From Muribaculaceae bacterium (GTDB taxonomy: Bacteria; Bacteroidota; Bacteroidia; Bacteroidales; Muribaculaceae), in NCBI GenBank assembly GCA_017478265.1, contig JAFVDY010000011.1:1-43422 (forward strand): a stretch of DNA of 43,422 bases. Direction: 5' to 3'. Both the position numbers and the translations under genes were made by a program. The notes below the pieces were generated by a model that was not told where the DNA came from, did not search any database, and worked only from the letters and a program-made list of their open reading frames with translations. Below are positions 1 to 43,422 of the stretch, piece after piece. Numbering within the stretch: the first letter of the stretch is position 1; every line of letters begins with the position of its first letter.

Positions 1-749
1 ACCAGACGTGCAGTACTAGGACTTTTAAGGCGGTTATAGATAAATGCCCACCCTTTCTCCTTGATTATGTCTTTTTCTGTTTTTTGAGTTGGAACGCCCT
101 CTATATCCTGTTCTTTTATTTTTGGGTCAACTTTTTCTTCGCCACTTGATATCTTTGTGAGTTTCAATTTGGCCTTATCCCCACTATGAGCATAATCGAT
201 GCCTTCACCAATAAGCATATCACCATTAGAAGCGATTTTAAGTGTTATCACTAACTGTTTACCTGAAATATCGCCAACGAAATGCAATGTGTCATTCTGT
301 ATTGTTCCGGTCAAAGGTATTCGAGTATCGTATTTTAGATTGGTATAGGCACAACTTTCTAAATTCATCCCATTCTTCTCAAATTCCAACTTGCAAGGTT
401 GGGCAGAATGTCTGCTTGATTCCCAATTGCCCTTGAAAGTGTAATGCCCATCAGCAAGAAGGCTATCTATTCTTATTTCATTGACTTCCTCTCTTTCTGT
501 TCCATTGGCCTTATTAAAGAAATAATAGCCACCACCTGCAATAAGAGCCACTAATAATGCGATGATACCATACAACCATTTGCGGAAACGTCCGCCTTTC
601 TTGTTTTCATAATAAAAAGGTTGTCCCGGCGGTGTCACTTGATGAATATGAGGTTCCGTTCCCTTCGTGGTCGGACAGCCACACTTCGGACATTTCGTCG
701 CCTTGTCCGAAATCATGTGCCCACATTCAGTACATTTTATTAGTGCCAT
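1..749 (-). CDS. Zinc-ribbon domain membrane-anchored protein (3' end runs off the window; absent from the ORF track)
   Basis: ATG at 749 translates MALIKCTECGHMISDKATKCPKCGCP..., then a TM segment WLYGIIALLVALIAGGGYYFF. The frame stays open to the window edge. Its N-terminus is paralogous to that of 894..2390. Confidence 0.85.
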   Translation of the reverse strand, partial: MALIKCTECGHMISDKATKCPKCGCPTTKGTEPHIHQVTPPGQPFYYENKKGGRFRKWLYGIIALLVALIAGGGYYFFNKANGTEREEVNEIRIDSLLADGHYTFKGNWESSRHSAQPCKLEFEKNGMNLESCAYTNLKYDTRIPLTGTIQNDTLHFVGDISGKQLVITLKIASNGDMLIGEGIDYAHSGDKAKLKLTKISSGEEKVDPKIKEQDIEGVPTQKTEKDIIKEKGWAFIYNRLKSPSTARL

Positions 750-805
750 AATAAAAAAAATATTTTTGTTTCATTAATAATGTGATTATTGTGCAGAAGT
801 GAATA

Positions 806-883
806 TTAGTAATCAAACCAAGATACGACACCTACGAGAATTGCCATAAGAGCTAAGATGAAGCTTGTTATTTCAAGAATCAT
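806..883 (-). CDS. Candidate 25-aa hydrophobic microprotein MILEITSFILALMAILVGVVSWFDY
   Basis: ATG lies 10 nt after the stop of 894..2390 in an AT-rich initiation context. Single TM-like stretch; TAA at 806-808. Confidence 0.45.
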   Translation of the reverse strand: MILEITSFILALMAILVGVVSWFDY

Positions 884-893
884 AATATAATAT

Positions 894-2390
894 TTAGTTT
901 TCGTCTGTTTCTACAAAATTTACCTCAAACACAAAGGAATCATACTTAGAGCCATAAGCAGCACCCCAATTTATCCAAAAGAAATCACTGTTGTCGTCCC
1001 CGTGATAACTTTTACCATATCTTTCTCTTATCTGTTTGCGAGTAATCGTTTTATCACAATTAGAGTCAAAAATGTATGCCCAAAAACCATTATCTTCCGA
1101 ATATGGTAACATTTGACATCTATAGCTCTTTAATGTCCACACTTTTCCTTGAGGTACATGTATAATTTTTGTAGAATAATCAGCTGTTCGACCATCAGAT
1201 TTCGCTCCGTAATTGCCCGTGACGTTTTGATATGGTTCTTTTTTAAAATAAACGGTTACTATTCTCTCATTAGTAGCCCCTAATGGAGAATGATGATAAT
1301 CTTCTATTTCTTCGTATTCCTTCCTTTGTTCCAACGAATCTAAATAAGTTCTATAGTTATCCATAGCTTTTATTTCTGCTTTCAGACATCGTGCTTTGAG
1401 TTCCTCAGAGAAAGTGTCATTTCCTTTCAAGTCTACATATCCGTAATGCCTTATTGAGGGATTATATACTGTTCCGTCTGTTCCGTCTGTATAATGTCCC
1501 TCTTCAGGTTCTTCTAACACAACAAGTATAACTCCATTTGAGGAAAAAGGTCTATCAGTATTATCTTTATCCCTGTCATAAGCCATTTCGTCATATTTAG
1601 CCGAAATCAAAACCTTCCCAACGGAATCTTTTACACCATATTTTTTACGACAAACATAGTCTTCCACTTCACCAACACCGTTAGTTTCTTCGACAAATAC
1701 GGAATTAGAACTTTTGACACTTATCTTTTGTATAGAGTCTTTCTCTTCCCAAGATATTGTTTCCAATTTATTTCCATGCTTATCATAGACATCATGTTTA
1801 TAATCTGATGTGGGGAGATATATCTTCCCTTCAATAAAATAGGGCATTTGGTGACTTTCGGAAAATTCGGGATCCCAATTAAAACCACTTCTTTTGAATA
1901 CAACATTGCCTTCTGTATCTATTACTGAAAATTCGGCATTTTCCATAACACCATGAGCGACAAAGGCTAACCCTTCAGAAAAACGTCCAACGTAATAAGC
2001 ATCGATATTAACGGGTATTACTTCTTCGCCTTTGGCATTGATATACCCCCATTTTTCTCCTTTTCTTACTGCTGCATATCCTTCACTGAATATGCCAAGT
2101 TCGTCATATTTTTCTATGGCTTTAATAAATTCGGGAGTAAGTTCCACAATTGCATCTTTGTCGCTTCCAACATCATCAAACTTTGAATAAGCATAATATC
2201 CTCCACCGCCTATAAGACAAAGCAGAGCAACAATCAAAGCCCATATCCAACCTTTCTTTTTCTTTGGTTCTTCGTATATCACTTCTTCTTGGGCTGCACC
2301 AAGACTTTCTATTGGACATCCGCAATTCGGACAAGCAGAGGCCTTATCCGAAACCTCATGCCCACATTCGTTACATTTGATTAGTGCCAT
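894..2390 (-). CDS. Zinc-ribbon + TM + WG-repeat protein
   Basis: N-terminal CNEC...CPNC, TM WIWALIVALLCLIGGGGYY, WG-repeat motifs (FSEGYAAVRKGEKWGYIN, FSEGLAFV, YGYVDLKGN). Confidence 0.85.
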   Translation of the reverse strand: MALIKCNECGHEVSDKASACPNCGCPIESLGAAQEEVIYEEPKKKKGWIWALIVALLCLIGGGGYYAYSKFDDVGSDKDAIVELTPEFIKAIEKYDELGIFSEGYAAVRKGEKWGYINAKGEEVIPVNIDAYYVGRFSEGLAFVAHGVMENAEFSVIDTEGNVVFKRSGFNWDPEFSESHQMPYFIEGKIYLPTSDYKHDVYDKHGNKLETISWEEKDSIQKISVKSSNSVFVEETNGVGEVEDYVCRKKYGVKDSVGKVLISAKYDEMAYDRDKDNTDRPFSSNGVILVVLEEPEEGHYTDGTDGTVYNPSIRHYGYVDLKGNDTFSEELKARCLKAEIKAMDNYRTYLDSLEQRKEYEEIEDYHHSPLGATNERIVTVYFKKEPYQNVTGNYGAKSDGRTADYSTKIIHVPQGKVWTLKSYRCQMLPYSEDNGFWAYIFDSNCDKTITRKQIRERYGKSYHGDDNSDFFWINWGAAYGSKYDSFVFEVNFVETDEN

Positions 2391-2400
2391 ATCATCCTAT

Positions 2401-3720
2401 TTATTTCCTCTGATACTCGAAAGTTCTTTTTGCTGACGATCTTAATAAATACTTCTCCAAACTCATATCGTAACCGGTTCTGTCAGGTGTCCCTTCACCT
2501 ACAGAAATTGATTCTTTGTCGCCGGTGCTGTTATCTATATGATAAAAGCCTCTATACTTTTCCCATTTAATCGTGTTGCTATTTGTTACTCTTGCATCTC
2601 TTACATCTCCATACGCATCATAGTAATAAATGACATCGTAATTTTTAGAAGTGTGACTATTCATTTCAATAAATCGTCCTCTTTCCAATTTACCGTAACA
2701 TACATCGCCAATCATTTTAAAGCCAAATTTCGTTGGGATCCTTGTAGAGCCGGAACCTGTTTTATACATTACAAAATTGCCATTTGGATATCCATCATCA
2801 TCAAAGTTTATTACAGCATATCTTCCATTGCTACTGTATTCCCATTGTCCTACTTGATAATCGTTCTTAAAGTGTCCTTTCGCATAGAACCCATTACTTC
2901 CCTTAAATTCAAAATTTCCATCAAAAATACGAGCCCCATCAGGCCTTTCAATATACTGATATTTTGCTTTCCCATATTCTTTTGTTAATCCAAATGCGGA
3001 AAACTCACCTTCGTATGTTTTGTGATTAGTAAGCTGTTCCCATTTATACTCCTTTTTTTCTTTTTGCGATTCAGTTGAACTATCAGATAGCCACCTTGCA
3101 CTCACACTGACACCAAAACTATCACCCTCAACATTTAATAAAACAGAAAGGACTATCTCCGATTCACAAGTTTCACCATTTGCTGAGATAGCAGGAGACC
3201 AATTGGGCATCCTTGATATTGCCGATAGAACACGATCGTTTATGAAATTATCTGATGTGCCTTTTACTATATGTGGTTTTTTTACACTTCCGTTCTTCGT
3301 GATCGTTAATGAAATTTCAACAAGTCCCCCCTTGTTTTCTATTACACTCTCCCAAAAACTTAACCCTTCAGTTTTATTGGGATTATAATAATTCATAAAC
3401 CAATGGCCTATTCCTTTCGCATTTCCCACAAAAGATGGTTTAATTTGAGGATTTTGCCCATAGGAACTCATAGAAGAAAGAATAAGGGTAATAAACAAAA
3501 TAATCAAACCTTTTGGCCCATATTTGTTTCTTGACATCTGTTTCTTTCTCTCTGCATCATTTATTTCATCAAACTTATCGCTTGTAGGTTGTTGTGGTTG
3601 AGGCGTTTTGCTCCTTATGTTGGATGTCTTGCAATTCGGGCATTCGCTTTCTGTTGCATAGAAAACTTTTCCGCACGTTGTGCATCTTACTTCTTTACTA
3701 ATAACTTTTGAATCTACCAT
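2401..3720 (-). CDS. Zinc-ribbon + TM/signal + TonB C-terminal-like domain + MORN-like repeat protein
   Basis: CTTC...CPNC, hydrophobic LIILFITLILSS, TonB_C-like segment (VEISLTITKNGSVKKPHIVKG...RMPNWSPA), MORN-like KGHFKNDYQVGQWEY. ATG at 3720 preferred over TTG at 3729. Confidence 0.75.
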   Translation of the reverse strand: MVDSKVISKEVRCTTCGKVFYATESECPNCKTSNIRSKTPQPQQPTSDKFDEINDAERKKQMSRNKYGPKGLIILFITLILSSMSSYGQNPQIKPSFVGNAKGIGHWFMNYYNPNKTEGLSFWESVIENKGGLVEISLTITKNGSVKKPHIVKGTSDNFINDRVLSAISRMPNWSPAISANGETCESEIVLSVLLNVEGDSFGVSVSARWLSDSSTESQKEKKEYKWEQLTNHKTYEGEFSAFGLTKEYGKAKYQYIERPDGARIFDGNFEFKGSNGFYAKGHFKNDYQVGQWEYSSNGRYAVINFDDDGYPNGNFVMYKTGSGSTRIPTKFGFKMIGDVCYGKLERGRFIEMNSHTSKNYDVIYYYDAYGDVRDARVTNSNTIKWEKYRGFYHIDNSTGDKESISVGEGTPDRTGYDMSLEKYLLRSSAKRTFEYQRK

Positions 3721-3776
3721 GAGTACCAATAGTTTTATGCACCCATGACCCGAAAGTGCGGTTGTTATTACGTTTA

Positions 3777-3999
3777 AGACATAAAATAGAAAAGCGGAGT
3801 CAACATCTTCTCATCCGCTGCGTAAGGTTGGACTCCTTGTAATACAGATAAGTAGAATGAGCAACTCCACTTGGCTGTATTTCGTATTAAAACGAATACG
3901 TACCAAGAAGAGCGTCCTTCTTCTTACTCCTATATTACTTTTGTAAGTGTCCAATTTACGCAGTAGGAATAAGCGAAATGCGCTTTCTTCAATATGTCT
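3777..3999 (-). ncRNA. Putative long structured 5' leader RNA (rod-like imperfect hairpin)
   Basis: Nested complementary arms 3777-3783/3993-3999, 3788-3796/3981-3988, 3810-3833/3949-3973, 3839-3847/3930-3938, 3870-3875/3902-3907 and 3883-3888/3895-3900. Several mismatches become G-U pairs on the minus strand. Confidence 0.55.
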
Positions 4000-4030
4000 G
4001 CCAAAAGAGCCTATTAAGGCAATATGGCAC

Positions 4031-4040
4031 TGCAAAGATA
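4031..4040 (-). promoter_or_regulatory. Bacteroidetes housekeeping promoter -7 element (TAnnTTTG)
   Basis: Minus strand reads TATCTTTGCA directly upstream of the structured leader. Confidence 0.6.
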
Positions 4041-4245
4041 CAAAAACTTTTTCAACTACCACCATTAGCGGTGTTAAATTTTCCAAAGAGGATGAATAAA
4101 CTGCCTGCTACGATGAATTTTACTTGCGTCTTGTAACTAAAAAGGCACTCTTTACGAGTGCCAAATTTCCCTGTTCCATTTTTTTTGAGCAATAGCCATC
4201 CCTTCGATACTTGTGGGTAAGGAGAGCTGAGGAGGATGGGGCAAA

Positions 4246-4285
4246 GGGGAGATACCTGCGCCACTAAGCGTAGGCAGGACTCCCC
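4246..4285. other. GC-rich hairpin just downstream of the recombinase remnant
   Basis: Outer stem GGGGAG...CTCCCC and inner stem CCTGCGC/GCGTAGG. Confidence 0.4.
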
Positions 4286-4292
4286 CAAGGGG

Positions 4293-4397
4293 CTACAAGT
4301 TAAAGTCTTTCTTCACTCGCTGCACGGTGCTAACGCTTTTCTCTGTCAGCTTGGCTGTCACTCGGATGGAGTAGCCTTTCTTCAGATAGTTAATGGA
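4293..4397 (-). pseudogene. C-terminal HTH remnant of a serine recombinase (resolvase/invertase family)
   Basis: Reads SINYLKKGYSIRVTAKLTEKSVSTVQRVKKDFNL*, which resembles the resolvase C-terminal HTH. An in-frame TAG lies immediately upstream (4398-4400); no start codon or catalytic domain. Confidence 0.65.
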
Positions 4398-4664
4398 CTA
4401 TGCCAAGTTGGAATACGAAAAGATGAATTAGTTATTACCATAGTGTATTGCGTTTATTGTATTCAAAGAATCTATAGCTAAGGTACGAAAAATATCTGAC
4501 ATTCGGGAATCCCGCAAGCTAAAGAATCTTAAGACGTTATGCTGATTTCTTACAGTCTGATTTGGCTATTTGGTGGATTTGAATTATATTTGCTTTTGGG
4601 GTATTCAACATTATGTGAGAGGATGGACAGCACACGAACTGTATTCCATATTTTATGAAAGGAA

Positions 4665-4708
4665 AAAGAGAATAAAGAAGAATAAAAGAGAATAAAAGAG
4701 AATAAAAG
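4665..4708. repeat. Short tandem repeat of AATAAAAGAG-like 10-mers
   Basis: aaagag aataaagaag aataaaagag aataaaagag aataaaag. Confidence 0.7.
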
Positions 4709-4709
4709 T

Positions 4710-4747
4710 AACCGGGGAGCGACGCGTAGCGTGTCGCTCCCCGGTTT
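4710..4747 (-). terminator. Intrinsic terminator of the TonB-receptor/PepSY-like operon
   Basis: Inverted repeat AACCGGGGAGCGAC/GTCGCTCCCCGGTT followed on the minus strand by a T-rich tract. Confidence 0.8.
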
Positions 4748-4773
4748 GTTGTGTGGGATGATAAGGCGACGGA

Positions 4774-5292
4774 TCAATCGTCGACAACCATCAGTTGGCC
4801 TTGCGGAGTAAATTTGAGGTCGAGGTCGTTGGCGAGTTCGATTTCGTAGCCGTAGGGCGACTTGTCGATTTTGGTGATGGGAGCGCCTCCGTAGTTAGCT
4901 TTGACGTAGGAGGCGATGTTTTGCGGCACGAGAGCCGCGGGCACTGGTGCCATTTTGTGGCAGTCGACTTTTTTCCATTGTCCGTCGGCCGCGAATTCGA
5001 GTTCGGTGCCGTCGCTCAGGTGCACATCGAAGTGCATGACACCGTCGTCGTAGTCGGGAATCGCGCTTACCACGTTCTTACCCTTGAAAGTCTGTTGGAT
5101 AAAATCGGTGGCTACAGTAGGCAGTTGTGCCGGCTGTGCCGCCGGAGCTGCTTGAGAGGGTGCTACGGGCGCTACCGCTTGACTTGGCACCGGTTGCTGC
5201 GCTGTAGCAGCCGGCTGTTGGTTGGCATTGTTGCCGCCACATGAGGCCAATGCTATGGCCGCCAGGCTAATAAGGAAAATGTTTTGTTTCAT
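4774..5292 (-). CDS. PepSY-like (DUF2874-type) periplasmic lipoprotein
   Basis: Lipobox ALASC, Ala/Pro/Gln linker, two repeats of the type ELEFAADGQWKKVD / YEIELANDLDLKF. Confidence 0.85.
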   Translation of the reverse strand: MKQNIFLISLAAIALASCGGNNANQQPAATAQQPVPSQAVAPVAPSQAAPAAQPAQLPTVATDFIQQTFKGKNVVSAIPDYDDGVMHFDVHLSDGTELEFAADGQWKKVDCHKMAPVPAALVPQNIASYVKANYGGAPITKIDKSPYGYEIELANDLDLKFTPQGQLMVVDD

Positions 5293-5328
5293 ATAATTTC
5301 AGTTATTTAAAATGTTAAAAGTTCATCG

Positions 5329-7470
5329 TCAGGAGTTGAACAGCGGGAATGAGAGTTTGATTACCACATTGGTGCCCATATTGTAGACCCCTTGTCGGCC
5401 CGTAACCGGGTTAATTGGAGCGTACTTAAGCCGGCTGAGATGGTTTTGGTACACCTTGTTGGTAAGGTTGTTGACCAGCAGGGCGATTGTGGCGATGCGG
5501 CGTCCGCGGTAACTTAAATCCGTTCCGGCCGAGAAGTTGAGCAAGGCATAGGCCGGCGTGGCCGTTTCGGTGTTACCCGCCTCGCGATAGTGGCTTTGGC
5601 GGAAGTTGTAGTCGAGCGATAGGGCCACGTAGGCATTGTTGAACACTTTATTCTCGTGACCATGAGTGATTTCCCATTTGAGGTCGGTTAGCCATCGTGG
5701 TGCGGGCGTGAACGGCAGGTAACGGCTCTCTTGCGGCTGATGCAGTTGAATGGCGTCGACGAGCGACAGCGAAGTGGAGAGGTGCACGGCGTGGATAGGG
5801 TGGAAGTCGACGAAAAATTCTCCGCCCATTAGTCGTGCTGTGCCTTGCCGATAGGAGTATAGCGGGAGGTCGTCGATAATCACATCCGGCACTCGCTCAA
5901 GGAAGATGAAGTTGCTCACGCGGTTGAAGAAGAGCGCCAGTTGCAGCGACATCCACGAGTTGGCGTAGTCGAGGCCGAGGTCGGCCTGAAAGCTGTACTC
6001 CGGCTTGAGGTTGCTGTCGCCCCGCTCGTAACGCAGAGTGCCCTCATGCACGCCGTTGGAGGCGAGTTCGCTGATGTTTGGCGTACGGAATCCGCGAGAG
6101 ATGTTCGCCTTGATGCTGAGGTCGGAGTTGATGTTGAAAACAGCACCGGCGCTGGCTGTAAACCCTCCGAAATTGCGCTTGAATCCCGCGAAACGCAGTT
6201 CGCCGTCGTCGAGCGGATTGCTGACGAGGTGTCGCGTGTCGTAGCGTATGCCCGCGTTGACGCTCCATCGCTCCCATCGCTTGCCCGCTGTGGCGAAGAC
6301 GCCGAAGTCGAAGATGTGATAATCTGGAATCAGAAACTCATCGCCGGCGTTGCGCGAGAGTTGCCACATACCCGCCACACCGGCTGTGTAAGAGAAGCCG
6401 TTACGCTCGGCGGCGGCAAAGTGTACGTTATAGTTGACGGTGTGGAGCTTAAAGAATAGCCCGTAGAGGTTAGGCATATCCGGCTCCTCAAACTCCTTGC
6501 GGCGGTTGTGCTGGTAGCCAATCAAGGCGTTGATCGCACCGGCGTCGCCGATACGGAATCGGTTGTCGGTCACCACCTTGTAGTGGTAAATTTGCTGGTA
6601 TGGCATACCGTGGCTGTAGGTGCAGACCTTGCCCTCTGGCCGCAGCAACTCGCCGGTGACCTCATCTCGTTCGCCCTCGACTATTGAAGGCGTCTGGTGG
6701 AAGAAAGAGAGTGTGAGCCATGAGTGGCCCCAACCGCGGTTGATGCCGCCGAAGAGCCGCGCCGCGCGCTCGGCGAATTGCGAGTTGGGCACGATGCCGT
6801 CGCGACGATTGCGATAGGCGTGGGCGTACTTGTCGCTAAATCGAATGTCCCACACGTTGCCACGCCGGTTACCGCCCCAGTTAAGGGTGTAGCACAGCAA
6901 CCCGTTGTTGGACTGATACTGCGCGGCCACCTCGCCGTGCATTTTGCCCGGCGCCGACACCGGCATGGCGTTGAACTTGATAACACCGGCGAGGGCGTCG
7001 CTGCCATAGACCAGACTTGCCGGCCCCTTGAGCACCTCGACGCTTGAGATGCCGTTGCCGTCGATTTCGATGCCGTGTTCGTCGCCCCACTGCTGTCCTT
7101 CCTGGCGAATACCGTCGTTCACGACCACTATGCGGTTATATCCCAAGCCGCGGATTACGGGCTTGGAGATGGCGCCGCCTGTGGTAACCTGAGCGACACC
7201 CGGAAGCGTGGCGATGGCATCGATGGCGTTGGTGGCGCCGATGCCGTACATCTCGCGGGCTGTGATTACGCTCACGGCTCCTGAGGCGTCGCGCAGGCGT
7301 GTGGCGCCTGTCGAGCCGGTTACAATCACCTCTTTAAGGTCGAGGTGGTGGCGAAAGATGTCGTCGCCGGAGAGGCTATCGAGCTCGTTGTCGGCCGGTT
7401 GCGCCTGTGCGCCGGCGGCGAGCGCGGCCACCGCGAGGGCGGCCGATATGATTGAACGTAAAGGTTTCAT
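5329..7470 (-). CDS. TonB-dependent outer-membrane receptor (possibly metal uptake)
   Basis: Signal peptide, EVIVTG TonB-box-like segment, plug motifs (KPVIRGLG, WGDEHG, VEVLKGPASLVYGSDA), barrel motifs (GFRTPNISEL, LKPE, NNLTNKVY). Confidence 0.92.
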   Translation of the reverse strand: MKPLRSIISAALAVAALAAGAQAQPADNELDSLSGDDIFRHHLDLKEVIVTGSTGATRLRDASGAVSVITAREMYGIGATNAIDAIATLPGVAQVTTGGAISKPVIRGLGYNRIVVVNDGIRQEGQQWGDEHGIEIDGNGISSVEVLKGPASLVYGSDALAGVIKFNAMPVSAPGKMHGEVAAQYQSNNGLLCYTLNWGGNRRGNVWDIRFSDKYAHAYRNRRDGIVPNSQFAERAARLFGGINRGWGHSWLTLSFFHQTPSIVEGERDEVTGELLRPEGKVCTYSHGMPYQQIYHYKVVTDNRFRIGDAGAINALIGYQHNRRKEFEEPDMPNLYGLFFKLHTVNYNVHFAAAERNGFSYTAGVAGMWQLSRNAGDEFLIPDYHIFDFGVFATAGKRWERWSVNAGIRYDTRHLVSNPLDDGELRFAGFKRNFGGFTASAGAVFNINSDLSIKANISRGFRTPNISELASNGVHEGTLRYERGDSNLKPEYSFQADLGLDYANSWMSLQLALFFNRVSNFIFLERVPDVIIDDLPLYSYRQGTARLMGGEFFVDFHPIHAVHLSTSLSLVDAIQLHQPQESRYLPFTPAPRWLTDLKWEITHGHENKVFNNAYVALSLDYNFRQSHYREAGNTETATPAYALLNFSAGTDLSYRGRRIATIALLVNNLTNKVYQNHLSRLKYAPINPVTGRQGVYNMGTNVVIKLSFPLFNS

Positions 7471-7474
7471 ATTA

Positions 7475-9493
7475 TTAATTATCGGCGGGAGCGATTGGGG
7501 CGCGGTGCTGAATGATGCGTCCTTCGCTCGTTATGCCATTGATTATAAGTTCATAATTACCTGCCGGCTGGAAGTCGACGTCAAACACTACAGCGCTATC
7601 GGCGCTCTTGAGAGTGACGTCGGATAGCCAGTACAGCACCTGAGCCGATGGCTTAGGTGCTTTAAGGGGCTGTATGCCGGGCAGTTTGATTGTGGTTATA
7701 TTGCAGTCGTTGGAGGCCGGAGCTCGCCGACTGCCTTCTTTGAGTTTGATTGAGATCACTCCGCTACCGCCGCGGTGTCCCCAGATGGCTGTGCTGCCCG
7801 TTTTGAACACGTCGACGCGCTCTACGTCCTGCATTTGGATTGAATGTAGGTCGTAGTCGAGGTCAATAAGTCCGTCGATGGCGATAGCAGCGGGGTTGTC
7901 GCCATAGATGGAGGTATGGGCACGTATGTAGCAACGGTCGTCGCGCACGAATACGCCCGGCACGCGTCGCAGCAGCTCGTGCAGACACGTGGCGTCGTAT
8001 TCATCTATTTGTTCGCGCGAGAGCGAGAAGTCGGCAAACTGCGAGAAACCGCCTCCCGCGCCTATGTTGTTGTAGCGGAAGCCACGCACGGTGACGTTGT
8101 CGAGCACGATGGTGCCGGCGGTGTCGACCGGCGCGCCGTCGGTGACCGCCACAAGTCGCGGCTCGAACGGTTCGCGTTCGATGCGCGAAGCACCCGCGGC
8201 GGGATATGTCGGTTCGTCGACGCGCAGGAATACGCGGTCGCTACCATCGCTTCTGTTGGCTTGCACGATAAACTGGTTCTCCCCCACCCCGTCGAGACCG
8301 CCGAGCGTGAAGCGTCCGTCGTCGCCGGTGGTGGTGAACGAGCAGACGTCGGCTTGCGGCGAGATGGCGCTCACCTTCGCATCTTTTAGCGGTCTGGCCG
8401 GCAGCAGTTTCTCGACACGTCCGGTAATGGTGGTCGTCACCTCTACCGGAGAATTTGGACGGCGGTAGGAGGCGTGTAGCGCGGCTTGCAGCAGCGAGTC
8501 GGCGGCAGGCGATTGCAACAAGGCTTGCAGGCGTTGCGGCTCGCTGCCGATAGTCCAGCCCGTTCCGCCGTCAATCTCGGATGCCACCGTGAGGTCGAAA
8601 GCCATGTCACGGTCAGCGTCGAAGGCTGTTGCGCGCGCTATCGCCAACGACAGCTGCGCCGTTTCGCCCTCGGCGAGTTGCGGCAGGGCGCATGAGACGC
8701 CGGTGCTGACGCCGTTTTGCCATGTGTCGACACTCGCGGGACAGTGGTAGTCGGGATTGACATTGATGGTGACGGCGAATGTGGCCTCGCCCACTATATC
8801 GTAGTTATCGTTTAGCACTACAGCGCGACTAATGCCCGGCGGCAGGTTGTCGTAGTTGACGGCAACCACATCGCCACGCTTGATAGGGACGAAATAGAAC
8901 GGCATCAGCCGGTTGACCAACAGCAACGAGAGACTCGAGGCCGGCTGCGACGCGGGCAGGGCAAAACGCAAGTCGCGCGCGGTGGCGGTGACGTTGAGGT
9001 CGCACATTGCACCGAGGACGATGGGTGGCTGCGCTGACGTCGCGGGCTCGCCGCCGAGGTCGCTATCGACAAGGAGAGGCAGCACCGTGGCGTAGCCCAC
9101 TCCGGCGTCGATGCTACGGCGCGTATAGGCACGCAGGAAGCAGACGCCCGGTTTTAGCGATGGCGGCAGCTCGACGTAGCCGACGGCACAACCGTAGTCG
9201 TTGACGTTCTTGACGCGCTGCAACACCGTGCCACGGCTGTCGATGAGCTCGACATATACAAAGCGGCTTGTGTCGGACGGCGCGAGAGTCACACCGTTGA
9301 GGCAATAGGCACGATAGCGCACCGCCTCGCCACGGTAACAACGGTTGTGGTCGACGTGTAGCGCGACCTTCTCGGGTATGTAGAGTTGCGACTGAGTAGC
9401 GAGCCGCGACACAATAGTGTCGAGCGACACCGCGGCACGACACGGCACAGCCAGCGGCAGCAGTGTTATAATGAGGAAGAATACTCGTCTCAT
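7475..9493 (-). CDS. Exported protein with MG2-like N-terminus, carboxypeptidase-regulatory-like domain and TonB plug domain (no barrel)
   Basis: PEKVALHVDHNRCYRGEAVRYRAY, TTTGDDGRFTL, LLRRVPGV...DVERVDVFK...WGHRGGSGVISIKLK. Confidence 0.75.
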   Translation of the reverse strand: MRRVFFLIITLLPLAVPCRAAVSLDTIVSRLATQSQLYIPEKVALHVDHNRCYRGEAVRYRAYCLNGVTLAPSDTSRFVYVELIDSRGTVLQRVKNVNDYGCAVGYVELPPSLKPGVCFLRAYTRRSIDAGVGYATVLPLLVDSDLGGEPATSAQPPIVLGAMCDLNVTATARDLRFALPASQPASSLSLLLVNRLMPFYFVPIKRGDVVAVNYDNLPPGISRAVVLNDNYDIVGEATFAVTINVNPDYHCPASVDTWQNGVSTGVSCALPQLAEGETAQLSLAIARATAFDADRDMAFDLTVASEIDGGTGWTIGSEPQRLQALLQSPAADSLLQAALHASYRRPNSPVEVTTTITGRVEKLLPARPLKDAKVSAISPQADVCSFTTTGDDGRFTLGGLDGVGENQFIVQANRSDGSDRVFLRVDEPTYPAAGASRIEREPFEPRLVAVTDGAPVDTAGTIVLDNVTVRGFRYNNIGAGGGFSQFADFSLSREQIDEYDATCLHELLRRVPGVFVRDDRCYIRAHTSIYGDNPAAIAIDGLIDLDYDLHSIQMQDVERVDVFKTGSTAIWGHRGGSGVISIKLKEGSRRAPASNDCNITTIKLPGIQPLKAPKPSAQVLYWLSDVTLKSADSAVVFDVDFQPAGNYELIINGITSEGRIIQHRAPIAPADN

Positions 9494-9563
9494 TGTGATT
9501 TGATTTAATCGTTGGTAGCGAAATGAAGTCGATTATCAGCGACGAGCATTGGAGGCCACGCCG

Positions 9564-9914
9564 CTACGCCACAGCGGGCGGAGCGCGGGCGGGACGGCGA
9601 CTGATGTCGACCGCGAGCGCACTTGTGGCGCTCTCAACCACAATCGCCTCGAGGCTAAACACGACGGAACTGACACCGCTGTCGCCCTTGATAAACTGAA
9701 AGGCACTGAAGTGGCACAGCCAGCAGTAACTGTCGACCGTGGGCTGTGATGGCGAGAAGTGGGTGGCATGGGGCAGGTGGGCTACACAAGCGCCACAATC
9801 GTCGCCGATGGTGGTCACAGCCGTGTGGCAGTGCAACATCGACACGAGCACCACCGGCAGGAACACCGCCAGCAGCAGCCACGAGTAAATTCTATGCCGT
9901 CGTTCAATTGCCAA
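9564..9914 (-). CDS. DUF2946/CruR-like leader protein with CxxC motifs and C-terminal RAPP arrest motif
   Basis: N-terminal TM, HCH, CGAC, His cluster, CWLC and C-terminal PARAPPAVA*. First gene of a TonB-receptor operon; TTG start is uncertain. Confidence 0.7.
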   Translation of the reverse strand: MAIERRHRIYSWLLLAVFLPVVLVSMLHCHTAVTTIGDDCGACVAHLPHATHFSPSQPTVDSYCWLCHFSAFQFIKGDSGVSSVVFSLEAIVVESATSALAVDISRRPARAPPAVA

Positions 9915-9940
9915 GCGTATAAATTAAGAGTTTATATTTA

Positions 9941-9948
9941 CAAAGGTA
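9941..9948 (-). promoter_or_regulatory. Promoter -7 element for the RAPP-ORF/TonB operon
   Basis: Minus strand TACCTTTG, about 26 nt upstream of the leader ORF. Confidence 0.55.
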
Positions 9949-10194
9949 ATCATAATTCCTTAACTTCCACTCCCCCACCCCATTTTTTAACGAAATTTAT
10001 CAAAGTAACATCATTCAGCCCCGATACGTTTTAGTGCTGAAAACATATTGACAAGATTGTACACATAACGGAAAATATTATCGCAAAGCATCTAAAATGG
10101 TCAGGGTACTTTAACCCAAATTGATTATTAGAAATTTGACTTTGAAACTTTCTTATGACCGAATTAGAATTATTCTGAATACTTTGGTAATTTG

Positions 10195-12030
10195 TTATGC
10201 TTCGGCGTTGGGGGAGTCGGGGTGTAGGGCCGAGTGGATGGCGCGTGCTCGGGCGGTGCCGACTACGGCTTGTAGTTGCTCGAGCGAAGCCTCGCGGACG
10301 CGTTTTACGCTCTTGAAATGCTTGAGGAGAGTGGTGCGAGTGGCCTCCCCCACCCCGGCGATGTCGTCGAGCGCGGAGTGTATTTGTCCCTTGCTTCGCT
10401 TTGTGCGGTGGTGCTTGATGCCGAAGCGGTGCGCCTCGTCGCGCAGGTGTTGGATCACGCGCAGGCTCTCGCTATTCTTGTCGATGTAGAGTGGGACACT
10501 ATCTCCGGGGAAAAATATCTCGTTTAATTGCTTGGCGATGCCGATGGCGGCGATGGTGCCGCGCAGGCCTATGCTGTCGAGCGCCTCAACGGCGGCGCTC
10601 AGTTGTCCCTTTCCGCCGTCCACCACTATGAGCTGCGGCAGGTCGAGACCTTCCGTCACCAGCCGCGAATAGCGCCGCGTGATTACCTCACGCATCGAGG
10701 CATAGTCGTCGGGGCCTTCAACGGTTTTGATATTGAAATGTCGATATTCTTTCTTGGCCGGCTTGGCGTTGCGGAACACCACGCACGAGGCGACGGCGCT
10801 TGTGCCCTGGATGTTGGAGTTGTCGAAGCACTCCACGTGGCGCGGCAATTCGTTTAGGTGGAAGTCGCGTTGCATGGCGGTAAGGGTGCGTGTGGCTCGC
10901 TGCTCGGGGTTGAGTTTCTCCATGCGCTTTAGTTTGTCGTCGCGATATTGCCGTGCGTTTTTAAGCGAGATGGCGAGGAGTTTGCGCTTGTCGCCTCGCT
11001 GCGGGATGGTGAACGTGACGCCCTCGAGCGAGAAGTCGGGCTCGACGTTTACCACCACCTCGCGCACGCGGTCGTCACGGTAGGCTTCACCAAAGCGCTC
11101 GCGCACGTCGCGAATGGCGCTCGACATCAATTCGGCATCGCTCTCGCCGGTATCAATATCCTGGAATTTATATTCCACTGTCACGCTCTGGACTATTGAG
11201 CCGCATCGAATGTGCATGAAGTTGACAAACGCCGAGCCCTCGTCGCGCAGGATTGCGAACACGTCGATATTATGGATTGCCGGGCTGACAATCACCGAGC
11301 GTGCGCGATAATTTTCAATCAGCTGATACTTGCGTTTCAGTTCTTGCGCCTGCTCAAATTTGAGTTCATCGGCCAGCCGCATCATCTCGGTCATCAGGTA
11401 ATCGCTCACCTGCTTTGTGTCGCCATTAAGTATTTTTTTTATATCCTCAACATACTCGCCATACTCTTTGGCGGAGATAAATCCTTGACAACAGCCACGG
11501 CAGTTTTTTATATGATACTGGAGGCATAACGGATATTTTCGTTGCTCGACGGTTTCGGGCGTGAGCGGGTGCCGACAGGTGCGAACGGGATACATCTTCC
11601 TTATCACTTCCAGTAGGGCGTGAGCAACCTCGGTCTTGGGGTATGGGCCGTAGAACTTTGCTCCACGGCTAACTTGCTCACGGCTAATGACGACGCGTGG
11701 AAATGTTTCACGTGAAACACATATCCACGGATAACTTTTATCGTCCTTCAGAAGCACGTTGTAGTGCGGCTGATATTCTTTTATAAGGCTATTCTCAAGG
11801 TCGAGCGCTTCCTCTTCGGTATTTACCACAATATAGCGCATATCGGCGATATGCCGCACGAGCATATTGGTGCGCAACACGGGGTGGACTCGATTGAAAT
11901 AGGAGCTTACGCGACGCTTGAGTTTCTTAGCCTTGCCTACGTAGATAACTGTCCCGCCGGCGTCCATATACATATAGACGCCGGGCGATTCGGGCAGCAA
12001 GGATATTTTCAGTCGCAGTTCGTCGGTCAT
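10195..12030 (-). CDS. uvrC: Excinuclease ABC subunit C
   Basis: GIY-YIG motif (PGVY...YVGKAK), ECFDNS, VVDGGKGQL, RDEAHRFGI, C-terminal HhH. Confidence 0.97.
   Translation of the reverse strand: MTDELRLKISLLPESPGVYMYMDAGGTVIYVGKAKKLKRRVSSYFNRVHPVLRTNMLVRHIADMRYIVVNTEEEALDLENSLIKEYQPHYNVLLKDDKSYPWICVSRETFPRVVISREQVSRGAKFYGPYPKTEVAHALLEVIRKMYPVRTCRHPLTPETVEQRKYPLCLQYHIKNCRGCCQGFISAKEYGEYVEDIKKILNGDTKQVSDYLMTEMMRLADELKFEQAQELKRKYQLIENYRARSVIVSPAIHNIDVFAILRDEGSAFVNFMHIRCGSIVQSVTVEYKFQDIDTGESDAELMSSAIRDVRERFGEAYRDDRVREVVVNVEPDFSLEGVTFTIPQRGDKRKLLAISLKNARQYRDDKLKRMEKLNPEQRATRTLTAMQRDFHLNELPRHVECFDNSNIQGTSAVASCVVFRNAKPAKKEYRHFNIKTVEGPDDYASMREVITRRYSRLVTEGLDLPQLIVVDGGKGQLSAAVEALDSIGLRGTIAAIGIAKQLNEIFFPGDSVPLYIDKNSESLRVIQHLRDEAHRFGIKHHRTKRSKGQIHSALDDIAGVGEATRTTLLKHFKSVKRVREASLEQLQAVVGTARARAIHSALHPDSPNAEA
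11704..11719. promoter_or_regulatory. parS: parS centromere site (perfect), inside uvrC
   Basis: TGTTTCACGTGAAACA, an exact 16-bp parS consensus palindrome. Confidence 0.85.
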
Positions 12031-12191
12031 TACTCGTCTTCCTTATTTAAACTACAAATTTAACGAATTATACAAATCACATTATGGTAGACTCTAAAAT
12101 AAATATGGCTGATACGAGTGTCCCACTATGCATTTTTTTGCAAAATTTGATTAATTTGTAGCATAAACAAATGATCCTTTTAATAGTGTGA

Positions 12192-12746
12192 TCACTTGCC
12201 TTCGGTGCCGGCGAAAGAGAAGAGGCTCGTCACTTCAACGTCGGCGGGAAATTTCTCGCGTCCTTTGAGGTCGGTGAGTTCGCAGAGGAAGTTTACGTAG
12301 ACTTTCTTCGGCTTAAGGCTGCGTACGAGCTGCAGTGCCGCAGCCATGGTGCCGCCGGTGGCGAGGAGATCGTCATGAAGGACAATCACATCGTTGCTGT
12401 CAATGGCGTCCTTGTGAACTTCGATTGTGTCGGTGCCGTATTCTTTCTCATAATCGAGTTGAACAGTTTCGGCGGGCAGCTTGCCGGGTTTGCGAATAGG
12501 CACGAAACCGGCTCCGAGACGTTCGGCGAGCATAGCACCGCCTATGAAACCGCGAGATTCGATACCGGCCACCTTAGTGATGCCTTTCCCCTCGTAAAGC
12601 TCCTCGAGCGCGTCACCCATGATGGCGAGTGCTTCAGCGTCTTTAAAGAGGGTGGTGAGATCCTTAAACTGGATGCCCGGAATGGGGAAATCGGGCACGT
12701 TTCTTACAACAGCTTTTACTTTGTCGATTTGTTCTTTTGTAATCAT
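12192..12746 (-). CDS. apt: Adenine phosphoribosyltransferase
   Basis: PDFPIPGIQFKD, GIESRGF, RKPGKLP, DDLLATGGT. Confidence 0.96.
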   Translation of the reverse strand: MITKEQIDKVKAVVRNVPDFPIPGIQFKDLTTLFKDAEALAIMGDALEELYEGKGITKVAGIESRGFIGGAMLAERLGAGFVPIRKPGKLPAETVQLDYEKEYGTDTIEVHKDAIDSNDVIVLHDDLLATGGTMAAALQLVRSLKPKKVYVNFLCELTDLKGREKFPADVEVTSLFSFAGTEGK

Positions 12747-12769
12747 AATGCTATTATAAATTTAGAATT

Positions 12770-12785
12770 TGTTTCACGTGAAACT
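12770..12785. promoter_or_regulatory. parS: parS site (15/16 match), between mnmG and apt
   Basis: TGTTTCACGTGAAACT. Confidence 0.8.
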
Positions 12786-12803
12786 GTCGATTTGCGCCAT
12801 TAA

Positions 12804-14684
12804 TCATCTTCCGCAAAGCAACAGCAGTATATTAATATCGCTCGGTGAGATGCCGGGTATACGCGCAGCCTGCCCCACCGTGGCCGGGTCGATACGTTCG
12901 AGTTTCTGTCGCGCCTCGGTCGACAGTTGATGTATATCGGCGTAGTTAAATCGTCCACGCAGTTTTACATTTTCGAGACGGGTCAATTTGTCGGCTATTA
13001 GTGTTTCGCGCTCAATATAGCCGTGATATTTTATTTCAATTTCGGCAGCCTCGATAATCTCGTCGCGACGCGCCGGCTCTAATTTATCCAATTCAGCTCC
13101 CAATGGCGCAATCATAGTTGCGAGAGTGACGATTGTCAATGTGGGGCGCAAAATCAAATCATAAAGTTTGCAGCCTTGACGCAAAGCCGGCAATCCGTTT
13201 GCCTCGAAAATCGGATTGATAACTGAGGTTTTCACAGTGAACTCGCGGCAGAAATCAATTAAATTTTCCACCTGCCGCCACTTCGAGAGCATGAGATTAT
13301 GGCGCTCGGCGGTAGCGAGACCTAAGTGATAGCCGATTGGAGTGAGGCGGCGGTCAGCATCGTCCTGGCGAAGCAGGATGCGGTGTTCGGCGCGTGAGGT
13401 GAACATTCTATACGGTTCGTCCACCCCCTTCGTTACCAGATCGTCAATCAGCACGCCGATGTAGGCTTGGTCGCGACGTAACACGAACTCCTCCCCTACC
13501 CCGTTAGCTTTAAGATGCGCGTTCACGCCGGCCACAAGCCCCTGCCCGGCAGCCTCCTCATAGCCGGTGGTGCCATTCACCTGTCCGGCAAAAAAGAGGT
13601 TGGCGACGCGCTTCGTCTCGAGAGTGTGCCGTAGCTGTGTCGGGTCGAAAAAGTCATATTCGATGGCATATCCCGGGCGGAAGAAATGAGTGTCCCGCAA
13701 CGCCGGTATCTGTTCGAGCGCGGAAATCTGCACCTGCCACGGCATCGACGACGAGAAACCGTTGAGATACATCTCGGTGGTGGTTTCGCCTTCGGGTTCG
13801 ATAAAGAGCTGATGACTGTCCCGATCGGGGAATGTGACAAGTTTAGTTTCGATACTCGGGCAATATCGCGGACCTATACTTTGGATTTGGCCATTGTAAA
13901 GCGGCGAGTCGGGCAGTCCGTCGCGCAGAATTTGGTGCACCTTATCGTTGGTATACACAATCCAGCACGGACGCTGCTTAAGGCTCGATTTAACCTCAGG
14001 CAGGAACGAGAAATGATGGAAATCCGTGTCGCCATCCTGACGTTCGGCCGCATTATAGTCGACGGTTCGCGCGTCGAGGCGAACAGGCGTTCCGGTTTTC
14101 ATGCGGTCAGTCGCGAAACCGAGGTCGCGCAACTGCTCGGTAATCCCGTGGGCCGCAGGTTCCGCGACACGTCCGCCAGCCATCTGCACGTGTCCCACAT
14201 GCATCAGTCCGTTGAGAAAAGTTCCGGCAGTGAGCACAACACTTGTGGCGCCGAAGGTGACGCCGAGTTGAGTTTTCACCCCGGTAACTTTTCCGTCCTC
14301 TATCACCAGTTCGATGGCATTGTCTTGCCATAGGTAGAGATTAGGTGTTTGCTCAAGTGTTTCACGCCAGTTTTTAATAAATAACGCACGGTCGCACTGC
14401 GAACGGGGGCTCCACATGGCGGGCCCTTTGCTGCGGTTCAACATTCGGAATTGGATTGAGCTGCGGTCGGTGACGATACCCATTTGTCCGCCTAAAGCGT
14501 CGATTTCACGCACTATTTGGCCCTTGGCTATACCGCCAACGGCGGGATTACAGCTCATCTGCGCGATTTTGTTCATGTCCATAGTGATGAGCAAGGTTGT
14601 GCTTCCCATTCGCGCGGCGGCACTCGCCGCCTCGCAGCCCGCATGGCCCGCCCCTATCACTATGACGTCGTACTGAAGTCTCAT
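12804..14684 (-). CDS. mnmG: tRNA uridine-5-carboxymethylaminomethyl(34) synthesis enzyme MnmG (GidA)
   Basis: GAGHAGCEAA, MSCNPAVGG, GPRYCPSIE, AGQVNGTTGYEEAA, EPYRMFTSRAE. Confidence 0.98.
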   Translation of the reverse strand: MRLQYDVIVIGAGHAGCEAASAAARMGSTTLLITMDMNKIAQMSCNPAVGGIAKGQIVREIDALGGQMGIVTDRSSIQFRMLNRSKGPAMWSPRSQCDRALFIKNWRETLEQTPNLYLWQDNAIELVIEDGKVTGVKTQLGVTFGATSVVLTAGTFLNGLMHVGHVQMAGGRVAEPAAHGITEQLRDLGFATDRMKTGTPVRLDARTVDYNAAERQDGDTDFHHFSFLPEVKSSLKQRPCWIVYTNDKVHQILRDGLPDSPLYNGQIQSIGPRYCPSIETKLVTFPDRDSHQLFIEPEGETTTEMYLNGFSSSMPWQVQISALEQIPALRDTHFFRPGYAIEYDFFDPTQLRHTLETKRVANLFFAGQVNGTTGYEEAAGQGLVAGVNAHLKANGVGEEFVLRRDQAYIGVLIDDLVTKGVDEPYRMFTSRAEHRILLRQDDADRRLTPIGYHLGLATAERHNLMLSKWRQVENLIDFCREFTVKTSVINPIFEANGLPALRQGCKLYDLILRPTLTIVTLATMIAPLGAELDKLEPARRDEIIEAAEIEIKYHGYIERETLIADKLTRLENVKLRGRFNYADIHQLSTEARQKLERIDPATVGQAARIPGISPSDINILLLLCGR

Positions 14685-14706
14685 CGATATAGTGTAAATA
14701 TATTTT

Positions 14707-15135
14707 TCAAGCTATCTGCTCGAGCATGGCAAGCGCTGCATTCTCGTGGCGCTCCATTATCTCTCGCTCGCCCTCACCCTTATCATTGATTCCACATAGG
14801 TGTAGCACACCATGCACTATCACGCGGTGCAACTCACGCTCGTAGCTCTCCCCTACCATGGCGGCATTGGTGCGCACGGTGTCGAGTGAAATAACCATAT
14901 CGCCGCTTATGCGACGAGCGGTGCTATAGTCGAACGTGATGATGTCGGTGTAATAATCGTGATTGAGAAATTGGCGATTGGTCGAGAGTATGTAATCGTC
15001 GTCGCAAAAAATATAGGTCAATCGTCCCGCACTCTTGCCATGACTGCGGGCGACGTCGTCGAGCCAACGTTCGATGCGCGAAGCGGAAATTGCCGGCATC
15101 TCGACGTCATGAGTTATGAAATTGACTTCAATCAT
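14707..15135 (-). CDS. ybeY: rRNA maturation endoribonuclease YbeY
   Basis: HDYYTDIITF and HGVLHLCG metal motif (the third His position reads I here). Confidence 0.93.
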   Translation of the reverse strand: MIEVNFITHDVEMPAISASRIERWLDDVARSHGKSAGRLTYIFCDDDYILSTNRQFLNHDYYTDIITFDYSTARRISGDMVISLDTVRTNAAMVGESYERELHRVIVHGVLHLCGINDKGEGEREIMERHENAALAMLEQIA

Positions 15136-15158
15136 CTATTGCTTGCTCGAAGCGACTA

Positions 15159-15166
15159 CAAAGATA
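15159..15166 (-). promoter_or_regulatory. Promoter -7 element for ybeY-mnmG-apt
   Basis: Minus strand TATCTTTG. Confidence 0.55.
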
Positions 15167-15475
15167 CAGCTTTTTCTTGACCTGACACCAATTTTTTGAA
15201 AAAAATCGCAAAATTAATTTTTCTGACGGAAAATCGCCGACACAAAAAAATAGCGTTTCGATGTCGTTTTCAGCCGATTATCGCATTTTTAAGGCTCTGA
15301 GAATGAAAAATTCGTCCTCATCCGCGCCGTTACCCACGATTTTTTCACGCATTTCGGCCTTTTTTCAGTTGTTATTCTTGAATTGCGGCTTAACGATAAG
15401 CTGGTTAAACTTTGTGAATTTTTTCTTATCTAATAAAAAAGCAACGAAAATAAACGACGAATGAAAAATTCTTTG

Positions 15476-15483
15476 TACATTTG
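15476..15483 (+). promoter_or_regulatory. Promoter -7 element for the NfeD-SPFH pair
   Basis: TACATTTG, about 46 nt before the ATG. Confidence 0.55.
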
Positions 15484-15529
15484 CAAAACGAATAATAGCG
15501 AAAGTAAAATTTAAAAATAATTAGCAACT

Positions 15530-15979
15530 ATGATTGAGTATTTTTCATCCAACATGTGGCAGCTGTGGGCAATAGTAGCGCTGGTGTGCCTAATAATTGA
15601 ATTGACTTCGGGCGACTTCTTCTTCATTTGCTTTACCATTGGCGGCTTGGCATCGCTTCTTACGGCTTTGTGCTGCGACAGTCTCGCGGCGCAAGCGATA
15701 GTGTTTGCCGTGGTAAGCGTGTTAAGTATATTCTTTATACGTCCGCTTCTGGTGAAACATGTGCACAAGAGCGGCGAGGAACGCACAAGCAATGTTGACG
15801 CCCTTATAGGTCGCGAAGGCATCGTCACCGAAGCTATCGAAGCCGAAGGCTACGGCCGCGTGAAAATCGACGGCGACAGCTGGAAGGCTTGCACAACCGA
15901 TGGCGCGGCGATAGGGGAGGGGAGTCGTGTGAAAGTGGTCGACATCAAGAGTGTTATTATTACAGTCGAACAAATATAA
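15530..15979 (+). CDS. NfeD family membrane protein
   Basis: Three TM segments plus OB-fold motif (LIGREGIVTEAI...GRVKIDGDSWKA); directly upstream of an SPFH gene. Confidence 0.92.
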   Translation: MIEYFSSNMWQLWAIVALVCLIIELTSGDFFFICFTIGGLASLLTALCCDSLAAQAIVFAVVSVLSIFFIRPLLVKHVHKSGEERTSNVDALIGREGIVTEAIEAEGYGRVKIDGDSWKACTTDGAAIGEGSRVKVVDIKSVIITVEQI

Positions 15980-16016
15980 ACCCATATCATAAACTTTTTC
16001 AAAAACAAAATCATTT

Positions 16017-16970
16017 ATGGACGCATTCGCAATTGTAATCATTGTACTGGTGGTTCTCGCGCTGATCGTAGTGAAGATGAGCATCGTAATCATCTCTCAG
16101 AGCGAAACCAAGATTGTTGAGCGACTGGGTAAATACCACGCTACGCTCAAGCCGGGTATCAACACCATCATCCCGTTTATCGACAAGGCAAAAACCGTGG
16201 TTGCCTACGCCAACGGACGATATCACTACACTTCTACTATCGACCTTCGCGAGCAGGTGTACGACTTCGACAAGCAGAACGTTATCACCAAAGATAATAT
16301 CCTAATGCAAATCAACGCATTGCTCTACTTCCAGATTGTAGACCCGTATTCGGCAACCTACGAGATCAACAATCTGCCAAACGCTATCGAGAAACTTACG
16401 CAGACCACACTACGTAACATCATAGGCGAGCTTGAACTCGACGAGACACTCACCTCGCGCGATACCATCAACAGCAAGCTGCGCTCAGTGCTCGACGATG
16501 CCACCAACAAGTGGGGCGTAAAAGTGAACCGTGTCGAGCTTCAAGACATCACGCCGCCCGTGAGCGTGCTGCAAGCGATGGAGAAGCAGATGCAAGCCGA
16601 GCGTAACAAGCGCGCCACCATCCTCACCAGCGAAGGACAGAAGGCTGCCGCCATCCTGCAATCGGAAGGCGAGAAAGCATCTACCATCAACCGCGCCGAG
16701 GCTCAAAAACAACAGGAAATTCTCAAGGCCGAGGGCGAAGCGCAAGCACGCATCCGTCGCGCCGAGGCCGAGGCAATCGCCATCGAGAAGGTGACCGAGG
16801 CAGTGGGAAAGAGCACCAATCCCGCCAACTACCTCATCGCTCAAAAGTATATCGACGCCTTGCAGGACATCGCCGGAAAGGGCGACACAAAGACCGTCTA
16901 CCTGCCCTACGAGGCCACAAACCTCATGGGCTCAATCGGAGGCATAAAAGACCTCTTCAAGGCCGATTAA
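16017..16970 (+). CDS. SPFH/Band 7 (slipin/QmcA-like) protein
   Basis: VERLGKY, VITKDN, QTTLRNIIG, WGVKVNRVEL, AMEKQMQAER. Confidence 0.95.
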   Translation: MDAFAIVIIVLVVLALIVVKMSIVIISQSETKIVERLGKYHATLKPGINTIIPFIDKAKTVVAYANGRYHYTSTIDLREQVYDFDKQNVITKDNILMQINALLYFQIVDPYSATYEINNLPNAIEKLTQTTLRNIIGELELDETLTSRDTINSKLRSVLDDATNKWGVKVNRVELQDITPPVSVLQAMEKQMQAERNKRATILTSEGQKAAAILQSEGEKASTINRAEAQKQQEILKAEGEAQARIRRAEAEAIAIEKVTEAVGKSTNPANYLIAQKYIDALQDIAGKGDTKTVYLPYEATNLMGSIGGIKDLFKAD

Positions 16971-16994
16971 CAACTCAGAAACTATCAACCTCAT

Positions 16995-17032
16995 AAAAGT
17001 TCATGGATAAGCCATATCCATGAACTTTTTTT
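16995..17032. terminator. Bidirectional intrinsic terminator
   Basis: AAAAGTTCATGGATA-loop-TATCCATGAACTTTTTTT between convergent genes. Confidence 0.85.
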
Positions 17033-17055
17033 ATTCTAAAATCGAACATTAGGGT

Positions 17056-17898
17056 TTATTGTTCACGGCTAAGGGCGCGGAATTGCATTGGACTCACGCC
17101 CGTGTGGCGCTTGAAGTAACGACAGAAGAAGGAGGTGTCGCTGAAGTTGTAGTCCCATGCTATTTGATTGATGCTCTCACCGCTGTCGCGCAGACGGAGT
17201 TTGAGTTGCATCACCACGTAGCGGTCGATAATGGTCTTTGCCGTCTCGCCAGTGATACGCCGCACTATTGAGTTGAGATACTTGGTTGAGAGCGACAATT
17301 GACTCGCGTAGAACGCGACCTCGCGCGAACGCATAAAGTTAGTCTCGAGCGCCACCATCAAGTCGTAAAACCTATCGTGGATAAGCTGAGAGCCTTCGAG
17401 TGCAGGTTGCTCACGACGATTACGATAAATCCAGTCGTAGAAACCAAGAAAGAACGCCTTAAGTTGGTAGAGCACCAACTGATCGAGGCATATACAGTCG
17501 TGCTGAGAGAAATAAACCTTCAGCAGCGAGAACATATTGTCGATGATAGTGGTTACAATCGGACAATCATTGCGACAACGGTCAGCGCGCAAGAGCGAGT
17601 AAACCGTCTGCTCAAGCTGCACACTCGCCTCACGGAGCAATTCCTTGTCGAAACGCAATAGTTCCACCTCGAAGTCGGCGCTCGTATCATGCAACCACAC
17701 CACATCGCCGGGGAAAAGGGTGATAACGGCTCCTGTTGGCAACTGCCAGTCGACAAAGTCGACCCTAATGCGCGACGAGCCATAGCGGCACAGCATAATA
17801 ATGCCCTGGTCTATCACCTGCGGCTCATCACGCCACTCGGCTAATCTGCTGTAAGCTAACGTGGCGCGAGTGCTCGATTGTCCTATCAACTGCGGCAT
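17056..17898 (-). CDS. AraC family transcriptional regulator
   Basis: C-terminal double HTH (VAFYASQLSLSTKYLN; IAWDYNFSDTSFFCRYFKRHTGVSP); divergent from the efflux operon. Confidence 0.93.
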   Translation of the reverse strand: MPQLIGQSSTRATLAYSRLAEWRDEPQVIDQGIIMLCRYGSSRIRVDFVDWQLPTGAVITLFPGDVVWLHDTSADFEVELLRFDKELLREASVQLEQTVYSLLRADRCRNDCPIVTTIIDNMFSLLKVYFSQHDCICLDQLVLYQLKAFFLGFYDWIYRNRREQPALEGSQLIHDRFYDLMVALETNFMRSREVAFYASQLSLSTKYLNSIVRRITGETAKTIIDRYVVMQLKLRLRDSGESINQIAWDYNFSDTSFFCRYFKRHTGVSPMQFRALSREQ

Positions 17899-18053
17899 AC
17901 AAGTTCGGTTTTAAGCCACAAAGGTAGCAATTTTTTGGCTAATTTTTACCTTCGGTTCGCAAAAATCCCATTTTTAGCGATAAATAGTTAACTCCATATA
18001 AGCGCAAAATGTCGACCTTTTCATCACAAAACCGAGAGGTAATAACAAAAAAA

Positions 18054-19364
18054 ATGCGACAATTCATTAAATTAACATTGGCGATAACAATTGTTACCGC
18101 CATGACGCTCAACGCGAAAGCCGAGCGTATTCTCTCTGTTGACAACCTTTTCACTCTAATCGAACAGAACAGTAGCGAACTTGCCACATTGCGTAGCGCC
18201 ACAGCGGCGGCCGACGAGGGCATAGCGGCGGCAAGAGCTGCCCGTTTGCCAGACATCAACGCCTCGCTGGCTCTCAATTACAACGGCAACGCGCTGCTAA
18301 CCAATCGCCAATTTGGAGATGCCATGTGGACCCATGTGCCTCACTTTGGCAACACTCTGTCGCTGGAGTGCGTACAGGTACTCTATAGCGGTGGAGCCAT
18401 CACCGCCGGAGAGCAATTGGCACGCTTGGGTAAGGAGCAGACTCTTGTCGCTACCGAGCTTACGCGGTCGCAACAGCGATTCTTGGCTATTTCTCATTAT
18501 CTGGATTTGTTTAAAATCGACAATGGCATACGAGTGTACGACAGCAATATAGCGCTCACACGACGACTGATTGACGACATCACCGAGCGCTACAATCAGG
18601 GAATGGTGCTGCGAAACGATGTCACTCGCTATGAGTTGCAACTAGAGACTCTTCTGCTGGGTAAGGTGCAACTGGAAGACCGACGCGCGATTGCCAACCA
18701 CCGGCTATGCAACCTGCTCGGACTCGATGTGAACGAACGCCTTGTGCCCGACGATGCCATCCTCGCCACTCTGCGCGACAGCGACACGGAGCAACTGTGG
18801 CAGCAACGAGCACTCGACGCTTCGCCGGCATTGCGCCGATGCGACCTCAACACGCAAGTGGCGCGACAAGAGGAACAACTCGCACGCAGCGAGATGTTGC
18901 CAAAAATCAGCGTCATAGCAGCCAACAACTTCACCGGACCGATACTCACCGAGGTACCGCCAATCAACAAGAATATAAACACGTGGTTCATCGGGGTAGG
19001 GGTGAAGTACAACCTCGGCTCGCTATACAAGAGTAACCACAAACTTAAACAAGCGAAACTTAATACGCAACGCACTGTGGAACAGCGAACAGTGGTTGTA
19101 GAACAACTCAACAACGACGTGCAAAGCGCCTACACGCTCTACCGGCAGTCGTTCGTGGCGCTCAACACACAGCAAAAGAGCGTACAGTTGGCAACCCAAA
19201 ACTATGAGGTGGTGAACGACCGCTATCTCAATCAGTTGGCAATTATAACCGATATGATTGACGCCTCGAACGTCCGCCTCAATGCCGAACTACAAGAGGT
19301 TGACGCCAGAGTCAACACCATCTTCGCGCTCTACCGCCTGAAATATGCTTCCGGAACACTTTAA
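18054..19364 (+). CDS. TolC family outer-membrane efflux protein
   Basis: Signal peptide from MRQF (ATG 18054), OEP repeats (ARAARLPDI, ARSEMLPKI); upstream of HlyD and MFS genes. Confidence 0.92.
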   Translation: MRQFIKLTLAITIVTAMTLNAKAERILSVDNLFTLIEQNSSELATLRSATAAADEGIAAARAARLPDINASLALNYNGNALLTNRQFGDAMWTHVPHFGNTLSLECVQVLYSGGAITAGEQLARLGKEQTLVATELTRSQQRFLAISHYLDLFKIDNGIRVYDSNIALTRRLIDDITERYNQGMVLRNDVTRYELQLETLLLGKVQLEDRRAIANHRLCNLLGLDVNERLVPDDAILATLRDSDTEQLWQQRALDASPALRRCDLNTQVARQEEQLARSEMLPKISVIAANNFTGPILTEVPPINKNINTWFIGVGVKYNLGSLYKSNHKLKQAKLNTQRTVEQRTVVVEQLNNDVQSAYTLYRQSFVALNTQQKSVQLATQNYEVVNDRYLNQLAIITDMIDASNVRLNAELQEVDARVNTIFALYRLKYASGTL

Positions 19365-19392
19365 ACAACAGGGCTAAAATAACGATAACACA

Positions 19393-20475
19393 ATGATAAA
19401 GAACAAGAAACTTATTAAGAGAATTTACAACGTAGTGATAATAGCCATAATGCTTGTGGCGCTAGGATGGATTGTGAGCCGATTTTGGCATCCGGGCAAC
19501 GTGGTATATACCGACGACGCGCAGGTTCATCGCCACATCAATCCCATCAACACTCGTGTCCAAGGATTTATCAAGGAGATACGCTTCGAGGAGTTTCAGC
19601 ATGTGAAGAAAGGCGACACCTTAGTGATAATAGAGGATGCCGAGTTCCAACTGCGATTGGCGCAAGCGCGCGCCGGAGTACGCGGCTCGCAAAGCGGCTC
19701 GCAAGCCGTTGCCGCCGGCATGACCACAACGTCGAGCAATGTGAATGTCGCCAGCGAGGGCGCACGTGCGGCAGTGGCCGACGTTGACGGAGCACGCATC
19801 GCGATGGACAACGCGCGTAAGGATTTAGACCGCTACGACGCACTTTTGGCAAAGGGGAGTGTTACACAACAGCAATATGACGCCATCAAGGCGCAATACG
19901 ACGGCGCCAAGAGTCGCTGGGAGGCCGCTCAGGCGCGGCAAAGCCAAGCCACCGCCGCCACGCGCGCCACAGCCGTGGTGCGCAACGAGCAAGCACAACG
20001 CCTCAACCAGTCGAACGCCGGAGTGAGCGTGGCGCAGGCGCAAGTAAATCTGGCGCAACTCAACCTGTCGTACACCGTGATTGTGGCCAGCTGCGACGGC
20101 ATTGTCACTCGCAAAAATATACACGAGGGACAACTCGTGCAACCGGGACAACTGTTGCTCACCATAGTCGACGATAGCGAGGTGTGGGTTACCGCCAACT
20201 ATCGCGAGACGCAGATGAAGCATATTGCCGTGGGTAACAAAGTGGAATTCAGCGCCGACGCCATCGACGGTGTCACCTTTCACGGAGTGGTGCAGAGCAT
20301 AAGTGGCGCTACAGGGAGCGCATTGAGCGGAGTGCAGATCGACAATGCCACTGGCAACTTTGTGAAAGTGGAGCAACGTGTGCCGGTAAGGATTACTCTC
20401 ACCAACGACAACGACCCGAAAGCGGTAGCGCGCCTACTGGCGGGCTTGAATGTGGAGACAAAAGTGCTATATTGA
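19393..20475 (+). CDS. HlyD/EmrA family membrane fusion protein
   Basis: TDDAQV, VKKGDTLVII, WVTANYRETQ, DNATGNFVKVEQRVPVRI. Confidence 0.94.
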   Translation: MIKNKKLIKRIYNVVIIAIMLVALGWIVSRFWHPGNVVYTDDAQVHRHINPINTRVQGFIKEIRFEEFQHVKKGDTLVIIEDAEFQLRLAQARAGVRGSQSGSQAVAAGMTTTSSNVNVASEGARAAVADVDGARIAMDNARKDLDRYDALLAKGSVTQQQYDAIKAQYDGAKSRWEAAQARQSQATAATRATAVVRNEQAQRLNQSNAGVSVAQAQVNLAQLNLSYTVIVASCDGIVTRKNIHEGQLVQPGQLLLTIVDDSEVWVTANYRETQMKHIAVGNKVEFSADAIDGVTFHGVVQSISGATGSALSGVQIDNATGNFVKVEQRVPVRITLTNDNDPKAVARLLAGLNVETKVLY

Positions 20476-20505
20476 TTATCAATCGCTTTAACTCTTTACT
20501 GAATA

Positions 20506-22026
20506 ATGGCTTGGGATGAGAAATTTTCGATGCCGATGTATCACAACCGCGTCCCGCAGGCAGTGCGACCGTGGATATATGTGATTTTCGCTATTATTTT
20601 CCAACTTACAGGCACTATATATCTTGGCGCGCTCAGCCAGGAGATGGGCACACTTAGCTTAATGCGCGAGGATGTGATGATGATAGGCATGATGGGAGTG
20701 ATAGGCGTGAATATGCCGTTCCCGTTCCTTTTCAACTTCAAACTCCGCTATCCTAATAAGACGTTGCTAATCAATGCCGCGACCATCATTTTGGTGTGTA
20801 ATATATTGAGTGTTTATGTTACTGATGTGCCGCTGCTATGCGCCCTGTCGTATATAGCCGGTTTCATGAAGTTGTGCGGCACTTTTGAGTGTTTTTCCAA
20901 CATACGACTGTGGATTTCGCCTAAACAGGACTTCGGAGTGTTCCTGCCCACTATTTACATTGTCATTCTCGGGGCGCAAAGTCTGAGCACATGGCTTACG
21001 GTTGAGGTCTCATACTATTGTGATGGTTGGCAGGCAATGAATTGGGTTATGAGCGCTTTGTTGATGGTGATGATACTGCTGATATTCGTGCTCACGCGCA
21101 ATAAAATGTTCTTGCCGCAACGGTCCATTAAGAGCCTAGACTGGTTGGGGTGCCTGCTGTGGAGCACTGTTATGGCTGAGGTTATATTTCTTTTCCTTTA
21201 TGGAGAATATTACAACTGGACCGACAGCAAACTGTGGTGCTCCGTAGCTATTGCCACACCGCTTACGCTCATAGTGTGTGTAATGCGCATGAACCGCATT
21301 CGACACCCCTATATAATTCCCGGAGCTTGGAAGCACAAACGACTGGTGCCTATTTTAGCTCTATTTGCCATTGCCGAGGTGATGAACGCCACGCCCGGGG
21401 TGCTGCAAAGCACATTCACAGGAGCTATACTGCACTGGGGTGACATCACTCTTAATGTGCTTAACATATGGGAACTGGCGGGGAGCGCGCTCGGCTGCTT
21501 ACTCACCATTTGGTGGGGAGTGGCGGCACGATGGCGCTATACACAGCTACTCACATTGGCTTTTGCTTTTATGCTTTACTATCAGGTGTTTATGTACTTC
21601 AACGTTTCGCCAGATATGAACATTGAGCGGCTTTACATTCCGCTTTTGCTCAAATCGGCGGGATATGCCGTATTCTTCTCAACAATGACTATCTACCTCA
21701 AGTGGCTGATTGCATTCCCAACTTTCTTTATGGCGCTCACTATGTCGGGATTTATACGCAACGGTGTGATGGGAAGCATCAGTAGCGGCATCTACAGTTT
21801 TAGCCTCCGCTATCATATAGCCGATGGACTGGTACGTCTCAACCCGCAGGACATAACATCAATCGTAATGTCAAGCGTCAAGCAGAGCTATGGTTGGGTG
21901 TGCTGGCTTGGCATTATAGTGCTGTTTGCCATGCTGTTGTATCAAGTCAACAGTGTGCGCGAAATAGTGAAGCGGGTTTCGTTGCCGCTTCCGCGATTTG
22001 AGCGTTTATACAAATTTTTATCCTAA
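20506..22026 (+). CDS. MFS-type (EmrB-like) efflux membrane protein
   Basis: Roughly 13-14 hydrophobic segments, LDWLG motif, third gene of a TolC-HlyD operon. Confidence 0.8.
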   Translation: MAWDEKFSMPMYHNRVPQAVRPWIYVIFAIIFQLTGTIYLGALSQEMGTLSLMREDVMMIGMMGVIGVNMPFPFLFNFKLRYPNKTLLINAATIILVCNILSVYVTDVPLLCALSYIAGFMKLCGTFECFSNIRLWISPKQDFGVFLPTIYIVILGAQSLSTWLTVEVSYYCDGWQAMNWVMSALLMVMILLIFVLTRNKMFLPQRSIKSLDWLGCLLWSTVMAEVIFLFLYGEYYNWTDSKLWCSVAIATPLTLIVCVMRMNRIRHPYIIPGAWKHKRLVPILALFAIAEVMNATPGVLQSTFTGAILHWGDITLNVLNIWELAGSALGCLLTIWWGVAARWRYTQLLTLAFAFMLYYQVFMYFNVSPDMNIERLYIPLLLKSAGYAVFFSTMTIYLKWLIAFPTFFMALTMSGFIRNGVMGSISSGIYSFSLRYHIADGLVRLNPQDITSIVMSSVKQSYGWVCWLGIIVLFAMLLYQVNSVREIVKRVSLPLPRFERLYKFLS

Positions 22027-22100
22027 AAAGCATTGTAAATGTCGTAATTGGCTGTTTTTGTCGATTTTTTTTGTAAATTTGCGGGCTATAAAGGATAAAA

Positions 22101-23123
22101 ATGGACGAAGAATTCAACATACGACAGGAGCGATTTGCCGGCACCGACAGCGACTTTGAGAAGGCGTTGCGACCCGAACGCTTTGGCGATTTCGCCGGAC
22201 AAGAGGGTATTATAAAAAACCTTAAGGTGTTTGTCGCAGCAGCCAAGATGCGCGGCGAAGCCCTCGACCACACTCTGTTCTACGGTCCCCCAGGACTTGG
22301 CAAGACCACGCTGAGCAACATCATCGCCAACGAATTGGGAGTTGGCTTCAAAGTGACAAGTGGACCCGTGCTCGACAAACCCGGCGACTTGGCGGGACTG
22401 CTTACATCGCTCGAAGAGAACGATGTACTGTTTATCGACGAGATTCACCGCCTCAGCCCTATAGTTGAAGAATATCTATATAGCGCGATGGAAGACTATC
22501 GCATTGATATAATGATAGATAAAGGGCCGGGAGCGAGATCGGTACAGCTCACATTGTCGCCGTTCACGCTTATTGGCGCCACCACGCGCAGCGGTCTGCT
22601 CACGGCGCCGTTGCGTGCCCGTTTCGGCATAAACTGCCACTTAGAATATTACAATAGCGACGTGCTTCAGGGCATCATCAGCCGCTCGGCACGCCTGCTA
22701 CGCGTCCCTATAGACGATGACGCCGCACGAGAGATTGCCATGCGCTCACGAGGCACGTCACGTATCGCCAACGCGCTGCTACGTCGCGTTCGCGACTTCG
22801 CGCAAGTGGAAGGAAGCGGCAAAATCGACATCGCAATAGCCAAATACGCTCTTGAGGCGCTTAACATCGACACTCACGGCCTCGACGAGGTGGATCACAA
22901 GATACTGCGAACTATTATCGATAAGTTTGGAGGCGGGCCTGTGGGTCTATCGACAATAGCCGTGGCGCTCAACGAGGATGCCGGAACGGTCGAGGAAGTG
23001 TACGAGCCGTATCTCATAAAGGAAGGTTTTATCAAGCGCACACCGCGCGGACGTGTGGTAACCGACCTCACCTATCGTCACCTTGGTATCAACCGTGGCG
23101 CGATGCAGGGCACTTTGTTCTAA
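22101..23123 (+). CDS. ruvB: Holliday junction branch migration helicase RuvB
   Basis: [39 protein letters not shown]...TPRGR. Confidence 0.98.
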
Positions 23124-23127
23124 ACCT

Positions 23128-23703
23128 ATGACATTCAACTGGCTTGACATCACTACTACCGCTCTCGGATTAGCGTATATTATCCTGGAGTGGCGCGCGT
23201 CGTGGGTGATGTGGATAGTGGGTATTGCCATGCAACTGCTTGGAATAGCGCTCTATTACCAGAAAGGACTATATGCCGACTGCGGTATGGAGTTCTATTA
23301 TCTTGCCATCTCTGTTTACGGCTTGATTCTTTGGACAAAACATTTATCAAAAACACAAAAACCAGTCCCTCGCCCAATCACGCATATTCCCGCGCGCATG
23401 ATTGCGTATTGGACATTAGCGCTTGCCGCTATGTGGGGCGCAATATATTGTATATTAGCGTTTTTAACCGATTCAACGGTACCGGTTGCCGACAGCTTCA
23501 CCACCGCGCTAAGCATTGTGGGTATTTGGGCGTTGGCCCGCAAATACGTTGAGCAATGGCTCATTTGGATTGCCGTCGATGCTGTTACGTGTGTGCTGTA
23601 TTTCTATAAGGATATACCTTTCAAGGCGTCGCTCTACGGGCTATATGTTGTTATCGCCATCGCCGGCTACCTACGCTGGCGCCGCCTGGCCGTCGCACAA
23701 TAA
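23128..23703 (+). CDS. pnuC: PnuC family vitamin transporter (nicotinamide riboside or thiamine)
   Basis: DSFTTALSIVGIWALARKYVEQWLIWIAVD motif; ATG at 23128. Confidence 0.88.
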   Translation: MTFNWLDITTTALGLAYIILEWRASWVMWIVGIAMQLLGIALYYQKGLYADCGMEFYYLAISVYGLILWTKHLSKTQKPVPRPITHIPARMIAYWTLALAAMWGAIYCILAFLTDSTVPVADSFTTALSIVGIWALARKYVEQWLIWIAVDAVTCVLYFYKDIPFKASLYGLYVVIAIAGYLRWRRLAVAQ

Positions 23704-23740
23704 TAATAAGTATTTTTTTAATAAACTAAATTTTAATTCT

Positions 23741-24193
23741 TTAGATTAGCGACTCGCCGGTAACTGGATGTCGCCATTGAGGAGCGATTTCGGCAAAGGG
23801 AAGGCGGAAAAAGTCGCGTTGCATCAGGCGAGGGTGGGGCACTTGCAGCTGCGGCATGTCGATTACCTCGCTGCCGATAGCCATAATATCTATATCGATA
23901 ATGCGGTCGAGATAATTGCCATCGGCGTCGCGATGCGAACGGCCGCCGTTTAGTTCTCGCTCTATCTCATGGATTATGTCGAGCACCTCCAGAGGCTCGC
24001 AGAAGCTCTCTACCGCCACAGCCATGTTGAGATAAGGATTATCACTATCGTAACCCCAAGGCGCGCTCTCAACCACCTTCGAACGCGCCACAACTAATCC
24101 TATATCGATAGACACGCGCAGGTCGGCAGCCCATAAGTTTCCCTCGCGGTCGCCCAAATTACTCCCGTAATTCAAATAATAAGTCCTCCTCAT
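23741..24193 (-). CDS. folK: 2-amino-4-hydroxy-6-hydroxymethyldihydropteridine diphosphokinase
   Basis: GSNLGDR, YLN, DRIIDIDI, VPHPRLMQRDF; ATG at 24193. Confidence 0.94.
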   Translation of the reverse strand: MRRTYYLNYGSNLGDREGNLWAADLRVSIDIGLVVARSKVVESAPWGYDSDNPYLNMAVAVESFCEPLEVLDIIHEIERELNGGRSHRDADGNYLDRIIDIDIMAIGSEVIDMPQLQVPHPRLMQRDFFRLPFAEIAPQWRHPVTGESLI

Positions 24194-24224
24194 AGCTTTT
24201 GTCAATTTCCTCAAAGTTTTTTTC

Positions 24225-24779
24225 TTATAGCAAGGGGTTTTTGACTATGGTTTGATGGAATAAATTCTTCATATATTCGAAATTTTTAATGAGTAAATCG
24301 ATGTCAATCTCACTTGAGGGTACTATTTTCAACACTTTACCTTTGTTGAGGTAGACACGTACGGCTTCGTTTTCTTTTTCGTCATACACATTAGTAAGCA
24401 GAGCGAACACCGGATCACCGCTTTCAATATCGTAGAGATACTCGTTGTAATATTTATGTCCGCCTATGTTGAAACTATGGCGCACTAAATATAGCGTGCT
24501 GTGCCAATTCAGATAGTCCGATTCATCATCCTCGTGAAGGTCGAGACAGGTGAAGAAGAAGTCAATCTTCTCCTTATGCGGGCCACTGCCGGGATACATC
24601 TGGTCGATGTTGATGCTGAACGTGTTACGCGTGTTAGGCTCAATATCGGCAAAACCAATTAGCTCTTGCGCTTCAGCGTAAAGCTTGCGGATATGCGCGA
24701 TTTTCGCGTCAACATTCTGCGCGACGGCAATGCCCGCGCCCATGGCGCAAAGCAACAAAATATACATAATTCTTTTCAT
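24225..24779 (-). CDS. Secreted hypothetical protein
   Basis: Signal peptide ending AVA-Q; 184-aa ORF co-oriented between nadA and folK. Confidence 0.8.
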   Translation of the reverse strand: MKRIMYILLLCAMGAGIAVAQNVDAKIAHIRKLYAEAQELIGFADIEPNTRNTFSINIDQMYPGSGPHKEKIDFFFTCLDLHEDDESDYLNWHSTLYLVRHSFNIGGHKYYNEYLYDIESGDPVFALLTNVYDEKENEAVRVYLNKGKVLKIVPSSEIDIDLLIKNFEYMKNLFHQTIVKNPLL

Positions 24780-24800
24780 AACCTATTTAATTTTAATTTA

Positions 24801-25769
24801 TTATTTACTTAATTCCAACATACGGCGGATGGGCTTTACCGCACGCTTGGCAAGTTCACGATCCACCTCGATGGTGGGCGCCATGAACTTGAGCGAGTTG
24901 TAAAGTTTCTCGAGAGTAATCAGTTTCATGAAGTTACACTCGTTGCAGGCGCAAGTGCCGTCCTCGGGCGGAGCAGGAATAAAAGTCTTGCCCGGGCAAA
25001 GCTGTCGCATCTTAAACAATATACCGCTCTCGGTGGCGACAATAAACTTGGTAGCATCGCTATCGATCGCGAAATTCAGCAGAGCTTGAGTAGAGCCCAC
25101 CTTATCGGCAATCAAGCGTATAGGCTTGGGACACTCAGGGTGGACAAGAATCTTAGCATCGTCATTCTCTTTCTTCAGTTGCACCAGTTTGGCCACCGAG
25201 AACTGCTCGTGCACATGGCAAGCGCCGTCCCAAAGCACCATCTTGCGACCCGTCACGCTATTGATATAATTGCCGAGGTTGCGGTCGGGTCCGAAGATAA
25301 TCTTCTCGTCGGCAGGCAGCGAGTCTACTATCTTCTGCGCGTTGGAGCTTGTGACTACTATATCGGTGAGCGCCTTTACGGCAGCGGTGGTGTTGACATA
25401 GCTGATTACAGTGTGCCCCGGATGCGCATCGATAAAAGCGGCAAACTCGTCGGCCGGACAACTGTCGGCGAGTGAGCATCCCGCGCTGAGGTCGGGCACG
25501 ATCACCGTCTTGTCGGGACACAAAATCTTTGCCGTCTCGCCCATAAAGTGAACGCCACACAGCACGATAACCGGTGCCTCCTCTTTTGCCGCCAGCTGCG
25601 CCAGCGCCAGCGAGTCTCCTATATGGTCGGCGAGCTCTTGTATTTCGTCGCGCTGATAGTAGTGCGCCATTATTACGGCGTTACGCTCCTTCTTAAGTCG
25701 TAGTATTTCCGCCTTAAGGTCGATGCCGGCGGGAATTGGCTCGTCGATATATCCTTTTTCCACAATCAT
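24801..25769 (-). CDS. nadA: Quinolinate synthase
   Basis: AHYYQ, GDSL, CGVHFMGETAK, GCSLA, YVNT, CHVH, VHPEC, CNECNFMK. Confidence 0.97.
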   Translation of the reverse strand: MIVEKGYIDEPIPAGIDLKAEILRLKKERNAVIMAHYYQRDEIQELADHIGDSLALAQLAAKEEAPVIVLCGVHFMGETAKILCPDKTVIVPDLSAGCSLADSCPADEFAAFIDAHPGHTVISYVNTTAAVKALTDIVVTSSNAQKIVDSLPADEKIIFGPDRNLGNYINSVTGRKMVLWDGACHVHEQFSVAKLVQLKKENDDAKILVHPECPKPIRLIADKVGSTQALLNFAIDSDATKFIVATESGILFKMRQLCPGKTFIPAPPEDGTCACNECNFMKLITLEKLYNSLKFMAPTIEVDRELAKRAVKPIRRMLELSK

Positions 25770-25789
25770 TTTATTATTTTCTTTTATTT

Positions 25790-26180
25790 TAAATTTAATT
25801 CTTTATAAAAAAATAATCAATAACAACAATGTCTGTTGAAAGTGTTGAAACTTTTGGCCGCTAAAGCTTGCTTTTTAAGTTATTAAACACCAAAGCACTA
25901 TAATCAACATAGCTATCAACAACCTTAAATACTGAAAAACCGATATATTACAAAAGTTATCAACAGACTGTTAACAAACCGCAAAGTTAATAATTTTTTG
26001 AATAAACAATTCACAAAACCGCCAAAAAATAGTGTTAAAAAGAAAAACAAAAAATGTGTACAAACTTTTTGGAGAAAATCCGGACATGGCTATATGAGCA
26101 AAAAAATGGAAATCGCAAGAAAAAAATCCACATTTTTTCCAAAAGTTATCCCCAACAATTCACAACCTTATCCACAAGCA
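25790..26180. promoter_or_regulatory. oriC: Probable chromosomal replication origin oriC
   Basis: AT-rich gene-free interval with TTATCCACA (26168-26176), TTATCCCCA (26146), TTATCAACA (25957) and further degenerate boxes. Tandem minus-strand boxes at 25834-25851 sit next to trinucleotide repeats and an AT tract. parS sites and mnmG are nearby. Confidence 0.75.
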
Positions 26181-26189
26181 TAAAAGCTA

Positions 26190-26975
26190 TTAATGTGAAG
26201 AGGATTGTAGGAGGTAGTCGTGCAGGGTGGGGGAGAAGGTGATGGCGGGGTTGTCGAACACGCGGTTCATGGCGCCGGAGGCGGTGATGCGTTCGGGTGT
26301 GTCGGCGATTAATTGTCGGTCGCGGGTGATGAGCCAGAGTCGGTCGGCAAGCATGAGCGATTGCGCGATGTCGTGGCTTGAGAGCAGGACGGCTTTGTTG
26401 TGTTCGTGTGCGAGCGAGTGTAGGAGTTGCATGGTTTCGATACGGCTTGCCACGTCGAGAAAGGCCGTGGGCTCGTCGAGAATGATGATGGGCGTTTCTT
26501 GCGCTAAAGCCCTGGCTATCATCGCTTTTTGCCGTTCGCCGTCGCTCAGGTCTTGGATGTTGTTGTGCGCTTTATGGGCTATGTCCGCATCGGTCATGGC
26601 TTTGTTGACGATGTCGCGGTCGTGGCTGTCGAGTCGTCCGAGCAGTCCTGTATGTGGTTGTCGTCCGAGGGCCACAATTTCCTCTACAGTGAGAGCCCCC
26701 GCTATGGCGCGTGTGGTGGCAACGAGGCCTATTAGTCGTGATAGCTGTCGTGGGCTGAGCGTTGATGCGTCTTGTCCGTCGATGGTGATGGTGCCGTCGT
26801 GTGGTGGTGTAGAGAGAGTCAGGGCTCGCAGAAGGGTGGATTTGCCCACACCGTTCTTGCCCAGCAGAGCCACCATTTCGCCCGGCGCGAGACTGAGGTT
26901 TAGTCCGGAGAGTAGGGTGGTGCGGTGCTTACCGCGTCCGTATCCCACCGCGAGATTATGTGTAGTAAGAAGCAT
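26190..26975 (-). CDS. ABC transporter ATP-binding protein (FepC/BtuD-like)
   Basis: GKNGVGKST, LSDGERQK, IILDEPTAFLD, SSHD. Confidence 0.93.
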   Translation of the reverse strand: MLLTTHNLAVGYGRGKHRTTLLSGLNLSLAPGEMVALLGKNGVGKSTLLRALTLSTPPHDGTITIDGQDASTLSPRQLSRLIGLVATTRAIAGALTVEEIVALGRQPHTGLLGRLDSHDRDIVNKAMTDADIAHKAHNNIQDLSDGERQKAMIARALAQETPIIILDEPTAFLDVASRIETMQLLHSLAHEHNKAVLLSSHDIAQSLMLADRLWLITRDRQLIADTPERITASGAMNRVFDNPAITFSPTLHDYLLQSSSH

Positions 26976-26997
26976 TATCAAATTTTAAATTAAGGGG

Positions 26998-28014
26998 TTA
27001 CTTGCGGGCGAGCAGGACGTAGATTATTATAGGAACGCCGATGATTGGTGTGATGGCGTTGATGGGGATAATGCCGTAGGGCGAGAGTGCGCTCAGCAGG
27101 CTGCACAGCAGCGCGATGGCGGCTCCGGTGATGATGGTGACGGGCAGCAACCTATTGTGGTTGCCCGTGTTGAGCATAAGTCGGGCTATGTGCGGCACCA
27201 CAAGTCCCAGGAAGCCGATGGGCCCGCAGAAGGCGGTGACAACGGCTGTTAATATGCCTGTGATGAGCAGCAGCAGGTTGCGTGCGCGGTCGGTGTTGAC
27301 GCCCAGGTTGCGCGCGTAGCGCGTGCCGAGTAGCAGTGCGTTAAGCGGTTTCACCATGAGCGCGGCGGCAACGAGCGCCGTCACTATTATGCCGGCAAAG
27401 AGCGCCAGATGATCGTTGCCCACACCTTGAAACGAGCCGAAGCCCCATGCCACATAGCTGTGCAGGCCCTCCTCGGTGGCCACCGAGTTGAGTAGTGAAA
27501 TCACGCTCGATGCGAGGTAGCTCACCAGAATACCGATGATAAGCAACATTGTGCTACTCTTAACAAGAGTAGAGAAAAACATAAGCAGCGCTAGTACGGC
27601 GCCGGCGCCAAGGAGCGCTCCTGTGAGCGTGGCTATATATCCGCTGAGTGAGGTGTCCATATCGCTGCCAATGGTGCCACCTAAAGCCAAGAGTACTATG
27701 GCTACGCCGAGTCCTGCTCCGGTCGATACGCCCAATATCGACGGTCCCGCTAATGGATTGTTGAAGGTGGTCTGCAGCAACAATCCCGCTACCGACAGTG
27801 CCGCTCCGGCGAGAGCCGCGGTAGCGATCATGGGTAGTCGCGATTCGAGCACGATGATGTCCCATGCCCGGTTGCCGCTGCCGTTGCCGGCAATGATTTG
27901 CCATACTGCCGCGGCGTCGATGTCGACGCTGCCCCACAGCAGGCAAGCCACCGCGAGCGCCAGCAGAACTGCCGTCAGCGCCACTACCAGTAATATGTAT
28001 CTCGCGGTTGACAT
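26998..28014 (-). CDS. FecCD/BtuC family ABC permease
   Basis: RLP, LLQTTFNNPLAGPSILGVSTGA, GPIGFLGLVVPHIARL. Confidence 0.93.
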   Translation of the reverse strand: MSTARYILLVVALTAVLLALAVACLLWGSVDIDAAAVWQIIAGNGSGNRAWDIIVLESRLPMIATAALAGAALSVAGLLLQTTFNNPLAGPSILGVSTGAGLGVAIVLLALGGTIGSDMDTSLSGYIATLTGALLGAGAVLALLMFFSTLVKSSTMLLIIGILVSYLASSVISLLNSVATEEGLHSYVAWGFGSFQGVGNDHLALFAGIIVTALVAAALMVKPLNALLLGTRYARNLGVNTDRARNLLLLITGILTAVVTAFCGPIGFLGLVVPHIARLMLNTGNHNRLLPVTIITGAAIALLCSLLSALSPYGIIPINAITPIIGVPIIIYVLLARK

Positions 28015-28029
28015 TATTTTTTAAGGAGG

Positions 28030-29565
28030 TTACGGGCGGGAAGTGCGGGGTAGGGGAGCGGCTTGTTGGGCGTTCATGTAATAGCGCAGGTTGAACACGC
28101 CATTGCTATAGCCCATGGTGACTGCGGTGCCGCTCTCGCTACGGAATATATTGTTACTGTCGAGCACGAATCCGGCAGTGCCGAGTGCGCTCTCAAGCAG
28201 TTTCACCATCTCCTGTAGCGTGGCGTCGGGACACTGGTGCAGGTCGTAGCTCATAGCCACACTCTCCACCTTGTCGTCGAGGTTGAACTGCGGCGTAGGT
28301 AGTGATCCTTCGTCGCCGGGCACGAGTCGCGCTATGTCGCCCTCGAAGTTGTAGACCACGGCGAGCGGTCCCATCATCTGAGGCAAGAGTTTCACGCCAA
28401 CGAACGGTGCCGGGTCGTTGCCAATCAAGCTGTTGAGGTCCATGAGCGTGCTGCCCTTGGTGGCACCGCACGCGTGACGGTCGTTGAACATCTGCAGCAG
28501 GTTGGCTGCCAGCACGGCTGTGTCGACAAAGCCACGCACGGCAAAGTTGTTGTAGTTCACTGTCACGAAGTCGGTAAACTCGAGTTTGCCCACGCGTTTA
28601 CCTTTCTCATCGAGCAGTACGCAAATGCTGTCGGTGCGTCCGACGTATCGTGTGGCGCTAAGGTCGACCAGAGCCTCGTATTTGAAATCAATCATCACCT
28701 TGTTGTCCTTGTCGACCATTCCCATACGGTCGCCCTTGAGCGCGAGGTAATATCCGGCCCGAGTCTGCGCCCCGTCCTTATAACCGGCGTCCTTGATGGC
28801 CTTCGGTGCCGCCACGGGGTTCTCCACCTCGTGGCCGCCGCTGTCGAGGAACACGAGCGAGTCGGTGCCCGCCTTTGTCAGTGGCAGCACGCCTCCGGTG
28901 AAGTAGGGTGTAATTAGGTTATAGTCGGCGTTGGAGACGCTGAAGAGTTCGCGACCCTTATTGTCGATGGCGGTGATGCCGATCACGCTGTCGGTGGCGC
29001 TGGCGCTACGCGAGGTGACGGCGTAGTCGTCGTAGAGAAACTGTGCGGCGTAGCTCATGTCGACGGGCGTGACGCTGTCGCCCTGAAGGTCGATATATCC
29101 GTATCGTCCGTTGTCGCTATGCACGATAGCTCTGGAGCGTGTGAACATGGTGGCGCGGTCGAGTGCCGGCGACAGCTGGGCCACCTCCTTGCCTGTAGGG
29201 TCGATGATGATGAGCGAGGTGCCCGGTCGGCTCACAATGGCTCGCCCTTGGTTGAAGAGCGTGGCCGAGCCGTAGGGTTCTTTGTTGATAGCAGTCGTGG
29301 GGTTGGCGATGTTGTAGTAGGAGATACGTCCGAGCGAGTCGGCCACATAGAACATATCATCGACCACAGCCGAGGGTGCCATCTCGAAGGCGTCTTTGAC
29401 AACCGTCTCGCCGTTCTCCAGATTGATAATGCTCCACTTGGAGCTGCCCTTGAGCTTCACCGGCAGATACTTGGCGTCGGTGGGATAGTCGGCGCTCTCG
29501 CGGCACGAAACTACCGCTGTCAGCACCAGCAAGAGACAAAGAATGCGAAATATTTTATTGTTCAT
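28030..29565 (-). CDS. WG-repeat lipoprotein
   Basis: Lipobox VVSC; WG-like repeats (KWSII, GRYGYIDLQG, RMGMVDKDNKVMIDFKY). Confidence 0.75.
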   Translation of the reverse strand: MNNKIFRILCLLLVLTAVVSCRESADYPTDAKYLPVKLKGSSKWSIINLENGETVVKDAFEMAPSAVVDDMFYVADSLGRISYYNIANPTTAINKEPYGSATLFNQGRAIVSRPGTSLIIIDPTGKEVAQLSPALDRATMFTRSRAIVHSDNGRYGYIDLQGDSVTPVDMSYAAQFLYDDYAVTSRSASATDSVIGITAIDNKGRELFSVSNADYNLITPYFTGGVLPLTKAGTDSLVFLDSGGHEVENPVAAPKAIKDAGYKDGAQTRAGYYLALKGDRMGMVDKDNKVMIDFKYEALVDLSATRYVGRTDSICVLLDEKGKRVGKLEFTDFVTVNYNNFAVRGFVDTAVLAANLLQMFNDRHACGATKGSTLMDLNSLIGNDPAPFVGVKLLPQMMGPLAVVYNFEGDIARLVPGDEGSLPTPQFNLDDKVESVAMSYDLHQCPDATLQEMVKLLESALGTAGFVLDSNNIFRSESGTAVTMGYSNGVFNLRYYMNAQQAAPLPRTSRP

Positions 29566-29715
29566 AATAGTTTGATAAACTGTTTGTTACATAGCATTTA
29601 CCATTGGCGTGACGGTACTGTGGCGCCGCAGGAGCGCTGCAAAAGTAGCAAAATTAATTGACAGTCACACATAAAAAGCGCGATTAATTGGTGGCGGGCG
29701 GTGTGTAGGGCGGCA

Positions 29716-29760
29716 TAAAACAACAACTTGAAAACAACTAATAAACAACTTGGAACAAGT
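29716..29760. repeat. Helically phased AACAAC repeats
   Basis: AACAAC at 29722, 29733 and 29744, AACAAG at 29754; related inverted array at 42859-42900. Confidence 0.6.
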
Positions 29761-29772
29761 TTTTTATATTTT

Positions 29773-29921
29773 GGGTGGGACAGTGGTTGGCACTCCCCAG
29801 AAAACTGCGTTTTCGGGGTTAAGCATGGTATAAACTGCGAAGCAGTTTTTGATGGGTGGGACAGTGGTTGGCACATCTTACATCTTACATTTTCCATCTT
29901 ACATCGAAAAGGGTGGGACAA
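29773..29921. repeat. GTGGGACA-linker / heptamer mosaic repeat
   Basis: GGGTGGGACAGTGGTTGGCAC occurs twice (29773, 29854) with a third partial copy (29911), enclosing CATCTTA heptamers. Near-identical inverted copy at 42301-42370. Confidence 0.85.
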
Positions 29922-30066
29922 AGGTAGGTGGCGAAATGGGTAAATGCAAGTACATTTGCGTTTCTCGTTTCTCAAGTTATTAGAAATTTTAATTTGGCGG
30001 GGTGGGGTGGGGGAGAACGGGAAAAAAGTTGTAACTTTGCGGGCTTGAAAGGCGATTTTTTGGAAA

Positions 30067-31281
30067 ATGATAACTCTTGAAAGACTACAAAACGGATTGC
30101 CGGTGGTGTTCCTGCCCAGCACGAATGCCGTGGGATGGGCCGGAGTGGCCATCGACGCCGGCAGCCGCGACGAGGCCCGTGGGGAGTATGGTTTGGCTCA
30201 CTTTGTTGAGCATACCATCTTCAAGGGCACTCGCCTGAAGCGCGCATGGCAGATCAACAGCCGTATGGAGCGCGTAGGCGGCGAGCTAAATGCTTATACC
30301 ACAAAGGAGACAACGATGCTCTATAGTGTGTTTCCGCAGTCTCACCTCGATCGTGCTCTCGAGTTGATTGGCGACCTTGTGACCGGTTCGGTGTTTCCCG
30401 CGTTGGAGCTCGACCGCGAGCGTCAGGTGGTGCTGGAGGAGGCCGCGAGTTATCTCGACAGTCCGGCCGATGCCATCTACGACGACTTTGAGGATCTCCT
30501 GTTTGCCGGTAGCGGGTTAGGTCACAACATATTAGGCACGGAGGACGATGTTCGCGGTTTCACTACCGCCGACTGCCGCCGCTTTGTCGACCGCCACTAT
30601 GGCTCGGGAGCGATGTCGCTGTTTGTGGTGGGCAACTACCGTCCGGAGCAGGTGTTGCGTCTTGCCGAGAAGCATTTCGCGTCGCTCAGCACGGCCGCAC
30701 ATCGCCGCCGGCAACCGGTGCCGCCCGTGATTGCGGCTGAGCGCGTAACGCGTGAGCTCGGTCTGCATCAGGCTCACACGCTTGTGGGCGCTCGCGTGGG
30801 CAGTATGTATGACGACAGCCGGCACGCGTTGGCGTTGCTCAACAACATCATAGGCGGCCCGGGTATGAACTCGTTGCTGAATGTGGAGTTGCGCGAGCGT
30901 CGGGGGTACGTCTACTCGGTGGAGTCGTCGCTGACGTCGTACACCGACTGCGGGGCGTTACTCATCTACTTCGGCTGCGATGTCGACCGCGTGGAGCGCG
31001 CGCTGGCGGTGGTGGGGCGCGTGATTGACCGTTTGGCGAGCGAGCGCTTGAGCGAGCGTCGTCTCGACGCGCTTAAGCGGCAGTATTGCGGCCAGCTGTT
31101 GGTGGCGAGCGACAACACCGAGCTTACCGCCCTCAATGCCGGTCGCTGCCTGCTCTACTACGGAAAAGTGGAGCCTATGGAAAGCACTATCGAGCGATTG
31201 CGCGCCGTCACGGCCGACGAGCTTCGCGACCTTGCCGCCGCCATCGCCCTGCCGCGCGCCACGGTGCTCACCTTCCATTAG
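30067..31281 (+). CDS. M16 family (pitrilysin/insulinase-like) zinc peptidase
   Basis: AGSRDE, HFVEH (HxxEH), LNAYT, LRERRGYVY. Confidence 0.94.
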   Translation: MITLERLQNGLPVVFLPSTNAVGWAGVAIDAGSRDEARGEYGLAHFVEHTIFKGTRLKRAWQINSRMERVGGELNAYTTKETTMLYSVFPQSHLDRALELIGDLVTGSVFPALELDRERQVVLEEAASYLDSPADAIYDDFEDLLFAGSGLGHNILGTEDDVRGFTTADCRRFVDRHYGSGAMSLFVVGNYRPEQVLRLAEKHFASLSTAAHRRRQPVPPVIAAERVTRELGLHQAHTLVGARVGSMYDDSRHALALLNNIIGGPGMNSLLNVELRERRGYVYSVESSLTSYTDCGALLIYFGCDVDRVERALAVVGRVIDRLASERLSERRLDALKRQYCGQLLVASDNTELTALNAGRCLLYYGKVEPMESTIERLRAVTADELRDLAAAIALPRATVLTFH

Positions 31282-31306
31282 CGGGCTGCTTGGCTGACGT
31301 AATATT

Positions 31307-31392
31307 GTAGGGTCGACGCATGCGTCGACCGCGGTGCATAGCACTGTGTATCAATGTATTCTACACACGGGCGACGCATTCGTCGCCCCTAC
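31307..31392. mobile_element. REPIN-like element (two inverted GTAG-type REP palindromes)
   Basis: GTAGGGTCGACGCATGCGTCGACC...GGGCGACGCATTCGTCGCCCCTAC; homologous copy at 42377-42463. Confidence 0.75.
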
Positions 31393-31438
31393 ATTCGCTA
31401 TTTGGGATAGTGGGGGCTTGTTTTTTGCTCAAGTTGGA

Positions 31439-32476
31439 TTAGAAGCGGAGGGAGGAGTAGCGGCGGCGCAAGAGCAGGTAGTATTGGATTACGACATTAG
31501 CTTGCGCGCCGTGGAATGATGTGAGCAGGTTGACCGTGGGTTTGTCGCCGTCGTATTGCTCGCGCATGGTGCGGAAGTCGCGGTGGGCGCGCAGAATAGC
31601 TCGCGCGTCGCCCCATCGGAGTGTGGCCACCGCCTGGAAGAACGCGAGCGTGTCGTAGAGCCGTCGCACCACAAGCAGCCGTTTCGCGTCGTGAGCCGGC
31701 AGATTTTTATGAAGCATCAGCAAATTGTTGCGGAAGTTGAGGTAGGTTTTTCGCGGGTTTCCTTGCGGCAGACTTCCTCCGCCCAGGTGGTAAACGGCGG
31801 CTGCGGTAATCGTCTTTATATCGCTTCCTGCCAGATGAATGCGCCAGCAGAGGTCGATTTCCTCCATGTGGGCGAAGAAGCGTTCGTCGAGTCCCCCCAC
31901 CCGGCGGTAGAGTTCGGTTCTCACCATCAGGCAAGCACCGCTTGCCCAGAACACCGACAGCGGCTCAGAGTTGTCCTTGTCGTCGTATTGTCCGCTATCC
32001 ATCTCTACAGTGCCGAAGAGTCGTCCGCGGCAATATGGGAAACCGTGGCAGTCGAGAAAACCGCCTGCCGCTCCGGCATATTCAAACTCCTGTAGGTCGT
32101 CGTCGCGGTCTTGGAGCATCTTTGGCTGAACGGCGCCCACCTCGCTATGGCTTCGCATATAGCTGTAGAGCGGTTGCAGCCATCCGTCGGGCGTGAGCAC
32201 GTCGCTGTTGAGCAGCACCACATAGTCGTAGCCACCCATCTCTGCCACGGCGTCGATAGCGCGGTTGTATCCGCCGGCATAGCCGTAGTTGTCGTTAAGT
32301 TCGATCACTTCGACAGTGTGGAAATCGTGCCGGAGCAGTTGTAGACTGTCGTCGGTTGAGCCGTTGTCGGCCACGAATATCCGCGCGATGTCGCTCGGGG
32401 TGTTGCGAACCACGCTTGGCAGATACTCCCTAAGGAGCGTGCTGCCGTTCCAATTAAGAATAATTACCGCTACCAT
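31439..32476 (-). CDS. Glycosyltransferase family 2
   Basis: VIILNWNG, ADNGSTD, GYAGGYN, LLNSD, WASGACL, FFAHMEEIDLCWR. Confidence 0.94.
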   Translation of the reverse strand: MVAVIILNWNGSTLLREYLPSVVRNTPSDIARIFVADNGSTDDSLQLLRHDFHTVEVIELNDNYGYAGGYNRAIDAVAEMGGYDYVVLLNSDVLTPDGWLQPLYSYMRSHSEVGAVQPKMLQDRDDDLQEFEYAGAAGGFLDCHGFPYCRGRLFGTVEMDSGQYDDKDNSEPLSVFWASGACLMVRTELYRRVGGLDERFFAHMEEIDLCWRIHLAGSDIKTITAAAVYHLGGGSLPQGNPRKTYLNFRNNLLMLHKNLPAHDAKRLLVVRRLYDTLAFFQAVATLRWGDARAILRAHRDFRTMREQYDGDKPTVNLLTSFHGAQANVVIQYYLLLRRRYSSLRF

Positions 32477-32482
32477 AGTCAA

Positions 32483-32605
32483 CTAAATTTTACTCAAGTC
32501 TTTTAAATTTCTGAAGTCCTTACGGAACGTCTTTGTCATAGAAACTTGATACATAGCCTTGCCCCTTGTAGTTCGCTCATTGAGTGTAATCGTATAAGTT
32601 GCCAT
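32483..32605 (-). pseudogene. 40-aa fused relic of an antitoxin N-terminus and a YafQ-like toxin N-terminus
   Basis: MATYTITLNERTTRGKA-MYQVSMTKTFRKDFRNLKDLSKI*. The first half resembles Bacteroidales antitoxin starts and the second half a RelE/YafQ start. Confidence 0.5.
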
Positions 32606-32634
32606 AGTTTATTGGTTTTTAGGTTTTCGCCGTG

Positions 32635-32692
32635 CAAAATTAGTAAAAAATACTGAAAACCGGCATGTTTCGCGATATTTTTTGTAACTTTG
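32635..32692. promoter_or_regulatory. Divergent promoter -7 elements
   Basis: Minus-strand TAATTTTG (32635-32642) and plus-strand TAACTTTG (32685-32692). Confidence 0.55.
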
Positions 32693-32733
32693 CAGGCTCA
32701 AAAATAAGAAAAAATAAAAACAAGATACATCAA

Positions 32734-34047
32734 ATGGGACGATTAGTAGCAATAGTAGGGCGGCCCAATGTGGGCAAATCGACACTTTTCAACCGCTTGA
32801 CGCGCACTCGCGACGCGATTGTGAACGACACGAGCGGCACCACGCGCGACCGCCAGTACGGCATCATGGAGTGGAACGGCATGGAGATGAGTGTGGTTGA
32901 CACCGGAGGCTGGGTGGAAGGCAGCGACGACATCTTCGAGAGCGAAATCAACAAGCAAGTGTATATCGCCATCGAGGAGGCCGACGTGATTCTGTTTATG
33001 GTTGACGTCAAGACCGGTATTACCGACCTCGACGACCATGTGGCTCGCATCCTTCGCAAGAGCGCCAAGCCGGTGATAGTGGTGAGCAACAAGGACGACA
33101 ACAACCAGGCTGTGCTTGCCGAGGCCGAGTTTTACGCCTTAGGCTTGGGTAAGCCCTACAGCATCAGCGCCATCAACGGTACCGGCACCGGCGACTTGCT
33201 GGACGAGGTGGTGCGCATCATGCCCGAGAAGAGCGACGACGCTCCCGAGGAGATGGTGCCCCGCTTTGCCATTGTGGGCAGGCCCAACGCCGGCAAATCG
33301 TCGCTCATCAATTCACTCATGGACGAAGAGCGAAACATCGTCACCGACATTGCCGGCACCACCCGCGACAGTATCTACACCCGCTTCAACAAGTTCGGCT
33401 TCGACTTCTATCTAGTCGACACCGCCGGCATCCGCAAGAAGAACAAGGTGAACGAGGATATCGAGTACTACTCGGTGTTGCGCAGCATTCGCGCCATCGA
33501 GAACGCCGATGTGTGTCTGTTGCTCATCGACGCCACCCGCGGCATCGAGGCGCAGGACGTCAACATCTTCTCCATCATCCAGAAGAACCGCAAGGGCCTG
33601 GTGGTGCTCGTCAACAAGTGGGACATAGCCGAGAACAAGGGCCAGCAGGCAATAAAATATTTCGAGGATACCATCCGCGAGCGCTTCGCGCCGTTCACCG
33701 ACTTCCCCATCATCTTCGGGAGCGCGCTCACTCGCCAGCGCATCCTCAAGGCGCTCGAGAAGTCGATCGACGTGTACAACGCCCGCAACCGCGTGATACC
33801 CACGTCGCAGCTCAACAACGCCATGCAAGAGATCATCAGCGCCTATCCGCCACCCGCGGTGAAGGGCAAATTTGTGAAAATCAAGTATGTTACCATGCTT
33901 CAAGAGGCCCGCGTGCCGTCGTTTGTGTTCTTCTGCAACCTGCCGCAGTGGATACGCGACCCGTATAAGCGCTATCTCGAGAACCAGATACGTGAGCGCT
34001 GGGACTTCTCCGGCACGCCCATCAACCTATACTTCCGTCAAAAATAA
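32734..34047 (+). CDS. der: Ribosome biogenesis GTPase Der (EngA)
   Basis: Two G-domains: [17 protein letters not shown] and [17 protein letters not shown]; ATG at 32734. Confidence 0.97.
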
Positions 34048-34059
34048 GCTACCACCACT

Positions 34060-34893
34060 ATGAGACAAGCGATTATAATCATTACAGCGATAATAATGGC
34101 GACAGGTGCCGCCACGGCGCAAAAGCGCGTAAGCAGCGACGAGACATTCAATCAGGGAGTGGAGTACTTCTACGACGACGCCATGCCTCAAGCCATGCAA
34201 TGCTTCAAGCTGTGGCTCGGCACCCACCCCGACGACGCTTACGCCTGGGCCTACGTAGCCGCCATCGAGAACGAGGCCAAGCACCCCTACGCGGCGCTCG
34301 ACGCGAGCGAAAAAGTGCTTGCCGGCACGTTCAGCAACCCCAACGACACCGCGTTTAAAGCATGGCACTACTACGTGCGCTCGCTCATCCACCTCAATCT
34401 CAACGATACCGTTGAGGCCATCAACGACCTCAACAACTCGGTGAAGCTCAACCGCGCCGACCCCGACACCTACCAACGGAGGGCAACGCTCTTTTTCAAG
34501 CGGCAAAACTACGACCGCGCCCTCGACGACTACCGCTCGGCGGCCGCGCTGAGCCAAGGCGACGCCGAGCCCTACATAGGTGTGGGTTGCGTGTATAGCG
34601 CGCAATCGAAGCGCGGGCAGGCTATAAAGGCCTTTACCGACGCTATCACCGCCGAGCCCGGGAGTAGCCGCGCCTACAGCCATCGCGCCGCTGAATATTT
34701 CAACAATCAGGAATACGACAAAGCGGCCGACGATGTGCTGCAAGCGCTGCAACTCGACCGCCGCAGCGTGCACGCACTGTGGGTGGTGGAATATATCAAG
34801 GCCGACAAGACGGCCAAGCGCGCCTTTACGGCAAAGGTGAAGGCACTTGCAGCGCAGAAGGCCGACAACAGTTGGCTCGACCTAATCAAGTAA
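34060..34893 (+). CDS. Secreted tetratricopeptide repeat protein
   Basis: Signal peptide ending ATA-Q; TPR patterns (EAINDLNNSVKLN, RALDDYRSAAALS, AIKAFTDAITAEP). Confidence 0.88.
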   Translation: MRQAIIIITAIIMATGAATAQKRVSSDETFNQGVEYFYDDAMPQAMQCFKLWLGTHPDDAYAWAYVAAIENEAKHPYAALDASEKVLAGTFSNPNDTAFKAWHYYVRSLIHLNLNDTVEAINDLNNSVKLNRADPDTYQRRATLFFKRQNYDRALDDYRSAAALSQGDAEPYIGVGCVYSAQSKRGQAIKAFTDAITAEPGSSRAYSHRAAEYFNNQEYDKAADDVLQALQLDRRSVHALWVVEYIKADKTAKRAFTAKVKALAAQKADNSWLDLIK

Positions 34894-34917
34894 AACCATT
34901 CCAACCACGAACGCGAT

Positions 34918-35598
34918 ATGATGAGAATTGACCTACTCACCGTGATGCCTGAGGCGCTCGACTCGCCGCTGCACTGCTCGATAGTGCAACGCGCGCAGGA
35001 TAAGGGGCTGGTGGAAATCCATGTGCATAACCTGCGCGACTATTCCACGCGCAAGCATCGCAAGGTGGACGACTACCCCTTTGGCGGCGACGCCGGCATG
35101 GTGATGCAGATTGAGCCGGTGCACCGCTGTATCGAGCAGTTGAAGAGCGAGCGCGACTACGACGACGTAATCTTTACCGCCCCCGACGGCGAGCTCTTCA
35201 CCCAGCCCATGGCCAACGAGCTGTCGCTCAAGCAGAACCTTATCATCTTGTGTGGGCACTACAAGGGTGTGGACTATCGCATACGAGAGCACCTGATTAC
35301 CCGCGAGATTTCGATTGGCGACTATGTGCTGACCGGCGGCGAGATACCGGCGGTGGTAATCACCGACGCCATTGTGCGCCTTATCCCGGGTGCCATCGGC
35401 GACGACCAGAGCGCGCTGAGCGACTCGTTTCAGGACAACTTGCTCGAGGCGCCAGTCTACACTCGCCCGGCAGAGTATAACGGCTGGCGAGTGCCCGACG
35501 TCCTGCTCTCGGGCCACGCGGCAATGATCGACAAATGGCAGATGGAGCAAGCGCTGGAGCGCACGCGCCGCCTGCGGCCGGGGCTGCTTAAAAATTAA
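34918..35598 (+). CDS. trmD: tRNA (guanine37-N1)-methyltransferase
   Basis: [38 protein letters not shown]. Confidence 0.97.
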
Positions 35599-35599
35599 A

Positions 35600-35651
35600 A
35601 ATTAGGAATGAGGAATGAGAAATTATACATCTTCCATCTTACATCTTACAT
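35600..35651. repeat. Bipartite heptamer array (AATKAGG-type then CATCTTM-type)
   Basis: aattaggaatgaggaatgagaaatt...acatcttccatcttacatcttacat. Confidence 0.75.
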
Positions 35652-35682
35652 AGTAAAGTAACATTATCAAACGCAACGAAAT

Positions 35683-35982
35683 ATGACCCTTCACCGACCC
35701 AAATGGATACCGCGATGGCTCAACTTGCCATTTTTGTTTTTTCTCGCCTTCATAGTGCTGCTGCTCTTCTTTGGCGAGTATAACTATCTGCGTATCAACA
35801 GCCTCGCCAACGAGATTGACGACCTCAAAGAGCAAATCAAAGAGCAGGAGGACAGTGCTGCATACTATACCTCCAAGCTCAACGCGCTCAACACCGACAA
35901 GGAGAACCTCGAGCGCCTGTGCCGCGAGCAATACGGCATGAAGCGAGTTAACGAGGAAGTGTATATAACCGATATTCCCTGA
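35683..35982 (+). CDS. FtsB/DivIC septum formation initiator family protein
   Basis: Single TM, coiled coil, LERLCREQYGMKRVNEEVY motif. Confidence 0.88.
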   Translation: MTLHRPKWIPRWLNLPFLFFLAFIVLLLFFGEYNYLRINSLANEIDDLKEQIKEQEDSAAYYTSKLNALNTDKENLERLCREQYGMKRVNEEVYITDIP

Positions 35983-35987
35983 AAGAA

Positions 35988-36416
35988 ATGAAAGAAGAGA
36001 AACGAATACAGATTGCGGGCATACTGCTTGCCGTGGGCATGACGATAATTCTGGCCGGCGCGGTGTTGCCATTTCTTGGAGTCAAAATCGCCATCTCGCG
36101 TTGGGTGCTTGCCGGCGGCGCGCTTCTGGCGCTCATAGCCCGCTTTACCGAACCCACCATTCCGGCCGAGAAGAGCTTCCGCCTGGCGCGGCTGCAGAAG
36201 CTCGACAAGATGACGGCGGCCCTCTTTGCCATCGCCGCCGCTTGCCTGTTCGCTCCCGAAGGACATATCGAGATACAGCGCGCGTGGATTCCGGTGCTTA
36301 TGGCTGCCGCTGTGATGCAAATCTATTGCACATTTGTGGAAGGCCGCGAGATCAAGAAGCTCAACGAGCAGGAGAAGCAACCGGCTCCCAAGGGCTCGGC
36401 AAAGAAGAAGAGATAG
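35988..36416 (+). CDS. Hypothetical 4-TM membrane protein
   Basis: Four hydrophobic segments; starts 5 nt after the FtsB-like gene. Confidence 0.75.
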   Translation: MKEEKRIQIAGILLAVGMTIILAGAVLPFLGVKIAISRWVLAGGALLALIARFTEPTIPAEKSFRLARLQKLDKMTAALFAIAAACLFAPEGHIEIQRAWIPVLMAAAVMQIYCTFVEGREIKKLNEQEKQPAPKGSAKKKR

Positions 36417-36588
36417 CCCCGAGGGGCGTTACACCGCAAAGCGCGAAAGGAGAATTGAGGAAGAGCGGCTTCGTGCAATGTTTTTTTACATGTTGAGTTA
36501 AAAAACTCAATTTTTGAATGATAATTAATGGATTTTACTTTTTTTTCGTACCTTTGCGGGTTGAAATCGAAAGTTTATTGACAAGAAG

Positions 36589-37827
36589 ATGAAAATTAGC
36601 AACATATTACTCGCCGTCGCGGTGGCGGCAATCACCGCTATAGGCCTCGAGGCGCAGAATGCGGTCACGCCCTATTCGCGCATCGCCTATGGTATCCTGA
36701 ACGACAACCTTACGGGCATTCAGCGCTCGATGGGCGGCGTGGGCATCGCTATGCAGAACGGCAGACAAATCAACGTGGTCAACCCGGCGAGCTATTCGCA
36801 GGTCGACTCGCTCACGTTCCTGTGGGATGTGGGCACTCACCTGTCGTTCAACTGGTCGCAGGAGAACGGCAAGCGCGGGCGCACCATAGGCGGCGGCCTT
36901 GACTATCTCACCGGTGAGTTTCGCATCGCCCGGGGGCTGGGCGGCGCCTTCGGCCTCGTGCCTTACTCGAGCGTGGGCTACACCTTTGGCGGAAAGATTG
37001 ACAACGGCAAGGAGACGCGTGTGGGCAGCGGCGGCCTGAGCGAGCTGTTTGTGGGCTTCGGCTATGAGCCGGTGAAGGGACTTAGCATCGGAGCCAACGT
37101 GTCGTATCTGTTCGGTACCATCACCAACGAGACTCAAATCGCCACGGCCTCGACGTCGCAATTCCAGCGCGTGACCGAGGTGCGCGACTGGAACATAAAG
37201 GTGGGCTTGCAATACGGCGTGAACGTCACGCCTAAAGATCGGCTCGTGCTCGGTTTCACCTATCAGCCCAAAAAGTATTACCACGGCCACGCCTGGGGCA
37301 CCTACTACGATATAGCCAACGACACCAAGGCCGACACCGTGGGCTTCTGTCCGCTCAAGGGCAACTACGAGCAAGCGGCGGGCTACGGCGCCGGACTGAG
37401 CTACACGCGCGACAACCGGCTGACGCTCGAGGCCGACTTCCTCTATCAGCAATGGAGCAAAGCGAAATATCGCGCCATCACCGGTTATGAGGCCGACGAT
37501 ATGACGTTCGACGACCGCTGGAAGGCCTCGTTCGGCATAAGCTACACACCCGACCCGCGTGGCAACTACCTCAACCGCATGACCTATCGCATAGGCGGAT
37601 TCTACAATCACGACTATATCAACGTGCGCGACAACAACGTGCGCGATTATGGCATCGGGCTCGGTTTCTCGTTCCCGGCGCTGGGCGGCAAAACGCTCGT
37701 CAACCTCGGCTTCGAGTGGCGCCACCGCTATTCGGCTCCGGTGCTCTACATCAAGGAGGATATATTGAACATCACGCTGAGCGTCAACTTCAACGAACTC
37801 TGGTTCTGGAAGAACAAGATACGCTAA
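36589..37827 (+). CDS. Outer-membrane beta-barrel protein (FadL/PorV-like superfamily)
   Basis: Signal peptide, TPYSRIAYG, SMGGVGIA, NPASYS, amphipathic strands, C-terminal FNELWF. -7 element TACCTTTG at 36549. Confidence 0.82.
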   Translation: MKISNILLAVAVAAITAIGLEAQNAVTPYSRIAYGILNDNLTGIQRSMGGVGIAMQNGRQINVVNPASYSQVDSLTFLWDVGTHLSFNWSQENGKRGRTIGGGLDYLTGEFRIARGLGGAFGLVPYSSVGYTFGGKIDNGKETRVGSGGLSELFVGFGYEPVKGLSIGANVSYLFGTITNETQIATASTSQFQRVTEVRDWNIKVGLQYGVNVTPKDRLVLGFTYQPKKYYHGHAWGTYYDIANDTKADTVGFCPLKGNYEQAAGYGAGLSYTRDNRLTLEADFLYQQWSKAKYRAITGYEADDMTFDDRWKASFGISYTPDPRGNYLNRMTYRIGGFYNHDYINVRDNNVRDYGIGLGFSFPALGGKTLVNLGFEWRHRYSAPVLYIKEDILNITLSVNFNELWFWKNKIR

Positions 37828-37831
37828 CGCC

Positions 37832-38419
37832 ATGCCTCGTCGTAGCCGCTACACATTAGCGTTCGTGTTCTCGCTCATCGCCCTCTGCGTGCTCGTCGCG
37901 TGCAAGGAGGACGAGACTTCGATTGTGGCGCATAAGACCAACCCCAACCTTGTGCCCACCATGGTGAGCAACCATGTGCAGACTGTCATCAGCGACTCCG
38001 GCATCACGCGTTACCGCATCACCACGCCGCGGTGGGAGATGTTTGAGGAGGCTAAGGAGCCGCATTGGATTTTTCCACAGGGTGTGATTGCCGAGGAATT
38101 GATGGCGCCCACCTTTTCGGTGGTCACTCAGCTCAAATGCGACAGCGCCTACTACGACGAGCTTAAGCAGCTATGGAGCCTCAACGGCAACGTGAGCATC
38201 ACCAACGGCGACGGCACCATTATCCTCACCGACCAAATGTACTGGAACCAATTGGAGCACGAGCTGTATAGCGACGCTTTTATTCACATCGAGCGGCAGT
38301 CGCAGATAATCGAAGGTTATGGCTATCGTAGCGACGAGAGTTTCAAGAACTACACCCTGCGGCAAGTGAAAGCCATTGTCCCGATCGACGAGGACAAATT
38401 CCCGCGCGGAGGGAGGTAA
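37832..38419 (+). CDS. lptC: LPS export ABC transporter periplasmic protein LptC
   Basis: Lipobox LVAC, ISDSG, FPQG, CDSAYY, LNGNV, TDQMYWN, YSDAFI. Confidence 0.88.
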   Translation: MPRRSRYTLAFVFSLIALCVLVACKEDETSIVAHKTNPNLVPTMVSNHVQTVISDSGITRYRITTPRWEMFEEAKEPHWIFPQGVIAEELMAPTFSVVTQLKCDSAYYDELKQLWSLNGNVSITNGDGTIILTDQMYWNQLEHELYSDAFIHIERQSQIIEGYGYRSDESFKNYTLRQVKAIVPIDEDKFPRGGR

Positions 38420-38422
38420 ATT

Positions 38423-38485
38423 AATTAGAAATTATAAATTAGGAATTCAACATCTTACATTTTACATCTTCCATCTTCCATCGAA
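38423..38485. repeat. Bipartite heptamer array (second copy)
   Basis: aattagaaattataaattaggaatt...catcttacattttacatcttccatcttccatcgaa. Confidence 0.75.
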
Positions 38486-38488
38486 TAA

Positions 38489-39769
38489 GTGAGCTACCTC
38501 ATTATCACCATATTAGCCATCGTGTTCTCGGGATTTTTCTCGGGAATGGAAATCGCGTTCGTCTCGTCCAATAAGGTGAAGGCGGAGATTGACGCGGGCC
38601 GAACCGACCTTATCAGCCGAATTATCAACATCTTCTATACCCATCGCGACAATTTCATCTCCACCATGCTCGTGGGCAACAACATCGTGAATGTGGTCTA
38701 CGGTATCAGCTTCGCGATGTTGCTCGAGGAACATTTACAAGTATGGCTCAATCACAACGAGGCTTTGGTGCTTATCGTGCAGACGGTGGTTTCGACACTA
38801 ATCATTCTGCTGATGAGCGAGTTCCTGCCAAAGTCGGTGTTCCGCATCAACCCTAACCACTCGCTGCGCGTGTTCGCCATTCCGCTCTATCTGTGCTACT
38901 TGGTGCTATATCCCATTTCGCGCTTCACCACCTTCTTGAGCAACGCCATCATGCGCCTGTTCGGCATCAAGAAGGTCAACAACTCGTTCTCGCGTCTGTC
39001 GATCGACGAGCTCGACAACTACCTGCAGGAGAATATCGACCGCCGCGAGGATCAACACCGCGAGGTGGAACGGGAGGTGAAAATATTTGAGAACGCGCTC
39101 GACTTTAGCGACACGCGATTGCGCGACTGCATGATTCCGCGCAACGAGATTGTGGGGGTCGACATCGCCGAGAGCACGCGCGACGAGCTGATAGAGGAAT
39201 TTACCAAAACAGGGCTGTCGAAACTCGTGGTGTATCACGACGACCTCGACAATGTGCTGGGTTTCATACAGGTGAGCGAACTTTTCGTTACCGACGCCAA
39301 CTGGAAGGACCACGTGAAGCCCGTGCTGTTCGCGCCCGAAACCATGCTCGCCAAGAAGATGATGCAGTCGCTGCTCAAGGAGAAGAAGTCGATGGCAATC
39401 GTCGTCGACGAGTTCGGCGGCACCGCCGGCATGGTTACGCTCGAGGATCTGGTGGAGGAAATCTTCGGCGAGATTGAGGACGAGCACGACCGCCGGCATC
39501 TGGTGGCGCGCCAAATCGACGACAACACCTACGAGCTGTCGGGACGAATGGAGATTGAGGCCGTCAATGAGCAATTCCACCTCGACCTGCCCGAGAGCGA
39601 TGACTACAACACCATAGCGGGCTTCATAATGGAGCGCCACGAGGCTATCCCCAACACCGGCGAGGAGCTCACCATCGACCGGTTTAAGTTCAAGGTGCTG
39701 AAGAAATCCGGCGCCCGCCTCGAGCTACTGCGCCTTACCCTCGCCCCCGACGCCGAGTCGGCCGAGTAA
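38489..39769 (+). CDS. Hemolysin/CNNM (HlyC/CorC) family protein: DUF21, CBS pair, CorC domain
   Basis: [53 protein letters not shown]. Confidence 0.94.
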
Positions 39770-39818
39770 CGCCCATCATATCCTCGTTTTATTTTCAGTC
39801 AACGCATCTATTGTATTG

Positions 39819-40637
39819 TTATTGTTCATCATGAGAAGTAATGTATTTACGGTTAGGATTGTTGGGACTAGTCGTTGTAGGTCTGAGAACTCCTAATGAC
39901 ACAAGTCGGGTTGTGTATTGTTGTCGCGTTTTGAATTGGTTTTTCAGTCCGAGCATGTCTAAAATTTCTTGTGCGGTGCGCGGCGTTTCATCGCAGAACT
40001 CCAAAACTTTTCGCTGTTTTGTCGTCAAGCGAGCTCTTTTATTTTCTTGCGGAGCTTGGTTACTTTTTCCGTCTAGGTCAGTTACTTTTGCTCTTCTGTA
40101 GATGATGGTGCGGAAATCTTCGGCCTGAATAAATTCAGGCGAGCATAGTCCATATTGCTCACACGCGGCAATTATATCGGTTGTGCCGGTGCCCAAATGC
40201 TCGATATATCCGGCAAGAAATAGCGGATGAGCTATGACAGGGTTCGTGGGTTCGGAAGAATGAACCTCACGGAGTTTATGTACTGTAAAACCATCAGGAA
40301 GTCTGCCCGGATTCCAAACTTCAAGGCGATCGCGGAACAGCATAACTTGTACACTCCCATTGCTGCTGTAATCACGATGAGCTACAGCATTAGCAATCGC
40401 TTCGGCAACAGCGCTTTCCGGTAATTCATACTGAACAGGGGCGTCCACCGATTGATTGCGCGTTCCGACACGGGCATCAATGCGCGACATAACGAAACCT
40501 ACAGCCTTGTCAATCATCTCGAATAGCGAACCGGTAAAAACCTGATAGTTGCGGATTGGTTTCTCGACTTTAGTGCCATAGAATTGCGCACAACGCACCT
40601 CCGATGTGCGGAAAAACTGTTGAGAATTATTTCCCAT
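39819..40637 (-). pseudogene. Probably 5'-truncated ATPase/transcriptional regulator (HATPase_c_4 'RecG C-terminal' domain + wHTH)
   Basis: EAIANAVAHRDY, DRLEVWNPG, NPVIA, YIEHLGTG and a C-terminal HTH. The ORF begins mid-domain, without the usual N-terminal AlbA_2/DUF4062-type region. Confidence 0.6.
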
Positions 40638-40732
40638 TCTCTACACTCCTCATGCAAATAGGAGCCGCTGGTGCGTAGAAATTTATCAAAATTTTATACA
40701 AATTATGCAAATTATTCCAAATTTGAGATAAA

Positions 40733-41419
40733 TTATAAGTCTTCGCCATTAGCTTGGTTATACCCATTGTCATAGTACATTACTATAAAATACATTCCAA
40801 ATAAACTTTCTATTTTAAACCAGACTGTTTTTTTATTTATAATATCAAATGTCCTTTCAGAAACAGCAGAAGCAATTTCCTTTTTTATCTCATCCGAAGG
40901 GTTATTCAGTTGTTCCTTTGTATATTTGCTTGACAATTCTTGTATTATTTCATTAGTGATTGATTTAAAATCCAACTTCGTAGTATCTGGCACTTGATAA
41001 AAAACAGCTTGATAAATCTTATTATTTACATTCATCTCATACGAAATATTCTCATAATCAGATAAATATTGTTTACCGAGACTTATGTATTTCTTATTTT
41101 TTTCAAATTGACTGACAAGATTGTTAAATCGAACCTTGATATTAGCTTCGTCCAGCTTAGCGACGTCGCAAAGCATAATGCGATACACTTTTTTGTTGTT
41201 AGTACCGATAAAAAGATCTACTTTCACACCATTGAATTCTCCTGAAAAGTATTCTTGGCCGGCTTCCATTTTTGGAGAGAATCCTTTGGCTATGATTTTC
41301 TTCCTCATTTGCGATTTAGTTCCATCAACCGGAATTCCTAAAAAGGTAGTTACATCTTGCGCTAATGCAGAAAAAGGTAAAAGAAATAGCACAAGTAGTG
41401 ATACAATTTTTAGTCTCAT
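40733..41419 (-). CDS. Secreted hypothetical protein (AT-rich)
   Basis: Signal peptide ending ALA-Q, then VTTFLGIPVDGT; 228-aa ORF. Confidence 0.8.
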   Translation of the reverse strand: MRLKIVSLLVLFLLPFSALAQDVTTFLGIPVDGTKSQMRKKIIAKGFSPKMEAGQEYFSGEFNGVKVDLFIGTNNKKVYRIMLCDVAKLDEANIKVRFNNLVSQFEKNKKYISLGKQYLSDYENISYEMNVNNKIYQAVFYQVPDTTKLDFKSITNEIIQELSSKYTKEQLNNPSDEIKKEIASAVSERTFDIINKKTVWFKIESLFGMYFIVMYYDNGYNQANGEDL

Positions 41420-41423
41420 AATT

Positions 41424-41867
41424 TTATTGTTTTACAATTTCAACTCGTGCTCCAAGCACATTGGCTATTTTAGAGATGATATCTAACCCAACAGAAAACT
41501 TACCGGCTTCGATACGACTAAAGTTTGCCGCATGTAGTCCTGCAAGCGCTGCCACATCTTTGGCGGGCATGTTTTTCTCTTCGCGTAGTTGTTTAATTCT
41601 ATGTCCAATCCTTATTCGTTCCTCCATTTTATCACTTGTCCATGATGCAAATGTAATACCAACATTCATTTGAAGATCGCAAAAGACAGCATAAATCATC
41701 GAAGATTTATCATCAGAAAAATGTTTATCAAAACTTTTAGCAAGAAAATCAGCAATTGAGTATTGCATAGTTTCATGTATGGGAATATTAAATACTAACG
41801 TATATTGCTCTCCCGACAAATCTGTCACGACAAGCGTTTTATTATCCTTATAATTGGTCTTTGACAT
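41424..41867 (-). CDS. XRE-family HTH regulator with N-terminal extension
   Basis: C-terminal RIGHRIKQLREEKNM...ANFSRIEAGKFSVGLDIISKIANVLG; ATG at 41867; -7 element at 41912-41919. Confidence 0.85.
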   Translation of the reverse strand: MSKTNYKDNKTLVVTDLSGEQYTLVFNIPIHETMQYSIADFLAKSFDKHFSDDKSSMIYAVFCDLQMNVGITFASWTSDKMEERIRIGHRIKQLREEKNMPAKDVAALAGLHAANFSRIEAGKFSVGLDIISKIANVLGARVEIVKQ

Positions 41868-42175
41868 AATCAAATAATCAAAATAATTAATATTTTACAT
41901 CTTAATCGGTGCAAAATTAATAATAAAGGTTAAATTAGCAAATAAAATAATTATCTTTTTTGCCAATTATTATATAAAACTACCTATTTGGTGAACGTAA
42001 TGTATATTATAGGCCAAAACTTGATACTGATAGCGATTGCAATACGAGCAACGCAAGTGTGGTTGCATTCGCCCAATTCGCTTAAGCGAATACCAGATAT
42101 CAATATTCGCGTCGGATTCATAATGGAGCCCGCAGCCGAAGGATGCGCACAAACCTCCATGCACTGTTCCACGCT

Positions 42176-42816
42176 CTTGCGCCCCGCCGGGGCGCGGGAG
42201 AAGGATGGTGAAGCTCGCACGACACAGGGGCTGCGCGCTATGCGCTTGCCTCCTGCCTGAACTCCTAAGCGCCTCCGGCGCTTTGCAGCACCCCCACACC
42301 ACTGTCCCACCCTCTTCGATGTAAGATGGAAAATGTAAGATGTAAGATGTGTCAACCAGTGTCCCTCCCGCCGCCTGTAGGGGCGACGTATGCGTCGACC
42401 GGGTGCCGCAACCCATTGAACACCAATGCTATGCGCTGCGGTCGACGCATGCGTCGACCCTACAATCGCCTGCCGCGTGTATTGTCCCACCCATCAATTA
42501 ATACCCCGAAGGGGTAACAGTACATAGGCCGGGGTAAGCGCAATGCGCGCAACCCCAGTGCCGCCGAGTGACCAACGCATCCCATCGCACGCCGAAGGTG
42601 TGCGAGTAAAAAACCGCCAGATAGTGTCCCACTGTCCCACATCGCCCCGAACGTCCGGAGGCCGTACCATTGTCCCACATCGCCAATGCCGCCGGAACGG
42701 CGGATCCTTTTAATAACTCCACCCTAAGGAGCCCTTGCGACGCAGGGTGGGGCCATCAAACAGAGAAAACCGTCGCCCGACGGGCGACCCCTATTTATCC
42801 CCACCCAGTGTCCCAC
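42176..42816. repeat. Composite palindromic repeat mosaic (BIME-like) upstream of the rRNA operon
   Basis: Related inverted modules 42176-42282 and 42504-42605, heptamer module 42316-42350, REPIN 42377-42463, six TGTCCCAC linkers, palindrome GTCGCCCGACGGGCGAC near 42772-42788. Confidence 0.8.
42377..42463. mobile_element. REPIN-like element (second copy, inverted relative to 31307-31392)
   Basis: GTAGGGGCGACGTATGCGTCGACC...GGTCGACGCATGCGTCGACCCTAC. Confidence 0.75.
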
Positions 42817-42904
42817 AAAAAATTCGTTGTAACAAATTCGTCGACAAAAAAATAAAAAGTTGTTTAAGTTGTTCCCCCGTTGTCGCAAAGTTGTTGTTTT
42901 AAAA

Positions 42905-42952
42905 CGTCCGCAAAACCGCCCGCAAAACCGTCCGCAAAACCGTTCGCAAAAC
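42905..42952. repeat. 4 x 12-bp tandem repeat CGYYCGCAAAAC
   Basis: cgtccgcaaaac cgcccgcaaaac cgtccgcaaaac cgttcgcaaaac. Confidence 0.9.
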
Positions 42953-43031
42953 AAACCCCGCGAAAATGCTATCCCATTTCACCTAATTTATGTCCTATTG
43001 CGGCAATCCCCGAAAAAAAATGCCGAAAAAT

Positions 43032-43062
43032 TTTGTCAGTTAAAAAAGCCGTTGTAATTTTG
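43032..43062 (+). promoter_or_regulatory. rRNA operon promoter
   Basis: TTTG (43032-43035), 19-nt spacer, TAATTTTG (43055-43062): the full Bacteroidetes consensus. A boxA-like GTTCATTGAAA follows at about 43118. Confidence 0.75.
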
Positions 43063-43383
43063 CACCGCTTTTCGGCTCAAAAACGGCGAAAACGCCGCGA
43101 AAAAAGCCTAAAGCGGAGTTCATTGAAATGTTTGCGATACTATTGTTAAGATGATTCGATAGAGCAATTGTAGTACAAGAGTAAGGAAGATTGTTCCCGT
43201 CGAGATTCTTTTACAGGTTAAGATACAAGAAGCGTAAATTCGGTCCAATCGTGGCCGGGATGAGTCGGCGCCCAGTCGGTTCCACACCTTATATAATATA
43301 TATCGTGCGGCACCGTTCAAACGAGGCGACGCGTTCTTTTCGACAAGTACAAAAACGAGATCTAATAAAGATTAGATAAATTA

Positions 43384-43422
43384 ACAACGAAGAGTTTGAT
43401 CCTGGCTCAGGATGAACGCTAG
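43384..43422 (+). rRNA. rrs: 16S rRNA, 5' end only
   Basis: AGAGTTTGATCCTGGCTCAG (27F site, 43391-43410) followed by GATGAACGCTAG. Confidence 0.97.

What the first reader, a model, noticed from the sequence alone, without database searches (positions are those of the whole stretch)
9494..9948. CxxC/His-rich leader ORF ending in RAPP: candidate metal-sensing ribosome-arrest regulator in Bacteroidales
Seen: the first ORF of the TonB operon has a TM segment, HCH, CGAC, several His and CWLC. It then has a 42-residue spacer and RAPP (9576-9587), three codons before the stop. GTAGCG overlapping the stop can pair with CGCTAC about 20 nt before the next start (9562-9567/9515-9520). Established: RAPP is the stalling motif of ApdA/ApdP, and the DUF2946 uORF CruR (CxxC plus RAPP) gives copper-responsive control of a TonB-dependent transporter in Bordetella pertussis. 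Inference: an analogous nascent-peptide metal sensor here, with an extra CxxC/His site that may indicate a different metal (Zn, Ni or Co).
Basis: partly seen in the sequence, partly recalled or inferred. Interest (0 to 1): 0.72.

Follow-up and report, generated by a model that had tools for sequence, protein, structure and literature searches.

The report
Ribosome-stalling zinc switch before importer
A small membrane-peptide gene ending in the ribosome-stalling motif Arg-Ala-Pro-Pro sits in front of a zinc-type outer-membrane importer across gut Bacteroidales and likely lets a stalled ribosome uncover the importer's start codon when metal (probably zinc) is scarce; this is a variant of the known copper switches CruR/CutF, and in this species an extra gene lies between switch and importer.

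Summary
Observation confirmed. ORF 9564-9914 (-, 116 aa) has a TM segment, HxH, two CxxC, three more His, a 42-residue spacer and RAPP. It heads a conserved module: 67 of 80 loci picked only by the receptor carry the leader directly upstream, 66 with RAPP/RGPP 42-44 residues after CxxC. It is a remote DUF2946/CruR relative (no Pfam hit itself; 61 of 115 relatives hit weakly). Added here: the receptor is ZnuD-like and keeps at least three of ZnuD's four zinc-ligand positions, favouring Zn. In 34-36 of 64 loci the bases under a RAPP-stalled ribosome pair with the downstream start region (matched controls 1-4; a window next to the stall site gave 11), suggesting translational attenuation in a phylum without Shine-Dalgarno sites. 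In this window a 672-aa plug-domain gene lies between leader and receptor, and the proposed GTAGCG/CGCTAC pair is not supported (p 0.42). Stalling and metal response are untested. Papers already predict such leaders in Bacteroidota, and this scan found the same kind on other DNA. New variant of a known kind.

The parts
9941..9948 (-). Bacteroidota -7 promoter element TACCTTTG (TAnnTTTG), 26 nt before the leader start
   Evidence: Sequence; the same element lies just upstream of 46 of 64 leaders examined; consensus from PMC7366714 passage
9564..9914 (-). Leader ORF, 116 aa, remote CruR/DUF2946-like candidate arrest peptide
   Evidence: 19 strain variants in 4 runs (9 synonymous, 10 not), none in the conserved Cys/His or RAPP, no frameshift
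9834..9890 (-). N-terminal hydrophobic TM/signal segment (residues 9-27) after a basic N-terminus
   Evidence: Hydropathy; predicted helix 2-26 at pLDDT about 95
9714..9833 (-). Candidate metal site: H28-x-H30, C40xxC43, H46, H49, H52, C64xxC67
   Evidence: Each position 94-100% conserved in the alignment of relatives; metal binding is inferred
9576..9587 (-). RAPP arrest motif, 42 residues after CWLC, 3 codons before the stop
   Evidence: R.PP in 143 of 149 relatives, spacer 42-44 in all 143
9494..9563 (-).
   Evidence: Pairing not favoured: probability about 0; duplex -11.4 kcal/mol at -28..-17, p 0.42 against shuffles
9480..9550 (-). Predicted long hairpin enclosing the start of the 672-aa gene (9541-9550 pairs with 9480-9489); its 5' arm lies outside the modelled stalled-ribosome footprint
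   Evidence: prediction only, z -1.8 for the region
7475..9493 (-). 672-aa exported protein with a CarboxypepD_reg-like stretch and a TonB plug domain, no barrel; likely inserted between leader and receptor in this species
   Evidence: Pfam; 17 of 18 same-genus receptor loci have the leader directly before the receptor; 3 of 3 full-length homologues lack a leader; arrangement seen in one contig of another study
5329..7470 (-). ZnuD-like TonB-dependent receptor, 713 aa, starting 4 nt after the previous stop
4774..5292 (-). PepSY-like (PF11396) lipoprotein, possibly co-transcribed; not a conserved neighbour
4710..4746 (.). 17-pair inverted repeat after the lipoprotein gene, probable terminator
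   Evidence: listed on the + strand

Best explanation
The ORF is a conserved leader gene that likely encodes a metal-sensing ribosome-arrest peptide, predicted to switch on a zinc-type TonB importer when the metal, most likely zinc, is scarce. Model: the leader is transcribed from a plain -7 promoter, with no conserved operator found. The ribosome would stall at RAPP with the last CxxC about 43 residues back, near the tunnel exit and translocon. In most relatives the stalled ribosome would cover the roughly 21 nt that otherwise pair with the receptor's start region, so the receptor would be translated. Metal binding to the Cys4/His5 cluster would fold or pull the chain and release the stall; the helix would then re-form and shut the start. 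Shown: motifs, spacing, gene order, ZnuD likeness, position-specific RNA complementarity. Inferred: stalling, metal binding, Zn as the ligand, direction of control. In this species the switch faces an inserted 672-aa gene and would reach the receptor only by coupling or polarity; the window's own RNA switch is unresolved. Rough odds: arrest-type regulator 0.9, metal-sensing 0.8, Zn 0.6, start-masking mechanism in the family 0.75, still working in this species 0.5.
For: Motif and spacing conservation: 143 of 149 relatives have R.PP and all 143 a 42-44 spacer, while the spacer sequence is free. 67 of 80 receptor-selected loci carry the leader, 66 with RAPP/RGPP; no other neighbour is shared by more than 5 loci. 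CruR has the same layout, a 45-residue spacer and RAPP three residues from the end (PMC9426467), and stalls with the two Pro codons in the P and A sites (PMC12992588). Receptor: ZnuD is the top PDB match by profile (161 vs 122.6 bits) and by fold (ranks 1-3). ZnuD ligands D99, H100 and H499 (PMC4557270) align with E131 (61 of 66), H132 (66 of 66) and H475 (66 of 66), and an acid lies at or two residues from E340. RNA: complementarity to the start region peaks at 0 to +24 nt from the P-site Pro codon (-7.8 and -8.1 kcal/mol vs -2.9 to -5.1 elsewhere). 36 of 64 loci beat shuffles vs 3 and 1 for upstream control windows. It survives one-per-cluster sampling and holds in 19 of 38 loci lacking the common CAGA-ATG type. 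The motif recurs in two reading frames (10 and 7 loci). Prevotella translation fell about 8-fold with a -5 kcal/mol structure in the start region (PMC3155529).
Against: No experiment, and no data on expression. The window itself fails the RNA test (p 0.3 to 0.42; opening energy 10.5 free vs 9.5 stalled). 28-30 of 64 loci show no significant helix, and 13 of the 36 significant ones end 6-25 nt before the ATG, where masking may be weak (PMC3155529 section 12). The control window directly upstream of the stall site scored 11 of 64. Heme receptors also use two His at these places (PMC4557270), NCBIfam ranks the hemin model above ZnuD and all are below cut-off, and PhuR and OprC are close behind ZnuD in the fold search. 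13 of 80 receptor loci have no leader (one is cut by a contig end). RAPP alone is not enough for arrest (PMC12992588 passage). The gene right behind the leader here has no metal link.
Confidence: 0.62

Rival explanations
1. Same arrest-peptide switch, but the signal is another metal or metal complex (Cu as in CruR, Ni, Co, Fe or heme).
For: All tested DUF2946-type leaders sense Cu. OprC and PhuR lie close behind ZnuD in the fold search; the hemin receptor model scores highest in NCBIfam; His-rich CutF-like clusters precede Ni/Co genes.
Against: ZnuD leads by sequence profile and its ligand positions are kept. Only 3 Met columns and no Cys column are conserved in the receptor. No Cu-related neighbours recur, and Cu-class RAPP leaders were reported lacking in Bacteroidota (PMC12992588).
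Confidence: 0.2
2. The leader monitors secretion or redox state rather than metal: SecM-like pulling by the translocon, or disulfide formation in the CxxC motifs, releases the stall.
For: Every member has a TM/signal segment; RAPP peptides such as ApdA/ApdP are known secretion monitors (PMC10987492, search listing only; PMC12992588 passages); CxxC can form disulfides (general knowledge).
Against: Five near-invariant His in addition to four Cys, His-rich loops in distant members that keep only one CxxC, and a metal-type receptor rather than sec or dsb genes downstream.
Confidence: 0.08
3. The family switch is real, but control is mainly by Rho-dependent termination as in CruR, with the RNA helix secondary; or, in this species, the inserted gene has uncoupled the leader from the receptor.
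For: CruR works through Rho. Intergenic regions lean C over G in 43 vs 18 of 63 loci, and 21 vs 12 in the window. The window lacks the family helix.
Against: The helix is position-specific and re-evolved in unlike sequences; intergenic regions are short (median 70 nt). The leader is intact with all key residues kept in 4 other runs, so it looks maintained.
Confidence: 0.1

Closest known systems
CruR (Bp2923, DUF2946/PF11162) before the TonB transporter BfrG, Bordetella pertussis (PMC9426467; arrest shown in PMC12992588)
   Same: First gene of the operon, export/TM segment, CxxC a fixed distance before a C-terminal RAPP that lies three residues from the end, TonB importer downstream; likely the same logic (stall = ON when metal is scarce).
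   Different: Spacer 42-44 rather than 45; second CxxC and five conserved His; ZnuD-like rather than Cu receptor; short intergenic region with a helix against the start codon instead of a long one with Rho termination; window protein has no PF11162 hit.
CutF before cutO, Rhodobacter capsulatus, and the 'CutF-like' set (10.1101/2022.11.11.516240; 10.1101/2025.02.05.636593)
   Same: Exported nascent sensor whose stall melts an RNA helix over the next start; the survey already lists Bacteroidota as 19% (40% normalised) of 5,334 CutF-like proteins, with TonB-like neighbours frequent overall.
   Different: CutF has CxxxC and a proline-rich end, is induced by Cu and controls detoxification; its helix hides a Shine-Dalgarno site, which Bacteroidota do not use. 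Whether this subfamily is in their list could not be checked (list not among the held files).
TonB-class RAPP/RGPP upstream ORFs of Fujiwara et al. (PMC12992588)
   Same: Small, signal-bearing, C-terminal RAPP/RGPP ORFs before TonB receptors, described as found universally in Gram-negative bacteria.
   Different: In the passages and section read there is no account of this Cys4/His5 subfamily, its metal, its ZnuD-like target or the start-masking helix.
ZnuD, Neisseria meningitidis zinc importer (PMC4557270)
   Same: Best structural and profile match of the receptor; plug acid-His pair and loop His kept.
   Different: About 18-19% identity; ZnuD is controlled by Zur at transcription, while no conserved operator was found upstream of these leaders.

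Membership tests
DUF2946 (PF11162) / CruR | Match to the PF11162 profile above cut-off | tested here: not met
   Window protein: no Pfam hit at E up to 1. 61 of 115 relatives hit at E up to 1, best 2e-5; atlas neighbours carry DUF2946 in 12-16% of members. Remote homology, not formal membership.
DUF2946 (PF11162) / CruR | CxxC and C-terminal RAPP at conserved spacing (45, within 1-2) | tested here: met
   Both motifs present and spacing tightly fixed, but at 42-44 (128 of 143 at 43), slightly shorter than CruR.
DUF2946 (PF11162) / CruR | N-terminal signal or TM segment | tested here: met
   Residues 9-27.
DUF2946 (PF11162) / CruR | First gene of an operon with a metal-uptake gene | tested here: met
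   67 of 80 receptor loci; own -7 element in 46 of 64; in the window one gene intervenes.
DUF2946 (PF11162) / CruR | Copper-related neighbours and copper response | tested here: inconclusive
   No recurring Cu genes among neighbours and the receptor is ZnuD-like; the response itself cannot be tested here.
DUF2946 (PF11162) / CruR | Rho-dependent termination after release of the stall | not testable with these tools
   Only a mild C-over-G bias in intergenic regions.
RAPP arrest peptides (ApdA/ApdP/CruR type) | Ribosome arrest at the Pro-Pro codons | not testable with these tools
   Motif present and 98-99% conserved; RNA complementarity centred on the expected footprint is indirect support.
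CutF-type translational switch | RNA helix over the downstream start that a stalled ribosome would melt | tested here: inconclusive
   Met in 34-36 of 64 family loci and 26 of 53 in a second, partly overlapping set; not met in the window itself (p 0.42).
ZnuD-type zinc receptor (for 5329-7470) | High-affinity ligands D99, H100, E340, H499 | tested here: inconclusive
   Three align cleanly (E131, H132, H475); E340 maps to E328 or E326 depending on register; NF038289 score 87.5 is far below its cut-off of 950.

The most novel reading that the evidence does not exclude
This Cys4/His5-RAPP leader is the main zinc regulator of outer-membrane zinc import in gut Bacteroidales: a translation-level zinc sensor that replaces a Zur operator and works by letting a stalled ribosome unmask the start codon itself in a phylum without Shine-Dalgarno sites. 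It would be the first zinc-sensing arrest peptide shown, and in this species it has captured an unrelated plug-domain gene.
Probability: 0.35. Interest if true: 0.72.

Novelty: new variant of a known kind. Interest (0 to 1): 0.47.

Why it matters
Metal-sensing arrest peptides have been tested for copper in the papers read here; a search for 'RAPP motif' with 'zinc' found no paper. How gut Bacteroidales control zinc uptake under host metal restriction is poorly covered in the library searched. This family gives a precise, testable switch (stall site, ligands, RNA helix, target receptor) in culturable commensals such as Segatella copri (locus L116). The genes are mostly missed by Pfam. The class itself is already predicted for Bacteroidota, which limits surprise.

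Tried and rejected
GTAGCG/CGCTAC as the switch: rejected as unsupported. Word-indexed homologue search found only one near-identical protein; full HMMER was needed. P0002 (3265 aa, repetitive) was dropped as a spurious hit before counting. Leader fold: pLDDT 73, pTM 0.36, no match above Z 3.3, and no PDB sequence hit; uninformative. First independence test by single linkage put 56 of 64 loci in one cluster and left 2 of 9 clusters significant, which says little; it was redone with average linkage. The start-opening energy drop (11.1 to 6.9 kcal/mol) has no matched control and is not relied on. Operator search upstream of 46 leaders: only promoter words were enriched, although the genome has two Fur-family genes. 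DUF4625 lid: not found in this 75%-complete genome; whether BT1420/BT1419 is an orthologous system was not tested. Sequencing runs: no RNA holder listed. An empty-site strain lacking the 672-aa gene was sought and not seen in 4 runs. Sigma-70 scan does not cover Bacteroidota promoters. Supplement searches for Bacteroidales names found nothing, but four large files of PMC12992588 and the CutF-like list were not readable, so prior listing of these genes is not excluded.

Full report
Observation. The minus strand holds a 116-aa ORF at 9564-9914 with a basic N-terminus, a hydrophobic segment at residues 9-27, HCH, CGAC, His 46/49/52, CWLC, 42 residues, RAPP (9576-9587) and three codons to the stop. 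A Bacteroidota -7 element (TACCTTTG, 9948-9941) lies 26 nt upstream; the consensus is from a passage of PMC7366714. Of 7 frames in the genome ending in R[AG]PP, only this one has a CxxC at that distance.

Family. A full HMMER search gave 261 relatives, of which the best 150 were examined. After dropping one repetitive 3265-aa hit, 143 of 149 end in R.PP (114 RAPP, 26 RGPP, 3 other). All 143 have a CxxC 42-44 residues earlier and a second CxxC 21-24 residues before that. H28, H30, H46, H49, H52 and the four Cys are 94-100% conserved; the Cys of HCH and the spacer sequence are not. To avoid selecting on the leader, I fetched 80 loci by the receptor alone: 67 carry the leader directly upstream, 66 with RAPP/RGPP at 42-44 and 60 of those with both CxxC; 13 have none, one of them cut by a contig end. 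A few of these loci are duplicates or near-duplicates. No other neighbour recurs in more than 5 loci. Profiles found relatives in 62 of 301 order genomes and 25 of 301 phylum genomes. Distant members mostly keep one CxxC plus a His-rich loop; of 12 downstream genes scanned, 11 had a plug domain and 1 was DUF4625. Four other runs hold the leader intact, with 9 synonymous and 10 non-synonymous changes, none at the key residues.

Which metal. The receptor's best solved relative is the zinc importer ZnuD by profile (124 vs 86.5 bits; 161 vs 122.6) and by predicted fold (ranks 1-3, with PhuR and OprC close behind). ZnuD binds Zn through D99, H100, E340 and H499 (PMC4557270, passages). Taking a 14-residue numbering offset, which I inferred from the alignment, these map to E131 (61 of 66), H132 (66 of 66), E328 or E326 (58 and 61 of 66) and H475 (66 of 66). 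Against: heme receptors use the same two His according to that paper, and NCBIfam puts the hemin model first with every model under its cut-off. A Cys4/His5 cluster suits Zn (general knowledge). I put Zn at about 0.6.

How the stall would act. CruR stalls with the two Pro codons in the P and A sites (PMC12992588 passage). Sliding 18-nt windows along 63 leaders against the downstream start region gave a sharp peak at 0 to +24 nt from that P site (-7.8 and -8.1 kcal/mol vs -2.9 to -5.1 elsewhere). 22 of 63 beat control start regions at p up to 0.05, and the commonest motif occurs in two reading frames (10 and 7 loci), which points to RNA-level selection. Allowing partners from -40 to +12, 36 of 64 beat dinucleotide shuffles; control windows gave 3, 1 and 11 at offsets -60, -36 and -21; 23 of the 36 reach within 5 nt of the ATG or cover it. 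A rerun gave 34 vs 4. With one locus per sequence cluster the means were 22.5 of 44, 10.9 of 26 and 7.5 of 17 against 2.8, 1.2 and 0.9, and 19 of 38 loci outside the common CAGA-ATG type were significant against 2. A second, partly overlapping set gave 26 of 53 against 4 (14 of 19 from the receptor search of relatives, 5 of 15 order, 7 of 19 phylum). An earlier single-linkage attempt was uninformative. Prevotella lacks functional Shine-Dalgarno pairing and is very sensitive to structure in the start region (PMC3155529, abstract and section 11), so such a helix would shut translation. No operator-like word was enriched upstream of 46 leaders.

This window is atypical. In 17 of 18 same-genus loci the leader directly precedes the receptor; the 18th is at a contig end. 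Three full-length homologues of the 672-aa gene in the genus have no leader upstream (two are cut by contig ends downstream). The three-gene order is also in one contig from another study, so it is not an assembly artefact and is likely an insertion in this species. Here the stall-site RNA does not pair significantly with the next start (p 0.3). The start instead sits in a predicted hairpin (9480-9550) outside the modelled footprint. Whether and how the switch works in this species is unresolved.

Relation to what is known. The window protein has no Pfam hit, but 61 of 115 relatives hit DUF2946 weakly and atlas neighbours carry it in 12-16% of members: it works like CruR/CutF and is a remote relative, not a formal member. 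CruR (PMC9426467: abstract, passages, Discussion) has a 45-residue spacer, senses Cu and acts through Rho; its main text does not mention Bacteroidota. The CutF survey (10.1101/2022.11.11.516240: passages and sections 10-12) counts Bacteroidota as 19% (40% normalised) of CutF-like proteins and suggests other metals. Fujiwara et al. (PMC12992588: passages, section 13) report TonB-class RAPP leaders throughout Gram-negative bacteria. 10.1101/2025.02.05.636593 was seen as abstract only. Searches for a zinc or Bacteroidales-specific account found none; supplements that could list these genes were partly unreadable. Earlier notes of this scan describe the same kind of leader in other genomes; I saw them after my own ZnuD and helix results, and they are not independent evidence.

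Verdict. Real, conserved and well-formed; a new variant of a known kind. What is added is the Cys4/His5 sensor, the ZnuD-like target, the start-masking helix in a phylum without Shine-Dalgarno sites, and a species-specific inserted gene. Stalling, metal identity and regulation are inferred. Interest 0.47.

Noticed in passing
window 7475-9493: A plug-domain, barrel-less exported protein (patchy in the genus, 30-44% identity to three homologues in other contexts) sits between a conserved leader and its receptor, 4 nt from the receptor start; function unknown.
   Followed up: partly
L157, L165, L167, L175 (phylum loci); L059; L029: Related RAPP leaders precede short lipoproteins with His/acid-rich N-terminal stretches, or a DUF4625 lipoprotein (L059), rather than a receptor; in L029 the leader lies after a receptor and before such a lipoprotein.
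   Followed up: no
P0034: A leader homologue whose C-terminal half is replaced by an unrelated stretch that resembles the end of a DUF4625 protein (resemblance recalled, not tested); possibly a deletion or mis-assembly.
   Followed up: no
L010, L109, P0133: Natural motif variants RDPP, RASP and RAPA in otherwise intact leaders; useful for mapping what the arrest tolerates.
   Followed up: no
L096, L099, L101, L106, L107, L115, L119, L120, L123, L144, L146, L147: Twelve receptor orthologues with enough upstream DNA have no leader; how they are controlled was not examined.
   Followed up: partly
window 894-3729: Two minus-strand genes with weak N-terminal zinc-ribbon hits, one with a TonB C-terminal domain, one with WG repeats.
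   Followed up: no
window 10195-14684: uvrC, adenine phosphoribosyltransferase and mnmG/gidA lie upstream on the same strand; ordinary housekeeping genes.
   Followed up: no
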